From the NCBI GenBank assembly GCA_048884965.1, contig JBHLQH010000016.1:1-64000 (forward strand): a stretch of DNA of 64,000 bases, read 5' to 3'. The DNA comes from Candidatus Thorarchaeota archaeon (GTDB taxonomy: Archaea; Asgardarchaeota; Thorarchaeia; Thorarchaeales; Thorarchaeaceae). This document shows, piece by piece, positions 1-64,000 of this stretch. The notes below the pieces were generated by a model, which worked only from the letters and a program-made list of their open reading frames with translations, did no database searches and was not told where the DNA came from. The position numbers and the translations under genes were made by a program. Numbering within the stretch: the stretch's first letter is position 1; the number at the start of each line of letters is the position of its first letter.

Positions 1-383
1 GGAGGATTGTTAGTGCATACGATTGTGTACAATCCAAGTTTCTCAGCTATCCGAACTGAAGCCTCAATATCAGCTAATTGCATCCTACATTCTGAATGAT
101 TCAGTAATGTACCTACAGCACCATTCTCAACAAGAGTTTCTCCAAGAGTATGACCTGTAAATCTTCCAGGTTCTCCTGGATCCATATGTTGTGAGAACAC
201 AGGAATCTCTACAGCTTCTGATACTCTGAAGATATCAGGAATCTGTGGAGCGACCACAATTGATACGGAGTACTCTTTCGCTACCTTCTCACAGACTCTA
301 GCAAGAGAAACAGCATTTTCACCAGTAGCTTGTGGATAGGTCTTGAAATTCAGAGCTACGACTGGGAGTTCGATCTTCGTCAT
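1..383 (-). CDS. tpiA: Triosephosphate isomerase, archaeal type (N-terminal part; runs off the window start)
   Basis: Not in ORF track. Manual translation from ATG at 383: MTKIELPVVALNFKTYPQATGENA...VFSQHMDPGEPGRFTG...GTLLNHSE; NFKTY and LLNHSE are archaeal TIM motifs. Confidence 0.93.
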   Translation of the reverse strand, partial: MTKIELPVVALNFKTYPQATGENAVSLARVCEKVAKEYSVSIVVAPQIPDIFRVSEAVEIPVFSQHMDPGEPGRFTGHTLGETLVENGAVGTLLNHSECRMQLADIEASVRIAEKLGLYTIVCTNNP

Positions 384-460
384 CCATCTCAATCCTGTTG
401 GAGCTGATATTAGCAGCTCCGACAGGTCTTGCCAAAATATGGTACAATATTAACCTTGTT

Positions 461-1060
461 TCATAACCGAGCAGCGCCAATGAGCAACTTGAGTGCAGGA
501 ACACGTGCATATCCTCTGCGGTTCAATTCGGTTATTGGTTTACGGAGCTCGATCTTCACAAACTTTCCAGGTTCTGCATTCTTATAGTATTTCAAATAGA
601 GTGTCGAAAACTCTGAGAAATTGGCAGCGCTAAGTAGTTCAGCAACAACGTCATTCCCAATGCGAATAAAAACATCTTCATCAGGAGCAGTTCCTGTAGT
701 TACTGAGACCTCACCCATAGCGTCCTTCAGAATGGTAAATCGTTCACCCATTGCCATAAGTTCTAGCTTGAACTCGTCAGGAGCTTCAATAGGTTCGGCT
801 AATGGTCCCTCAGTTAGCATGAATTTCAACCGATCTTGAATTGTCGCATGATAGGGAATTGTGATTGTAAGACCTGCTGTAGCAACTGGTTCAGTTGCTC
901 CTTTTGCGGTTTGTTCAGTAATAGGTTCTTCAGATTCAACGGATTCAGAAACGGCTTCTTCGGAGTCCCCGTCTAATGCTTCCTCTTCTATCTCCTCGGC
1001 TGATTCTTCGGAATCCTTAGTGTCTTCATCTTTCTTCTTACCGAAAATCTTTCTCATCAT
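461..1060 (-). CDS. Hypothetical protein with acidic disordered N-terminus and possible SCP2-like C-terminal domain
   Basis: ORF 461..1138; more likely start MMRKIFG at 1060 with GGTGA upstream. Glu-rich stretch followed by a globular alpha/beta region. The SCP2 resemblance is by eye only. Confidence 0.55.
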   Translation of the reverse strand: MMRKIFGKKKDEDTKDSEESAEEIEEEALDGDSEEAVSESVESEEPITEQTAKGATEPVATAGLTITIPYHATIQDRLKFMLTEGPLAEPIEAPDEFKLELMAMGERFTILKDAMGEVSVTTGTAPDEDVFIRIGNDVVAELLSAANFSEFSTLYLKYYKNAEPGKFVKIELRKPITELNRRGYARVPALKLLIGAARL

Positions 1061-1168
1061 TTTGATTTCACCTTGTCTCTGCGGATACGCTTTTCCGCAA
1101 ATAATTGTGGTCCCATTCAACTCGAGAATAACCAACATTGATAGAAAAAGGTAATTCAGTTGTATTGG

Positions 1169-1399
1169 TTACGTAGAATTCTTTGGTAAGGCTTCGACAG
1201 CCTTTGCGGCAATCGCTTCTATTTGTGCAATCAATGGTCCAGCATTTGTCTGTTTTCGTTCGCCCCACAGCTCATCCACTAACAAATCTCTGATTGCAAT
1301 ACGAATAACTTCAGAGCGATTTGGATACATTCCTTGCTTGATGAGCTTATCAACGCCTTCGACATATGACTCGGGCATACATATCGTTACGACTCTCAT
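1169..1399 (-). CDS. Ribbon-helix-helix (CopG/Arc/MetJ) transcriptional regulator
   Basis: MRVVTICMPESYVEGVDKLIKQGMYPNRSEVIRIAIRDLL matches the archaeal RHH pattern (Y-x-NRSE-x-IR-x-AIRDLL). Confidence 0.9.
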   Translation of the reverse strand: MRVVTICMPESYVEGVDKLIKQGMYPNRSEVIRIAIRDLLVDELWGERKQTNAGPLIAQIEAIAAKAVEALPKNST

Positions 1400-1503
1400 T
1401 TTGCACCGATATGTTGTGTGTACAATTGGGTAATGAAAGGGTGTCTGATTGTGATGCGTATCAGGGTAATACTAGGTCGGGCTCATACTCGATTCCTGTG
1501 GTA

Positions 1504-2544
1504 TCAAGGACGCAAAACGACCTTTCCGAACTGCTCTCCAGCTTCAAGGAACCTATGAGCATCAGCGGCCTCTGAGAGAGGGAATATTCTATCCACGACA
1601 GGCCGAACCCTCTTTGCCCAAACCAGTTTCAAAACATCGCGGAGCTCACCACGAGATGACATCGTACTTCCTAGTATCTCTAGCTGCTTCCAAAATACCA
1701 AGTTCACATTTGTCATAGCCATAGGACCCGAGGTCGCACCAGGAGTCACAAGCTTTCCACCTTTTCTCAGGCTCTTAAGACTGCGTTCCCAGGTTGCTTG
1801 GCCAACTGAATCCAGCACAATATCGGCACCACGACCATTTGTAACGGTGTAGATTTCTTTGTGATACTCAGGAGTCGTATTATGATTGATAAGCACATCA
1901 GCACCCAGAAGCCTTGCCCGCTCCAGCTTCGTGTCCGAGGAGCTTGTAACAATGACTCTTGCTCCAGCGACTTTGGCAAGCTGTAATGCTGCGAGTGCGA
2001 CACCTCCACCAATTCCAATGATAAGTACATCATCACCTGGTCTGATCTGCCCCTTGGTCATTAGCAAACGCCAAGCAGTCATGAAGGTCAAGGGCGTGGA
2101 GGCTGCTTCAACATAGTCAAGTCCACTATCGTTGGGTATCGGAATGACATTCTCAGCAGGCACGACGATATACTCTGCATATCCCCCTCTGACATGTTCT
2201 CCGATTATCATATACGAAGGACACAATGAATGCTGCCCTGTTCGACAGAATTCGCAGGTGCCACAAGAAAGGCCGGGGTCTATGATTACTCTTTGTCCCG
2301 GCTCGAATCCAGGTGCAACAGAGCTACCCACTTCCTTGATAATCCCCGAGATATCACTTCCGAGAATGTGAGGCATTGCTAATTTCATGCCAGGTATCCC
2401 TCCTCGAACGAAGAGATCAAGATGATTCAAGGCAACTGCTTTGATCTCGACTAGTATTTGGTTTGATTCAGGCGAAGGGGTTGGAAATTCAGTAAACTTC
2501 AAAACCTCTGGTCCACCGTGCTCATGAAATAGACTTGCTTTCAT
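1504..2544 (-). CDS. Zinc-binding MDR-family dehydrogenase / quinone oxidoreductase
   Basis: HGGPEVLK, ALNHLD, ILGSD, structural Zn motif CGTCEFC..C, GIGGGVA nucleotide-binding motif, GKVVL C-terminus; start taken at MKASLF. Confidence 0.9.
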   Translation of the reverse strand: MKASLFHEHGGPEVLKFTEFPTPSPESNQILVEIKAVALNHLDLFVRGGIPGMKLAMPHILGSDISGIIKEVGSSVAPGFEPGQRVIIDPGLSCGTCEFCRTGQHSLCPSYMIIGEHVRGGYAEYIVVPAENVIPIPNDSGLDYVEAASTPLTFMTAWRLLMTKGQIRPGDDVLIIGIGGGVALAALQLAKVAGARVIVTSSSDTKLERARLLGADVLINHNTTPEYHKEIYTVTNGRGADIVLDSVGQATWERSLKSLRKGGKLVTPGATSGPMAMTNVNLVFWKQLEILGSTMSSRGELRDVLKLVWAKRVRPVVDRIFPLSEAADAHRFLEAGEQFGKVVLRP

Positions 2545-2684
2545 CCTAACACATCCATACAAACGGGTGGACTTCGATGTTTGATGATAAAACCCTTCCA
2601 CTATGTATATAGAAGCATATTTGAGCAGACTTAGCTTCGAAGATGCTGTAGAGAATTCAAAGATATTTCATTCAGGATTCTGAG

Positions 2685-2984
2685 GTGAATATATTGTCAA
2701 AAGGAAAAGCAAGCAAAGTTCGTGCCAGTCATATTCTAGTTGAGAAGCACAGTATAGCCCTAGAGATAATCAGCAAGATAAAGGAAGGCGAGGATTTCGC
2801 AAAGATGGCCAAGCTTCACAGTTCTTGTCCCTCCAAGAAAAAAGGTGGTGACTTGGGCTTTTTCACGAAAGGTAGTATGGTCCCAGAGTTCGAGCAAGCA
2901 GCTTTCAGTCTAAATCCTGGTCAGATGACAAATGAACCTGTCAAAACCAAGTTTGGATATCACGTAATCAAACGGACTGCTTAG
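2685..2984 (+). CDS. Parvulin-type peptidyl-prolyl cis-trans isomerase (single domain)
   Basis: VRASHILV, FAKMAKLHSSCPS, GGDLGFF, MVPEFE, KTKFGYHVI rotamase motifs. Confidence 0.93.
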   Translation: MNILSKGKASKVRASHILVEKHSIALEIISKIKEGEDFAKMAKLHSSCPSKKKGGDLGFFTKGSMVPEFEQAAFSLNPGQMTNEPVKTKFGYHVIKRTA

Positions 2985-3086
2985 TCATAAATTGGTTTGT
3001 TGTCATCCAAGCATAGTTGCATCCCTCGTCAATTGATTTTTTATACAAGCCTCTCTATATGCTAGTATTCAAGGGAGTGGTAGGTA

Positions 3087-3677
3087 GTGCTAAGGAGAAT
3101 AGTACAAAGAATTGAACGCATGACAATTCGAGAGATTACCGTTGCGATGCTAGTCGTGACCTTGATCATTCCAGCAGCTATTATCCCAGGGGGTGGTCAT
3201 TATTCAGGGAATGAAATTGTACGCGGTGCTGCGATTGTAGCTCTGTTGTGGATCTGTCGGTTGTCGTATTGGATGATTGATTCGTCCACTGGGATATTGA
3301 TTGAAGGGATGGATATTGTGAATCCCATTTTCATGCTCAGTGCTTTTATCATATCCATTTTCAACATACTATTTGCTATTCAAGTTGTCAGATTCTGTCA
3401 AAGCAAATCTTCGAAAGGAATTGCATTTGTCTTGGGGATTCTCTCACTGATCTTTCCTGTAGTCTTCAATCCTCCATGGGCATATGAGTATGTATTGGAT
3501 TTCTTGAGAGCTGGACTGCCTATCTATTATGGTCCCATTCCAATCCAGCTAATTATAGGACTACTTATCATGCGTTATGCAGGACCTTGGAAAGTTACAG
3601 AACCGTGGAATGAGGAGAAAGAATCTCAAGAAAATTGGTGGAGCAAAGAAGACGTATCAAGAAAAGAAGAAAGCTGA
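3087..3677 (+). CDS. Hypothetical multi-pass membrane protein
   Basis: About five hydrophobic segments and a charged Trp-rich C-terminal tail. Confidence 0.6.
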   Translation: MLRRIVQRIERMTIREITVAMLVVTLIIPAAIIPGGGHYSGNEIVRGAAIVALLWICRLSYWMIDSSTGILIEGMDIVNPIFMLSAFIISIFNILFAIQVVRFCQSKSSKGIAFVLGILSLIFPVVFNPPWAYEYVLDFLRAGLPIYYGPIPIQLIIGLLIMRYAGPWKVTEPWNEEKESQENWWSKEDVSRKEES

Positions 3678-3731
3678 AGATGGTCAGCACAAAAGAAAGC
3701 CAAACGGGACCATAAGGCCCCGTCTGTTCAT

Positions 3732-4880
3732 TTATTCAGCGGACTCAGATGTGTCCTTTTCCTTTCCCTTTGGAACGATCTCTTCTGTAGTGAAGCGATT
3801 CTCACATGCAGAGAGAACCTTCGGGAGAGTAGTGTATTCCATCTCGTGCTCTCCCAGCCTATGTGGTTGGAAGGGACCAATTCGTCGGAGATAATCTGCA
3901 ATCTCCATTCCTCTCTGACGAGATATGTCAAATGCAACATCATCAAAGAGATCAACGGATCCAACTAGCATACCGTTGCTAACCTGAAAGCCAAGGGCAA
4001 CAACACGTGGAGGACCATCAAAGCGTGTACAACGAGAGTCCTTCAAACCAACTGGCAAGAGAGGTCCAGCGTGAGAACCACGCATCCATCCAGAGACGAG
4101 ATGTGGAAGTGTGAAAGCTTCAAGGACTTCACCCATCGCAGGTAGACCAGAATGAGCTCGGACAATGGCTACTGGATCATCTTTGCCTACATACTTCCCT
4201 GCAACAGCATGTAGCTTATCAGTACTAACAGAAGCCGCAATCATTCCATCTGCGCGGTAAATTCTCTTGATAGTGAACCGTCCAGTACTCCCTAGCAATG
4301 CGAGAATATCATACATCTCCTCTGGAGCTTTCATATCTACGAAGCATGGTATGCTCTTCATGATATCTTGGATAACGAATCTGAAACCATCGTGTAGGTT
4401 AGGGTCAATAACAAGTCCTGCAGTGTTGAAGGGATCAGCAAACACTTTGAACAATGGATAATTGAACGCACCGGGCTCGGTCTTGTCAGCCATAAAGACA
4501 GCGATAGGTTCGGACTTTCGTTCCTCAAACGTCATCTCTGCAGAACCGGGGCCCATACCCTTGACGTTTCCACTGAAAGTATCAGAGAGAATATCCTGAC
4601 CAGCAGCATAGATTTTCTTCTCACGGGCAAGCTCTGTGCCTTTCAAGAATGTTTCAAAAGCAAGCCTGTGGACTTCTTCATTATTCTCACCTTTATTGTG
4701 AGTCATGATCAGCTCTAAGTCATCACCTGCATTAGCTACATGGAAGTCATTGATGATCTTCTTTTCTACTGCAGCTTTCAGTTCCTTTCTTGCCAACTCG
4801 AACAAGAAATCAGGTACGATAACATGACCTGCAAGAGAACCGATGTCAGCTTTGATGACGCTGATAGTGGTTTCGACCAT
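3732..4880 (-). CDS. fbp: Bifunctional fructose-1,6-bisphosphate aldolase/phosphatase (class V FBPase)
   Basis: SVIKADIGS, AGQDILSDTFSGNVKGMGPG, DKTEPGAFN, YVGKDDP (Schiff-base Lys), GWMRGSH, RFDGPPRV. Confidence 0.96.
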   Translation of the reverse strand: MVETTISVIKADIGSLAGHVIVPDFLFELARKELKAAVEKKIINDFHVANAGDDLELIMTHNKGENNEEVHRLAFETFLKGTELAREKKIYAAGQDILSDTFSGNVKGMGPGSAEMTFEERKSEPIAVFMADKTEPGAFNYPLFKVFADPFNTAGLVIDPNLHDGFRFVIQDIMKSIPCFVDMKAPEEMYDILALLGSTGRFTIKRIYRADGMIAASVSTDKLHAVAGKYVGKDDPVAIVRAHSGLPAMGEVLEAFTLPHLVSGWMRGSHAGPLLPVGLKDSRCTRFDGPPRVVALGFQVSNGMLVGSVDLFDDVAFDISRQRGMEIADYLRRIGPFQPHRLGEHEMEYTTLPKVLSACENRFTTEEIVPKGKEKDTSESAE

Positions 4881-5049
4881 TACAACAATCGCTCCTAATA
4901 TCGACGGGCGGAAGCCAGAATCTGCTCCCTCACGAGCATGGATTCCGCGATTACCTTGTTAAAGGCGTTTCGGAGAGTACATACAAACCCTTGCTCATGT
5001 TTGATTGGGCTACTATTCTCTATACATATAATAGTGTCGATGACACACA

Positions 5050-5946
5050 TCAATTTGAAATCATAAGTTTCTTGAGCTTTGCAGTTATCTCTAAGGCCTC
5101 TTTCATTGGTCGTTGCCAAAGATTTCTACCGAAAATCAACCCTGCAGCACCCTCATCCATACATACCTTAGCACGATACAGAAGGTCGTCATCACCGAGT
5201 TTACTGCCTCCTGAGAACAGGACTTTCGTCTTGCCAGCGGTCTTGATCACCTTTCGCACCATCTCTTCATAGGATAACTCCAACGTGTCGTATGGAGCAG
5301 GTTGCTCAGCTTTTCTCTTTGGATCATCAACAGGAACATTGAGTTTGACCAAATCTGCACCTAATTCATCAGCTACCCGAGCTGCATAATCTATCGCATA
5401 GAGGGAATTCTTCCCTCCTTTTTGTTCGACAGCATCCCCACGAGGGTATGACCATATAATGACAGGCATTCCATAGCGATCAGCATCGGCCTTGACTTTC
5501 CTGAATTGATTGAAATCTTCTACCTGACTCGGGCTTCCTACATATAGGGTGTAACCAATCGCATCAGCACCTAGTCGAACAGCATCCTCGACAAAAGCTG
5601 TCATAGGAGAGAGTGCGTGATTATCAGGAGGGATGCGTGTTTTACCATTGATTTTCAGAACAAGAGGTACTCTACCTGCATAGCGATAGCCGTATTTCTC
5701 AGCAAGACCTAGATGCAGAGCAATTGCAGAATAACCGCCTTCAGCCGCTAGTCTGTACTGGTAGTCTGGATTTGAAGACTCAGGATTGGGGAAGAATGTT
5801 GAAGGACCATGTTCCATTCCTTGGTCAATAGGTAGGACTAGCAATGTGCCATTCCCAGGTCCATGCTCATACATGAGTCTGTGCAACCGAGTTCGTTTTC
5901 CGATAGATAACCAATCCATTTCATCAAGCCTTTTGGTCATATTCAT
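5050..5946 (-). CDS. Class I (DhnA/archaeal IA-type) fructose-bisphosphate aldolase
   Basis: [58 protein letters not shown]; start approximate. Confidence 0.9.
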
Positions 5947-6049
5947 AGCCAACCTATGCTCTTGCTGGAATTTGTAAAGCGCTCTAGCGTTAAATGCGTG
6001 TCGCAGATAGCTTCGAAAGTGTAAAATCAAGGTTCTCAATCTATGAGGT

Positions 6050-6886
6050 GTGATTACTATGAAAGATAAGAGGGTTTCAGCCCAACGCCCAGAAACACCA
6101 GATAGAGCACAGTATCACTTAGAAGTGAAGAGAGGAGAGGTCGCGGAAACCGTGATCATTCCTGGAGACCCGCAGAGAGTCATCAAGATAAGTAATGAGT
6201 GGGATGAATGTACTGAAGTTGCTGTTCACCGTCAGTTTGTGACTCACACTGGACGATTCAAAGGCGTGCCTATCTCCGCGTGCTCTACAGGCATTGGAGG
6301 ACCCGGAACAGCGATAGTAGTGGAAGAACTCGCAAATGTAGGCGTAAATACATTCATTCGGGTTGGTTCAACAGCCACCCTAAAGGAGGATATTGAGATT
6401 GGAGATCTCATTATCTCAACAGGAGGAGTGAGACTTGAGGGGACAAGCAAACAGTATGTTAGACCTGAATATCCAGCTTCCGCATCGTATGAGGTCATTC
6501 TCGCATTGATTGAAGCGGCTGACTCCCTCGGTGTGAATTACCATCTGGGTGTTTCTGCCTCAACAGACTCATTCTATCTTGGACAATCGAGACCTGGATT
6601 TGGCGGTTATACGCAGAGTTTCAGTGAGACCCTCATCAAGGATATGCAGAAAGCGAATGTCATGAATTTTGAGATGGAGGCTGCAACATTATTCACACTT
6701 GGAAACATCTTTGGTTTCAGAACGGGAGCTGTATGCGCAGTCTATGCCAACAGGGTTCATGATGAGTTTGAGGTCAAAGGAGAGGCTGAAGTGATAAAAT
6801 GCGGGAACGAAGCAGTCAAGATATTATATGAGATGGACCAAGAAAAAGAATCCCGCGGCAAGAGGTACTGGATGAGAGGAATCTAG
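6050..6886 (+). CDS. udp: Nucleoside (uridine) phosphorylase
   Basis: QYHL, PGDPQR, STGIGGP, FIRVGS, RLEGTS, NFEMEAA. Confidence 0.88.
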
Positions 6887-6955
6887 AGTCTTAGTACATC
6901 TTTGCTAGAAACAATTCTTTAATAGTCGTTCAGGAGGGTTCAGAGATGATTCTCC

Positions 6956-7909
6956 ATGATGACCTTAAAAGAGATAATTGAAAGTGATACGATCAAGTTC
7001 ATACTGAGCGGAGGCAAAGGAGGAGTTGGCAAGACTAGTTGCGCAGGAGCTCTAGCTGTTCTTTCTGCCAAGAGAGGCCTACGTACTCTGGTTCTTTCCA
7101 CGGACCCAGCTCATAGCTTAAGTGATAGCTTTGATCAAGACTTGGCGGGAGGAGATCCTGTTCCAATCAAGGGATTTGACAATCTTTGGGGCATGGAGAT
7201 AGATACTGAGAAAGGAATGCAGGAGTTTCAAGATACACTCGGAAGCGGAGCTGCGGGACCTGATATGCAAATGGCTTCGAACCTCCTTGGAGATATGGGT
7301 GGAATGTCGCCACCAGGCTCCGATGAGGCAATGGCTTTCGGGAAGATATTGGAGTTCATTGAGGACTCGTCTTATGATAGGGTCATATTCGATACAGCTC
7401 CCACAGGGCATACCCTTAAGCTCCTAGAGCTGCCTGATTTACTAGATAGTTGGCTTGGGAAGGTCTTGACACTTCGCCAGCGCCTGAGTTCGATGATGTC
7501 AGGACTCCGTGCGATGATGGGAGGTGGAGACCAAGAAGAAACAGCTTGGCAGATGCTGCAAAACACCAAAGACAAGATTCGAATGGCACGAATTGAGCTT
7601 TCGGATCCAGATACGACACAATTCGTGGTCGTCACAATTGCTGAAGCTATGGCGGTCTTCGAAACTCAGAGACTCCTTGGCAGCCTCAATGCATGGCACA
7701 TTCCAGCAACTAATATCATCATTAATCAACTCATTCCAGAGAACCCAGATTGCAAGTTTTGTTCCTCAAGAAGACATATGCAGCAGCAGAACATCATCGA
7801 TATTCGAGACCTCTTCAATGACCTCCATGTGACAGAGGTGCCACTATTCGATAATGAGATAAGAGGCATAGAAGGATTATCAGAATTGGGAGAAATTCTG
7901 ATTAAGTGA
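6956..7909 (+). CDS. Get3/TRC40-type ArsA-family ATPase (single domain)
   Basis: GGKGGVGKT, STDPAH, DTAPTGHT, Met-rich helical insert, C-terminal CKFC motif typical of Get3-like dimers. Confidence 0.9.
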   Translation: MMTLKEIIESDTIKFILSGGKGGVGKTSCAGALAVLSAKRGLRTLVLSTDPAHSLSDSFDQDLAGGDPVPIKGFDNLWGMEIDTEKGMQEFQDTLGSGAAGPDMQMASNLLGDMGGMSPPGSDEAMAFGKILEFIEDSSYDRVIFDTAPTGHTLKLLELPDLLDSWLGKVLTLRQRLSSMMSGLRAMMGGGDQEETAWQMLQNTKDKIRMARIELSDPDTTQFVVVTIAEAMAVFETQRLLGSLNAWHIPATNIIINQLIPENPDCKFCSSRRHMQQQNIIDIRDLFNDLHVTEVPLFDNEIRGIEGLSELGEILIK

Positions 7910-7923
7910 TAGGAGGGTATAGA

Positions 7924-8022
7924 ATGAGATACGCATACAAGAGAAAAATCATCTCTGCCTTTTTCATCTTAATCTTCCTGGCTTCGATTGTAGCTGCAGC
8001 ATGGTTGATATTCAAAGGCTAG
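7924..8022 (+). CDS. Putative 32-aa single-TM small membrane protein (MRYAYKRKIISAFFILIFLASIVAAAWLIFKG)
   Basis: Below the ORF-track size cutoff. GGAGG Shine-Dalgarno directly upstream, 14 nt after the get3 stop; basic N-terminus and a 22-residue hydrophobic stretch; fills the gap before the convergent rpoP. Confidence 0.65.
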   Translation: MRYAYKRKIISAFFILIFLASIVAAAWLIFKG

Positions 8023-8029
8023 AAGCCAA

Positions 8030-8173
8030 TCATACACCCTTAACACGTTTCACGACGGGGGGTCTAATCTTGTACAGAATACGGCCTCCGCAGTAGGGGC
8101 ATTTGACTCCTGGTAGTGTCTTTAGACCTTCAGCTGTAACTTCATATTTGCAAGAATGACACACATAGACCAT
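8030..8173 (-). CDS. rpoP: RNA polymerase subunit P (Rpo12)
   Basis: MVYVCHSC...VKCPYCGGRILYKIRPPVVKRVK zinc ribbon. Confidence 0.93.
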   Translation of the reverse strand: MVYVCHSCKYEVTAEGLKTLPGVKCPYCGGRILYKIRPPVVKRVKGV

Positions 8174-8240
8174 GGAGATTCCTCTCATCGAATCGCTTAG
8201 ACAAGCCATATGAAGTTTTTCTTTGGGCAGCAAATTCACA

Positions 8241-9833
8241 TTATCTACGAATCGTCCTACCACCAAGTAGACCTGGACTAAGTACATCGGTAATCTCAAT
8301 ATCCAAGATGGTTCCTGCTGAATACCCGCCCTCCACTGTCATCAATGGACCTTCACCCATTGGATACACCATGGTAAATCCATGCTTGTCCCAGGAAGGC
8401 TCTGCAGCTATACCTCGAATCACTTGACCGACATAATCCACCTTTCTGGCACGATTGATTCGCGAGGCTTCTGCACGCATACGCTCACTCAAAGGATCAC
8501 GAGGTTCAGGAGCTGGAAAGTCTGCAAAAGCTGAACTAGGCAATGGACGGAATCCGTACATGATAATGCGCTCAGCTCCGACCTCAGCAAGTCTATTCAT
8601 GACCTTGACTGATTCCTCAACCGTCGACTCATTCTCACCAGGAAGACCATAGATGAAGTAGACAAAAGGCTTCATCCCATATTTCACAGCGAGTTGTACT
8701 GCCCGAACGACATCCGCCGGACTTCCACATTTCCCGATCTGTCGGGAGTGCTCCTCGGACCCGGTTTCAAGTCCTATGTTTGGGGAAGTGGTTTTGAGAA
8801 CTGAAGCGAGGGTCTTCGCAATGTCCTCATTGAATAGACAAGATTTCATGTTCTCGATGGCTAGATGAGCTAATCCCTCTACGAACTGGGGCAAGGACAT
8901 AATTCTTTGGACAAGATCCTGAATCGATTCGATGTTGGTCCCAGGAGAGCAGGGGTCAGTCATAGGGTAGGAGCCTCTCATATAATCCAAGAAATCAGGC
9001 GCTTCCAACACAATTCTATGTACTCCAAGATCGAGAAGGATTGATATCTCGGATACGATTGAATCCATTGGCCGGCTCCTAGGAGCTCCCCATACCGAGG
9101 GAACACTGCAGAATCCGCATCCTGGAGGGATATCCTCAGGGCAATCGAGTCGGACCTCTGGAGTTTCATCATCACAATTTCCGCATTCTGAGCAAGAACG
9201 ACCATCTTGCATCATAAGACTAGTTCTTCTGAAGTTCGAACAACCTCGAATTGCTTCAACGTATACTTTACTTGCTTGGTAAACGGGATAGTCAATTATC
9301 CGTATCGCGGAAGGGGGATATTTTGTCCACAAATGTTCAGGTTCTAGCAAAGGTCGAGGGGCTGTCAAATGCCCTTTCTTATCCTCAAGGTATCCAATCC
9401 CTTTGATTGTCGAAAGGTCGACATTTTCAGTTAGGTAGTTGCATGAAAGCAGCTCGTGCAGAGTTTCCTCCCCCTCACCGATAACAAGAACATCAGGCTT
9501 CAAAGCATTCAGTATATTCTCAGGATCAGACGCGATAGGACCTCCAAGAATGATACGACCTCGAGATTTGGATCTTCTCCAGATTGACAGAATCTGCTTC
9601 ACAGAAGGAAGGTCCATCGACATGGCGCTGACAGCCAAATGGTCATATTTTCTGATGGTATTTGGCAATTCAAGGATTGATTCAATTCTCTGAATTCTAC
9701 AGCGTAGTCCTTCAGACTCGTAGATTCCTGCTATGGCACGAGGACCGCAACCAATCGAGTCCCTAGAACTTCGTCGCTTCCCGCTACCTGCGCTAAGGGC
9801 ATCAACAATCAATAGATTCTCAGTCATAATCAA
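8241..9833 (-). CDS. B12-binding-like domain / radical SAM protein with C-terminal TRAM-like domain
   Basis: ILGGP and VIGEGE in the N-domain; EAIRGC...GCGFCSVP, PRSRP, IGLETGS, YFIYGLPGE; beta-rich C-terminus (IEITDVLSPGLLGG). Confidence 0.85.
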   Translation of the reverse strand: MIMTENLLIVDALSAGSGKRRSSRDSIGCGPRAIAGIYESEGLRCRIQRIESILELPNTIRKYDHLAVSAMSMDLPSVKQILSIWRRSKSRGRIILGGPIASDPENILNALKPDVLVIGEGEETLHELLSCNYLTENVDLSTIKGIGYLEDKKGHLTAPRPLLEPEHLWTKYPPSAIRIIDYPVYQASKVYVEAIRGCSNFRRTSLMMQDGRSCSECGNCDDETPEVRLDCPEDIPPGCGFCSVPSVWGAPRSRPMDSIVSEISILLDLGVHRIVLEAPDFLDYMRGSYPMTDPCSPGTNIESIQDLVQRIMSLPQFVEGLAHLAIENMKSCLFNEDIAKTLASVLKTTSPNIGLETGSEEHSRQIGKCGSPADVVRAVQLAVKYGMKPFVYFIYGLPGENESTVEESVKVMNRLAEVGAERIIMYGFRPLPSSAFADFPAPEPRDPLSERMRAEASRINRARKVDYVGQVIRGIAAEPSWDKHGFTMVYPMGEGPLMTVEGGYSAGTILDIEITDVLSPGLLGGRTIRR

Positions 9834-9977
9834 GAAAATCCACTACATGTACTCTATTTACTCTTCTCAAGGGGCCGAAAAAAGGGGTTCTTTTACCTAT
9901 AGTAATTACTTATATGGAGTATAGGCGACTAATGGTAACAGCAAACTGCTAAACGAACTATAGGAGTAAGTAACTTA

Positions 9978-10319
9978 GTGTCTGATGAAGGCGGAATATG
10001 CCCAAATTGTGGCCTCCCAACTGACCTGTGCGTCTGTGAAACTATCGCACAGGAAGAGGCTCGAATAACTGTGAATATCGAACGTAGAAAATGGGGTCGT
10101 CTCTATACGGTCATTGAAGGTTTTGATAAGAATATCGACCTTGGTGACTTGGCCTCCAAGCTTAAGACCAAACTTGCCTGTGGTGGTGCAGCAAAGCACG
10201 GACATGTTGAGCTGCAAGGAGACCACAGAGCTATGATCACAGATGTTCTGAATCAACTAGGCTTCCCTGAAAGTCAAATCGTGGTTGATTGGTCTTTCAC
10301 AGGTGGAAGAAACAGGTAG
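9978..10319 (+). CDS. Translation initiation factor aIF1 (SUI1)
   Basis: CPNCGLPTDLCVCE, LKTKLACGG, VELQGDHR. Confidence 0.95.
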   Translation: MSDEGGICPNCGLPTDLCVCETIAQEEARITVNIERRKWGRLYTVIEGFDKNIDLGDLASKLKTKLACGGAAKHGHVELQGDHRAMITDVLNQLGFPESQIVVDWSFTGGRNR

Positions 10320-10391
10320 TTTCTGTATGTGACGGTTATGATTGCCTGTCAACAGGCATTCCCGTCCAATAGTAGTCAACGTGAGTCTGGA

Positions 10392-11363
10392 CTAGGAGAA
10401 ATTCAGTGCATCGATATTCAGTTTCTTGACTATCTCCTTGTAGCGATTTCTTACAGTGACCTCTGTCACCCTAGCTACCTCAGCAATCTCACGTTGAGTA
10501 CGTCGCTCATCCAGCATTATTGAAGCGACATATATTGCTGCAGCTGCTAGACCGAGAGGGTCTCTGCCAATGGTTAGACCGATGTCACGGCTTCTCTTTA
10601 GGATTTCAATTGTACGAAGCTGGACAGTGCTAGAAAGCTGGAGCTCAGTTGCAAAACGAGAGATGTAATCGACAGGATTCGACAGTGGGATTTGAATCCC
10701 CAGCTTACGTAGAAGAAGTCTATAGCATTGACCTAGTTTCTTCTTATCAACTCTCGATGCGTCAGCAACCTCATCTAATGGTCGTGGCTTCTGTCGTATT
10801 CGGCATGCTGCGTAGAGTGTTGCTGCGACCATTGCTTCAATGGATCGCCCACGCACCAGCTTCTTGATGATGGCCTTTCGATATAATAACGCAGATTGTT
10901 CTCGAATGGGTTTTGGAATCCCAAGCTGAGATGATAGTCGTTCAAGCTCTGACATTGCCTGAGCTAGATTACGATCCAGCGAACTATGAACTCGTGAGCG
11001 AATCTGCCATTTCCTCAAACGATAGATCTCAGAGCGTCGACTCGGACTTAGTTTCTTTCCAGAGATATCACGGTCTCTCCAATCAATTATAGTCGAGAGA
11101 CCCTTATCATGTACTGTATACCTCATTGGTGCGCCAACTCTGCTTCTAGCGTCGGATTCCTCAGAACTAAACGCTCTCCATTCAGCCCCAGTGTCAATTC
11201 GGTGATCAGACAGGACAAGTCCGCATTCACCACACACCTTCTCTCCACGAGACAAATCTTCGACAACAGACTCGCTCCCGCATTCAGAACACGCCTCGAT
11301 GAGGTCTGAAGAATCAGCATTGCCTTTCTTTGGTGATGTACCACTCAACTCGTCCACCAACAA
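10392..11363 (-). CDS. tfb: Transcription initiation factor IIB
   Basis: Zn ribbon CSECG..CGECGLV, EWRAF, RVGAP, HDKGLST, two cyclin repeats, TEVTVRNRYKE. Confidence 0.97.
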   Translation of the reverse strand: MLVDELSGTSPKKGNADSSDLIEACSECGSESVVEDLSRGEKVCGECGLVLSDHRIDTGAEWRAFSSEESDARSRVGAPMRYTVHDKGLSTIIDWRDRDISGKKLSPSRRSEIYRLRKWQIRSRVHSSLDRNLAQAMSELERLSSQLGIPKPIREQSALLYRKAIIKKLVRGRSIEAMVAATLYAACRIRQKPRPLDEVADASRVDKKKLGQCYRLLLRKLGIQIPLSNPVDYISRFATELQLSSTVQLRTIEILKRSRDIGLTIGRDPLGLAAAAIYVASIMLDERRTQREIAEVARVTEVTVRNRYKEIVKKLNIDALNFS

Positions 11364-11537
11364 TCCTCCACCTGAACAGAGCCATCGCAGACTGTCTGAA
11401 ATCGGAGAAAATCAATGAGGTAAAAGACAGACTCCCGGGCCCATTCTAATTAAATGTGATTCTATGCTTTTAATGATTGTGGGAAAAGTGAAATGATGTT
11501 CGACAGGTCCCGATGAGGCCTGTCGATTGAGTTCATA

Positions 11538-12476
11538 CTAAGTGGTCTGGACACGACCTTTCTCTGTGATCAAGACTGTATGCTCATGTTGAGCGACAAA
11601 CTCACCTTTCTCTTCTGCAAGTATATGATGAGCTATTAAGGCGCCATTATGAGACAGCTCGCGAACGGCCATCTTCATTGTAGCATGTCCCATCTGCTCA
11701 GCAATCCAGCGTTCAGCAAAAGGAAACTCGCCATAGTCCTTTCTGGCTATGCCAAGGAATTGTCGGGTGCCCTTGAATCTAACAGGTACACGGATTGGTA
11801 GAAGTTGGTAAATTACTGGGTTTGGAAGATCGGTTACGTTTCCAGAGCCAGTTGAAGCAAAGGTTTCAACGGCATAAATCTCGCCCTCTTCGATGACTAC
11901 CTCAGATTTTCCTGAAACACAGGGAACCTGCTTTTCAGAGTGCAGTTCGAACTCCTTCATCTGATGCCCTGAGAGTTGCCTGATTGGCTTGAATCCAGCA
12001 CTTTCTATAGTGTCTTCAATGAGTGCTCCAATGGTGTTCAGCTTTGCACCGGGACGCATCATCTTGATAGCTAATGTTGTGGCATCCTCTGCGGCCTTCA
12101 CTAATGCCTGATGATCTGGGTTTAGTGCGATAGTGAATGCGGTATCTGCAATGCAACCATCAATGTGCGCACCAACATCTACAGTAACAAGATCTCCTTC
12201 TTCAATGACGCTCTCGTCGTCCAGAGGAGAGGTATAGTGGGCAGCTATATTATTCAGGGAAATGTTGCATGGAAATGCAATCCCAGTAGCCTTCTCACGA
12301 ATATGATTCTCTGTGGCATTTACAATATCTAATAGCTTCGTGCCAGGTTCAATCATTGGTCTAGCGATAGCCAATGCTTCTCGAGCGATAATTCCTGCCT
12401 CTTTCCATTTTGCCCATGGGTCAGCTGCTTCATCTTCAGTCGTATCTTTCGGTTTATCTTCTGGCACTGTATTCAC
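11538..12476 (-). CDS. map: Type II methionine aminopeptidase
   Basis: AFPCNISLNNIAAHYT, DVGAHIDGCIADTAFT, LSGH, YAVETFAS, AQHEHTV. Confidence 0.95.
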   Translation of the reverse strand: MNTVPEDKPKDTTEDEAADPWAKWKEAGIIAREALAIARPMIEPGTKLLDIVNATENHIREKATGIAFPCNISLNNIAAHYTSPLDDESVIEEGDLVTVDVGAHIDGCIADTAFTIALNPDHQALVKAAEDATTLAIKMMRPGAKLNTIGALIEDTIESAGFKPIRQLSGHQMKEFELHSEKQVPCVSGKSEVVIEEGEIYAVETFASTGSGNVTDLPNPVIYQLLPIRVPVRFKGTRQFLGIARKDYGEFPFAERWIAEQMGHATMKMAVRELSHNGALIAHHILAEEKGEFVAQHEHTVLITEKGRVQTT

Positions 12477-12547
12477 CTTGCACTACAAAGCTGGTCATAT
12501 GTTGACTCATAAAAGTGACGGAATGACTTGCATATCAGATTGCTGGT

Positions 12548-12946
12548 TCAAACGAGTGTCTGAGCTATTTGACGGGCTATCTTACTGAGCATGAAGAATA
12601 GGTATCCCAAATTCACTTTGCGATTGGTAAGCACAGCAAGAATAGCGTCCTCACCAGCGCCACCAATTATCACATATCCATTATCGCCTTCAATAAGCAT
12701 TCGAACTAATGGACCTCGTTTCAGTTCCTTGAAGACCTTGGCAGTGGCCATCTGAATCTGAGTAGTCCTGCCAGCAATCACATCTTCATCAGGTATACCA
12801 TCAGGGGGAGTGTTATCAGGATAGTGTGAACATATCGTCAGTCCTTGAGACCGAGATATAATTAGACTGGCTTGGATATTACCTTGGGAGGCTCTACTTA
12901 GATCTTCTAGCAGCCCAGTTAGAATTTCCGTCTTCGAAGACATCAT
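12548..12946 (-). CDS. Roadblock/LC7 domain protein
   Basis: ASLIISRSQGLTICS, ELKRGPLVRMLIEGDNGYVII, AILAVLT, NLGYLFF roadblock pattern. Confidence 0.88.
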   Translation of the reverse strand: MMSSKTEILTGLLEDLSRASQGNIQASLIISRSQGLTICSHYPDNTPPDGIPDEDVIAGRTTQIQMATAKVFKELKRGPLVRMLIEGDNGYVIIGGAGEDAILAVLTNRKVNLGYLFFMLSKIARQIAQTLV

Positions 12947-13027
12947 TACTTTCCTCCCTAAGGGGGTATCTTTGTGTTCTTTGGGTTGACTAGTATTTAA
13001 ACATTGATTAGACTGAATAGTGCAACA

Positions 13028-13801
13028 TTAGATACGCTGAGAGCCTGCCTCTTTGAGACCTTTGATGATTTCTTTGAGCTCAGCACCTTTGTCTGTAACA
13101 ACTTTCTTCTCGATGTATGTTCCCTGTACCACAATAGATGCTCCAGCCCTGACACCTCGAACTACGTCCTCTTTAGTATTGAACCCTCCACCTGTGATGA
13201 CAGGAATATCTGCGAATTGAGCAATCATTGAAATCATGTCGCTGGGTACACCACCACCCTCAGCACCGCTCCCTGCTTCGAGATAGACGAGTTTGAAACC
13301 CATAAGCTCTGCAGCCAGTGCATACATAAGCGCAATCTTTGGCTTGTCACGTGGGAATACCTTTGCGTCACCAACCCATGCAGCTGTCTTACCAGGAGCC
13401 ACCATGAGATATGCCATGGGTATGGTTTCAAGGTTTGCCATCTTCACTCCAGCGGCACCAAGAGCTTGGGCACCAATTATCCAATATGGGTTGGTACTAT
13501 TCAGTAGGCTCATGAAGAACATGGCATCAGCATATTTTGAAACGCCGGTAATGTTGCCAGGGAAGAGGATCGTCGGAATCTCAACTGCATCACTGATTGC
13601 TTTCACAGATTCATCGATATAGCCAAAGATCGTGCTTCCTCCAATCATGATGCCATCGGATCCAGCTTTTTCGCACAGTCGAGCTTGCTCAACAACAGTG
13701 GCGATATCAATGGACATGGGGTCAGGATCAAGAAGCGAGAAATGTAATGCACCATCTTTCTTGATCTTCTCTGTGATATAGGTCCAGACTTTTCCAGACA
13801 T
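13028..13801 (-). CDS. Geranylgeranylglyceryl phosphate (GGGP) synthase
   Basis: HFSLLDPD, IMIGGS, ILFPGN, FFMSLLNS.NPYWIIGAQ, YLEAGSGA, TGGG; start MSGKVW. Confidence 0.95.
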   Translation of the reverse strand: MSGKVWTYITEKIKKDGALHFSLLDPDPMSIDIATVVEQARLCEKAGSDGIMIGGSTIFGYIDESVKAISDAVEIPTILFPGNITGVSKYADAMFFMSLLNSTNPYWIIGAQALGAAGVKMANLETIPMAYLMVAPGKTAAWVGDAKVFPRDKPKIALMYALAAELMGFKLVYLEAGSGAEGGGVPSDMISMIAQFADIPVITGGGFNTKEDVVRGVRAGASIVVQGTYIEKKVVTDKGAELKEIIKGLKEAGSQRI

Positions 13802-13889
13802 CAAAGTACCTCCGGGGGTAATGAGTCGAGGCGTGACTGCTTTTTTACGCTTTTGGTGATGCCTGTTCACACCGTTCTGAGGAAACTAA

Positions 13890-14516
13890 TCATAAGATTC
13901 TGAGGAAGAACCTACCAGTTCGCTTCATGTATTCCTTGTAGGCGCCTCCGAATTGTTGTAGTAGATTATCCTCCTCATTGATGGCTATTTCATAGTATCC
14001 CCAAATTCCAACGAATAAAACCATTGACAAGATGGTTGGCATCATCAAGAAAATGGCAATGAAGCAGATGAGATAGGATGTATAGGAAGGGTGTCGTACT
14101 TTTGCATAGGGACCAGTCGTAATCAACTTGTGATCATCGCGCATTGACCATGAGGACGCTAGTTCCCGACGGTGATACCTAGACCAAGCATGTAGGACTA
14201 TCCCAAAGGCAAGCATTGCAAAGCCAATAATCCACATAACATCAGGCGGGTCTATAATCAGAGGGATCTGAAATTGGAGGTATGTCTCCCCAATGCCGAG
14301 TATCCAAGCTACGGGAAACATGAGCACGAGTACGAAAGCAAGGATAGTTGAGATTGCTGCGGCACCCAAAGGGATTGATGGGACTTCAGAAGATGGCTCC
14401 CGAAAAGGTTTACTCCCTTCTACTCGTGCCTTCTGATAATCAAAATAGAGATGAATGCCGACATCGATGATTGCAAAAACGCCAATGATTGGACCCACGA
14501 TAGAGAAATCCAACAT
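13890..14516 (-). CDS. Isoprenylcysteine carboxyl methyltransferase / PEMT-family membrane protein
   Basis: HKLITTGPYAKVRHPSY, EEDNLLQQFGGAYKEYMKRTGRFF. Confidence 0.88.
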   Translation of the reverse strand: MLDFSIVGPIIGVFAIIDVGIHLYFDYQKARVEGSKPFREPSSEVPSIPLGAAAISTILAFVLVLMFPVAWILGIGETYLQFQIPLIIDPPDVMWIIGFAMLAFGIVLHAWSRYHRRELASSWSMRDDHKLITTGPYAKVRHPSYTSYLICFIAIFLMMPTILSMVLFVGIWGYYEIAINEEDNLLQQFGGAYKEYMKRTGRFFLRIL

Positions 14517-14723
14517 AGATAGTTAACTGAATTGCTCAGTTATCACTTTTTCTAAAACTATAGGTACAAATTGTAACTTTCATGGATGGATAAAGTCCTA
14601 ATACATACAAAATATGCCGACTTAATGATAGTTTTCTCAACCTTTATTATGAATTCTGTTCGTTTGAGATAGATAGCCTGCTTGCTAAGGCGAGAGTATG
14701 GCGTTCTGTGAGGAAGAAACCCA

Positions 14724-17282
14724 ATGACAACAAGCGATCCGGTTCCAGAGGGTGGAACAGGAGCTGAGCCAAAGGTAGAATCTGCTGAAGATGAGCTAAG
14801 GATTGGTGTGTTCCCCTGTAAGTGTGGGAAGAACATAGGAGCTGTCGTGGACATCGATGCAGTTGCTGAGTATGCAAGGATGCTACCCGGGGTGGTTCAT
14901 GTGCAGGTCAATACATACACCTGTGCAGACCCAGGCCAGAAGGAGATACAAGAAGCGATTAGGGAGCATAATCTGAATCGAATCGTTGTTGCAAGCTGTT
15001 CCCCAACCATGCATGAAGATACGTTCAGGAAGACTGTGAAAGGCGCAGGGCTTAATCCATACCTATGCATCATGGCAAACATACGCGAACACGTGTCTTG
15101 GGTACATCAGCATGATCATGAAGGAGCTACTTTGAAGGCAAAGGAGCTCGTGGCCATGTCGGTCGCTAAAGCAGCAACCCTAACAGCACAACCCGAATTA
15201 GATGTGCCTGTTACTCAGGCTGCGATGGTAGTTGGTGCTGGAGTAGCAGGCATGCAAGCATCCCTAGATCTCGCGGACATGGGCTACAAGGTCTACCTGA
15301 TAGAGAAAGAGCCAACCATAGGAGGCATCATGGCAATCTTGGACAAGGTATTTCCGCAGAATGACTGTTCGATATGTATCCTAGGTCCCAAGATGGTCGA
15401 TGTCATACAACACCCCAATATCAAAGTCATCAGCATGGCAGAGGTCGATGAAGTATCCGGATATGTAGGGAATTTCTCTGTGAAAGTAAAGCAAAAGGCT
15501 CGCTATGTCGATCCTGATGCATGTACAGCATGCGCAGAGTGTGTTGATGTATGTCCTGTGGATGTTCCGAGCAGAGTTGATCAGAATCTTGCATGGAGAA
15601 AGGCAATCTACATTCCATTCCCACAAGCGGTCCCCTCTTCATATGTGATAGACCCTGAGGCGTGCTTGGGCATGGACCTCTTGAGATGTGGAAAGTGCTT
15701 TGAGAAATGCGAACAGCATGCAGTTGTTCCAGAGGACACCGGAAAAATCATAGAGTTCGACGTAGGGGTCATCATCCTTGCCACAGGATTCGTTCCTGCC
15801 AAGCCAGAGAAGATACCACGGCTTGGATGGGGAAGATATCCCAATGTGATAACATCTCTTGAGTTCGAGCGATTAATCAATGCCGCAGGACCTACAGAAG
15901 GGAAATTGATCAAACCCTCAGATCTGACTAAACCAAAATCGGTAGGAATAATCCAATGTGTTGGGTCGCGGGACATCGATTCGAGAACAGGCTGTTCGAA
16001 CTACTGCTGTGCTGAGAGCGTAAAGTGTGCCTTGCTGATAAAGGAGCACTATCCAGAAACAGAGGTTGTCATCTACTATCAAGACCTCAGGATGCACGGC
16101 AAGTACTTTGAGGATCAATATCTCAAAGCGCGGGAAGTAGGCGTGAAATTCATCCGGGGAAGAGTTGGTGAAATTCAGGAATATCCCCATACAAAGAATC
16201 TGAGGGTCAGCGTTGAGGATACAACCCATAACAAGCTCTTGATGGTGGATTTTGACATGGTCATTCTATCGATGGGAGCTGAAGGAACAGCTGGCAACAT
16301 CCCGCTACCGGTATCAGTGACTCACGATCATTTCTACATAGAATCTCATCCCAAACTTAGACCTGTGGATACAAGCTCTGCAGGTGTGTTCATATGTGGT
16401 GGAGCAGAATCGCCCAAGGACATTCGAGATTCAGTTATTCAAGCAAGTGCAGCAGCAGGACGTGCTTCAATCATCCTTCAGAGAGGTAGGTACCCCATCG
16501 AAGCATTGAGTGCGAAGATACAACAAGACCTGTGTAGTCGATGTGGTACATGTGTGTCGCGCTGCCCGTACGGAGCGATAACACAAGATGGCACTGGAAA
16601 ATTCACGGTCATGGGAGCCTTATGCCAAGCATGCGGCACATGCGCGGGAGATTGCCCGAAAGATGCAATTATCATGCCCAACTTTACCAACGAGCAAATC
16701 TTCGCTCAAATCGAAACGGCGTTGAAGAATACACCAGAGGAGAAGATTGTTGCCTTTGCATGTGCATTCTGCTCCTATCGTGGGTCAGATCTCGCGGGAG
16801 TGTCACGGATGCAATATCCAACGAATGCGAGGGTCATCCGTGCCATGTGCTCCGGTAGATATTCTGTAAAATTCGCGCAAAAGGCATTCGAGCTTGGCGC
16901 AGGAGCAGTCCTCTATTCTGGATGCCACCTTCCTGCTGATTGTCACTTCCAAACAGGTAATCACTGGATGGCAAAGAGGGAACCTCGAATAAGAGGCTGG
17001 ATGAAAAGAAATGAGATTGATGATGAGCGTTTTAGGGTAGAGTGGGTCTCGGCCGGGGAAGGTAAGAAGTGGCAGGGGATAATGACAGAGATGTCAGAGG
17101 TTGCACTCAAGCATGCTAAAGAAATAAGGAGTACACCTGTGAAGAAGAAGGCAGTTAGATCTAAGGAAACGCCAGTAGTCAAGAAAGCAGCACCAAAGAA
17201 AGACAGCAAATCCAAGAAAGAAGCGACAAAGCAACCTGCGAAGAAAAAACCCCCTTCGAAGAAACCTAAGAAGGAGAAGTGA
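14724..17282 (+). CDS. hdrA: Heterodisulfide reductase subunit A fused to MvhD, with Lys-rich C-terminal tail
   Basis: IGVFPCKCGKNI, VASCSPTMHE, GAGVAG FAD motif, DCSICIL, ferredoxin motifs, ESHPKLRPV; then MvhD-like CAFCSYRGSDLAG, MCSGR, GCHLPADCHF, EWVSAGEG. Confidence 0.93.
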   Translation: MTTSDPVPEGGTGAEPKVESAEDELRIGVFPCKCGKNIGAVVDIDAVAEYARMLPGVVHVQVNTYTCADPGQKEIQEAIREHNLNRIVVASCSPTMHEDTFRKTVKGAGLNPYLCIMANIREHVSWVHQHDHEGATLKAKELVAMSVAKAATLTAQPELDVPVTQAAMVVGAGVAGMQASLDLADMGYKVYLIEKEPTIGGIMAILDKVFPQNDCSICILGPKMVDVIQHPNIKVISMAEVDEVSGYVGNFSVKVKQKARYVDPDACTACAECVDVCPVDVPSRVDQNLAWRKAIYIPFPQAVPSSYVIDPEACLGMDLLRCGKCFEKCEQHAVVPEDTGKIIEFDVGVIILATGFVPAKPEKIPRLGWGRYPNVITSLEFERLINAAGPTEGKLIKPSDLTKPKSVGIIQCVGSRDIDSRTGCSNYCCAESVKCALLIKEHYPETEVVIYYQDLRMHGKYFEDQYLKAREVGVKFIRGRVGEIQEYPHTKNLRVSVEDTTHNKLLMVDFDMVILSMGAEGTAGNIPLPVSVTHDHFYIESHPKLRPVDTSSAGVFICGGAESPKDIRDSVIQASAAAGRASIILQRGRYPIEALSAKIQQDLCSRCGTCVSRCPYGAITQDGTGKFTVMGALCQACGTCAGDCPKDAIIMPNFTNEQIFAQIETALKNTPEEKIVAFACAFCSYRGSDLAGVSRMQYPTNARVIRAMCSGRYSVKFAQKAFELGAGAVLYSGCHLPADCHFQTGNHWMAKREPRIRGWMKRNEIDDERFRVEWVSAGEGKKWQGIMTEMSEVALKHAKEIRSTPVKKKAVRSKETPVVKKAAPKKDSKSKKEATKQPAKKKPPSKKPKKEK

Positions 17283-17782
17283 TACACGTGGACAAGTCTA
17301 GTGATGCAGAGAGAATCAAAGAGATCCAAGAATCAGCCTTACCATGCTTTCAATGCGGAATTTGTGCTGCCTCATGTCCGATATTCCGAGTAGCTCCTGA
17401 ATTCAATCCAAGAATCGCAGTCGATGAGGTGATTCGTACTGGTACTGTTGCAGTTACTGGTAGAGAATGGTCGTGTGCCTATTGTTTGATGTGCGAAGAA
17501 AGATGTCCCATGGGAGTGGCACTAAGTGAGATTCTCATGCAAATCAAGAATCTATCAGCTCATGACGGAAAGGTTCCACCATCAATCATAGAGATGATGG
17601 ATGTCATTCGCTACACAGGAAAGGTGTCTCAAGCCTCAGCTCGAACTGATAAGAAGAGGAAGGAGCTTGGCCTTCCAGATCTTCCTCAACCAGATGTCAA
17701 CGAGGTTCACATGATATTTGAGAAAACAGGTGCGTCAGATAGATTGACACGATATAGAGAAGCGGAGGTCGAACCAGAATGA
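17279..17782 (+). CDS. hdrC: Heterodisulfide reductase subunit C
   Basis: CFQCGICAASCP and WSCAYCLMCEERCP; lies between hdrA and hdrB. Confidence 0.9.
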   Translation: MIHVDKSSDAERIKEIQESALPCFQCGICAASCPIFRVAPEFNPRIAVDEVIRTGTVAVTGREWSCAYCLMCEERCPMGVALSEILMQIKNLSAHDGKVPPSIIEMMDVIRYTGKVSQASARTDKKRKELGLPDLPQPDVNEVHMIFEKTGASDRLTRYREAEVEPE

Positions 17783-18684
17783 AATTCGCACTCTTTCCCG
17801 GTTGTACAATAGCGGATAGATTACCATTCATCGAGAAGTCAATACGTATGATAGCCCCTCACTTTGATATCGATCTTATTGACCTACCATTCACCTGTTG
17901 TCCTGAACCAAATAGTGTACGCTCATTCTCTGATATGACATGGCTTACTTTGGGAGCGAGAAATCTAGCACTTGCAGAAGAAGCCGGTGTCAACATCATG
18001 GCTGCTTGTGCTGGGTGCTTTGAATCTTTGAGCATGTCAAAGCATGTACTTGATACCAATGCTTCAGCAAAGGAAGAAGTCAATCAGGTTCTCAGGAGTA
18101 TTGGTAGAGAATACAAAGGAGAGGTCAATGTATACCACATTCAACAAGTCCTCTATGATGATGTTGGCAAGGATGCTCTCACGAAAAAAGTGAAACATCC
18201 GATAAACATGAGAGTCGTGACTCATCCGGGGTGCCATACCCTCCGTCCTCAGAAGCTCCTGCATATCGATGATTCAGAAGCGCCAGTGAAACTGGATGAA
18301 CTGGTATCCGCTCTAGGGATGGAGTCGTTAGAATATATGGACAAGGTAATGTGCTGCGGCGCAGGAGTAAGAGGAACCAACAGAGACGTCGCGTTTGGAG
18401 TCCTTCGGGAGAAGATGGATAGCATGATGATGGTTGAGCCAGATGCAGCTGTGGTCTTCTGTCCGACATGCTTCATCTCATTCGAAGCGGGCCAACGTGT
18501 TGTCAATCGAATGTTCGAACGGGACTATAACATCCCGGTCTACTATTTCACAGAACTGCTTGCGGTTGCTATGGGACTGGACGATGTAGATGTCATTCTT
18601 GCTGAGCATCGAGTGAAATCTGATGCACTTACCCTGCATCCGTCTGATGATGACAACAAAGTAGAAAATACAGCGTCACATTGA
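17779..18684 (+). CDS. hdrB: Heterodisulfide reductase subunit B
   Basis: Two CCG domains: FPGC..TCCP..ACAGC and HPGCH..CCGAG..FCPTC. Confidence 0.93.
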   Translation: MKFALFPGCTIADRLPFIEKSIRMIAPHFDIDLIDLPFTCCPEPNSVRSFSDMTWLTLGARNLALAEEAGVNIMAACAGCFESLSMSKHVLDTNASAKEEVNQVLRSIGREYKGEVNVYHIQQVLYDDVGKDALTKKVKHPINMRVVTHPGCHTLRPQKLLHIDDSEAPVKLDELVSALGMESLEYMDKVMCCGAGVRGTNRDVAFGVLREKMDSMMMVEPDAAVVFCPTCFISFEAGQRVVNRMFERDYNIPVYYFTELLAVAMGLDDVDVILAEHRVKSDALTLHPSDDDNKVENTASH

Positions 18685-18838
18685 ACACATATTTCGAAAG
18701 ATGAGTGAATTCACTATATCTATCTCGTGAGCCGTAAGCCTTTATTACTGGTATTTTTCCTCGAGGCAAAAGCTCGACAGGAATTTCAGTGCAAAGGCTT
18801 GCTCTTGAAATTGCTTATACAGCTCGAGGAGTATAAAA

Positions 18839-20800
18839 ATGCCCGACAAGCGAATAGGCGTCTTCATCTGCCACTGTGGATCTAACATTGCTGGCGTAGT
18901 TGACGTAGAGGCTGTCAGTGAGGCGATCAAGGACCTCCCTGATGTTGAAATAGTGTCTGATTACAAATACGTCTGCTCCAAGCCTGGACAGCAGCTTCTC
19001 AAGGAAAAAGTGCACAAACATCGTCTTGATAGGATAGTCATCGCCGCATGCTCCCCTCGGATGCATGAGCCAACCTTTAGACAGGCAATGCGAGAAGCAG
19101 GCCTCAATCCCTACATGCTGGAGATTGCAAACATTAGAGAGCATGTGAGCTGGATTCACTCCGGACAACCTGAAGAGGCCACTGAGAAAGCAATAGACCT
19201 CGTGAGAATGGCCATCGCTCGAGCACGATTATTGGAGCCTTTGAAGGAATCAGAGGTGGATGTGAAGAAGTCCACGCTGGTGATAGGCGGGGGTATTGCA
19301 GGTATCTCTGCAGCCTTGGACCTTGCTAATGCTGGCTTCAAGGTGTATCTAGTAGAGAAGGAAGCCACAATTGGTGGAAAGATGGCAAGATGGGACAAGA
19401 CATTCCCGACGCTCGATTGCTCCTCCTGTATCCTGACTCCTCGGATGGCGGAGGTTGGTGCACATCCCAATATTGAGCTGCTGACCATGTCAGAGGTAAA
19501 GAAAGTGGATGGCTATGTTGGGAACTTCAAGGTCACGATTGAACAAACTCCTCGATATGTCGATCTTGAGAAATGCACCTCTTGTGGAGATTGTGCTGAT
19601 ATCTGTCCAGTGGACATTCCATGTGAGTTCAATGCGAACCTATGTTATAGGAAAGCGATTTTCATACCGTTTGCACAAGCAGTGCCATCAGCATACGTAC
19701 TAGACATGAAGAATTGCCTAGGAATTGAAGCGATAAAATGTGGAAAATGTGAAACTGTCTGTGAGGCAAAAGCGATTAGTTATGATGATACAGAGAAGAT
19801 TATGGAGATTGAAGTAGGGACAATTATTGTATCAACTGGCTTCGAACTCTTTGATGCCTCGCAGAAGCAAGAGTATGGCTATGGTGAATATCCGAATGTC
19901 GTAAACCTCGGAGAGATTGAACGGATGCTCAGTTCTGCAGGACCTACGCAAGGTCATATCGTGCGCCCCTCTGATACTAAGGATGCACAGAAGATCGTCT
20001 ACGTACAATGCGTTGGCAGTCGAGATGAACTGACGAATAAGTACTGCTCACGAGTCTGCTGCATGACGGCAATAAAGCAAGCAAGAATGATTCGTGACAA
20101 GACAGGAGCTCAGATATACGTATTCTACATCGACCTTCGAAGCTTTGGCAAGGGCTATGAAGAGTTCTATGAATCTACTGCCCAAGCTGGCGTGACCTTC
20201 ATTCGGGGCCGAGTAGGAGAAATCATAGAGAACGATGACCAGACTCTCACTGTTCGTGGCGAAGATACCCTCCTAGGTAAGCCAATCACCTTTGAGGATA
20301 TTGACCTCGTGGTGCTATCAACAGGAGTAGTACCTCCTGCTTCTGCGAAAGACATGGCACATGTGTTGAACCTTAGTCCTTCGCCCGATGGATTCCTCTT
20401 GGAGGCTCATCCCAAACTGCGACCAGTGGACTCTTTCAATGATGGCATCTTTGTTGCAGGTATGGCACAGGGACCCAAAGATATCCCTGATACAGTGGCT
20501 CAGGCAAAAGCTGCAGCATCAGGTGCGATGGCTTTGATGGGCAAGGGTAAGATCAGTGTCGAGCCCTACTACAGTATTGTTGATGAGGATAGGTGTGCGG
20601 GATGCCAAGTCTGTATATCAGTGTGCCCCTACAATGCGATCAAATTGAATGATCGAGGCGTTTCGGAGGTCAATCCAGCGATTTGCAAGGGGTGTGGAAC
20701 TTGTACTTCGACATGTCCAAGTGGTGCAATTTCCTCGCAGCATTATACTGATGGACAGATTGCTGCAATGATTTCTGAATACCTAGAAGCTCGAGAATGA
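18839..20800 (+). CDS. hdrA: Heterodisulfide reductase subunit A (second copy, no MvhD fusion)
   Basis: IGVFICHCGSNI, AACSPRMHE, GGGIAG, DKTFPTLDCSSCIL, CVGSRD, YCSRVCC, HPKLRPV, two C-terminal ferredoxin motifs. Confidence 0.95.
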   Translation: MPDKRIGVFICHCGSNIAGVVDVEAVSEAIKDLPDVEIVSDYKYVCSKPGQQLLKEKVHKHRLDRIVIAACSPRMHEPTFRQAMREAGLNPYMLEIANIREHVSWIHSGQPEEATEKAIDLVRMAIARARLLEPLKESEVDVKKSTLVIGGGIAGISAALDLANAGFKVYLVEKEATIGGKMARWDKTFPTLDCSSCILTPRMAEVGAHPNIELLTMSEVKKVDGYVGNFKVTIEQTPRYVDLEKCTSCGDCADICPVDIPCEFNANLCYRKAIFIPFAQAVPSAYVLDMKNCLGIEAIKCGKCETVCEAKAISYDDTEKIMEIEVGTIIVSTGFELFDASQKQEYGYGEYPNVVNLGEIERMLSSAGPTQGHIVRPSDTKDAQKIVYVQCVGSRDELTNKYCSRVCCMTAIKQARMIRDKTGAQIYVFYIDLRSFGKGYEEFYESTAQAGVTFIRGRVGEIIENDDQTLTVRGEDTLLGKPITFEDIDLVVLSTGVVPPASAKDMAHVLNLSPSPDGFLLEAHPKLRPVDSFNDGIFVAGMAQGPKDIPDTVAQAKAAASGAMALMGKGKISVEPYYSIVDEDRCAGCQVCISVCPYNAIKLNDRGVSEVNPAICKGCGTCTSTCPSGAISSQHYTDGQIAAMISEYLEARE

Positions 20801-20805
20801 TTCAA

Positions 20806-20844
20806 TGAAGGGGATTCCATTCCTCTTCATCTACATTCTTTTTT
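20806..20844 (+). terminator. Imperfect hairpin plus T-run after the second hdrA
   Basis: ATGAAGGG...CCTCTTCAT inverted repeat followed by a T-rich tract. Confidence 0.45.
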
Positions 20845-20953
20845 GTTGAGGAAACTAATCCTGAATGCTCACAACTCTCCGATGATTGTTGAGCAAAGCG
20901 TTTCGAAGCTGTGGAATCCTAGTGCTTATCAGTGAGAAAGTAGATGCTTCTAA

Positions 20954-22321
20954 TTGGTCATAGAAGTGTCCGAGCAAGAGAATCATAATCTGCCATCTAC
21001 AGAATCGCCTCCTTATACTGCAATCTTCTGGGACATCGAGAACGTACATGATGAACCTGCAACTCATCAGAGAATGACAGAAACGATTAGGGAGAAAGGA
21101 AATGTCGTTAAAGCATTCGCATTTGCTGATTGGGACTCAAGGAGACAAATCGCTGAGAGTCTTCATAGCTTGGGTTATGATCTCATACATGTTCCAGATT
21201 CAAGGGACAATGCTGCAGACTATAAGATGGCTGCATACATTCTGGAGCACTTGGTGAGGTATCCAGAAACGCACCAATATGTCATGGTTTCAGGTGATGG
21301 CGACTTTAAGCTACTTGCAGGAGCTCTTAGAGAGAAGGGATTCGACCTCTGGATCATTAGCAATCCAATCATCACCGCATCAGAGTTGACAGGAATTGCT
21401 TCAACATACTCGGACATCTACTCGTTCAGACCATCGAAGCTGCCATGCTCAAGCCCTGAGGACTGTGAGAAGCTGATGGGAGATGTCAAAGAGATGCGAC
21501 GAATAGCAGCGATTCGACTCCAAGAATCTATTATTGCAATAGAAGAAGCTGGGAACCGACCGGGTATTGGCCATGTGAAACATGTGATGACCGCACTAAA
21601 TCCAACCTTTACCGAAAGAATACTGGGATTTCGTAGCTGGAATGAGTTTCTCGATTGGGCTGAGTATGAAGAGTACGTAAAACGGGAGGGTGAGCTTCCT
21701 GCAACTATCCTTACGATCCCAGAGAAATCATCACAAGAGAGACTCGAGATTTCGAAGAAAGCAAAAGAGGCTTTCAAAACACTCTGTCAGGTTGTAGAGG
21801 GACAAATTGAGCAGGGAGCAGAACCTACACTTGAAGATCTGAAGCAGCCCCTACAAGGCAAAGGAATCGACCACTCTTCACTAGGATATCCGACCTTAGC
21901 TGATTTTGTTCTTGCAGCAGAGAAGAGGGGATTCATAAGAGTCGTTTCCGTTGATGACGAAACACCCAAGATCATACCAGATGTAACAGTAGATAGAGTA
22001 AGGTCATGGTTTGAAGAAAACATCAACGAGTATTTTGGCGAGGTAACGAAGGTTCCTAAGAAGGAATTTCTTGAGAAGATTGCCGCCCTTTTGGTTGGCA
22101 GTCGAACCTCTCTGAAGAAGCTGGAATCGTACCTGCATGATAAACACATACGAAAAGAATACGAGAGTATCTTGGCAGCAAGTGAACTTCTTTTCCTACC
22201 ACCATTTCAAATGAGCATGGCGCATGTTTTCTTGGGTCAAGGATTCAATTGCTCACAAGTAGTGGAGAAGGTCAATGTGGAGCTTGAGCCATTGGGTATC
22301 ACTCTAAAATGCCAATCGTGA
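20954..22321 (+). CDS. NYN (LabA/DUF88, PIN-like) nuclease with OST-HTH/LOTUS-like repeats
   Basis: AIFWDIENV, DNAADYKM, VSGDGDF acidic motifs; FTERILGFRSWNEFL and DHSSLGYPTLADFV resemble the LOTUS signature. Confidence 0.8.
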   Translation: MVIEVSEQENHNLPSTESPPYTAIFWDIENVHDEPATHQRMTETIREKGNVVKAFAFADWDSRRQIAESLHSLGYDLIHVPDSRDNAADYKMAAYILEHLVRYPETHQYVMVSGDGDFKLLAGALREKGFDLWIISNPIITASELTGIASTYSDIYSFRPSKLPCSSPEDCEKLMGDVKEMRRIAAIRLQESIIAIEEAGNRPGIGHVKHVMTALNPTFTERILGFRSWNEFLDWAEYEEYVKREGELPATILTIPEKSSQERLEISKKAKEAFKTLCQVVEGQIEQGAEPTLEDLKQPLQGKGIDHSSLGYPTLADFVLAAEKRGFIRVVSVDDETPKIIPDVTVDRVRSWFEENINEYFGEVTKVPKKEFLEKIAALLVGSRTSLKKLESYLHDKHIRKEYESILAASELLFLPPFQMSMAHVFLGQGFNCSQVVEKVNVELEPLGITLKCQS

Positions 22322-22385
22322 AAAGCCAAGCGATTATATACTATGGTGGATGTTGTTCGGTACTCTTGCAATGGGGAAATGATAG

Positions 22386-23462
22386 ATGCAAAATGCCTGG
22401 GAAAGACTAGCTGCAGTTCTGGATAAGATTCCGAATAGCTATACTCATGTCGATGATGATAGTCATATTGCTCTCTTGAAATGGATTTTCACAGAAGAGG
22501 AAGCAGAGTTAGCAAGTAGAATGAAGCTTCGGGGAGAAACTGCAGAGGAGATGGGCCAACGATTGGAAGAAACTCCATCTTATCTCACACCTCTTCTCGA
22601 AACTATGACAAAGAAAGGACAAATTCGGGCATGGAACTCCAGCACTGGAAGGCGCTATTGCCTAATACCATTCGCTGTAGGAATTTGGGAAGAGCAAGTA
22701 GGACGTATGGACAAGGATTTTGCTCGATTGGCTGAAGACTATTTCAGAAAGGGGAAAGGAGCGGGATTATTCGATACAGAACCAGCAATAATGAAAGTAA
22801 TCCCAGTAAATAAGGCAATAAAATCCGAACTTGAGATAAAGCCATACCAAATAGCTGAGAATCTTATCAATGCTTCAAAATCATGGGGAGTCAGAGAATG
22901 TATCTGTAAAAAACAGCAGAATATGTTGGATAACCCCTGTAGTTATCCAGATACGGTCTGTATAATCTTAGGAAAGAATGAGGATTCACTTGCTGAGGAT
23001 GAACAGACGATCAAGCTCACAAGAGAAGAAGCTCTAGAGAAATTAAGAGAGGCAGAAGATGCAGGACTGGTTCACTGTACAATGAATATGCAAAGTGGTC
23101 ACTATTACATCTGCAACTGTTGCACATGTTGCTGTCAAGTACTTAGAGGCGTTTCAGAAGCTGGTCAACCATATGCATATGTGAAGTCAGATTACATAAT
23201 ATCGGTGGATGAGGATTTGTGCAGTGGATGTGAAACATGTGTTGAAAGATGTCAATTTGATGCTCTTTCAGTGCCAGATGATATCGTATCCATTGATAGT
23301 AATCGATGTATTGGTTGTGGAGTATGTGCAGTAACATGCCCAGAAGATGCACTTTCGCTAATTGATAGACCAGGCGAACATAAAGAACCACCTGAGAAAT
23401 TCATGGACTGGATGACGCAAAAGGCGATGTCACGCGGCGTAGATCCTTCGGATCTTCTCTAG
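22386..23462 (+). CDS. Fe-S protein: N-terminal wHTH-like region, Cys-rich core and C-terminal 2x[4Fe-4S] ferredoxin
   Basis: CICKK, GLVHC, ICNCCTCCC, CSGCETCVERC, CIGCGVCAVTCP. Confidence 0.85.
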   Translation: MQNAWERLAAVLDKIPNSYTHVDDDSHIALLKWIFTEEEAELASRMKLRGETAEEMGQRLEETPSYLTPLLETMTKKGQIRAWNSSTGRRYCLIPFAVGIWEEQVGRMDKDFARLAEDYFRKGKGAGLFDTEPAIMKVIPVNKAIKSELEIKPYQIAENLINASKSWGVRECICKKQQNMLDNPCSYPDTVCIILGKNEDSLAEDEQTIKLTREEALEKLREAEDAGLVHCTMNMQSGHYYICNCCTCCCQVLRGVSEAGQPYAYVKSDYIISVDEDLCSGCETCVERCQFDALSVPDDIVSIDSNRCIGCGVCAVTCPEDALSLIDRPGEHKEPPEKFMDWMTQKAMSRGVDPSDLL

Positions 23463-23529
23463 AATTCGCGCTCTGGATTTCATTGGTGCATATCTACATA
23501 AGATAGGCATAGTTGATTAGAGTAGAGAA

Positions 23530-24981
23530 GTGGTGTATGGTATGGATGCTGAAGAGCTACTGAAAAAGTATGGTTCAAAGATTGATAGACTATACGATAC
23601 AGTAGCATCAGTGGATGTTTTCGAACGCCAATTCGGAGCTGAGCTGACCTCCTGGGAGCTTCAACTCCAGAGGCAGTTCCAAGAGAAGAGAACAGGTAGA
23701 AACCTGCACTACAGAGGCTTTGTACATTTCACAAGAAACCCATCTGTTATCCTTCTAAGCCCAAGCCCTTGGATGATAGAGGGTACTTTCATTTATTTTC
23801 AACAGGACAAGGAGATTCCACCCGACGGAGCGTACATCGAAGTAATAGGACCGTCAATTGTTATTCCTCGTGTTCTTGAAAGGACCCAACAGTTCGTTAG
23901 AGCGATTAATGCAGAAGATGTTCAAGTAATAGCTCACGACCTAGCAGCACAAGTAACAGCTCCACCCAGGCTAAGGGATCTGACATCAATGCTATTCGAG
24001 AATGTAGGAATGGCCAATGCAAGCAAAAGGGTCTTTGGTCAGCTGTACGTTTCCAGCCCGCCAACATTAGAAACGATTGGTGGACTTACTGCAGGAATCC
24101 AAGCAATTGCCTCTGAAAAGCAAATCAAGAAACTCTTCCGGTTTATGGGAGGTGTTCTACCTCCATCTATGCGCTCAAGCAAGAGAACTCGAAAGAATGT
24201 CCAGGGGGTACTTGTGGACACTCCCAAGTTATGGCGAATGGAATCAGGTTCAGTTAGTCAATCCAAGATGGAAACGTTGTGCGTCAAGCGAAGAGACCCT
24301 GCTGGATTCAGAGAAGTTTCTCTGGCTGCTCTTACAGAGGAATCTACTGGAACCATGCCAGACATTCCAATCGCTCTGGCGACAGAAGATTTCTGGATTG
24401 AGAGTGGAAATCCTGCAAGCTATCGATTGCCGATCATAAAAGCAGCCATCACATACCAGCTTATCTCACCTGAGGTTAGTAAACGAAGTATTGATTCGGG
24501 AATATCATACATTGAAGAACGACTTGAAACGTTACGAAATAGCTTTGGACTTGAGGAGAAATCACTGGCACGCGGTCGTATATTAGATGCGGATGTAATG
24601 GGCAAGCCGCTCAGTGCAGTCAAACTAGCCCGTGCATCCGCGAGGGCTGCATGGGTAACAAAAGTAGCTTCAAAGGATATCAAGAAAGCATGGGATAAGA
24701 TTCTTGAGCCAGCATTGAAGGAATATATCGAGATTGCAGAGATAAAAGAAGGAGCTTCATCCCAGTGGGGCAAAGAAACCCGTTTAGACAACTATAACAC
24801 CAAAGTGCTTCGGGCTCTCCAAAAATTGGATTCTGGAAAGAAGGGCAGCCCCGGTCCCACACTTGATGAGATTGCCCAAGAAGCGGGTGTGGAGAAGCAC
24901 GAGGTCGCCCAGACTCTCCATCAGATGAAAGATGACGGAATCGTGTATGAGCCACGATTAGGTCATTATCGATTGGTCTAG
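23530..24981 (+). CDS. Uncharacterised protein; candidate degenerate MCM-like protein with C-terminal winged helix
   Basis: 483-aa ORF. AAA-lid-like segment SAVKLARASARAAWVTKVASKDIKKA; C-terminus LHQMKDDGIVYEPRLGHYRLV; no Walker A or B found. Confidence 0.55.
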   Translation: MVYGMDAEELLKKYGSKIDRLYDTVASVDVFERQFGAELTSWELQLQRQFQEKRTGRNLHYRGFVHFTRNPSVILLSPSPWMIEGTFIYFQQDKEIPPDGAYIEVIGPSIVIPRVLERTQQFVRAINAEDVQVIAHDLAAQVTAPPRLRDLTSMLFENVGMANASKRVFGQLYVSSPPTLETIGGLTAGIQAIASEKQIKKLFRFMGGVLPPSMRSSKRTRKNVQGVLVDTPKLWRMESGSVSQSKMETLCVKRRDPAGFREVSLAALTEESTGTMPDIPIALATEDFWIESGNPASYRLPIIKAAITYQLISPEVSKRSIDSGISYIEERLETLRNSFGLEEKSLARGRILDADVMGKPLSAVKLARASARAAWVTKVASKDIKKAWDKILEPALKEYIEIAEIKEGASSQWGKETRLDNYNTKVLRALQKLDSGKKGSPGPTLDEIAQEAGVEKHEVAQTLHQMKDDGIVYEPRLGHYRLV

Positions 24982-24984
24982 TAT

Positions 24985-25581
24985 CTACGCAAAGCCTTTC
25001 CAGAACTCGTCAGGTTCTTGGCCTTCTTCTATGAGTTCGATCTCTTGTACTCCAACACGTTCAGCATCATATCTTCTGGCTATCATCGTACCATCAAATT
25101 TCTCACGGGCACTTGCGCCTTTTCCACGCCAGACAAAGATGTCCTCCCAAGTATCTAGTACAAAGACATCATCACTCTTCAAGGAAGACCTCTCAAGAGG
25201 GACTTCTGCAAAGAAGGTTTCATCACCTTCATGGTGAACACGCCAAAGCTTGAACTCGTGGGTTTCTAGATGCACCTTCTTCAAGATACCCTCAGTATCC
25301 TCATCAGTGAGGCGGAAGTCGTCAAATAATGCTTTGAATGCCTCTGGTTCCTGTCCACCATCAATATGATCAATGTCAGCATGTCCTTTTCGTGCGGTAT
25401 CCTTGAAAACAGCTTCTGCCGCAGCAAGGAATTTCTCGTCAACAGAGCTATTCGGTCCTATCCAGATGTATATCTTGACACCTGCATCGACCAAGTAGCA
25501 GTCTCCTCTACCAAAGGCACCGGGATCCTTCATCTTGACTAGGTTGCCTTTTTGGATATGAAATACGACTGGTTCAGCCAT
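24985..25581 (-). CDS. Two-domain gelsolin-like actin regulator
   Basis: Two gelsolin repeats: GDCYLVDAGVKIYIWIGPNSSVDEK...GQEPEAF and SLKSDDVFVLDTWEDIFVWRGKGASAREK...EGQEPDEFW. Confidence 0.92.
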   Translation of the reverse strand: MAEPVVFHIQKGNLVKMKDPGAFGRGDCYLVDAGVKIYIWIGPNSSVDEKFLAAAEAVFKDTARKGHADIDHIDGGQEPEAFKALFDDFRLTDEDTEGILKKVHLETHEFKLWRVHHEGDETFFAEVPLERSSLKSDDVFVLDTWEDIFVWRGKGASAREKFDGTMIARRYDAERVGVQEIELIEEGQEPDEFWKGFA

Positions 25582-25719
25582 TGTTAATTCTCCTCGGATT
25601 TGTAACTCTACATTCGTGTATAAATGAAAGTCCGATGGAATCTATTCTTGTATTGAGGGAGAGAGTCTTAAGTAGAATGTCTAGATTAAGAATGAGTATG
25701 AATTATTGAGGATGCGAAG

Positions 25720-26526
25720 GTGCCCGAACTCCCTGAGTTAGAATCAATTGCCTCCAAACTTTCAGAGAGTCTTATTGGTGCGACAATCACAGAAGCGAAA
25801 GTCTACAACCATATCATACTATATGGCGCAACTGTAGATGAATTTGAACGGGGAACGGCGAATTGCTCCTTCAGAGCATTTCGAGCAGATGGGAAGTTCC
25901 TGATAATTTCTCTTTCAAATGATATCGAGATTGTCATCAATCCAATGCTAACAGGAAGGATCAGATTGGCGAGGATTCCTCGAAAACCCATCAAGGAGGA
26001 TGCGATCTCTCTTACTATTGACGAGAGGTCTCTATGGTACAGCGATAGGAAACAAATGGGTAGAGTCTATCTTGTTAGGGATCAAGACTACTCGCAGGTT
26101 GCTGATTTTGCAGATAGGGGACCATCAGCGTTGGATCCGAATCTGACACTGGATATCTTCAAACAGAGGATTCGCAAGCATAATGGGCAGATCAAGAATG
26201 TCTTGCGAAACCAGAGATTCGTAAAGGGTATTGGCAATGCATATGCAGATGAGATCCTGCTGTTTGCTGGAATCCTACCTTTTCGAAATAGATCCTCACT
26301 ATCTAAAGAAGAAATCGAAAAGCTATACGAGTCTATGAGAAAGATCCTTAGCAAGTTCAAGGAGATCCTGATGAAGCGACCAATCAATGAGATAGCATTA
26401 GAGAAACGGGATTTCCTCATGATTCATGGCAAACATAAGGGAGTATGTCCCCTCTGCGGAAACAGGGTCTCTGAGGTGACAGCAAACCGCTTCAAGACCA
26501 ATTTCTGCCAGACTTGCCAGAAATAG
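25720..26526 (+). CDS. Fpg/Nei-family DNA glycosylase/AP lyase
   Basis: N-terminal PELPE, GKFL, H2TH motif GIGNAYADEIL, C-terminal zinc finger CPLC...FCQTCQ. Confidence 0.92.
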   Translation: MPELPELESIASKLSESLIGATITEAKVYNHIILYGATVDEFERGTANCSFRAFRADGKFLIISLSNDIEIVINPMLTGRIRLARIPRKPIKEDAISLTIDERSLWYSDRKQMGRVYLVRDQDYSQVADFADRGPSALDPNLTLDIFKQRIRKHNGQIKNVLRNQRFVKGIGNAYADEILLFAGILPFRNRSSLSKEEIEKLYESMRKILSKFKEILMKRPINEIALEKRDFLMIHGKHKGVCPLCGNRVSEVTANRFKTNFCQTCQK

Positions 26527-26597
26527 CACTTCGATATACTAATGAGTACGAAGGATACTCATCTGAGTGCTATACAGACAACGGGAGAGATCTTGCG

Positions 26598-27773
26598 ATG
26601 GACCAATGGGAGAAGGATTTCCTGAAAGATATTGTAAAGTACGACACGAACAGCGATGAGAAGAAGAACTATCTCGAGTGCTCGAAGGAGATCGAGAGGC
26701 GTTGCAAAGAGGCCGGCTTGCAGGTAGAGGTCTTCGACTCTAACCATGACGGAAAGCCGCAGCCAAATGTTGTCGCGACCCTAGATGTAGGTGCAAAGAA
26801 GACCGTCTTACTATGCACACACTATGATATTGTACCAGCAGGCGAAATAGATGCATGGAAGTACCCGCCTTTCGATACCACCATCAAAGGCGACAAGATA
26901 TACGGGAGAGGTGTCACAGATAACAAAGGTAACGTAGTAGCTTGTGTTGCGGCCGCGAAAGAATTGATTGCAAAGGATACCTCAAAGGTCAATCTCAAGA
27001 TCCTCATTAGTCCTAACGAGGAGATAGGTGGAGTCTGGGGTATAGACTACCTCATGAACGGACCTCCAAAGATCCGAGGAGACTTTGCACTCGTTGTTGA
27101 TTCTAGTCCAACCTATGTGAGCATCGGGGCAAGTGGCGTCATTGCAGGCACCATGACAATTCACGGAACTCAGGGACATGCAGGCTATCCCTTCAAGTTC
27201 GCTAATGCTATCCATCTTTCCATTCCATTCCTTCAGGTAATGCTTGATTATATTGATATCCGTCGAAAGGTCGAGTCTGAATACCCTGCACCTGCAGGAA
27301 GCCCTCACCAAACCCTCTGGGGAAGGTTCTCCATGACAGTCTATGAAGCTGGAAGCAAGACCAATACCATTCCAGGAAAAGCAAGAATCTCCTTTGATTG
27401 TAGGACCATACCAGAAGAGAATGTGGAAGATGTAGCGAAGAACCTTGCTGAGTTCTTCGAGAGAGCAAAGGAAGAAACAGGAGTGGAAGCCTCATTGGAG
27501 TTCAAGACCAAGCATGGAGGATGGGGGTCCAATCCCGAGAACCAGTTCATCAAATCGTTCCATACTGCAGCAAATGAGGTTTCGGAGAAAGAGATTCCAC
27601 TTTCAGCAGACCTTGGAGGAAATGATGGGGGCTATTTCACCTCTCATGACATTCCTACAGCGTGTTTTGGCACGATTGCAGATGATAGTAACTTCCATGG
27701 AATAGATGAGTGGCTGTCAATCAAGGATTATGAGAGGGTCAAGAACGCGATTATACACTTCGCAGAGATGTGA
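26598..27773 (+). CDS. M20-family metallopeptidase/deacylase (ArgE/DapE-like)
   Basis: THYDIVP, IYGRGVTDNKG, NEEIGG, GTQGHA, FHGIDE; start taken at MDQWEK. Confidence 0.9.
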   Translation: MDQWEKDFLKDIVKYDTNSDEKKNYLECSKEIERRCKEAGLQVEVFDSNHDGKPQPNVVATLDVGAKKTVLLCTHYDIVPAGEIDAWKYPPFDTTIKGDKIYGRGVTDNKGNVVACVAAAKELIAKDTSKVNLKILISPNEEIGGVWGIDYLMNGPPKIRGDFALVVDSSPTYVSIGASGVIAGTMTIHGTQGHAGYPFKFANAIHLSIPFLQVMLDYIDIRRKVESEYPAPAGSPHQTLWGRFSMTVYEAGSKTNTIPGKARISFDCRTIPEENVEDVAKNLAEFFERAKEETGVEASLEFKTKHGGWGSNPENQFIKSFHTAANEVSEKEIPLSADLGGNDGGYFTSHDIPTACFGTIADDSNFHGIDEWLSIKDYERVKNAIIHFAEM

Positions 27774-27778
27774 GGAAA

Positions 27779-28903
27779 ATGACTGATATACATGACCTTG
27801 AGATAGGAGCACCCGGGCCGTTCCTCCCGCCATGGGATAGTGTAGAGAAGAATGCAAGAACCATCGACTCCTTGGGCTATGATAGCATGGCGTTTCCAGA
27901 TCACTTTGCAGGATTCATCCCCGAGAGCATCTGGACACCCGATGTCACACCTATGGCATTCATCCAGCAATCCCCGCATACATATTTTGAACTGAGTTCC
28001 ATCATGGCTGCGTGTGCAGTCGTCACTGAACATGTCAAGCTAATATCCGCGGTCACAGAACCACTTCGAAGACATCCCATACTTCTTGCGCAGACCTTCT
28101 TGACGTTGGATCATATCAGTAGAGGAAGAACGATACTGGGCATTGGAGCAGGTGAGATCGAGAATGTCGAACCCTATGGTCTCAAATACTCAGCTCAGGT
28201 TGGTAAACTCCGTGAAGCACTAGATATCATTAAGAAAGTCTGGAATACTCACGAGCCCTTTAGCTATGATGGAAAATATTGGAAACTAAAGGATGCAGTC
28301 ATGTCACTTCGTCCTGCCGTACAGGATACTCCCCCACCAATCTGGATCGCTGCCCATGGTCCGAAGATGCTAGAGATTACTGCAGAATATGGTGATGGGT
28401 GGATCCCAACGCTCCTGCAACCAAATGATTTCAGAGAGAAACTCAGTACGATAGAAAATCATAGGAAGAAACTGGGCAAGGAAGGTAAGTTCACAGCAGC
28501 GCTTTGGAACTGGGTTATCTTGGATGAGGATATGAACGAGTGCGAGAGGATGATGCGAACACCACTTGCAAAGGCTTTCGCACTACTTTATCCTGCTGCG
28601 GAATGGAAGAAGCTAGGTCATGACCATCCCTTCGGGTCAGAATTCTATAGTCTGCGAGATTATGTCCCTATGAGATATGACCGTCAAACTGTAATGGAAG
28701 CCATTGAGAACGTGCCTGATGAGGTTCTTAGAGAGTTCTATATGCTTGGGGATGGAGAAACCATCATCAAGAGCTTGGAGAAATATACCACAGCAGGATT
28801 GGACCACATGATTCTTTGGAATTCCACTGGTATGTTTGATTTGGAGAAAACGAGAGATTCATTCAAGATAATGAAAGAGGTCCTTGGTTATGTCAAAGGA
28901 TAG
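27779..28903 (+). CDS. LLM-class flavin-dependent (possibly F420) oxidoreductase
   Basis: GYDSMAFPDH, RRHPILLAQ..TLDHISRGRTILGIGAGE, PPIWIAAHGPKML, YGDGW. Confidence 0.88.
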   Translation: MTDIHDLEIGAPGPFLPPWDSVEKNARTIDSLGYDSMAFPDHFAGFIPESIWTPDVTPMAFIQQSPHTYFELSSIMAACAVVTEHVKLISAVTEPLRRHPILLAQTFLTLDHISRGRTILGIGAGEIENVEPYGLKYSAQVGKLREALDIIKKVWNTHEPFSYDGKYWKLKDAVMSLRPAVQDTPPPIWIAAHGPKMLEITAEYGDGWIPTLLQPNDFREKLSTIENHRKKLGKEGKFTAALWNWVILDEDMNECERMMRTPLAKAFALLYPAAEWKKLGHDHPFGSEFYSLRDYVPMRYDRQTVMEAIENVPDEVLREFYMLGDGETIIKSLEKYTTAGLDHMILWNSTGMFDLEKTRDSFKIMKEVLGYVKG

Positions 28904-29453
28904 AGTTGTATTAGTAACCCAGAACAAGCACAAGCTCAGGGAATTGAAACCATTGTTCGAGGAGTTTGATGTGGAGTTTGACACAATCTCGATAGAGAAA
29001 TGGGAAGTTCGCTCCAATGATGTAGAGACTGTAGCTCTGGAAGCTGCAAAGTATGCCCAAGCAGAATTGAAGAAACCTGTAGTAGTTGATGATACAGGCC
29101 TGTACATAGATGCTCTTGAAGGATTCCCAATGGCATATCCTTCATTCGTTCTGGAAACCATTGGGAAGAAAGGTATCCTAAAGCTTATGGAGGGCGTCGA
29201 AGATAGAGCAGCAATGTTTGTCAGCGCAGTCGGATTCTGCGATGGGACTACTATGCGTGCCTTCAAGGGAGTGATGAATGGAACGATTGGTTTCGAGGAG
29301 TTGGGAGAAGAAGGGTTTGGCTATGACCCGATTTTTATTCCTGAGGGGTATACAAATACCTATGCGCAGCTGACATTCGAAGAGAAGATTACAATCTCTC
29401 ATAGATCAAAAGCATTCAGGTCGTTCCTCGAATGGTATAGTCAGAAAAATTGA
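28890..29453 (+). CDS. Non-canonical purine NTP pyrophosphatase (HAM1/RdgB, ITPase)
   Basis: TQNKHKLRE, DDTGL.IDALEGFP, GFGYDPIF, ISHRSKA. Confidence 0.94.
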   Translation: MSKDRVVLVTQNKHKLRELKPLFEEFDVEFDTISIEKWEVRSNDVETVALEAAKYAQAELKKPVVVDDTGLYIDALEGFPMAYPSFVLETIGKKGILKLMEGVEDRAAMFVSAVGFCDGTTMRAFKGVMNGTIGFEELGEEGFGYDPIFIPEGYTNTYAQLTFEEKITISHRSKAFRSFLEWYSQKN

Positions 29454-29486
29454 TAATGGTCGATTCCTGATTTACCACTCATCAGG

Positions 29487-30275
29487 GTGGTGTTTTTCCT
29501 GTCCGTTAGTGAGTCGACGTTAAAAGCGCTGAAGGAAATGGGGCTGACTGAGTATGAGGTTCAAGCCTATGTTGTCTTGGTAGATGGTGGACAGATGGCT
29601 GCCTCAGACATCAGCTCGAAATCTGGAGTGCCATTCTCAAGGGTCTACGATGTCCTAGGGAGACTGGAAGAGAAAGGCTTCATCATCATCCAACGTGGCC
29701 GGCCCACTATGTACGTCGCGAAAGCACCCACAGAGATTGTTCGGTTAGTGAAGCTCGCATGGGAAGAGAGAATCGAACGCGCAAGTAGATCTGTAGTTGA
29801 GGAGCTTCAACCACGGTACGAGCAGGAAGTACCTGCGACATCCCGCGACGTTTGGCTATTGCATGGACGCCCTAACATTCTAGCAAAGGCATTAGAGATG
29901 CTTGAAGGAGCAAGAGAGGAGATTCTTCTCAGTCTTCCAACGCTTGATATGAGTGCCTATGCTGCAGAAGAGGAAGTAGAGGATCTTACTGCAATTGTCG
30001 AATCTGTGCTAAGACACAAGGTTGCGAAAGTCTATGTCTTGACTTCTTCGGTCCCAGAGGAATTGAAGGACATGATACCAGCCTCAGTAGTGGTACGCAC
30101 TCGTCCCGCGTTCGGTGCTGGCCTTGTAATTGATCGACGTGATGTACTCATCATGCTGGCAGGGAACGGTTCGAATGGTGATTTTCTGGGAGTCTTCAGC
30201 TCAGCACCGGTCTTTGCCGCGATGGCTTCAAGCTATTTCGATACACTGTGGAAGGAAAGCAAGCCAATATCATAG
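29487..30275 (+). CDS. TrmB-family transcriptional regulator
   Basis: GLTEYEVQAY, SGVPFSRVYDVLGRLEEKGF, GRP.MY; C-terminal effector domain ending YFDTLW. Confidence 0.9.
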   Translation: MVFFLSVSESTLKALKEMGLTEYEVQAYVVLVDGGQMAASDISSKSGVPFSRVYDVLGRLEEKGFIIIQRGRPTMYVAKAPTEIVRLVKLAWEERIERASRSVVEELQPRYEQEVPATSRDVWLLHGRPNILAKALEMLEGAREEILLSLPTLDMSAYAAEEEVEDLTAIVESVLRHKVAKVYVLTSSVPEELKDMIPASVVVRTRPAFGAGLVIDRRDVLIMLAGNGSNGDFLGVFSSAPVFAAMASSYFDTLWKESKPIS

Positions 30276-30365
30276 AGATGCAGCTGACTCAACAAAAAGT
30301 GGCAGGTTAAATTCAATGTCGGGGCACCATTCTATGTATTACTAACACTATTTTGGAGTGTTGAT

Positions 30366-31769
30366 GTGGTGACTACTGTAAAAGAGGATGCTGATGCTTC
30401 GATGACTGAGTCAAAGGATCCTGCATTTTGGGAGAAATTGTCACACTCAGCAAAAGCAGTGCTGAAGACTCTCAAGCAGTTGGAAGACAATCAGAACCTC
30501 GACCTCTTCCAACCAGGCCCCGAATTCTTCGAATTGAAGAAGATTGTCGCTACGTATCGAGGGGGTTGCTATTCAGCAGTCACACGTAGACTTGATCGTA
30601 TCGTATCAAAAGGCGGTGTCGATATCATAACCAGCTCTGACCTGATGTCCATCATCAGAGACCTATGGAATAGGAACATAAGCCGTTTAACCGAAACCGA
30701 ACTCAAGGTTCTCGAAGGTGTATTGAAGAACCCTGAGATGAGCATGAACGACCTTTCAACGAAGGTTGGATTGAGCTACTCAAGGACAAGAAGAGCCATA
30801 GAACAGCTGCGAGCGACAGGGATACTGAAACGTCAAGGACGACCCGATGCGGCGCTCCTAGGATTGGATCGCATTCTGATTATCAGTGAGAATCCATCTG
30901 GTATTTTGGGAAGCCCATACTTCACACGATTCTTGTATTCAGATGGTGCTACACCAAGGGTATTCGTTAAGGGCTTGATCCCCAGCAGAAAACGTCAGGA
31001 ATTTCTTCAAACAATTAGGACACTACGTTCTGTATCAGATTCTACCTCTGTCTGGGCACTTAGCTCAGGCGAACCTCGATTCTCGTTTTGCTATTATGAT
31101 AAGGAAAAGAAGAAGTTTGAGTTTGATCCTCTTCACTTCAGACTTCTCTTGAGAGCGGGGGGACAGGATCTTACAATCGGGTCATTCTCAATAGGTCAGA
31201 TACGGTTTCCAAATCGATTCAATGCCTCAGAGATCAAGATCATAGAGAGTCTTCTTGATGACTTTGATATGACTGCACAGCAGCTTGTGGAACGGACCGG
31301 AATATCGGAGTCCACCGCTTTCAGAAGACGAGGAAAGGTTCTCAGTGAGCACATCATCAGACCTCGACCCAAGATCTCCATCCCGTCATTGAGTGATAGG
31401 GTACTTGGTATCTTCTCTGCAGATTCTGCTGGGAATATCATCAATGCATGGACGCAGCTACCCCTCTCTTATGTTTCTCAATTAACAAACATGGATGACC
31501 CGCGGAAAAAGAAGATCCTCTTCGCTACTGCATTACCTGCGGGTAGTGCAAGAGACCTAATCGATGTGCTCTCCTCAGAGATGAGCCGCATTGATGATTA
31601 TGAGGTCTACGAGATCTCGGCAGGCACCAGACAGAACTTACCAGTGGCTTCACTCTATGACACGAAAGCCAAGCAGTGGTCATTCAATTCTGCATTCTTT
31701 GATGTCAGAAATTATGGTATTTGCAGACGCGAAGCATCACGCTATGACATACCCTTGGACCTTGCCTAA
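30366..31769 (+). CDS. Multi-HTH (duplicated Lrp/AsnC-like) protein
   Basis: Two wHTH units: LTETELKVL..NPEMSMNDLSTKVGLSYSRTRRAIEQL and FNASEIKII..MTAQQLVERTGISESTAFRR. Confidence 0.6.
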   Translation: MVTTVKEDADASMTESKDPAFWEKLSHSAKAVLKTLKQLEDNQNLDLFQPGPEFFELKKIVATYRGGCYSAVTRRLDRIVSKGGVDIITSSDLMSIIRDLWNRNISRLTETELKVLEGVLKNPEMSMNDLSTKVGLSYSRTRRAIEQLRATGILKRQGRPDAALLGLDRILIISENPSGILGSPYFTRFLYSDGATPRVFVKGLIPSRKRQEFLQTIRTLRSVSDSTSVWALSSGEPRFSFCYYDKEKKKFEFDPLHFRLLLRAGGQDLTIGSFSIGQIRFPNRFNASEIKIIESLLDDFDMTAQQLVERTGISESTAFRRRGKVLSEHIIRPRPKISIPSLSDRVLGIFSADSAGNIINAWTQLPLSYVSQLTNMDDPRKKKILFATALPAGSARDLIDVLSSEMSRIDDYEVYEISAGTRQNLPVASLYDTKAKQWSFNSAFFDVRNYGICRREASRYDIPLDLA

Positions 31770-31818
31770 GAACGGAAACCCATATGTGGTACTCTGTGAG
31801 TCAAATTGATGAGAACGC

Positions 31819-32754
31819 ATGGTCGAAGTCATTTTCCTAGGTTCAGGTGGTTCGATTCCAACAGAGGAGAGAAGACATCCTGCTATTTTGCTACGTCATG
31901 AAGCATACAATATCCTCTTCGATGCAGGCGAAGGAGTGCAGATGCGTATTGAGAAATATGGTGTGAATCGTAAGATGGCTATCTTTTGCAGTCACACTCA
32001 CCCTGACCATACGATCGGAATCATCGGTCTCCTGCTCCGTTTCAGTCTGATGGGAAGACAGAATCCGCTTGAGATTTACGGCCCAACTAACATTATTCCA
32101 TGGGTCAAGTTTGCACAAGAGTCAATCCACCTAGGCACGACGTTTCCAACTACTGTGTACGGAATCGAGAATGGTCATCTCTGGGAAGCTGCAAATGCTA
32201 CGGTCCAAGCTTTCGATGTTTCCCATAGAGGACCTGCACTGGGGTATGCGTTTGAGTACAGACGGCTAACAGGCAAGTTCTTACCAGACAAAGCGGAGGA
32301 ATTGGGAATACCAAAGGGGCAGCTCTGGGGTAAGTTAGCTGCAGGAGAGTCCATCATATTGGATGATGGGAGAAAGATCACTCCAATGGATGTTACCTTA
32401 CCTCCTCAACGGAGCTTGAAGATTGTGTATAGCGGAGACACTCGTCCGTGCGATAGTCTGAGAGAGGCTGCAAAGGATGCAGATATTCTAATCCATGAGG
32501 CAATGTATGCGGACAGTCATTCACAGCTTGCAGATGAAAGAGGTCACTCAACAGCAAGGCAAGCTGCTTCAATCGCCTCCGATGCAGGTGTGCGGCTCCT
32601 CGTCTTGACGCACTATAGTCCAAGATATGAGAATGGGAGTATCATTCTGGAGGAGGCGAAGGAGATCTTCTCAAACACGATAGTCGCACAAGATATGATG
32701 AGTATCACACTCTCATATGACGGAGAGATGAAGGTGAAGCACCAGAAAGACTAG
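31819..32754 (+). CDS. rnz: Ribonuclease Z
   Basis: FLGSGGSIP, LFDAGEG, SHTHPDH, exosite GIPKGQLWGKL, YSGDTRP, LIHEA, GHST, LTHYSPRY. Confidence 0.95.
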   Translation: MVEVIFLGSGGSIPTEERRHPAILLRHEAYNILFDAGEGVQMRIEKYGVNRKMAIFCSHTHPDHTIGIIGLLLRFSLMGRQNPLEIYGPTNIIPWVKFAQESIHLGTTFPTTVYGIENGHLWEAANATVQAFDVSHRGPALGYAFEYRRLTGKFLPDKAEELGIPKGQLWGKLAAGESIILDDGRKITPMDVTLPPQRSLKIVYSGDTRPCDSLREAAKDADILIHEAMYADSHSQLADERGHSTARQAASIASDAGVRLLVLTHYSPRYENGSIILEEAKEIFSNTIVAQDMMSITLSYDGEMKVKHQKD

Positions 32755-33956
32755 CGCAGTAGCCGTAAGGACTTCAAAGGATAGTGTCTAAGCATCCGTT
32801 TGGTAATATCAAATCTGATCTTGTTGATGGATCTCGCACCCAACGCCAAATCTATCATGTAATCTTGTAAGATTGGATCATTCTCTGCAAGCTCACACAC
32901 AAGCTCTACTTTTTCCCTCGACTTATAGGCTAGATTGGATACGAAATTCGCGGCGTTGAACTCAGTCTTCATCTCATGCTTCAGTCTGTGATCATAGAGC
33001 GCAACATGTAGTGGATTCTTATCTTGGACAGCCTCAAAGGCAACCTGCCCTGCGATGATCCCCGAGCGGATAGCATAGTATATCCCCTCACCAGTAATGG
33101 GAGATACTAAGCCTGCAGCATCACCAATGAGCATCGTACGTCGAGTTGTTAATCGCTTATCGAATCTGGCAAGAGGTACCCTATGAGCGCTATGTTTGGG
33201 TATGTCAAGTTTGATATCTTTCTCCTCTTCAAAACGGCGAACAAATCCTTTCCAGGCATCTCGCAGATTCGATATCTGATGCTTCATCTTATAGCCAATT
33301 CCAAGACTAATCTCATCACGTTTAGGAAAACACCAGCCATATCCATATTCGATGGCCCACGGATACATCTCAATCGCTAGATTTCCTTGCGATTCATCTG
33401 GAGCTAAGATTCTCTGTATCTCATCTGGAGGTAGAGGAATATCTGCAGCAATACACAATGCCACTCTTTCAGGAGGCCATTTGGTTCTCATACCAAGGCT
33501 ACGAGCGACCACGCTATTAACACCATCAGCACCTACAAGCAAGTGACCCTTGAAAGAGTCACCATGCGATAATATGCGGATGCCTTTCCTGATTTGCTCA
33601 ACCGATTTGATTTCAGTTCCATCAACTACCTCGACTCCAGCATCTCTTGCCTTGTCAAGTAGTAGTGTATCGAACTCGTCTCGTTTCACCAAGAATCCTT
33701 TTGCATCGTCCCGTACTATCACTATCTTTCGACCAGAGGGAGCGTAGACTATGGCACAGTGCATATCATGCTGTACAACCGAAGAGATATCAAAATCGAG
33801 CGTATTGATGATACGAGGGCTTAGAGCTCCGCCACATAGCTTATCCCGCGGAACTTCCTCCTTCTCAATAAGGACTACATCTAATCCCTTTCGGGCAGCT
33901 TCACGAGCACACGTAGATCCTGCAGGTCCACCTCCAACGACCATCAAATCATACAC
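32751..33956 (-). CDS. Geranylgeranyl reductase-family FAD oxidoreductase
   Basis: VVGGGPAGS, PRDKLCGG, VGADGVNS, GYGWCFPK, IGDAAGLVSPITGEGI. Confidence 0.9.
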   Translation of the reverse strand: MYDLMVVGGGPAGSTCAREAARKGLDVVLIEKEEVPRDKLCGGALSPRIINTLDFDISSVVQHDMHCAIVYAPSGRKIVIVRDDAKGFLVKRDEFDTLLLDKARDAGVEVVDGTEIKSVEQIRKGIRILSHGDSFKGHLLVGADGVNSVVARSLGMRTKWPPERVALCIAADIPLPPDEIQRILAPDESQGNLAIEMYPWAIEYGYGWCFPKRDEISLGIGYKMKHQISNLRDAWKGFVRRFEEEKDIKLDIPKHSAHRVPLARFDKRLTTRRTMLIGDAAGLVSPITGEGIYYAIRSGIIAGQVAFEAVQDKNPLHVALYDHRLKHEMKTEFNAANFVSNLAYKSREKVELVCELAENDPILQDYMIDLALGARSINKIRFDITKRMLRHYPLKSLRLLR

Positions 33957-33986
33957 ACAATAACACTCCAGAACTCATCTTCGTTT

Positions 33987-35084
33987 ATGTCAACATGGTT
34001 AAATTGGTCTTTTCTTTTGACGGTTTCTGAGGGAATCGGGTTGCCAGAAAAGAAAAAGGTCTGTATCATAGCGACAGGTGGCACAATTGCAAGTGTAAAT
34101 GATGAAAAAACCCATTCCCTGAGACCGGGACTCAGAGTAGATCAGCTTATAGCTACGCTTCCTAAAGGGATGACTGAGATTAGAGTCATTCAACGGGATC
34201 TTATGCAGATGGACTCGGCTAATCTTCAACCGCACCACTGGCAAGAGATATCATCTGAGATCAAACGTGCAAGCGAGGAGATTAGAGACCTGCGTGGTAT
34301 TATCGTCACGCATGGCACAGATACAATGGTATACTCTGCCTCTGCGGTAAGCTTCATGATCCAAGATCTAGGAATTCCTGTTGTATTCACAGGCTCTCAG
34401 ATTCCTGCGAGTATCCCATGGAGTGACGGTCCAAGGAACCTTCTTGATGCAATTCGTCTTGCTGCCTTTGCAGACCTCGGAGAAACATGTATTGTGTTCA
34501 ACGGTGAGATTCATCGCCCGACGAGGACAAAGAAGACCCGAGTGAATACCTATGATGCATTTGATTCGATGGACCCAAGACCCCTAGGAGTAATGGCTAG
34601 GGATATCATCCTCTATGAGGGAAGGAAACCACGTCATAATCTATTACCCAAATTCGATATGAAGCTGGATGATCGTGTATTCCTTCTGAAAGTATTTCCT
34701 GGAATTCCACCTCGAATTCTAGGAAGGATTGCAGATATGGGATATCATGGAATTGTGATTGAGGGATATGGAGAAGGCACTATCCCAAGCCAAGAGAATG
34801 CTCTTGCCGCTGGAATTAGCCAAGCAATCGCTGAAGGGTGCTTTGTGGTGATCAGTTCCCAATGTACGTATGGCGATGCGGATCTTTCCGTGTATGAAGT
34901 AGGACGAGCAGCATTAGAGGTAGGAGCGATGGGTGCTCACGATATGACATCAGAAGCGGCTCTAGTGAAATTAGCCTGGGTTCTTGGACATTCGAGAGAC
35001 CCTGTTGTAGTCAGGAAGATGATGCGGACAAACTATGTCGGAGAGATATCCTACAGACTGGATGACTCGTCAGTAGATGTCTAA
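33987..35084 (+). CDS. L-asparaginase type I
   Basis: IATGGTIAS, VTHGTDTM, VFTGSQ, SQC, DMTSEAA.VKL; lacks the GatD N-terminal domain. True start may be slightly downstream. Confidence 0.88.
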   Translation: MSTWLNWSFLLTVSEGIGLPEKKKVCIIATGGTIASVNDEKTHSLRPGLRVDQLIATLPKGMTEIRVIQRDLMQMDSANLQPHHWQEISSEIKRASEEIRDLRGIIVTHGTDTMVYSASAVSFMIQDLGIPVVFTGSQIPASIPWSDGPRNLLDAIRLAAFADLGETCIVFNGEIHRPTRTKKTRVNTYDAFDSMDPRPLGVMARDIILYEGRKPRHNLLPKFDMKLDDRVFLLKVFPGIPPRILGRIADMGYHGIVIEGYGEGTIPSQENALAAGISQAIAEGCFVVISSQCTYGDADLSVYEVGRAALEVGAMGAHDMTSEAALVKLAWVLGHSRDPVVVRKMMRTNYVGEISYRLDDSSVDV

Positions 35085-35153
35085 GACGTTGCAGAAAGGA
35101 TTTACAGTGATGCCGTCATCCTTAAATCAGTACCATTGTTCTCCAGAAATTAA

Positions 35154-35274
35154 GCCGAGGTAGCCAAGCCTGGATCACGGCGACAGCCTGGAATCCACGG
35201 TTGTCTTCGCGACCGTCGCCTAGACAGCTGTTCTCCAATAGGAGGCATGAGTTCGAATCTCATCCTCGGCGCCA
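35154..35274 (+). tRNA. tRNA-Ser(GGA) with 32-nt intron (35194-35225) at position 37/38; CCA encoded
   Basis: Acceptor stem GCCGAGG/CCTCGGC + G + CCA; anticodon stem ACAGC/GCTGT; anticodon GGA at 35190-35192; long variable arm; T-loop GTTCGAATC; bulge-helix-bulge CTGG-AAT / CTAG-ACA; TTAAA about 30 nt upstream. Confidence 0.93.
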
Positions 35275-35298
35275 TCTTCTATTCGAAATGCTTGGGAA

Positions 35299-35586
35299 TC
35301 AAGCTGAGTGAGGCTGCTTTGGCCTATCAGAGCTGGTCAGTAGTATCTTCTGGCCAAGATATATTCTGCATTTCGTGCAGTTGCAGCTACCTTCCTTATG
35401 CACATGGTAGCCAACATTCGTAGTACGCGGTGAGGAGGTTCTTGTCGATACGACCTTTCCACACAATGTGACATAGAGATCTTTCTCTCTCTGTCCATGC
35501 CATCTTCCTGCGATGTGACATAAGTCACCCTCTTTTTGGACGTACACTTTTCCCCGCGGTAGGATTTGCAATTCATCCTTCCTCAT
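35299..35586 (-). CDS. Small Cys/His-rich hypothetical protein (possible zinc finger)
   Basis: CHI...TLCG...CNCTKC pattern; fills the gap between the tRNA and the GTPase. Confidence 0.5.
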   Translation of the reverse strand: MRKDELQILPRGKVYVQKEGDLCHIAGRWHGQREKDLYVTLCGKVVSTRTSSPRTTNVGYHVHKEGSCNCTKCRIYLGQKILLTSSDRPKQPHSA

Positions 35587-35766
35587 AGATATTATGGTAA
35601 TTTGTTAAAAAAAGGGCTTCTATTACGTAATATCTGCGTTAATGGGTTCTTTGACTTCATCCAAATACAGTTTAAATCAGGGAGTCCACGAAATGTCCAA
35701 GATAGAATCTTTATCGTGTGTTACTAAGAGATATAGAACTTCTAGGATGACTCTGGTGGACCATCA

Positions 35767-36690
35767 ATGATACACACTACGTTACTGATACGTTTGAAAA
35801 GCAAGCGAACAGTAGCGAGTACTAGATATTGGACGACAAACGTGGCAAGGAAGGATATCGTTGAGTACTTGAAGTTGCGAGAGAAGGTACAGGAGGTAGC
35901 TGATGGTCGCCAAGATATCCCTCTAATCATTGAGGAGAACAAGTTCTTCAGTCAGATGTGTGGGTCTGACCTGCTCTTGATTTTTATTACAGATGTGGAT
36001 GAAGTAGATAGATCTGTGAATGAGAAGATAAGAAATGCAGCTGCATCCTTAGAACGGATTATTGACAAATTCACGATAAATCATATCAAAGAGACCTATG
36101 AGAAGAACATTGCACAGTTCGTTCATTCTCGATTGAAGATAGCGCTTGTTGGAGAAGGTGGTGTTGGAAAGACGACCACGCTTCACCTCTTGATGGGTAG
36201 GGCACCTCCAACGCAGTATATCCCTACTATTGCGTTGGGTATGGAAACCATCGAGAATATCCATTTTGCGAACTACTCTCTGGTCATCTGGGATTTTGCC
36301 GGACAAGAGAGATTTCGGCGACTATGGAAGTTCTATTTCAAAGGAGCTGACATCGTCTTCTTGCTCTCTGATTCCACCCTCAGAAATGTTCTCTTATCCA
36401 AAGAGATGTATCAGATGATAAAACGGGATGCACCTAATGTTCCTGTCGTTGTGATTGCCAACAAACAGGATAAGCCAAATGCGTTGGACCCATCGATCAT
36501 ACAGCGGATTATTGGGGTTGAAACCCATCCAATGGTGGCAATAGACATCGCCTATCGAGATGAGATTTTGGAGATTCTACTGAATACTGCTGCGAATCAC
36601 GTGAACGTAACCGTTCCCGACCTCCCCGCGGAAGAGCTCTTGCGATTTATTGATGAAGAGGAGCTGGATAAGACTGCGCAAGGTGAGTGA
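35767..36690 (+). CDS. Arf-like small GTPase with N-terminal extension (longin-like?)
   Basis: G1 GEGGVGKT, G2 YIPT, G3 WDFAGQERFR, G4 ANKQD; about 120-aa N-terminal domain. Confidence 0.9.
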   Translation: MIHTTLLIRLKSKRTVASTRYWTTNVARKDIVEYLKLREKVQEVADGRQDIPLIIEENKFFSQMCGSDLLLIFITDVDEVDRSVNEKIRNAAASLERIIDKFTINHIKETYEKNIAQFVHSRLKIALVGEGGVGKTTTLHLLMGRAPPTQYIPTIALGMETIENIHFANYSLVIWDFAGQERFRRLWKFYFKGADIVFLLSDSTLRNVLLSKEMYQMIKRDAPNVPVVVIANKQDKPNALDPSIIQRIIGVETHPMVAIDIAYRDEILEILLNTAANHVNVTVPDLPAEELLRFIDEEELDKTAQGE

Positions 36691-36707
36691 CCTGAATAAC
36701 AGCCACT

Positions 36708-37151
36708 CTACCCACCTGCAGGCTTCACAAACCATTCGCTTTCACGAGTCACTTTGACAAATCCAAGAATTAGGTTCCCTCTCTTGTCATCGAACTCATA
36801 GACTCCAAAAGTATGTTTCTCAGAGTCCTCACGAACCTCAAGCCATCCCCTTTGAAGGTAATGTCTAAAGACATCTCTGCATTGTCTGCGAACTTGTGAG
36901 AAGAGATTGCGGTATCGCCTCCGTTGAGATGAACGAATACCCCATCTCTCAAAGATGAATTGATTTGCTAGGGTATTGCTTGAAATCAATGTTGATGTCT
37001 TGTTCTTCTCAGAGTTGAGAATTGCCACTCTGAGCTTTTCCTTCAGTACATCAGGTACTGCAGCAAGAACTGAAGGACTTGGATCGTGAGGTATAGCACC
37101 ATCACTATTTTCAAATTCATTTGGGTCGCGCGGCAAATTGGATCTCTCCAA
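36708..37151 (-). CDS. Hypothetical protein
   Basis: 147-aa ORF filling the gap between the GTPase and uS13; no motif recognised. Confidence 0.5.
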   Translation of the reverse strand: MERSNLPRDPNEFENSDGAIPHDPSPSVLAAVPDVLKEKLRVAILNSEKNKTSTLISSNTLANQFIFERWGIRSSQRRRYRNLFSQVRRQCRDVFRHYLQRGWLEVREDSEKHTFGVYEFDDKRGNLILGFVKVTRESEWFVKPAGG

Positions 37152-37273
37152 AGGTATAATCGCACAATTCCTTATAGAGGCCTCGAAATTTCACTTTGTC
37201 TGATGATAAGTATTATAAGGAGACTTCAGAGAGCGAAGCAGGCCTCATGACTATCCACCTGAGGTTAGATACC

Positions 37274-37726
37274 ATGTCCGAACAAGAATACAAACACATC
37301 GTACGAATGGCCGGTCACGACATAGATGGCCAAGAGAACCTACTCCAAGGAATGACCAGAGTTAGAGGAGTTGGTGTCAGAATATCCAAGAGCATCATTA
37401 AGAGGCTCAACCTAGACCCTTCAAAGCGTCTAGGATATCTTACTGATGATGAGATTCATAGGATAGAGAACATCATCAAAAACCCTATAGAAGTAGACAT
37501 GCCTGATTGGTACGTGAATCGCCCTCGAGACAGAATGTCGGGCAGAATGCTGCATTTGATTGGATCGGACTTGGATTTTGCTAATAAAAACGATATTGAT
37601 AGACTCAAGAGAATTAAATCATGGCGTGGAACACGACACTCTTTGGGTCTTAAGGTGAGAGGCCAGCATACTCGCACTACTGGACGAGGTGGTGCCGCAG
37701 TTGGTGTATCACGTAAGAAAGCATAG
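37274..37726 (+). CDS. rps13: 30S ribosomal protein uS13
   Basis: HIVRMAGHDIDG, WYVNRPRD, SWRGTRHSLGLKVRGQHTRTTGR; start MSEQEY with GAGGT upstream. Confidence 0.96.
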   Translation: MSEQEYKHIVRMAGHDIDGQENLLQGMTRVRGVGVRISKSIIKRLNLDPSKRLGYLTDDEIHRIENIIKNPIEVDMPDWYVNRPRDRMSGRMLHLIGSDLDFANKNDIDRLKRIKSWRGTRHSLGLKVRGQHTRTTGRGGAAVGVSRKKA

Positions 37727-37737
37727 GTGAGTAGATT

Positions 37738-38361
37738 ATGGGAGATCCAAGACGCCAGAAGAAGAAGTACGTGACCCCCAAGAGACCCTTCGATACCGAA
37801 AGGTTCGAACAGGAACTCGAAATGATTGGTTCATTTGGTCTGAGGAACAAGCGTGAGTTGTGGAAGCATAGGACGGAGCTGTCAAGATATCGAAGAACTG
37901 CAAGGAATCTCCTAGCACTACCAGCTAGCGAGCGTAAGCAGATGGAGAGCGAGCTTGTTAACAAACTGGCAAGAATTGGCATACTGAGAGCAGAGCCAGT
38001 TCTTGATAGCGTCCTTGACTTAACACTTGAGAACGTTCTTGACCGCCGCCTTCAGACGATCATCTTCAGAAAGGGATATGCTTGCTCTATGTATCATGCT
38101 CGTCAACTAGTTACTCACGGACATATCTCACTTGATGGTGTTCGTGTAAATACACCGGGCAGGATGATCACAGTAGAGGAGGAGGAACGGTTAGAGTACA
38201 GTAGACGATCACCCTTACAGGATGAATCGCACCCTGCACGAATTGCAGCTTCTGATATTGCAAGGCGTGTCGTTCCAGAACCTATGGATGATATTGACCG
38301 TGCAGAAAGAGAGCCACGTCCACATGATGGGGAAAATACTAGCTTTGGAGATGACGAGTAA
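37738..38361 (+). CDS. rps4: 30S ribosomal protein uS4
   Basis: [39 protein letters not shown]. Confidence 0.97.
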
Positions 38362-38756
38362 TGAGCGAAGAGAGAAACAAGTGGGGAATAGCCCATATTT
38401 ACGCTTCATACAACGACACGATCATTCATATTTCAGACATCACAGGCGCTGAAACAATCTCTCGTGTTTCAGGTGGTATGATGGTCAAAGCAGACCGTAA
38501 TGAGTCATCCCCCCATGCAGCCATGCAAGCAGCATTTCAGGCAGCCCGCGAAGCCAAGGATAAAGGCATCTATGGCATCCATATCCGAGTTCGAGCACCC
38601 GGAGGTCATGGTCCAAAGACTCCCGGACCTGGTGCACAAGCAGCAATCCGTGCGCTTAGCAGAGCAGGGCTGAGAATCGGTATAATTGATGAAGTCACTC
38701 CTATGCCCCACGATGGTACACGAAAGCCCGGTGGACGCAGAGGACGACGAGTATAA
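38361..38756 (+). CDS. rps11: 30S ribosomal protein uS11
   Basis: [40 protein letters not shown]. Confidence 0.97.
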
Positions 38757-38779
38757 TCAACTCAGTTTTTTGCATAACC

Positions 38780-40117
38780 CTAATCCCATGGGTTGTGCCA
38801 CATTTCTATCAGCTCAGATGAGAAACGGTTCGCCTTACCAATTCGAGCGTGAGGACGTGTCAGATGTCTTTGCGCTCGAGGTTGGGGTAAGTAATATCCC
38901 AATTGCAAATCTCGCGGTATCAACTGCGACTCTTTCACCAGTTCTTTCTCGATATGTCCACAGTGAGGACATTTGAATCCCTTATCCTTCCCGGCACTCT
39001 TCATTCGTTTCCCGCACTGATGGCACATTGGATTTGAGTATTCTATATGATCTATCAAGTATGTGATTTCCATTCCCTCAACGTTGAGAGTCATGTCATG
39101 GGAGGAGGAAGAGGGTCGCACACCCACATGAAGAGACAGTCTATCGCCTACTCTCAATTTCATCACATCCCAACGAAAAATTCCTGTAGGCTCGTAGGCG
39201 GCACATTGAATCGAATCATTAGAATCTGCTACTTTGAATAGAACATGTCCTCCAGATACGATTCGCGGGGTTGAAACAACCTGTCCTGACACGCTTGCAG
39301 ACATGTAGGGTCTGAGCTCGGATAGAGAGAGATGCTGGGAAAGGTGCTCTCCTGTCCCTTGATTCGTTCTGAAGATTAGCCATCGATCGACTGCTTGTGA
39401 AGTTGATATATACGAAGCCGCTTCCAAAACATCCTGTGGTTGCTCACCTCGTATCCCATATAGAACAGGATCAGGACCCTGAGGTTCAATCAAGATGGAC
39501 CCATCGATGGGATCGAGATTGGAGAAGGTGCGAGGACCCATCAGTTCATTCATTTTCTCCACGGAAGATGTGTCTACTCCTCGCGCATTCTGTGTTTCGC
39601 TCATCTTTCGATAGGCAAGGTACTCGTATGTATGGTCACCAATCAAACCATGACCGACAGCAGCAAGGGCACCAACAATTCCTTGTCCATTGCCAAAGGA
39701 GAAATGAGCAAGATGATTATCTTCTATAATTCTCAATGCCAGAGATCTAGGTACTGTGCGCCAAAGCGCTTTTCGTGAGAAGGCGTTGACTGAGGGAGGC
39801 ACATCCCCAGTTAGAATAGCAACACCAGGATTTGTATTTGGATAGCTAATATCGGAGTACTCCTGAATCATGTTAGATAGCAAGGAAATGACGCCATCAA
39901 TCTCCTGGGAATCGATGGTGGCTGAAAGACAGACTCCTCCATTCCCCCGAGTCCTATAGGGGATATTTGGGTTTAACCTAATCAGGTGCGGATAGTCCCT
40001 CCATGCTTCAACTATAGGGTCTAATCTTTCAATAAGCAATGAAGCGAAATGCGTCGTGCATCCGCCATTTGGACTATCGATGTCATCCATCCCCAAATAG
40101 ATCGATTCCAAAACCAT
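38780..40117 (-). CDS. tiaS: tRNA(Ile2) 2-agmatinylcytidine synthetase
   Basis: GMDDIDSPNGGCTT, LIRLNPNIPYRTRGNG, DPVLYGIRG, TNQGT, AAYEPT, Zn ribbon, RHLTRP. Confidence 0.95.
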   Translation of the reverse strand: MVLESIYLGMDDIDSPNGGCTTHFASLLIERLDPIVEAWRDYPHLIRLNPNIPYRTRGNGGVCLSATIDSQEIDGVISLLSNMIQEYSDISYPNTNPGVAILTGDVPPSVNAFSRKALWRTVPRSLALRIIEDNHLAHFSFGNGQGIVGALAAVGHGLIGDHTYEYLAYRKMSETQNARGVDTSSVEKMNELMGPRTFSNLDPIDGSILIEPQGPDPVLYGIRGEQPQDVLEAASYISTSQAVDRWLIFRTNQGTGEHLSQHLSLSELRPYMSASVSGQVVSTPRIVSGGHVLFKVADSNDSIQCAAYEPTGIFRWDVMKLRVGDRLSLHVGVRPSSSSHDMTLNVEGMEITYLIDHIEYSNPMCHQCGKRMKSAGKDKGFKCPHCGHIEKELVKESQLIPRDLQLGYYLPQPRAQRHLTRPHARIGKANRFSSELIEMWHNPWD

Positions 40118-40119
40118 AG

Positions 40120-40386
40120 TTATTTCGCCTTACACTCTTTGCATGTAGTCACTTCATTCAAGCGGAAGCCGCAATCGCTGCACACCAGTTTCCCACATAT
40201 GTTACAGGCTCTCGACGACAGATACTCACCGCATATGGTACATTTCGCCTCAGTACAAACATCACATAGTCCCGTAGAAGGGGACATACATAATGAACAT
40301 ACCATCGAATTGCAGAGCATGCATCTGGAGAGTGGCTCCTTTTGTGCATCACAGATCTCGCATGCTTCAGATGTTTCTAGTACCAT
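40120..40386 (-). CDS. Small protein with eight CxxC motifs (tandem zinc fingers)
   Basis: 88 aa from MVLETS; CEIC, CMLC, CSLC, CDVC, CTIC, CNIC, CSDC, CKEC; stop lies 2 nt before the tiaS start. Confidence 0.75.
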   Translation of the reverse strand: MVLETSEACEICDAQKEPLSRCMLCNSMVCSLCMSPSTGLCDVCTEAKCTICGEYLSSRACNICGKLVCSDCGFRLNEVTTCKECKAK

Positions 40387-40453
40387 TTCTCTCATCAGGT
40401 ATAGCAGACCCATGGTAACACACAAATCTGTTGTGTATGAACCATATTCAGAC

Positions 40454-40993
40454 ATGCAAGACGAAGGAAAATTACCACGAATCATAATCTATCATGCCAG
40501 GCAATGTGATCCAAGCAAATGTACAGGAGTCAGACTTGGAAAACTTCACAAGGCAAAGATAGTACATGATATGAGAAAATTATCGAGGGGTTCGATTGTA
40601 CTCAATCCTGTATCCCAAATTGCATTGTCTCCAAGTGATAGGAATAGTATCATGCAATCAGGTATAGTCGCATTGGATTGCTCATGGAAAAGGGCGGAGG
40701 AGATCTTCATGATGTCCTCCTATGGTGAGCAACGGGCTTTACCTTATCTCATCGCCGCCAATCCAATCAATACCTACAAGCCAATCAAGCTTTCTACAGC
40801 AGAAGCCATTTCAGCAGCTTTGTATATTACCGGATTCCAACTTGCTGCTGAGGACGTGATGTCCGCATTCAAGTGGGGGCCCTCGTTTCTAACGCTTAAC
40901 AAAGAATGGCTTGACGATTACGCACAATGTTCGAATAGTACAGAAGTAGTCAAAGTGCAGACAGAGATTATGAGCGAACATACCAAATCCTAG
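40454..40993 (+). CDS. tsr3: SSU rRNA aminocarboxypropyltransferase Tsr3
   Basis: QCDPSKCTG, LSPSD, ALDCSW, RALPYLIAANPIN, LSTAEA, FKWG..FL.LN; real start MQDEGK (the upstream part of the track ORF is the shadow of the Zn-finger gene). Confidence 0.94.
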   Translation: MQDEGKLPRIIIYHARQCDPSKCTGVRLGKLHKAKIVHDMRKLSRGSIVLNPVSQIALSPSDRNSIMQSGIVALDCSWKRAEEIFMMSSYGEQRALPYLIAANPINTYKPIKLSTAEAISAALYITGFQLAAEDVMSAFKWGPSFLTLNKEWLDDYAQCSNSTEVVKVQTEIMSEHTKS

Positions 40994-41002
40994 AACAAAG
41001 GA

Positions 41003-41349
41003 TAGGCTCCGGTCCAAGAATAACCCCAATTCTGTTTCATTCCTGACGTTACCGTGCAGGAACTACGCAACATCGAACTATGCTCTCTACCCTATGCCTC
41101 AGGTCGACGCATCAGCGGCATATTCTTGAGATTGCTACCTAGTGATGGGTCGTTTCATCCTGGCCTAATGGATCCTCAGCGTCTTGATGTGCCGCGTCAT
41201 TGTCACATCCAATCAGGAGGTGTCGTTTCTGTTCCCAGAGCGTGATTCTCACCACCCTGCTTTCACAGGACCAGTGTCGACTTGTAGTTGGGAGTTTCCT
41301 CAGCTGTCACAATGGACTACCGTCAGTCGCGCCCTTGCTCCGGAGCCTA
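41003..41349 (-). ncRNA. rnpB: RNase P RNA
   Basis: The minus strand shows GAGGAAACUCC, ACAGAAAC, GAUGAAAC and ACAGAAUUGGGGUUA in the expected order. A perfect 10-bp terminal helix TAGGCTCCGG (41003-41012) / CCGGAGCCTA (41340-41349) closes it; a TTTTTAT box lies about 25 nt upstream. Confidence 0.92.
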
Positions 41350-41390
41350 CCTAATAAGTTCAGGATTCTGATAAAAACCTTCAGAGTGTG

Positions 41391-42395
41391 CTATCTCTCC
41401 TTAGATTTCCACATGGAGGGATATCTACCTCGTTCCATGAGGACTCTCTCGGTTTCAGCTACGATTCCAGTTTTTGCCTTTGATATACTGTCGCTGTCAA
41501 GCATGCTTTTCATTAAGGCCACTGCCTCACCCTTGAGGGACTTCAAGGCGATAAGGTCCCCTTTCTTTATGCCACTATGAAGATGAACCACTCCGCTTGC
41601 AGCGAGATTGGCTCCATGGCAGATAGCACCTACTGCACTATCCCGTATCACGATTTCAGGCAGATGTTCAAGAGCTGACTCAATTGGCAGGATGAACTTG
41701 CGTAGCTCGGTCTCATCTCCATCTGTTTTCCAAAACTCGTATGCATCCTTCAAATCGTAAAGAGTACAAAGATGCTCATCTTCTTTGAATTTTCCAACTC
41801 GAGTTCGTCTTAATTCTCGCATGTGTCCTCCTACACCCAGGACTTCTCCTAAATCGAAGCAGAGCTTGCGGATATAGGTTCCTGCCTGGCAACCAACTCT
41901 GAAGAGGACAAGTCGGCCCTTGATCTCAATAATCTCGTTGTAGTAGATCTCTCTTACACGAAGGACTCTCTTAACGGATGATCGCAAAGGAGGCTTTTGG
42001 TACAATTTGCCAGTGAACTCGGCCACGATCCGCCTAATTTCATCCTCAGGTGCAAGGTCATGCAATTCCATAACACAGACATACTCCTTTCCTGCTGGAA
42101 GCAGAGCCTGCATGACTTTCGTTCCTTCACCTATTCCAAGGGGCAAAATACCTGTCACAGCGGGATCTAAGGTCCCTGAGTGCCCGGCTCGATCGGAATT
42201 CACAATCTTTCGTACCCAGGTTGCCACCTCATGGCTAGTTGGACCTGCGGGCTTATCTAGGATGATAACGCCATTCTGGAGTAGAAACTCTATTGGGAGA
42301 TTTGTAATATCGGAAAAACCATAACTAGGATCAGTAGATTCCTCTGTCCTAATGATGGATTCCCGGGGTCTATCAGCAGGTAATGCGTTCGTCAT
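41391..42395 (-). CDS. cbf5: H/ACA RNA-guided pseudouridine synthase Cbf5
   Basis: LDKPAGPTSHEV, GHSGTLDP, KEYVC, GTYIRKLC, ELRRTR, PUA domain, YPSMWK. Confidence 0.96.
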   Translation of the reverse strand: MTNALPADRPRESIIRTEESTDPSYGFSDITNLPIEFLLQNGVIILDKPAGPTSHEVATWVRKIVNSDRAGHSGTLDPAVTGILPLGIGEGTKVMQALLPAGKEYVCVMELHDLAPEDEIRRIVAEFTGKLYQKPPLRSSVKRVLRVREIYYNEIIEIKGRLVLFRVGCQAGTYIRKLCFDLGEVLGVGGHMRELRRTRVGKFKEDEHLCTLYDLKDAYEFWKTDGDETELRKFILPIESALEHLPEIVIRDSAVGAICHGANLAASGVVHLHSGIKKGDLIALKSLKGEAVALMKSMLDSDSISKAKTGIVAETERVLMERGRYPSMWKSKER

Positions 42396-42432
42396 TGTTG
42401 AACACCGCTTATTCACGACCCCGGTAAAAGAA

Positions 42433-42717
42433 CTATTCGCTAATGCGAATCTTTGTCCTAAATTTATCTAATAGACCCGCAGATTCCAGTGCTTTTTCAA
42501 TATCCTTATCGTCAGCACCGGATTTGATCTCTATTATGGTATCAAGGGGTTCCAAGTGTCTAATGTTGCAGCTCCTACGTCTGATGCCGCTAATATGCTT
42601 GGGCCCGGTGATTAGAACCATATTCTCATCTTTAGCTTCGACAATGACGCAATAGCTTCCAACCTCTCGTCCCATCGTCTTTACACAAATTCTGCCTGTT
42701 TCGTATAGTTTTGCCAT
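42433..42717 (-). CDS. rpl14e: 50S ribosomal protein eL14
   Basis: GRICVKTMGREVG, VLITGPK..SGIRRR.CNIRHLEP. Confidence 0.95.
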   Translation of the reverse strand: MAKLYETGRICVKTMGREVGSYCVIVEAKDENMVLITGPKHISGIRRRSCNIRHLEPLDTIIEIKSGADDKDIEKALESAGLLDKFRTKIRISE

Positions 42718-42848
42718 TCTTATTACACCTCAACCCATTCTAGGTCAAACGAACGTTCCAAGTCACCAAGGACATTCATTCCAATAGAAGGGGAGAATTG
42801 ACTCCACCACCAAAAGGTCTCAATAAGAGCCTTGTGATTCGACATTCA

Positions 42849-43391
42849 TCAAGATTTGCTTTCGAATAGTCTTCTGATGGCTGTCGAAATAATCTCTGTA
42901 ACCCCGTCCAAATCGTATTTTTCTGTATTTATGACTAGATCATATAGAGATAGATTCTGGACATCAAATCCATAGAACTCAATATATCGTGCACGTTCGA
43001 TACGCTCACGTGTTTCTGTTTCGTGTAAAGCATCCTCATAGCTGACACCATCTCTTGATGCGATGCGCTTCACTCTCGTTCGTAGTGGGGCTGTCAATAG
43101 GATCTTAAGGTCAACGTGTTCGCTTGCCATATGAGCTGCTAGTTGACCATCTAGCATCACATTTCCTTTCTCAGCTTCAGCCTTAATTCTTCCATCTAGC
43201 TCGCGATCGATACTCTCATCATCCTCAGCGATTCTGCTGAACTCTTCAAGAGAAATTCCGCGTTCATTTGCTAGCTGTCTGAATATACCACCAGCAGAAA
43301 CACGCCTTAGGCCAAAGATATTGGATATGTTATCAGCCGCGGAGCTTTTTCCTGTACCATGAAGGCCTCCAATGGTGATAACACGCTTCAT
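42849..43391 (-). CDS. cmk: Cytidylate kinase (archaeal type)
   Basis: ITIGGLHGTGKS, SAGGIFRQLA, IDRELD, YDLVINT; conserved position between eL34 and eL14; start MKRVIT. Confidence 0.93.
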   Translation of the reverse strand: MKRVITIGGLHGTGKSSAADNISNIFGLRRVSAGGIFRQLANERGISLEEFSRIAEDDESIDRELDGRIKAEAEKGNVMLDGQLAAHMASEHVDLKILLTAPLRTRVKRIASRDGVSYEDALHETETRERIERARYIEFYGFDVQNLSLYDLVINTEKYDLDGVTEIISTAIRRLFESKS

Positions 43392-43395
43392 TGTC

Positions 43396-43662
43396 TTATT
43401 CCCGTACTTCTCTAGTAATCTCACGGCGAAGTGCCTTGGAGGATACCATACCACCATATGGACGGTTTGGTCTCTTACTCGACTTGCTTGTGTTTCGACT
43501 TTGTTGAGCTTTGGACTTTTGCGGAAGCTGTAAATCTTTTCCACTAATTGAGCAGATTCCACCAGCTTTGTAGTATTTTCGGCGATGAACTTTGATACGA
43601 CCGCCAGGGGTCTTAATCCTACGATTTGCTCTACCCCTTGTAAGCATTCCAGGTCTGGGCAT
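43396..43662 (-). CDS. rpl34e: 50S ribosomal protein eL34
   Basis: KTPGGRI.VH, SKSSKRPNRPYGG. Confidence 0.93.
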   Translation of the reverse strand: MPRPGMLTRGRANRRIKTPGGRIKVHRRKYYKAGGICSISGKDLQLPQKSKAQQSRNTSKSSKRPNRPYGGMVSSKALRREITREVRE

Positions 43663-43762
43663 TTACTATCACCATTTATCTTCGGCTTATTCTCCGACGC
43701 GTGGTTCTCTCCTTAAAAAAGCAGCGATGCGCCAATACCTAAATTGAGCTGATGAAGACACT

Positions 43763-44020
43763 TTATCTCAACACGAAGTCGGGAGGGTGCATGACGAAAT
43801 ATACGACAATGACAGACAGAATGATTCCACCAAGAATCAACTTCTGTCCAGTGAGTTTCCCAACCTTTACGCCCACAAACATAAGTATTGCTCCTATCAA
43901 GATGACAAGAATACCGGATGACGCGGCGATAAAGAGAAGAGAATCCCAAATTTCTCGAAGGTATTGCAGAATCAAGTCAGTAAAGTCAGTAAGAGGACTT
44001 TGCATTAGTTGCGGGTTCAT
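43763..44020 (-). CDS. Small two-TM membrane protein
   Basis: Two hydrophobic helices joined by GKLTGQK; co-oriented with the operon. Confidence 0.6.
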   Translation of the reverse strand: MNPQLMQSPLTDFTDLILQYLREIWDSLLFIAASSGILVILIGAILMFVGVKVGKLTGQKLILGGIILSVIVVYFVMHPPDFVLR

Positions 44021-44111
44021 AGTAATTCAGAAGGGTGTGAAGGATAATGCGATATAATGCAATTCTGCAAGTAGAATAGAGATTGTGAAGGTAAAGCTGT
44101 ACATATCTATC

Positions 44112-44141
44112 AAAAAGAAGGTGTGACCGCTAAGGGTCACA
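44112..44141 (-). terminator. Hairpin plus U-tract after the EMC3/TMCO1-like gene
   Basis: TGTGACC (44122-44128) / GGTCACA (44135-44141), followed on the minus strand by CTTCTTTTT. Confidence 0.5.
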
Positions 44142-44148
44142 TCGTCTT

Positions 44149-44700
44149 CTACATGAGCTGCGTACCCATGATTCTTTGCAGGATTCCACTAAGTCCTAGT
44201 CCAACAAGGAAATAGAAACCCCAAAATGTCATACCAAACCCGACACCAACAGGTGTGCCGATCATCCCCTCAAGGAACGGCAGGAGCTTGTGGACATTGA
44301 ATGGAAGAACGGCTACAATCTTGTCCATTCCTGTTACTGGATCATTGTAGAAACTTCGTAGGAAGGAGAAAACAAGAAGGAAAGGTATCATGAACATGAG
44401 TGATGGCTTGCACCGTTCGGTCATCATCTCTCTCTGGATGCGGTCTATGTATGCCTTTTGTCTCTTGACCTTTTTTAGCAACTTCGCGTTCTGCGTCCGT
44501 TCTGCTTCTTTCTGCATCTCCTGATGTTGTTTGATTGCTACCTGATAGCGTTTGAGACGCCTCATATCAGCGAATCTGCGCATACCCAGATTACTTATCG
44601 TGGATACGGATACTGACACGAATACGATTAGGATAGGCGCAAACGGAGGGTCAGCGAATATCTGAAAATAGTTCATCAAATCAGCTAAAAGGTCTTGCAT
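44149..44700 (-). CDS. DUF106 / EMC3-TMCO1 (Oxa1-superfamily) membrane protein
   Basis: TM1, cytosolic coiled coil, KPSLMFMIPFLLVF, FWGFYFL; conserved position between adk and eL34. Confidence 0.88.
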   Translation of the reverse strand: MQDLLADLMNYFQIFADPPFAPILIVFVSVSVSTISNLGMRRFADMRRLKRYQVAIKQHQEMQKEAERTQNAKLLKKVKRQKAYIDRIQREMMTERCKPSLMFMIPFLLVFSFLRSFYNDPVTGMDKIVAVLPFNVHKLLPFLEGMIGTPVGVGFGMTFWGFYFLVGLGLSGILQRIMGTQLM

Positions 44701-44707
44701 AAGGTAT

Positions 44708-45298
44708 CTACTCCATTAATGTTTCTGCTAATTCTTTTGCAGCAGCCTCTACCATACCCTGACGGTTCTTGATGATTCTTACGGTTGCACCAGTTATGGT
44801 ACCAACAGATACCGCAGCTGCTCTGCACATCTGCTGATGTGTTTCAATGATATCCACCATTTGTGCATCACGTGCCCGAGTAGGATCATCTTGCCTTCGG
44901 AGGGCAATCTTCTCGGAATCAGCCTCGACAAGAACGACAGTCTTTGGCATGATTGCTCTCACTACCCATTCTGGCAATCCAATGAGATAGCCATTGTTCG
45001 TCTGAATCAGTGTATGGGTGTCAACTATCACTCGAGCCTTCTTCGACTTCTCAGCAATTGCTTCTCCAGCGAGTCGTTGGTGCTCTCGTTGAATCGCAGT
45101 AGGTAGCTTTCGCATTTCATCACGATCCTTGACATGGCCATTCTTTGTCGCTACTTCAAACATCTCTGTACCAAAGTTGAGTACCAAGACCTCTTCATTA
45201 TGGTTCTCTTTGACCATATCTACAGCGGTATTGATCACGGTGGTCTTTCCCACACCAGGAATGCCAGTGACGATAACTACGTTTCTAGATTCGCTCAT
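44708..45298 (-). CDS. adkA: Adenylate kinase (archaeal type)
   Basis: VTGIPGVGKTT, NFGTEM, DRDEMRKL, VDTH, GYLIGLP, DPTRARD; start MSESRN. Confidence 0.95.
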   Translation of the reverse strand: MSESRNVVIVTGIPGVGKTTVINTAVDMVKENHNEEVLVLNFGTEMFEVATKNGHVKDRDEMRKLPTAIQREHQRLAGEAIAEKSKKARVIVDTHTLIQTNNGYLIGLPEWVVRAIMPKTVVLVEADSEKIALRRQDDPTRARDAQMVDIIETHQQMCRAAAVSVGTITGATVRIIKNRQGMVEAAAKELAETLME

Positions 45299-45448
45299 TG
45301 GATGAATCACCTTTTGTCTAGACGGTTCGAAAGTCATCAAGGTGGCGTTATATACGTTCTGTAGACCTAAATATTGGAGAATGGAAAATATGCAATGGCT
45401 GCATTGTGTGGTAGGGCGTAATGATTAGAAAAAAGTAACATTCTATGG

Positions 45449-45907
45449 TCAAGAATCAAAATCCAAGTATTCAAGCAAATCAGAGAGTTTTGCATCAAAC
45501 CCTGATTGAAGATTTGGAATACCATGTCGCAGGTCCCACCAATACAAATCAAAGATGATGTGTTCGGGTGTGTTTTCAGTTCTAATCGACGGTTTTACCT
45601 CTTCATGATTCCACTTCTCCGGAGGAGTTCCATCGCATACAATATGATAGAATTTTCGTCTATGAATCTCATCAATACCATAAATAGACACATCGAAAAT
45701 GGCTTCACCCAAATATCGGACATACCTTAGGGCTTCCAATCCGGTTTCTTCGATTGCCTCTCTAAGAGCTGCATCCTGAGGAGTTTCTTCAGGCTCTGGT
45801 GTGCCTCCAGGGATTTGAATACCTCCTTCAGGAAATCCTCGTTCTTCAAAGACAAGCAAACGAGTTCCATGAGTGATATACGCGTAGATTTTCACACGTT
45901 CATTCAT
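45449..45907 (-). CDS. NUDIX hydrolase
   Basis: Nudix box PGGTPEPEETPQDAALREAIEETGL. Confidence 0.92.
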   Translation of the reverse strand: MNERVKIYAYITHGTRLLVFEERGFPEGGIQIPGGTPEPEETPQDAALREAIEETGLEALRYVRYLGEAIFDVSIYGIDEIHRRKFYHIVCDGTPPEKWNHEEVKPSIRTENTPEHIIFDLYWWDLRHGIPNLQSGFDAKLSDLLEYLDFDS

Positions 45908-45936
45908 AATGGAAAATAAACGGCAGTGTTTCTTGT

Positions 45937-46125
45937 TTATAGCTTACGGCTCTCAAAATAAATTCCTGCAAGGTTGAGAACAACTGACATTCCCGCAAAG
46001 ACTCCAACTAGGAAATCAGTGATAGGATCAGGCGGAAAGAAATGGCTGACGAGTATCGATATGGCAACAAAGAGCAATCCTAATGGTAGGAAGTATTTTG
46101 GATTTCTGATTATCATTGGAATCAT
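45937..46125 (-). CDS. Small two-TM membrane protein
   Basis: 62 aa, two hydrophobic helices, DFLVG motif. Confidence 0.55.
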   Translation of the reverse strand: MIPMIIRNPKYFLPLGLLFVAISILVSHFFPPDPITDFLVGVFAGMSVVLNLAGIYFESRKL

Positions 46126-46300
46126 GTAGAATTACAAGTCACAGAAATATAATGCAAAGGATAACAGCAATGAGATGTACAGAGATGACGATTGTATTGC
46201 TAAGAATCGTGTTGAATATTCTCATTTAGTGCATTTCATGGTATTTATTACCGAATATGCGAGTGTGTTCCTTTACCAATCTTGAGATGGAGAGAGAAAT

Positions 46301-47266
46301 ATGTCTTCTGAAGCATATATTATCCAGACGGAGGGCTTGGGAAAAGCGTATGGTGAAGTCAAAGCGTTGCATGGACTTGACCTGAAGGTTCCCAAGAATT
46401 CGATTTTCGCGTTCCTTGGACCCAATGGGGCTGGTAAGACGACGACAATCAAACTACTTCTAGGTCTCGCGAAACCCAGTTTTGGAGGAGCGACGGTCCT
46501 TGGAAAAAATATTGTGACTGACAATAACGAAATTAGAAGGAATGTGGGCTATCTGGCGCAGCAACCCAGGTTCTACAAAGAACTGTCAGCTCGAGAAACC
46601 CTTCGATTTGCAGCAAGTTTCTTCTTTAAAGGACCGAGGAACTTGATAGAGGAACGAATCGAGCATCTGATAGGCATCGTAGGACTTGAAGATAAGGCGG
46701 ATCGTCCAATAGAGGGTTTCTCTGGAGGCGAAATGCAACGCCTTGGTATAGCTCAAGCGCAAATCAACTTCCCAGAATTGCTTATCCTGGATGAACCAGC
46801 GGCAGGACTGGACCCGGAGGGCAGAGAACAGGTCCTTAAAATCATGGAGTCGCTTAGGTCAGAAGCTACCATCTTCTATAGCACACATATCCTTGATGAT
46901 GTTCAGCGAGTGAGTGATAGAGTCGCTATTTTGAACAAAGGCAATCTGATTGCACAAGCACCAATTGAGGAACTTCTCGCAGGAACTGAAGGTGTTGCCT
47001 ACACACTTACTCTGGAGGGGAACACAGAGAAGGTCTACTCGACGCTCTCTTCTGAGCAATGGATATCATCGATTACGGAGAGAAAGGAAAAGGGGCGTAC
47101 TCATTGGATTGTCAATGTTACAGACCAAAGTGTAGCAAAGAAACAGCTTCTACGCACGGTGCTTAGATATGATGATATTGATGTGGTGGACTTTGGCTTG
47201 AAGCAGTACGAGCTTGAGGAGATTTTCATGAAGTTAGTTGAGGAGGACGGTAACAATGTCGAGTAA
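46301..47266 (+). CDS. ABC transporter ATP-binding protein (ABC-2 exporter type)
   Basis: GPNGAGKTT, FSGGEMQR, ILDEP.AGLDP, STH, LEEIF. Confidence 0.95.
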   Translation: MSSEAYIIQTEGLGKAYGEVKALHGLDLKVPKNSIFAFLGPNGAGKTTTIKLLLGLAKPSFGGATVLGKNIVTDNNEIRRNVGYLAQQPRFYKELSARETLRFAASFFFKGPRNLIEERIEHLIGIVGLEDKADRPIEGFSGGEMQRLGIAQAQINFPELLILDEPAAGLDPEGREQVLKIMESLRSEATIFYSTHILDDVQRVSDRVAILNKGNLIAQAPIEELLAGTEGVAYTLTLEGNTEKVYSTLSSEQWISSITERKEKGRTHWIVNVTDQSVAKKQLLRTVLRYDDIDVVDFGLKQYELEEIFMKLVEEDGNNVE

Positions 47267-47999
47267 AGATGCATTCGAGCCAGTTACAGAAACTGGATGG
47301 AGGATGGGCTTCTCAACCTTGCTCAAGAAAGAACTGAAGACTTGGTTTGGTACGAGTGCCTGGTGGCAGCACGCACTGCTTTGGTCAGCTATACTCGTAA
47401 TGTTTGGCTCTGTTGGTCTTGGAGACCCTGAAGCAGGTCCATTTATCTTCTATATGATGGCGACCATCTTCCCCTCAATCGCAGTAATCATCATCTCTCA
47501 GGAGAGAATCCTTGAAGATAAGAGATCGGGATCTGCCGCATGGGTACTCTCAAAGCCTGTATCTAGAACGGGATTCATTCTTTCCAAACTCCTTCCATCA
47601 GCTCTCGGATTCGCAGTTTCGATGATATTCATCCCAGGAATACTGTTCTATCTTGTTGCTGTCGCAATGGGCTCAACGATTGCGTTGGTACCATACCTAG
47701 CATCGCTTGTGCCGCTAATACTGTGGCAACTCTTTCTTTCTTGGTTGACCATGTGCCTTGGTACTTTCTTTGAAAAAGAAGGACCTGTGATGGCTGTACC
47801 ATTCCCATTTCTCTTCTTTGGACCAAATCTAGCGCAGCATCCAGACTTGGGACCATTTGGTCCATGGGGACTTGTGATGAACTCCGTGAGCCTAGCGTCA
47901 GATGGGACTTTTCCGATATACCCTATATTCATCACAATAGGGATTCTGGTTGTGCTGGCAATCGTAGCGATTATACGATTCGGAAAACACGAATTCTAA
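47256..47999 (+). CDS. ABC-2 type permease
   Basis: LLKKELK, EDKRSGSAAWVLSKPVSR...LSK, six TM segments; overlaps the ATPase stop. Confidence 0.88.
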   Translation: MSSKDAFEPVTETGWRMGFSTLLKKELKTWFGTSAWWQHALLWSAILVMFGSVGLGDPEAGPFIFYMMATIFPSIAVIIISQERILEDKRSGSAAWVLSKPVSRTGFILSKLLPSALGFAVSMIFIPGILFYLVAVAMGSTIALVPYLASLVPLILWQLFLSWLTMCLGTFFEKEGPVMAVPFPFLFFGPNLAQHPDLGPFGPWGLVMNSVSLASDGTFPIYPIFITIGILVVLAIVAIIRFGKHEF

Positions 48000-48012
48000 A
48001 AAGAAGAAACGA

Positions 48013-48044
48013 ACTGGAAGGGGAGAATCCCTTCCAGTGTTTTT
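48013..48044. terminator. Perfect 10-bp hairpin between convergent permease and secY
   Basis: ACTGGAAGGG (48013-48022) / CCCTTCCAGT (48029-48038), with T-rich tracts on both strands. Confidence 0.6.
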
Positions 48045-48047
48045 GCT

Positions 48048-49514
48048 TTACAATATTCCAAGCAGCCCAGTAACGCCTTCGCCGCCCATCTGAGCAAGCT
48101 GTTCTTTGGCAATCTGCTCATAGTACTGTTTGATGATAGACACCATCAGTAGGATACCTGTTCCACTTGCGAGAGCACCCATGACATCGGCTGCTGCCGC
48201 TAGTACTCCTACAAGGAAACCTCCGAGTCCTGCGACGACGGGGATATATCTCTCAAGAAGGCGTTCTAGGACCTTCTCACTCCTTCTGAAACCAGGTACA
48301 ATGTAGCCTGAGTCAAGGAGCTGGCGCGATACGTCCCTAGGGGCGATCCCGCTGATATCCACCCATATCTTCGAGAATCCCCAACACAGGAATATCATCA
48401 GCGCTGCATAGAAGATGATGTGGAAGAAACCATCCGTTCCTTCTTGTATGATGCTGAATATCCCTTGCGGGGGCGTAATGTACTTTGCAAGTCCACTTGT
48501 TGCTCGCATCTGTCCATCTATCGTTTCATATTCGCCCAATATATTGAGGAATACATTCGTTCCTTGGTGCCAATTCCAAATGATCTGCCCAAAGAAGATG
48601 ATGTTCGCGTAGAGTGCCTGAGCAAGAATAACAGGAATGTTCGAGGTATAGAGGAGCTTGATTGGATATCGAGCTTTCATGCCTCGGTACCGCGCATACT
48701 GCAGGGGGATCTCAACCCTCACAGACTCTAGATATAGCACAAATGCAAAAATTATGAATGTGATTATCAGCGCGAAGATGCTTGGGTCAATCCCGTTTCT
48801 AAAGAATAATGCTCCTGCATCAACCAGAGGCGTTGATGGAGTGACACCAACACCAAAGAAGCGAAGGATGTTCGAGGCGATTGCAGCAATAATCCCTTTT
48901 GGCAATGAGTCATCACTGGTATTGAGTACATCAAACATGCTGAACATGACTTGACCGGCAACGTTGGTCATGATGAAGAGTGATACTCCAGACCCAAGTC
49001 CCCAGCCTTTCTGGATAAGCTCATCCATCAGGATAACGATGATTCCTGAGAAGAATAGCTGCAAGAAGACAATGACGCCCTGTTCGGGAGTCAATGAGCC
49101 ATAGGCATTTCCAATGATGTAAGCAATTGCCTGAAAGGCAGTCATGAACATCGCAAGTACCTTCTGGCCACCAGTGAACAATGCACGATCTTCAGGGTCT
49201 CCAAAGTCTACGTTGATAATCTTTGAACCTGAAAGGAGCTGCATCACTAGTCCTGCAGTAACAATTGGTCCTATACCGAGCTCCATCAGTGTTCCACGAG
49301 TGCTAGCAAGAATGACTCGCATTGCCCAAAGATAGTCAGTACCAGCCGCTGTATCAACGCCATAGAGCGGCAAGTGGCTCATGATCAAGAAGACAATCAG
49401 GACAACTAGTGTCCAAGTGATTTTCTCTCGGAATGAAACTTCTCGGTCAGGCTGTTTCACCTCCGGCATGATTCGCACGAAAGGTGAAAGAACCTTCAGA
49501 AATGTTGATGGCAT
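48048..49514 (-). CDS. secY: Preprotein translocase SecY / Sec61-alpha
   Basis: GTLMELGIGPIVTAG, KGWGLGSGVSLFI, YPIKLLYTSNIPVIL, PGFR, SGTGILL. Confidence 0.98.
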   Translation of the reverse strand: MPSTFLKVLSPFVRIMPEVKQPDREVSFREKITWTLVVLIVFLIMSHLPLYGVDTAAGTDYLWAMRVILASTRGTLMELGIGPIVTAGLVMQLLSGSKIINVDFGDPEDRALFTGGQKVLAMFMTAFQAIAYIIGNAYGSLTPEQGVIVFLQLFFSGIIVILMDELIQKGWGLGSGVSLFIMTNVAGQVMFSMFDVLNTSDDSLPKGIIAAIASNILRFFGVGVTPSTPLVDAGALFFRNGIDPSIFALIITFIIFAFVLYLESVRVEIPLQYARYRGMKARYPIKLLYTSNIPVILAQALYANIIFFGQIIWNWHQGTNVFLNILGEYETIDGQMRATSGLAKYITPPQGIFSIIQEGTDGFFHIIFYAALMIFLCWGFSKIWVDISGIAPRDVSRQLLDSGYIVPGFRRSEKVLERLLERYIPVVAGLGGFLVGVLAAAADVMGALASGTGILLMVSIIKQYYEQIAKEQLAQMGGEGVTGLLGIL

Positions 49515-49756
49515 TTTCTAGGACCTCATCTGCAGGTTATTTTCGTGGGTTCAACTGGAGTGTACCTTTAAAGCTAGTGGTTGCCCCAAGTCAATCCCTA
49601 CAGATATCTTCTGAAGGAGTTGCTTGATAATAACTTCCTAGGTTGAGCATTTGTACTAGAGTTCCTAGTTTTCATTACTCAAGCCCCTCTCGTCTACTCA
49701 CTTCTGAAGTCTCTGTTTATAGTCAGAGGTAATCCTGTGAGAGCAGGAGCATTATT

Positions 49757-50239
49757 TCATATCAATCCATTCCATATACGATAGACTTCCGCCCAAAGAA
49801 ACCCTGCACCTGAGATACCCAATAATAGAGCAAATACATTATGTATACCGAATTCAAAAGGAACGAACAAGATGTAAAGAGCAAGAAGTGATGATACGAA
49901 TATTGCATAGAGAATTGTTCGCGGAACAACTTTATTCTTCAAAAAGAGAAAATTGTCAAGGAAATCGAGATTCGCATCTGGCCGAACTGTGTATTCACCC
50001 AATGTATTCTTCTCAATTATATCCTCCTCCATCAGTTTGTTCAGATGATACATACACTGACCAGGACTGCTCAGGCCTAAGTGCTTTGTAAGCTCTCCAG
50101 GTCCAACAGCTCGACGTAAGGTTAGCATTCCAATAAGCACCCTCCATGTCGTGGCATTTAGCTCCAAAACAAGGGGTAGCTTCTCATCCTTAGTTTGATC
50201 TTTTGAGGTCAATCCTATTTCCTCCGTTTGTGATTCCAT
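49757..50239 (-). CDS. Winged-helix protein with two C-terminal TM helices
   Basis: VGPGELTKHLGLSSP...YHLNKL...IEKNTLGEY, then PRTILYAIF and a second hydrophobic helix. Confidence 0.75.
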   Translation of the reverse strand: MESQTEEIGLTSKDQTKDEKLPLVLELNATTWRVLIGMLTLRRAVGPGELTKHLGLSSPGQCMYHLNKLMEEDIIEKNTLGEYTVRPDANLDFLDNFLFLKNKVVPRTILYAIFVSSLLALYILFVPFEFGIHNVFALLLGISGAGFLWAEVYRIWNGLI

Positions 50240-52086
50240 CGTTTAATCCTATGAGTCGAGAATATCACGATCCAAGCGATAGGAGTAATGAAGGGTAGAA
50301 TACCTCCCAGTTGGATAGATGATGAGCCAAGCTCCGATGTGATTGTGATAATTAAACTTGCCCAAAGAACTGGTAGCGTTATTGATATGAAAAATCTCCA
50401 ATCCCACTTCCAAGGTTTCGTGTTTTTTATTCGTTGTGACGCCCAATACAAAGGCACAACACTTCCTAGGATTAATAGCCATACTGCAGGGTAATAATTG
50501 ACAATATTCACCAATACACTGCCTTCTGTTCGTACAAGGATAAGCGATCCATAGGCCATCAGAATGTATGTAAGATTCATCTCCTCTGCAGTATATTGAT
50601 AGGTAACAGTGGCTTCAGTCCAAGGAAGGAATAGACTGAGTATTAGTAGTGATAGTGGAAACCAGCGAAAGTCAGTTCTGAAGAAGCTCCAATCATGCGG
50701 GTGCGTACTTCTTTGAAATAGAGCTATCTGTATCAAGGCAAAAACAAGAATAAAGCCGATAAGGAATAATTGAGCAATATTGATTGCTGTATTTGCGATA
50801 ACGAATAGTGGAAAGATTACTTCTACCTCTAAATTCTCAGGTGTACTACTCGGTATCTGATGCTCGATGAGAAGAGAGTTGGCTCCAAGCGAGGTGAATC
50901 TTTCCTTTATCTCAATTCTTAGGGATGCTTGAAGATGTGGAAGTACTAACGTCAGAGGGAATGAATTGCCTGAGGACCGAAAGTCATAGACGCTATACGC
51001 AAGAATGGAGGAATCGGGTTCGGAATATGTTATGTTGATATTGATAACTGGAACATTTACCGAGAGTGCAATCTTGAGAGTGTAAGTAGAGAGTGTGATA
51101 GCATGATACATGCTCTGATTCTGCTCAAGCTCGAAGTAGAACTCGGTTTCTTTGTGATACCAATGGAAATCGAACCATCCTGCACTTGCTGAGTAGTTAC
51201 CAGTAGTCAGATGAATCGTTTCATTCTGGTCATTAATCCTGAGCATTGTGAAATCTAGTGTACTCTTGGATATGTTAATGGTGGGAATCACAAGAATCTG
51301 GTTACTATATTGATTTGTGCGGAAATCAGCTCCACTCGCATCAAGGATATCAAAATTAGTGGCGTATACCATCTCGGAAGTGCTTCCTATGACCTGGAGC
51401 CGTTCTATCAAGAAAGCCGCATCAAGAGGTATTATGATCTCAAGTGTGATTTCGCATCTCAGAATCCATTCCGTGGTTTGAATCCTCAAGGCTTGAAGAT
51501 CTGGAATTGTCAGATGATGCTGAGCGTCAGTACTGATAGACCCATTGGAAAAAAGAGAGGAGCTACCAAGAGTCAAACGATCCGATTGGGAAGCTTGAAA
51601 CGGATTCAACTCAGCACTCACATTCAAAGTAGAGTAAAACTGACCAGATATATCGCCATATGTGAAATCAATATCAATGGATTCATACCCTTCAAGGGGT
51701 AGATTCATGAATCGTCTCAATGATAGATACGTATTCTGGGCATTGATACGGACTCCATTAGATTCCATTCGGTTGCTAAATTCATGAGTATACATCCAGT
51801 CATAGGGCTCACGCGTAACACGCCATGATGAAAGAGTGGAAAAAGGAATTTCGGTAAGTAGGATGGGTGTGGTAGTTCCAATAGATTGCCTACTGTGCAT
51901 GACGATGGGAGCGGGATCACTTGCAGGACCGAGTGATTTTACATATCCAGTTGGGATATTTGCTTCAGGAAGATATGAAATCGCGACACCACCAACAAGT
52001 ATCGCAGCTAGAATGCCTACTACGATATGCATAGTAATCTGCTTCACGAATACTTTATCGATATCTCCTAAGGTAGCCGGTCCCAT
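50215..52086 (-). CDS. Large hypothetical membrane protein (N-terminal anchor, about 400-aa extracytoplasmic region, about 5 C-terminal TMs)
   Basis: Hydropathy by eye; several N-x-S/T sequons (NVS, NGS, NIS, NET, NYS, NQS, NIT) in the central region. Confidence 0.65.
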   Translation of the reverse strand: MGPATLGDIDKVFVKQITMHIVVGILAAILVGGVAISYLPEANIPTGYVKSLGPASDPAPIVMHSRQSIGTTTPILLTEIPFSTLSSWRVTREPYDWMYTHEFSNRMESNGVRINAQNTYLSLRRFMNLPLEGYESIDIDFTYGDISGQFYSTLNVSAELNPFQASQSDRLTLGSSSLFSNGSISTDAQHHLTIPDLQALRIQTTEWILRCEITLEIIIPLDAAFLIERLQVIGSTSEMVYATNFDILDASGADFRTNQYSNQILVIPTINISKSTLDFTMLRINDQNETIHLTTGNYSASAGWFDFHWYHKETEFYFELEQNQSMYHAITLSTYTLKIALSVNVPVININITYSEPDSSILAYSVYDFRSSGNSFPLTLVLPHLQASLRIEIKERFTSLGANSLLIEHQIPSSTPENLEVEVIFPLFVIANTAINIAQLFLIGFILVFALIQIALFQRSTHPHDWSFFRTDFRWFPLSLLILSLFLPWTEATVTYQYTAEEMNLTYILMAYGSLILVRTEGSVLVNIVNYYPAVWLLILGSVVPLYWASQRIKNTKPWKWDWRFFISITLPVLWASLIITITSELGSSSIQLGGILPFITPIAWIVIFSTHRIKRWNHKRRK

Positions 52087-52560
52087 AGCACAACCTCAAC
52101 TCTGACTATGACAGAATCGAACAGGAACTGCATTAAACTTTGCGAGTCAATTTTTGTACCATCAGCCATTCTAAAACGTAGAATGATATAGATAGATGGA
52201 ATAGAACGTAAAGAGGGATTTGTTTAGTAACGAAATGGAAAGGCGTGCCACCAGAAACGACAGACTTTCCGTCGTGGGGAGGGGTCCTGATAGACCCCTC
52301 CTATCTCTTTCTCCTTCTCGAACCTGTATTTCGCAGATATGAAAGATGTATTGTTGATTTGAATGAATGTAATTCTTTGAAGGAAATGATGATGAGAGAG
52401 GGGACCTTGGATGATATGATCTTGATTATCCATCATCGTATCCAGATGCGCTCTGTTAGAGAGACAATGGGATAGAATGAACTTCATGCTTCTGCAATGG
52501 AAAAATCAATCTATAAAAAACAGGAGTTGGATAATCTTGATGATTATATAGTCCTACTCA

Positions 52561-52586
52561 CCCTCAGACCAGATATGATCTGAGGG
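52561..52586 (-). terminator. Hairpin downstream of uL15
   Basis: CCCTCAGA (52561-52568) / TCTGAGGG (52579-52586), 14 nt past the uL15 stop. Confidence 0.45.
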
Positions 52587-52600
52587 GAGATAGAATGTGT

Positions 52601-53053
52601 TCACTCGTCCTCTTTAAGGTCAAGTGTTCCACCGATACCAAGGACCTTCTCTTTAGCTCGCTCGCTAATATCTTTGACACCGGTCAGATCCATCTTCTTT
52701 GTAACCGTTCCAGAACCGAGGACCTTATCGACTCCAAGCTTTGATAGGTCAATCTGGTAGCGCTTACCCTTCATCGTAGCGATACCACGCTCAACAAACC
52801 TGTCAGCAGCCTCATCAAGCTCTCCAACATTGATTGTGGAAATAGACTCGATTATGTGTTGAGGTCTCTTGAAACCGTGTTTGCCAAAGTAATTGGGATT
52901 CTCAATCATTACTTTGATGTAATGATGCTTCTTTGACCCAGCCATACCCTTACCACCTCTTTGTCCTGATGCGCGGTGGCCTTTGGTAAATCCATATCCG
53001 GCAGATCGCTGTCCTCTCAATTTATGGATCTTTTTAGATTGTCTCTTTTGCAT
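52601..53053 (-). CDS. rpl15: 50S ribosomal protein uL15
   Basis: RGQRSAGYG, HRASGQRGGKGMAG, YFGKHGF, KVLGSG. Confidence 0.95.
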   Translation of the reverse strand: MQKRQSKKIHKLRGQRSAGYGFTKGHRASGQRGGKGMAGSKKHHYIKVMIENPNYFGKHGFKRPQHIIESISTINVGELDEAADRFVERGIATMKGKRYQIDLSKLGVDKVLGSGTVTKKMDLTGVKDISERAKEKVLGIGGTLDLKEDE

Positions 53054-53070
53054 TAATTGTCACTCCTCTA

Positions 53071-53619
53071 CTATGCCTTCTTGAGGCGTACTTCAAGTAC
53101 TCCATTTCTAATAGCTGACCTTGCTTCCTCTTTCTTCACTTTGGAAGGTAGCTCCAGACTCTTATGGTATGGACGCTCAGGATTGTCAACTTCTATCGTC
53201 AGTGTCCTGCCCTTGATACGGACCTTTATCTCGTCCTTATCAACACCAGGTAGCTCAGCAACAACGATGATCTCTTCGGATTCCTCTATGACGTCAACCA
53301 GCGGCTCCAGTTGAGGAGTCATTTTAGAGCCTTCATCATCGGGTGCATTACCAAACCTTTGGATGATAGGTTTCCCATCGGGACCAGCCTTCATTGAGAA
53401 ACCGAATACAAAGGGATTGGTGTTCTTGGGATCTCTCATGAACTCCTCCATCATACTTGGATCGAAGAGTGTGCCATCTTTTATCTGGCGCATCATCTGG
53501 TCCATCATCTCTTCAATCTGACGAAACATGGACTCGGGAAGGAACTCCCCAAGCCATCGTCGAAGAGCTTCACGAGTTTCATCATCTGAAGGACCAAATG
53601 GATCATCATCCCATGACAC
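53071..53619 (-). CDS. Small heat-shock protein Hsp20 (archaeal long type)
   Basis: PFVFGFSMKAGPDGKPIIQRFGN, EPLVDVIE, VVAELPGVDK, NGVLEVRLKK. Confidence 0.94.
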   Translation of the reverse strand: MSWDDDPFGPSDDETREALRRWLGEFLPESMFRQIEEMMDQMMRQIKDGTLFDPSMMEEFMRDPKNTNPFVFGFSMKAGPDGKPIIQRFGNAPDDEGSKMTPQLEPLVDVIEESEEIIVVAELPGVDKDEIKVRIKGRTLTIEVDNPERPYHKSLELPSKVKKEEARSAIRNGVLEVRLKKA

Positions 53620-53635
53620 GTTCTTTCACCTTCAC

Positions 53636-54118
53636 CTATAGCATCCTTTGGGTTAGTTGATTGATATCCTCGCCACGATACCCTGTAACTCCGCCCATAG
53701 TCACAGGATACTTCTTCTTTCCATCGTAGCCCTTCTTGGGAGGTGTCAATCTGAAGATTGGCTTAAGCCCTTCTACATCTGCCATGGAGGACTCTCCATT
53801 ATGAATAGCTTTGGCCAAAGCCTTGATCGAACTGAAAGAAGAGTTCTTCTTCACATATGCATCTGTCAGTTTTCTACTTCCTGAAAGCCGTCCTCGTTTC
53901 GCAAGGAGTTGTGTAAGAGTGTCCTCATCAATCTCGCCCCAAGTTATGTAGTCTTTGACCTTGATGATCATACCCTCAATACTTGGAGTCATCTTGAACA
54001 CTCTTGCATGGTGAAGTCGTACAAGACTGAGCTTTGTCAACGTGTCCTCGATTTGAGGGCGGACGCGGACTCTGCCTCGAACCCTAATAGCAAGAATCAT
54101 CTTTTCTTCGGCACTCAT
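53636..54118 (-). CDS. rpl30: 50S ribosomal protein uL30
   Basis: AIRVRG, GMIIKVKDYITWGEI, FRLTPPKKG, GYRGEDIN. Confidence 0.96.
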   Translation of the reverse strand: MSAEEKMILAIRVRGRVRVRPQIEDTLTKLSLVRLHHARVFKMTPSIEGMIIKVKDYITWGEIDEDTLTQLLAKRGRLSGSRKLTDAYVKKNSSFSSIKALAKAIHNGESSMADVEGLKPIFRLTPPKKGYDGKKKYPVTMGGVTGYRGEDINQLTQRML

Positions 54119-54792
54119 TATTCAGTCACCCCTGTGTATGCCCATTCTTGAGGTGGAAGCATCCTGTAGGTATTAATCAAAGCTTCAACAAGAGCCTTGG
54201 CGAAGTTTGAAGAGGTGCGTGATCGACCTTTAGTGATTGACCAGATATCCTTCAATCCTGCAATCCTGAGCACTATTTTACCGACATCTGCTGTGACAAG
54301 GCCAGTTCCCTTTGGAGCGGGTCTCAATGTAACACGGACAGAACCTGCTTTCCCATCACTTGTGAAGGGAATGCTATGAGGATCAGAACATCGGCACTCC
54401 CAAGAGCCACAGCCTCTGCGAATCACAGTGATGTTTAGCTTCGCACGTGCTTCAGCAGCACGTACAGCTGGAACGAATTCAGGAGCTTTCCCAACGCCTA
54501 TGCCGATAACGCCTTCTCCATTTCCAACAACAACAGTTATACGAAAGCTCTTCTGTTGCCCACTGTCTGATTGTCGTTGCACCATAGTGACATCTACTAC
54601 TTCCTGACGAAGATCAGGGAAGAGCATTGTGACAATCTCAGGCTCTCGAATAACATAGTTATTCTCAAAGATTTCGTGAATAGTGTTGATGTGGCCTTCT
54701 TTCACAAGACGGCCTAGGTGTGTCTTTGGCACCCAATCCTGGAGAGGATCGACTTCTGTTCGTGGTTGCCTGCGTCTTCTTTGCTTACTCAT
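54118..54792 (-). CDS. rps5: 30S ribosomal protein uS5
   Basis: WVPKTHLGRLV, RRGCGSWEC, GKAGSV, PAPKGTGLV. Confidence 0.97.
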   Translation of the reverse strand: MSKQRRRRQPRTEVDPLQDWVPKTHLGRLVKEGHINTIHEIFENNYVIREPEIVTMLFPDLRQEVVDVTMVQRQSDSGQQKSFRITVVVGNGEGVIGIGVGKAPEFVPAVRAAEARAKLNITVIRRGCGSWECRCSDPHSIPFTSDGKAGSVRVTLRPAPKGTGLVTADVGKIVLRIAGLKDIWSITKGRSRTSSNFAKALVEALINTYRMLPPQEWAYTGVTE

Positions 54793-54802
54793 TCATAATC
54801 AC

Positions 54803-55552
54803 CTACTTCTTCTTGCCCTTCTTACCCTTACCTCGTGCTATCAGCTTCTTCGGCTTTGGTTTTCGTGGAATCGCACGTGGAGGCTTTTGTGTAGGTTTCT
54901 CCTTCTTCTTCGCAGCAGGTTTGGCTTTAGCAGCAGTTGATGGCTTGGTAGCCTTCTTCTTCTTCTTTAGGTCAGCCGCTGGAATGGCAAGGAGTGCTTT
55001 CTTCACAGTATCAACTTTCTTTGGAATCCCCGTGATCGTGGTCTTCTTCTTTCCAAGACTAGAGAACATCTGAGTTTCTTGACCTGTATAGTGATCAAAT
55101 GCTCCAATAATATGATTTCCAAATAGTCTTTCGTCATCGGGAAGGACTTCTGGAGCATGAGGAACATGCAACCCTGCATCAAGTACTCCTTTGACAGCTG
55201 CATAGACTCTAGAGCCTTTGGTCGGGGGATTTAGACCAATGTCTAGAACTGCCTCAGTTACGCCCCTACTCTTAGCTCTCAGTCCTGCTAAGAATCCCGT
55301 AAGATATGCTGCTGGAAGATTGTTCTTTCCTGCATCCCAACCATGTACACCTAGTTCAGTGGATATAGCAGAAGCGTGTGTGATATCTCCCACTACTTTT
55401 GCACTAATTAGCTGGACAATGATCTTTGTATTCGTCTTACGTACTACTAATCTTGGTTTTCTTGAGAGCAAGAGTCGACGACGTCTATAGTAATTTGTCC
55501 TACCTTCTCGTCGTCGTCGGAACTTCACTCGATATGTTGGACCCTGTGCCAT
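54803..55552 (-). CDS. rpl18: 50S ribosomal protein uL18 with Lys-rich C-terminal extension
   Basis: [45 protein letters not shown]. Confidence 0.96.
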
Positions 55553-56004
55553 TATTTGGACACCTCCAGTCTTTGTTCTGTTATATAGGTCCTAAGGTGA
55601 GCAGTGTTTCTGAAGGCATTTCCTTTTGCTTTCAAGTACAATTCACGATAGACCTTACGCGTAATCTTTCCTTCGTCGCGGAGGCGGCTCAGCTCACGTC
55701 GCATAGGACGAATCTTGTGCATCCATCGCTCCTTCTTTGATAGTTTAGCGGTAGCCTTTCCTTTCTTGTGCCCTGGGCCTTTTCGTTGACCTTTTCTTTT
55801 CTGGGCCATGACAAATCTGGCTCGACCTCTGCTAACGCCTATCACTTGTTTCTTCTGAATCGCTCCTTCATCTATGAGCCGTCTGATATCATCCTTGGTG
55901 ATTGCCAGACTGACTTCATCCTGAAAGACAGGATCAATCCAAATTCGGGATGTACCAACTTTCAATACATCAGCTGCAAGTCGTTTCTGAGTTGAGAGCT
56001 TCAT
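55552..56004 (-). CDS. rpl19e: 50S ribosomal protein eL19
   Basis: [30 protein letters not shown]. Confidence 0.97.
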
Positions 56005-56006
56005 CC

Positions 56007-56927
56007 TTAGTCGACCTCCAAATCATCTAGACCTTCAAGTTCTTCAAACAAGTCTTCTTCAGCAACGCTCTCAGGAACGCTAGGATTAAGAATTCTGAAC
56101 ATTTGGGATTCTGCTTTATCAAGGATGACTTGTCGCTTTCGCATTCCAACAGTACTTGCGATTCGCACTGCGTGAACGTCTGGATCGAGGGTCTCTAGGT
56201 CAGTAGGTCTGAACACTAATGCTTCAACATAGCCAGATGGATGAAGTCCTCGTACTGCTTTGGGACTACGATATCCAGCACTGACCATAGCTATTCGACC
56301 TTTTCGCTTCTCACGTGTCGCACTATCGATACCTCGAACCTTTCGCCATCTATCACTGATTCGAACCCAACGATGCGCTTGCTCATGTCTAAACTTGGGC
56401 TTTCGCTTCTTCTTTGCTTGGGCCAATCTGAAGAGTCGGTCATCAATCGCAGGTCCAGTAATTTCAGACTCTGCTTTCTTCTTTGGCTTAGTGGGTTTCT
56501 CTTCTTTGACTTTCGAAGGCTTTGCTTTAGGAGCTTCTTTCTTCTCGGGGGCCTTGGGCTCCTCCAATTTCTTAGGTTTGGCTTTCGGCTTCTCAGCTTC
56601 AGCTTCTTTCTTGGGCTTTGCCTTTGGCGTTTCCTCTTTAGCTTCCTTCTTGGGCTTTGCCTTCTCAGCCTTGGGTTTATCAGCTTTGGGTGTTTCTTCC
56701 TTGGCTTTTGTCTTAGGCGTTGTTTCGTCAGGCATGAGGTCCTGTGCTGCTTTGATGATGTTCTCAGCGCTAGCTAGGCCAAGTCCATCTACCTTCTCTG
56801 CAAGCTTTGCGGGGTCCGCTTTGGACAGCGCATAGGCAGTCTTGATGCCAGCCTCTCGGAGTTTCTCTTCCATTGCTGGTCCAACTCCGGGCACATCTGT
56901 TAATGGTAATCTCTTTGACAACTTCAT
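56007..56927 (-). CDS. rpl32e: 50S ribosomal protein eL32 with N-terminal helix-hairpin-helix domain and K/E/P/A-rich linker
   Basis: LTDVPGVGP..KVDGLG HhH; eL32 core KPKFRHEQ, WRKVRGIDS, GYRSPKAVRGLHPSG. Confidence 0.94.
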   Translation of the reverse strand: MKLSKRLPLTDVPGVGPAMEEKLREAGIKTAYALSKADPAKLAEKVDGLGLASAENIIKAAQDLMPDETTPKTKAKEETPKADKPKAEKAKPKKEAKEETPKAKPKKEAEAEKPKAKPKKLEEPKAPEKKEAPKAKPSKVKEEKPTKPKKKAESEITGPAIDDRLFRLAQAKKKRKPKFRHEQAHRWVRISDRWRKVRGIDSATREKRKGRIAMVSAGYRSPKAVRGLHPSGYVEALVFRPTDLETLDPDVHAVRIASTVGMRKRQVILDKAESQMFRILNPSVPESVAEEDLFEELEGLDDLEVD

Positions 56928-56932
56928 GCCTC

Positions 56933-57493
56933 CTATACTATTGATTTGACTTCCTCGCCTTTTCGCTTGCGTATGACATAGATACCATCAAGGAAGATAC
57001 GGCGATCTTTGTCACGAATCTTTGTGGCAAGTTGAATATTAGCGGCACTCTGAGATACAGCCTCAATGTCTATTCCTTCGATTATTACTTCATCCTCGGT
57101 CGTCTGGACCTTGACATCACCAATTAGACGTGCGGTCCTAATACCTCTCTCACCGATGAAGTTCTTGATGTGGACAACATCATTCCGGAGCTCAACAGTG
57201 ATTGGGAAGTGCGAATAGACAACTTTCATGGTATATTCGTATCCATGTGTGACTCCTGTGCACATATTGCGGAAGTGTGCAAGTGCTGTACCTACTAATG
57301 CACGGGTTTTCTTTCTGGAGAGTTCTGTGGATGCCACTACCTCATTTCCATCTATTGCTAGTATAAGCTGAGGTTCGGGGAATGTCCTAGTCAGTGTGCC
57401 CTTTGGTCCACTGACTGTAAGGGTCTTATCCTCAAGTGTTACCTTGCATTCACCTGGAATCTCCATGCGCTTCTCGTAAGCTACTCCTGACAT
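56933..57493 (-). CDS. rpl6: 50S ribosomal protein uL6
   Basis: VSGPKG, VYSHFPI, NFIGER, KDRRIFLDGIY. Confidence 0.97.
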   Translation of the reverse strand: MSGVAYEKRMEIPGECKVTLEDKTLTVSGPKGTLTRTFPEPQLILAIDGNEVVASTELSRKKTRALVGTALAHFRNMCTGVTHGYEYTMKVVYSHFPITVELRNDVVHIKNFIGERGIRTARLIGDVKVQTTEDEVIIEGIDIEAVSQSAANIQLATKIRDKDRRIFLDGIYVIRKRKGEEVKSIV

Positions 57494-57506
57494 CTCTCAG
57501 ATCTCC

Positions 57507-57899
57507 TTAGTACACATATGCAAGTAGTCTCCCGCCTATTCCACGGGTCTTTGCCTCTGAATGAGTCATTACACCTTCAGGTGTTGTGACTATCAGTATT
57601 CCATAGTTATATGCTGGAAGGAATTGCTTCTCGAATCTCTCGAATCCATCTCGTTTGACAGGGAATCTTGGCTTGATTACGCCACACCTATTCGTACGGC
57701 CCATCAATTGAATCCGGAACATTCCGGATCGTCCATCATCGATTCGCTCGAATTCTCCAATATATCCTTTCGACTGCATGACTTGCAGTACTCTTTCAAT
57801 CAAGCTTGAAGCTGGAGCCACTACAACCTCGGGCTTACCAACAAGCTCGCAATTGTAGATGCTTGCCATTGCATCAGCCAATGGATCTAGCAGTGTCAT
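57507..57899 (-). CDS. rps8: 30S ribosomal protein uS8
   Basis: [37 protein letters not shown]. Confidence 0.97.
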
Positions 57900-57915
57900 T
57901 CTTCTACCAACCTCC

Positions 57916-58086
57916 CTAGCTCATCTTTCGGAAACCGAGCTTCACCGCTGTTTCCCTAAAACAGCGACGGCACATGTTTAGTCCGTATGAGCGGATAATT
58001 GCTTGATGTGTCCCGCAGCGGATACAAGTCCTGCTGCCTTTACCCATCTTCTTCCGGCGTCTTACTCGTTCTTTCTTAGCACTCAT
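57916..58086 (-). CDS. rps14: 30S ribosomal protein uS14
   Basis: Not in ORF track (56 aa): [56 protein letters not shown]; lies between uL5 and uS8. Confidence 0.96.
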
Positions 58087-58097
58087 CTTAGCTCACC

Positions 58098-58682
58098 TCA
58101 GAACAGATATGTCCGCTCACGCTCCTTTTCGAGAATCTCTATCCCGAATTCCGTCTTCACGTATACCATGCTCTCCTCAGGAGTCAATCTGTGCCTGTAA
58201 GGCACCTTTGATCGCTTCTGACGGCGACGCTTTACTCTATAACCAGGGCGCTCGATACAGACAGTGATGTTCATTCCCTGTATGCCCTTTTGTGGGTCAT
58301 ATTTCACATCAGGAATGTTGATGTGTTCATTGATTCCAAATGCGAAATTACCATCATCATCCCAATTTTTGATAAGCAGGACATCGTCTTTGGCCTTGAG
58401 TGCCTTCGAGAGGAATTCTCTGGCCTTTTCATGTCGAAGGGTCACTCTTACTGCAATTGCTTCCTTACGACGGATTCCAAAATCACGAACTGTTTGTTTA
58501 GCACGAGATTGTACAGGATTTTGTCCAGTTATTTCCTCAAGAATCAGGGCTGCTCGACTCAACGGGTCTCCGCCACCGGTACACATATCGACGATCACCT
58601 TTGAAACAAAGGGACGCCTCATAGGATATGCTTCCCAGTCTTCGAGGAACAACTTCTCATTTGGTAATTCTACATCACTCAT
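58098..58682 (-). CDS. rpl5: 50S ribosomal protein uL5
   Basis: ITGQNPV, DFGIRRKEAI..VTLR, GNFAFGINEHI, RPGYRVKRR. Confidence 0.97.
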   Translation of the reverse strand: MSDVELPNEKLFLEDWEAYPMRRPFVSKVIVDMCTGGGDPLSRAALILEEITGQNPVQSRAKQTVRDFGIRRKEAIAVRVTLRHEKAREFLSKALKAKDDVLLIKNWDDDGNFAFGINEHINIPDVKYDPQKGIQGMNITVCIERPGYRVKRRRQKRSKVPYRHRLTPEESMVYVKTEFGIEILEKERERTYLF

Positions 58683-59434
58683 TTAGCGTGCCCTCCTGTG
58701 ACATCAAGACTGATTTTTGGCTTATCTTTGCCCAAGACAAAGACATACTCTAGAGCAGTTTGGAATTTGTTTCCTTCAGGATCTTGTACGGTAACGGTAC
58801 TGGCATGCGTGCCTATCCGTTTCTCAATCTCAACGACTTTTCCTTCCATCCCAACGTTACGACCTTGTGTGACAATTGCATATGCGCCTTTGTCCAGTTT
58901 GATTGTGTCAAGCAATTCCTGTTCAGGAACAGAAATAACAAGAGTATCAAGGGTCTTGTAGTCGGCTGGTTTTGCACTGTCTGGAAGCTGTAGATTGCGG
59001 CCATCATGGAGTGTCAATTGACATTTTCCACCAGGAGCCATCATCTTTCGTTGGATTCGACCTAGTTTGAACTTTGTTTCGGACTCATCTATGGTCACTA
59101 ATCGAAGGCCTCCACGAGTCTTGGGCAGTAGTCTGAATCTATCACCCGAGGACTTGATCTCAACTATATCCATCAATCCAACGGGGAATCGAGGATCCTT
59201 TCGGGGTCGACCATCAACAAAGACGTCTCCTGCGGATAGTATTGCTTTGACCTCACGCATGTTCTCAGCGCGTCCCAATACTTCCCTTAGAAGTATTGCC
59301 AATGTCAGACACTCTTCTTTGCCATGAGGACCCGGAATTGGTTTTGTGGTAAACTTACCGTGCTTTCTCTTAATTGGCCAATTCTTGGGCGCTGGCAAAC
59401 GTTTTAGATGCTTCTTCTGACCTCTTCTTGCCAT
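58679..59434 (-). CDS. rps4e: 30S ribosomal protein eS4
   Basis: KKHLKRLPAP, PGPH, FPVGLMD, LHDGRN. Confidence 0.97.
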   Translation of the reverse strand: MARRGQKKHLKRLPAPKNWPIKRKHGKFTTKPIPGPHGKEECLTLAILLREVLGRAENMREVKAILSAGDVFVDGRPRKDPRFPVGLMDIVEIKSSGDRFRLLPKTRGGLRLVTIDESETKFKLGRIQRKMMAPGGKCQLTLHDGRNLQLPDSAKPADYKTLDTLVISVPEQELLDTIKLDKGAYAIVTQGRNVGMEGKVVEIEKRIGTHASTVTVQDPEGNKFQTALEYVFVLGKDKPKISLDVTGGHAK

Positions 59435-59821
59435 TTACTCACTCTCCGCAACCTGGACTGTCTTTCGCTCCAGAATCTGTTTTCTTTCATCATCAAGTTC
59501 TAGTTTGACAAGCATCAGATTCGAAGGATGCAGCGGAATCTGTGCTTCCTTTCCATCCGATTTTGTTGTTGTCGCACTATCTACATATACTCGAATCTTT
59601 GAATAATCAACTTGGACAATTTTACCCTCAGTGTCCCGGAATTGACCTCGCATAATCCGCACCAGATCACCTTGCTTAGGCACAAGTGATCTCATCGAGT
59701 ACTCTTCACGGAGGAACTCATCAAGTCTGCACTTGAGCATCTTTTTGTGTGAGTGTATCGGTGATTTGTGTATCAGATTGCGTTGTTTTCGAGGGGATTT
59801 TGGACTTACTTTCTTAACCAT
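59435..59821 (-). CDS. rpl24: 50S ribosomal protein uL24
   Basis: SPRKQR, GDLVRIMRGQF, PLHPSNL. Confidence 0.96.
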   Translation of the reverse strand: MVKKVSPKSPRKQRNLIHKSPIHSHKKMLKCRLDEFLREEYSMRSLVPKQGDLVRIMRGQFRDTEGKIVQVDYSKIRVYVDSATTTKSDGKEAQIPLHPSNLMLVKLELDDERKQILERKTVQVAESE

Positions 59822-59831
59822 TCATATCACC

Positions 59832-60254
59832 TTACACTATCTTTGACGCAATAGCTGCAACTCGAGGCCACATCAGAGTGACTTCACGGGCCATGGGCCC
59901 TCGTAGCTCAGAGCCTTGAGGCTCACCGCCAGGCTTGATTAATACTGCAGCATTATCTTCAAATTGCATCCAAGTGCCATCAGGTCTTCTGTAAGGCTTC
60001 TTCTGCCGTACTATGATTGCCTGAAGCACCTGTTTACGAAGTTCTTGTTTTCCCTTTGTGACTGCAACGTTAACTCTGTCACCAACACCAGCTTTTCCGA
60101 GCTTCCGTAGCTTGCCCTTATAGCCGAATACGGTAATTAATTGCAGCTCCTTTGCACCAGAGTTATCGGCGCATAGGATCTTTGCTCCTATCGGGAGTCC
60201 TCGTGCAATCCTCGGGATGAACTTTCGAATACCTCTACCGACCTTCCGTGACAT
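59832..60254 (-). CDS. rpl14: 50S ribosomal protein uL14
   Basis: CADNSGAK, AGVGD, IVRQKKPYRR.DG, FEDNAAV. Confidence 0.97.
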   Translation of the reverse strand: MSRKVGRGIRKFIPRIARGLPIGAKILCADNSGAKELQLITVFGYKGKLRKLGKAGVGDRVNVAVTKGKQELRKQVLQAIIVRQKKPYRRPDGTWMQFEDNAAVLIKPGGEPQGSELRGPMAREVTLMWPRVAAIASKIV

Positions 60255-60256
60255 CT

Positions 60257-60631
60257 TTAGTCCTCCTTAACTACTCCACTTGGAGTGACAGAAACAACAG
60301 CAAAGGATATCGTCTTACTTAGTGGACGACATTCAACAACCTTCACCGAGTCCCCGATTTTGGCCTCTAGACATGGTGGAAGATAGGCATGTTTCTTTGA
60401 ACGTCTTCGTTCATATCGAAGGTACTTCTTGACGAGGCTTAGAAAGTCTGTTTGGAAGGTGATTGCTTTATGCATCTTCACACTCGTAACAGTGCCTTCT
60501 AGAACCCGTCCTCGAAGGGACAAGTTTCCGTGGAACGGACAATTCTCGTCATCACACGTTTTCTCAGGTGGTTCAACATTGGGGATTCCAGTGTTACGAA
60601 CCTTGGTTTCACTCTTAGCCATCTTCACCAT
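60257..60631 (-). CDS. rps17: 30S ribosomal protein uS17
   Basis: CDDENCPFHG, KYLRYERR, ECRPLSKT. Confidence 0.96.
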   Translation of the reverse strand: MVKMAKSETKVRNTGIPNVEPPEKTCDDENCPFHGNLSLRGRVLEGTVTSVKMHKAITFQTDFLSLVKKYLRYERRRSKKHAYLPPCLEAKIGDSVKVVECRPLSKTISFAVVSVTPSGVVKED

Positions 60632-60912
60632 CTCCTGCCATGGCGCTTCTTCATTCTGTCCTCAGGTCGGCCCTGCAATAGGTTGCCATCCACTTGGACG
60701 ATCGTTCCGTCAGGAAGCGTAATTTGAAAGACACAGACTTCTTTCGGAAGGAAAACTTCTCCTTCAGCTGTGTCTAGTTGAATCATCTCCTTTGTTTCTG
60801 CAACAATGGTGCCTTTCTTTGACACATGACTTGGGTCTCGAGAACCAACGATATGGGTTTCAAGACCGATAATCTCGTGATTGAGGATATTAAGAGGGGT
60901 TATCTCACTCAT
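60625..60912 (-). CDS. rnp1: RNase P protein component Rpp29/Pop4
   Basis: HEIIGL, GTIVAETK, LPKE, VDG..L.GRPEDR; canonical position between uL29 and uS17. Confidence 0.93.
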   Translation of the reverse strand: MSEITPLNILNHEIIGLETHIVGSRDPSHVSKKGTIVAETKEMIQLDTAEGEVFLPKEVCVFQITLPDGTIVQVDGNLLQGRPEDRMKKRHGRRW

Positions 60913-61121
60913 TTGGTAGCCTCCAGCTCATCTTCGTGCTGAACTGTAAGGATTCTAGCGATTGCTCGCTTTACAGCACGAGTCTTGTATGGATTATCAG
61001 ATCCACCACCTGTTGCAACATCTACTCTGATGGAGGAAAGCTCATTGTAAAGCTCTTGGAGCTTCTTCTGACGCTCAGCGGGTGTCAGTTTGCGGATATC
61101 TTTCGCTGTAAGCTGTGGCAT
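60909..61121 (-). CDS. rpl29: 50S ribosomal protein uL29
   Basis: DIRKLT..ER..KL.EL..EL, NP, KRAIARILTV. Confidence 0.94.
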   Translation of the reverse strand: MPQLTAKDIRKLTPAERQKKLQELYNELSSIRVDVATGGGSDNPYKTRAVKRAIARILTVQHEDELEATK

Positions 61122-62024
61122 TTATTCGTCGCCTCCCTCATCAAGCCCGTCTAGCTCTTCAAGTTCCTTCAGCGCATCTTCATCAATCTCGACAGGCTTC
61201 CTGTCCAGCTCTGTGTCAGAATCTTCGAATGAACTATCATCCTCTGAAGGCTCATCTGTAGCCTCGGTTTCATCGTCCACAAGTTCTAGACCGTCTAATT
61301 CCTCAAGCTCTCTGAGTTCGTCCAGATCTGTTATTCCCTCTAGACTTTCTTCAACATCCTCTACAGCATCTTCAGGGGTTTCATCCTCTTCAGCAGCTGC
61401 AACGGGTAACTTCTTCCTCTTCTTGGTCTTTGGCTTCTTAACAAAGATGACTCCAGGAAGCTTGGCATCTGGTCGCATGATGCGAACTTTGATTCCAATC
61501 ACTCCAGGCTTCAATACAGCTTTATCATCGGCCTCATCAACAAAGATTGTAGCAGGTTCACCAGTCTTTGCAATTGTTCCTTGCTTGAACTTCTGATAAC
61601 GGGCACGTCTGCTGGATAGTTTCCCACTAACAATAATCTCGCATCCAATCGCACCGGCACGCATGACCCTTCTCAGGATCCAGTAAGCCATTCGTCTAAA
61701 TCGTACACCTCGCTCTAACTGTCGTGCTAGACGAGAGGCCATTACTTGAGCGTTTAGCCAAGGATTCTCGATCTCGGAAACTTCTACTTGCACATTCTCG
61801 ATTCCGAACTCGTTCTCCAGAATGTCTGTGAGCTCTCGAATCTTGGACCCACGTCGTCCAATAACAACTCCAGGACGTGATGCATGAATAACTACCTCAG
61901 TCCTCATGGGCATTTTTCGAATCTCTACACCACCATATCCTGCAGAATTCAACTCAAAGCCAAGAAACTCATCTATAGTAAGTCGTCGAGTGTTCTGTTC
62001 AATAAAGTATTTGATTGCAGACAT
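61122..62024 (-). CDS. rps3: 30S ribosomal protein uS3 with long acidic C-terminal tail
   Basis: AGYGG, RPGVVIGRRG KH domain, GAIGCEIIVSGKL, GVIGIKVRIM. Confidence 0.97.
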   Translation of the reverse strand: MSAIKYFIEQNTRRLTIDEFLGFELNSAGYGGVEIRKMPMRTEVVIHASRPGVVIGRRGSKIRELTDILENEFGIENVQVEVSEIENPWLNAQVMASRLARQLERGVRFRRMAYWILRRVMRAGAIGCEIIVSGKLSSRRARYQKFKQGTIAKTGEPATIFVDEADDKAVLKPGVIGIKVRIMRPDAKLPGVIFVKKPKTKKRKKLPVAAAEEDETPEDAVEDVEESLEGITDLDELRELEELDGLELVDDETEATDEPSEDDSSFEDSDTELDRKPVEIDEDALKELEELDGLDEGGDE

Positions 62025-62491
62025 TATGCCACCTCTTCCAATACAATCTCCACATGGGAAGTGTTCTCAAAGTAAGGGGTACTGCGACCGAAGGCTCTTT
62101 CAATGAAGGCCTTGTAGATACGTCCTCTCTGGGAAGCAGCATGAATGACTCTAAGTCTGTCAATATCCAGACCTTTATTGTCAGCATTCGCTTCCGCGTT
62201 CTTCAGTACCTTGAGAATATATTGTGACGCCTTTACAGGATGTCCACCAGGGCCCCATTTCTTCATTCCAGGGTGATGGCCCCGCTTTCTTTTGTGACGC
62301 CTATAAGGAATCCAGGCTTTCTCCTCGACAACCTGCTCGAGGAGCTCAATTGCTTTGTCCAGCATCATGCCCCGAATTTCAGTGCATATCTCTCTGCAGT
62401 GTTTTGGAGAGCAGCGCATATTACGACCACTAGCAATAGCGGTCCTATCAGGGTCAATGCCGATTATGGAATATCGATATGATGGCATCAT
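62024..62491 (-). CDS. rpl22: 50S ribosomal protein uL22
   Basis: SPKHCREIC, IPYRRH, PVKAS, NAEANA, RAFGR, HVEIVL. Confidence 0.97.
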   Translation of the reverse strand: MMPSYRYSIIGIDPDRTAIASGRNMRCSPKHCREICTEIRGMMLDKAIELLEQVVEEKAWIPYRRHKRKRGHHPGMKKWGPGGHPVKASQYILKVLKNAEANADNKGLDIDRLRVIHAASQRGRIYKAFIERAFGRSTPYFENTSHVEIVLEEVA

Positions 62492-62703
62492 GCCTCACTT
62501 CCGGTGCGTTATCTTTACTCTTTACACCTTGCGTTAGCTAGGTGCGTTGGTAGTACTATATCGTTCTCAACAATCACTCCAGAACCTTCCGGCACACGTA
62601 TGCAAGCGGTTCTCGCGAGCAGAACAAAGTTGCTTGCACTGCTTCCTTCCGTTCTGAAACGACTATTTTCAGAGTTCGACAGAGGTCTGCGCGTTGAAGT
62701 GTG

Positions 62704-62712
62704 CTTAAAAGT
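62704..62712 (-). promoter_or_regulatory. Putative TATA box for the uL22 operon
   Basis: Minus-strand ACTTTTAAG just after the upstream gene's stop; the clearest TATA-like element in the 244-nt gap. Confidence 0.4.
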
Positions 62713-62735
62713 ATTATGAAAGACCACAACTTCTG

Positions 62736-63125
62736 CTAGGGGTTGTTCCCGAATTCAGCAGTGACTCGTTTCAACGCGGGAGTGCTGACTGATCTCTCAA
62801 CAAGTTCAACACCAGAATTAGTAAGAGTTCCTTTGACATAATGTACTCCAGCAGATTGAAGATATACTAGTCCTTTCTTCTTCAAATTACTAAGGCTACC
62901 TAAGACAATCTGAGTTACCTCGTCATCTGAAAGCTCGATTCCCTTTCCAGGAGTCTGCAAAGTTTCGGTCATTTTCAGCACATTTCGAATCGAACTCAAC
63001 TGTCGCCGTTTGCTCTCATATGGATTCGAGAATAGCCATAGCAGTACAATTAGATCAATGACGGACATGCCAATATCTGGATTTGCTTCCAGCGCCTTTC
63101 TTGCAACTAATTCCACTATTGGCAT
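62736..63125 (-). CDS. Hypothetical protein (possible winged helix)
   Basis: Start MPIVEL; LSNLKKKGLV...TLTNSGVELV resembles a wHTH wing. Confidence 0.55.
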   Translation of the reverse strand: MPIVELVARKALEANPDIGMSVIDLIVLLWLFSNPYESKRRQLSSIRNVLKMTETLQTPGKGIELSDDEVTQIVLGSLSNLKKKGLVYLQSAGVHYVKGTLTNSGVELVERSVSTPALKRVTAEFGNNP

Positions 63126-63174
63126 GTGAATCATATCCATTTGATACAGGAATGCTATTGAATGGTTCGAATCA

Positions 63175-63885
63175 TCATATTGCACAGATGTGACCTTGAC
63201 GAGGTTCATAGATTTCTCCAGCACTCATCAATTTCTCCAATGAAGATATTACTGAATTCGATGATATCTGCATCTCTTGGAAATGTGCCAGAACGGAATC
63301 GATACTCAGACCATCCTCTTGGCGTTTCAACAACTCGAGGATTTCTTTACTTACATCACGGGTTGCTTCTTCCGGTTCTCCTTTGGAATCAGGTAATTTG
63401 ACAAGTTTTACAGTCCAGGGTCTAGGAAATATTAGGACGCCACCGTTAGCCATTGTTGTCAATTGCTTCTCAACCCAAGCCCAATCCAAGTTCACTGCTT
63501 CTGCAAGTTCTTCTAACTTGGTCATTGACAAAGGGTCCTTTTTTGCATGGGCCTCAAGGATGGTAAGAAGCCTACCTCTCTTTCCTGAAGGAAGATCTCC
63601 TTCTTCTACTGTCAGATCTTTAACGGAAATCTTCTTCTCAGGGACTAGAGACCTCACACGTTCAAGGGATCGTTCAACTGCCTTGTCGAATTCATCACCT
63701 CCACGAGAGGCATTAAACCGCTTGACGGCTGTTGATGCTTCAGTATGACTATCGACTAGTACAACTGAAGCCCTCGTGATATCAATAATGCTCCCACAAT
63801 AGCTACATCTTCGTTTCTTTTGACCAACAGGGGCATTGGTGAAATTCCTGCACTTAGGACACATGAAGACAAAGAAGTTACTCAA
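63175..63885 (-). CDS. Zinc-ribbon (DUF1922-like) protein with two winged-helix domains
   Basis: VFMCPKC...QKKRRCSYCG; wHTH-like ends GVLIFPRPWTVKLV and GEIYEPRQGHICAI. Confidence 0.7.
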   Translation of the reverse strand: MSNFFVFMCPKCRNFTNAPVGQKKRRCSYCGSIIDITRASVVLVDSHTEASTAVKRFNASRGGDEFDKAVERSLERVRSLVPEKKISVKDLTVEEGDLPSGKRGRLLTILEAHAKKDPLSMTKLEELAEAVNLDWAWVEKQLTTMANGGVLIFPRPWTVKLVKLPDSKGEPEEATRDVSKEILELLKRQEDGLSIDSVLAHFQEMQISSNSVISSLEKLMSAGEIYEPRQGHICAI

Positions 63886-64000
63886 TAATGAAGCACCGAC
63901 CCTGTAATGATATTGCTTGCTTCCACATATAATGTGCTCGAAGTATGTCCCAGATGAATATCATTATATCTTGGAGCGAATCAGCCCGAACTCGAAGGAA

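Follow-up and report, generated by a model that had tools for sequence, protein, structure and literature searches.

Described clients of Get3/TRC40 that are tail-anchored, such as Sec61-beta, phospholamban and sarcolipin, have one very hydrophobic transmembrane (TM) helix at the C-terminus and keep the N-terminus in the cytosol. To our knowledge, archaeal Get3 proteins have no known membrane partner and no genetically defined client or receptor, and translational coupling of a client gene to a Get3 gene has not been described. On the membrane side, Get2 and CAML bind Get3 through a positively charged N-terminal stretch, and their TM domains bind Get1 (PMC7817167). It has been proposed that GET2 derives from EMC6-like proteins, and a GET2 homologue is absent from archaea (PMC8675477). 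A further group of described proteins, the bacterial KdpF, AcrZ, CydX and similar, binds larger membrane complexes. These are chains of about 30 residues with one TM helix, which are often missed by annotation, are encoded in an operon with their functional partner and act by way of a conserved helix face (PMC12648545).

Here we analyzed a stretch of 64,000 nucleotides from a Candidatus Thorarchaeota archaeon (contig JBHLQH010000016.1, positions 1 to 64,000; hereafter the window), in which a get3 gene is followed by a short open reading frame (ORF) for a 32-residue membrane protein that we refer to as the microprotein. The get3 gene is on the forward strand at positions 6956 to 7909, ends in a TGA stop codon (7907-7909) and is present as a single copy in the genome. 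Its product is a single-domain Get3/TRC40-type ATPase of 317 amino acids with a P-loop, a CxxC motif (C266, C269) and a Met-rich helical subdomain. The Pfam domain PF02374 (ArsA_ATPase) spans residues 14 to 316 of the 317 (E 7e-89), and the TIGR00345 model (GET3_arsA_TRC40) scores 299 bits against a cut-off of 135. The nearest solved structures in the PDB are those of Get3, TRC40 and ArsA1. The homologous archaeal Get3 proteins from M. thermautotrophicus (3zq6) and M. jannaschii (3ug6) match with E 5e-78 and E 4e-72, respectively, and E. coli ArsA gives a partial match only (E 7e-33). The deviant Walker A P-loop GKGGVGKT and both cysteines of the CxxC zinc motif are invariant in an alignment of 49 Asgard Get3 sequences, the CxxC aligns with that of 3zq6, and Met-rich stretches are located at about residues 103-117 and 180-190 of the translation. 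No ars genes were found within about 7 kb on either side of get3, and the neighbourhood is made up of housekeeping genes (ADH, FBPase, aldolase, PNP, rpoP, radical SAM, SUI1, TFB, MetAP, Roadblock and PcrB). Judged on these profile, structure and motif matches, the product is a true Get3/TRC40-branch ATPase, and we predict that it delivers tail-anchored proteins.

The microprotein gene occupies positions 7924 to 8022 of the forward strand. Its ATG start codon at 7924 lies 14 nt past the get3 stop, a GGAGG Shine-Dalgarno (SD) motif at 7912 to 7916 precedes the start by 7 nt, and the TAG stop codon is at 8020 to 8022. An alternative GTG start at 7906, which would give a protein of 38 amino acids, was rejected because the orthologues described below favour the ATG at 7924. 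The get3-microprotein unit is bounded by rpoP, the gene for RNA polymerase subunit P with its zinc ribbon (8030 to 8173, reverse strand; PF03604 Zn_ribbon_RPAB4, E 6e-5). The two genes are convergent and their stop codons are only 7 nt apart (8020-8032), so the 3′ ends of the transcripts must overlap each other's coding regions. In the NCBI record of a near-identical genome, rpoP is called as a 47-aa gene along with PNP, get3 and radical SAM, and nothing is called in the gap that holds the microprotein. The exact peptide is also absent from a collection of 15 billion proteins. The few relatives that have been called elsewhere are named "hypothetical protein" or "uncharacterized integral membrane protein", and the microprotein could not be assigned to a family with Pfam, NCBIfam or the ESM Atlas. 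Rfam has no match at the locus, and no paper describing the microprotein was found in the literature.

For comparison, we took get3 loci from 30 related genomes, with f1 designating the family to which the window's genome belongs. Excluding the window's own locus, there were 22 f1 loci in which the end of get3 could be read, and in all 22 the start of an orthologous frame is found -4 to +14 nt from the get3 stop, frequently as an ATGA overlap of the get3 stop with the microprotein start. The frame is 32 codons long in 22 of the 23 f1 species sampled, with 34 codons in the exception, L025, and in both f1 and its sister family f2 the conserved convergent neighbour is rpoP. A profile made from 12 copies of the microprotein was then searched over 400 genomes of the phylum. 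This gave a strong single match in 81 of 85 f1 genomes, the four misses being genomes that are 71-83% complete, and a broader profile found a match in every f1 genome that is at least 85% complete (57/57). Among f1 genomes of at least 90% completeness, get3 was located in 39, and coordinate comparison places the microprotein gene directly after it in every one. The arrangement stands in contrast to that in the other archaea, including euryarchaea, and the bacteria that we sampled, where 1 of 77 unrelated ArsA/Get3 loci has a small hydrophobic ORF downstream, which is not TM-like.

The pattern of substitution is that of a coding sequence under constraint. Across the 22 copies of 32 codons the mean pS of 0.80 is saturated, compared with a pN of 0.31, and dN/dS has a median of 0.33 over the 13 closest pairs. 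Column entropy sums to 28.6 at first, 19.0 at second and 48.6 at third codon positions. Start codons interchange among ATG, GTG and TTG in relatives, and a GGAG or GAGG motif is located at -16 to -3 in 30 of 39 f1 copies as opposed to 7% of control windows. An exhaustive search of 1.84 billion representative proteins yielded nine true relatives of the microprotein, all of 32-36 aa, and no fused or longer forms. One match of 1166 aa in this search was discarded as a repetitive artefact. From the get3-linked orthologues, the variation by codon position and the conservation of the helix described below, we conclude that 7924-8022 is a real, selected gene that is tightly coupled to get3.

AlphaFold2, supplied with 37 sequences, models residues 3-31 of the microprotein as a single helix with a mean pLDDT of 90. 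The TM span covers residues 9-30 (22 residues, mean Kyte-Doolittle value 2.74), with a basic head (R2, K6, R7 and K8) ahead of it and two residues beyond. Within the head, R2, K/R6 and K8 are kept, with Lys at position 8 in 34 of the 37 sequences. Ser21 is invariant in all 37, which come from four families including f12 and f15. This residue is part of a conserved stripe formed by S11, F14, F18, S21, A25 and L28 at heptad a/d positions, and positions 11/14/18/21/25/28 are 0.95 bit more conserved than the remaining span (p = 0.008, with the choice of the best of seven registers accounted for). The presence of Ser and Ala in a conserved stripe suggests that the microprotein packs against one particular helix, since burial in a chaperone groove alone would not need such a stripe. 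We predict from the basic head and the positive-inside rule that the N-terminus is inside and the C-terminus outside. With one TM helix at the C-terminus and no other TM segment or signal peptide, the microprotein as modelled fits the structural definition of a tail-anchored protein.

These results bear on a first-pass annotation of the window, made from its letters, which had described a get3 gene with a CxxC motif and a Met-rich insert and with no ars genes nearby. It had placed an unannotated ORF 14 nt after the get3 stop behind a GGAGG site and had read from it a basic head, one TM helix and two trailing residues. Each of these observations agrees with what we report above. It had also suggested that synteny and dN/dS in relatives would be informative about the ORF, and both the gene order in 39 of 39 f1 genomes and the median ratio of 0.33 speak for its conservation.

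The microprotein can be compared with each of the described systems. It resembles the tail-anchored clients in its single, very hydrophobic C-terminal TM helix, its predicted cytosolic N-terminus and its expected post-translational insertion, and its size is comparable to that of the sarcolipin-type micro-regulators, which act by helix packing. It differs from such clients in having no cytosolic domain beyond a head of 8 residues and in the coupling of its gene to the chaperone gene, and no sequence relation to any named family was found. With Get2, CAML and plant GET2 it shares a basic N-terminus that is predicted to be cytosolic, a C-terminus predicted to be outside, a membrane anchor and a genetic tie to Get3. 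However, those proteins have three TM helices where the microprotein has one, and Get2 and CAML have a long tether in place of a head of about 8 residues. The basic run of GET2 consists of at least four Arg/Lys in a row (PMC7817167), compared with the usual three in the microprotein (K/R6, R/K7 and K8). We rejected the microprotein as a Get2 homologue on the number of TM helices and the length of the basic run. The likeness to KdpF, AcrZ and CydX covers size, the single TM helix, annotation status, operon context and conserved face, but the genes of that group sit with the membrane complex that their products bind, whereas the operon partner of the microprotein is a soluble targeting ATPase.

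Beyond f1, a homologous frame also follows get3 in f2 and in f12 and f15, with adjacency in 4 of 4 f12 and f15 loci inspected. On the Get3 tree the get3-linked families are spread over three separate clades, and the linkage therefore requires a minimum of three gains or losses. In total, 5-6 of the roughly 30 Asgard families that we sampled have the microprotein. Searches of the Loki-size, Odin-size and most other sampled families, 1.4-Mb genomes among them, did not detect it, and nearly all of these families carry Get3. The largest family sampled (106 genomes) gave four matches to the microprotein profile, all of which were noise, and the weak matches in other families were rejected as TM-segment noise, as all of them are inside large ORFs. 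From this distribution we conclude that the microprotein gene is old and patchy and that its role is lineage-specific, as opposed to that of a universal Asgard GET component, because most Get3-bearing Asgard families are without a detectable copy.

The family f21 has the gene in a different setting. All six f21 genomes contain a free-standing relative of 27-29 codons that has an SD-like motif of its own and encodes a head of only 3-4 residues. Its neighbours are a DUF763 gene on one side and a Ras-family GTPase gene on the other. A distance of 873 kb separates this relative from get3 in the closed genome G149. Get3 itself was found in G149, G152 and G153 and as a fragment in G151, and was missed only in G150, an assembly of 540 contigs. 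The f21 copies (L132-L137) are transcribed divergently from one or two genes for Ras-family small GTPases and convergently with the DUF763 gene, an order seen in all f21 contigs of sufficient length. A weak candidate relative of 38 aa was found in the Ca. Heimdallarchaeota genome G399 (L140:2447-2560), with a good SD motif and E 0.0013 against a profile that excludes it. The candidate is flanked by a gene for an ALG3/GT87-like (GT-C-type) membrane glycosyltransferase and by an overlapping gene of unknown function that encodes 346 aa.

The first-pass annotation had gone on to cast the microprotein as either a dedicated client or a minimal membrane tether of a proto-GET pathway and to name an EMC3/TMCO1-like gene in the window as a candidate insertase. 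We did not find support for the proto-GET part, given a protein limited to 5-6 of about 30 Asgard families and separated from get3 by 873 kb in f21. For the insertase candidate, the family identity stood and the link did not. The gene, at 44149 to 44700 on the reverse strand, belongs to DUF106, an archaeal YidC-like family (PF01956, E 1e-20, profile positions 13-168 of 169), and is the genome's only EMC3/TMCO1 homologue. It is 36 kb from the microprotein gene on the opposite strand, beside an adenylate-kinase-like gene, and we treat it as context only. A separate EMC6-like gene is present in one copy elsewhere in the genome (G000:C35:11880-12116).

We propose, with a probability of roughly 45%, that the coupled microprotein is a dedicated client of Get3 that then packs with a membrane partner. 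The microprotein would be translated from the get3 mRNA by translational coupling. A chain of 32 residues leaves the ribosome before its hydrophobic helix is exposed, so from general knowledge we infer that there is no co-translational targeting and that insertion must be post-translational. Of the factors built for such helices, the Get3 of the same mRNA is the nearest, which makes a dedicated client the most likely reading. Get3 made on that mRNA would capture the very hydrophobic helix and deliver it to the membrane as a built-in client. Once there, the conserved face would pack against a partner helix, either from other copies of the microprotein or from another membrane protein, with the basic head resting at the cytoplasmic surface. 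The free-standing f21 copies fit with the microprotein having a job of its own. Several considerations weigh against a dedicated client. It is unusual for a general chaperone to have just one client in its operon. A peptide this short and very hydrophobic might not need Get3, inserting unaided or with the help of the YidC-like DUF106 protein, and a receptor subunit would be equally expected to have a conserved face and a basic head. A predicted complex of two Get3 chains, the microprotein, 2 ATP and Zn, in which the fold of the partner was uncertain and for which there were no controls, received a score of 0.00 (mark 0.32) and carries no weight for or against binding of the microprotein by Get3.

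A receptor subunit of this kind would be a minimal docking site for Get3, analogous to Get2 and CAML by function and not by descent, with a helix that packs by its conserved face against an insertase formed by the DUF106/EMC3-like and EMC6-like proteins, and a basic head that attracts the acidic face of Get3 and recruits loaded Get3 to this insertase. We consider this unlikely, although a substantial part of the evidence is compatible with it. The microprotein is encoded in the get3 operon with translational coupling in four deep families, its basic positions R2, K/R6 and K8 are conserved, and possible partners are encoded in the genome by one EMC3-like and one EMC6-like gene. Positive charge at the N-terminus is what Get2 and CAML use to bind Get3, and there is a parallel between the conserved TM face and the binding of GET1 by plant GET2 through its TM domains (PMC7817167). 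No GET2 homologue is known in archaea (PMC8675477). On the other hand, a head of about 8 residues (3-4 in f21) that is part of the same helix as the membrane span, and one TM helix in place of three, make for a poor match to those receptors, and the positive-inside rule alone explains basic residues beside a TM helix. A docking subunit is also difficult to reconcile with the many Get3-bearing Asgard families in which it was not detected and with its unlinking from get3 in f21. Get3 itself provides no sign of such contact, as no column of the Get3 alignment separates the linked families from the unlinked, and none is common to the four linked families and rare in eleven others. The more explicit form of this analogy, a one-helix counterpart of Get2/CAML whose face binds a DUF106/EMC6-type insertase and whose basic head captures Get3, is slightly more doubtful.

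The same lack of co-variation on the Get3 side would be expected if the microprotein were a small membrane protein without a functional tie to Get3, with an adjacency that reflects inherited gene order and use of the get3 promoter and ribosomes. That the protein stands alone between DUF763 and Ras-family GTPase genes in 6/6 f21 genomes agrees with this, as does the weak G399 match beside a GT-C-type glycosyltransferase. We nevertheless find the idea somewhat harder to accept than docking in either form, because the linkage to get3 has outlived saturated synonymous divergence, is found in three separate Get3 clades despite turnover of the other neighbours (rpoP, for instance, is adjacent in f1, f2 and f12 only), and is held at a spacing of no more than 14 nt across f1. 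Two explanations in which no separate protein is made have very little in their favour. The convergent stops only 7 nt apart could mean that the conserved element is non-coding, for example the overlapping 3′ ends of the get3 and rpoP transcripts. This is highly improbable, given that variation is highest at third and lowest at second codon positions, dozens of species keep the frame open and its length fixed, the SD motif is retained, Rfam has no match, and the features are kept in f15 and f21, where rpoP is not adjacent. The frequent overlap or abutment of the ORF with the get3 stop might instead indicate recoding, in which read-through or frameshifting adds a membrane anchor to a fraction of Get3. 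We rejected recoding and fusion, and give them the least credence of all, as the offsets from the get3 stop (-4, -1, 0, 2, 3, 5, 14 and 43 nt) cover each of the three phases, every copy comes with a start codon and SD motif of its own, and no fused form occurs among the 1.84 billion representative proteins.

The microprotein is a concrete candidate for a client or a membrane partner of an archaeal Get3. The get3-microprotein pair, coupled in several deep Asgard lineages, offers a natural minimal system for the study of client holding or docking. Were docking to prove true, no known Get3 receptor would be simpler than the microprotein, and none would have been described in an archaeon before it. 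The gene is also an example of a selected microprotein gene that annotation pipelines have overlooked, and it belongs in Asgard gene sets.

Several further observations concern the genes at and around these loci. In many relatives (L010, L014, L018-L020, L023 and L024), the GGAGG of the microprotein gene is encoded in the last Glu-Glu codons of get3, and the placement of the SD motif within the 3′ end of get3 results in a variable, acidic, Glu-rich Get3 tail in those relatives. The window's Get3 is without a Glu-rich tail, and the SD motif is instead within the 14-nt spacer. Some relatives have tandem, distant ArsA/Get3-like paralogues with 28-32% identity to Get3 (G004:C67:24996-26948, G008:C8:46747-48700, G009:C29:193349-195302, G023:C11:17432-19388 and G031:C10:853-2873), which the window's genome does not have. 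In f12 (L027 and L032), an rpoP-like gene is on the get3 strand about 150-230 nt after the microprotein gene, and its product is extended to 71-81 aa and has additional CxxC pairs before the usual Zn ribbon. Within the window, a frame of 85 aa with two hydrophobic spans and no Pfam match (43763-44020, reverse strand) lies 128 nt downstream of the DUF106 gene on the same strand. Finally, the microprotein itself varies within f1: in genus g6 (L143-L146) the protein is 33 aa long and its C-terminal third differs, and in one genome a further copy (G351:C292:6384-6458) follows the first at a distance of about 600 nt downstream.
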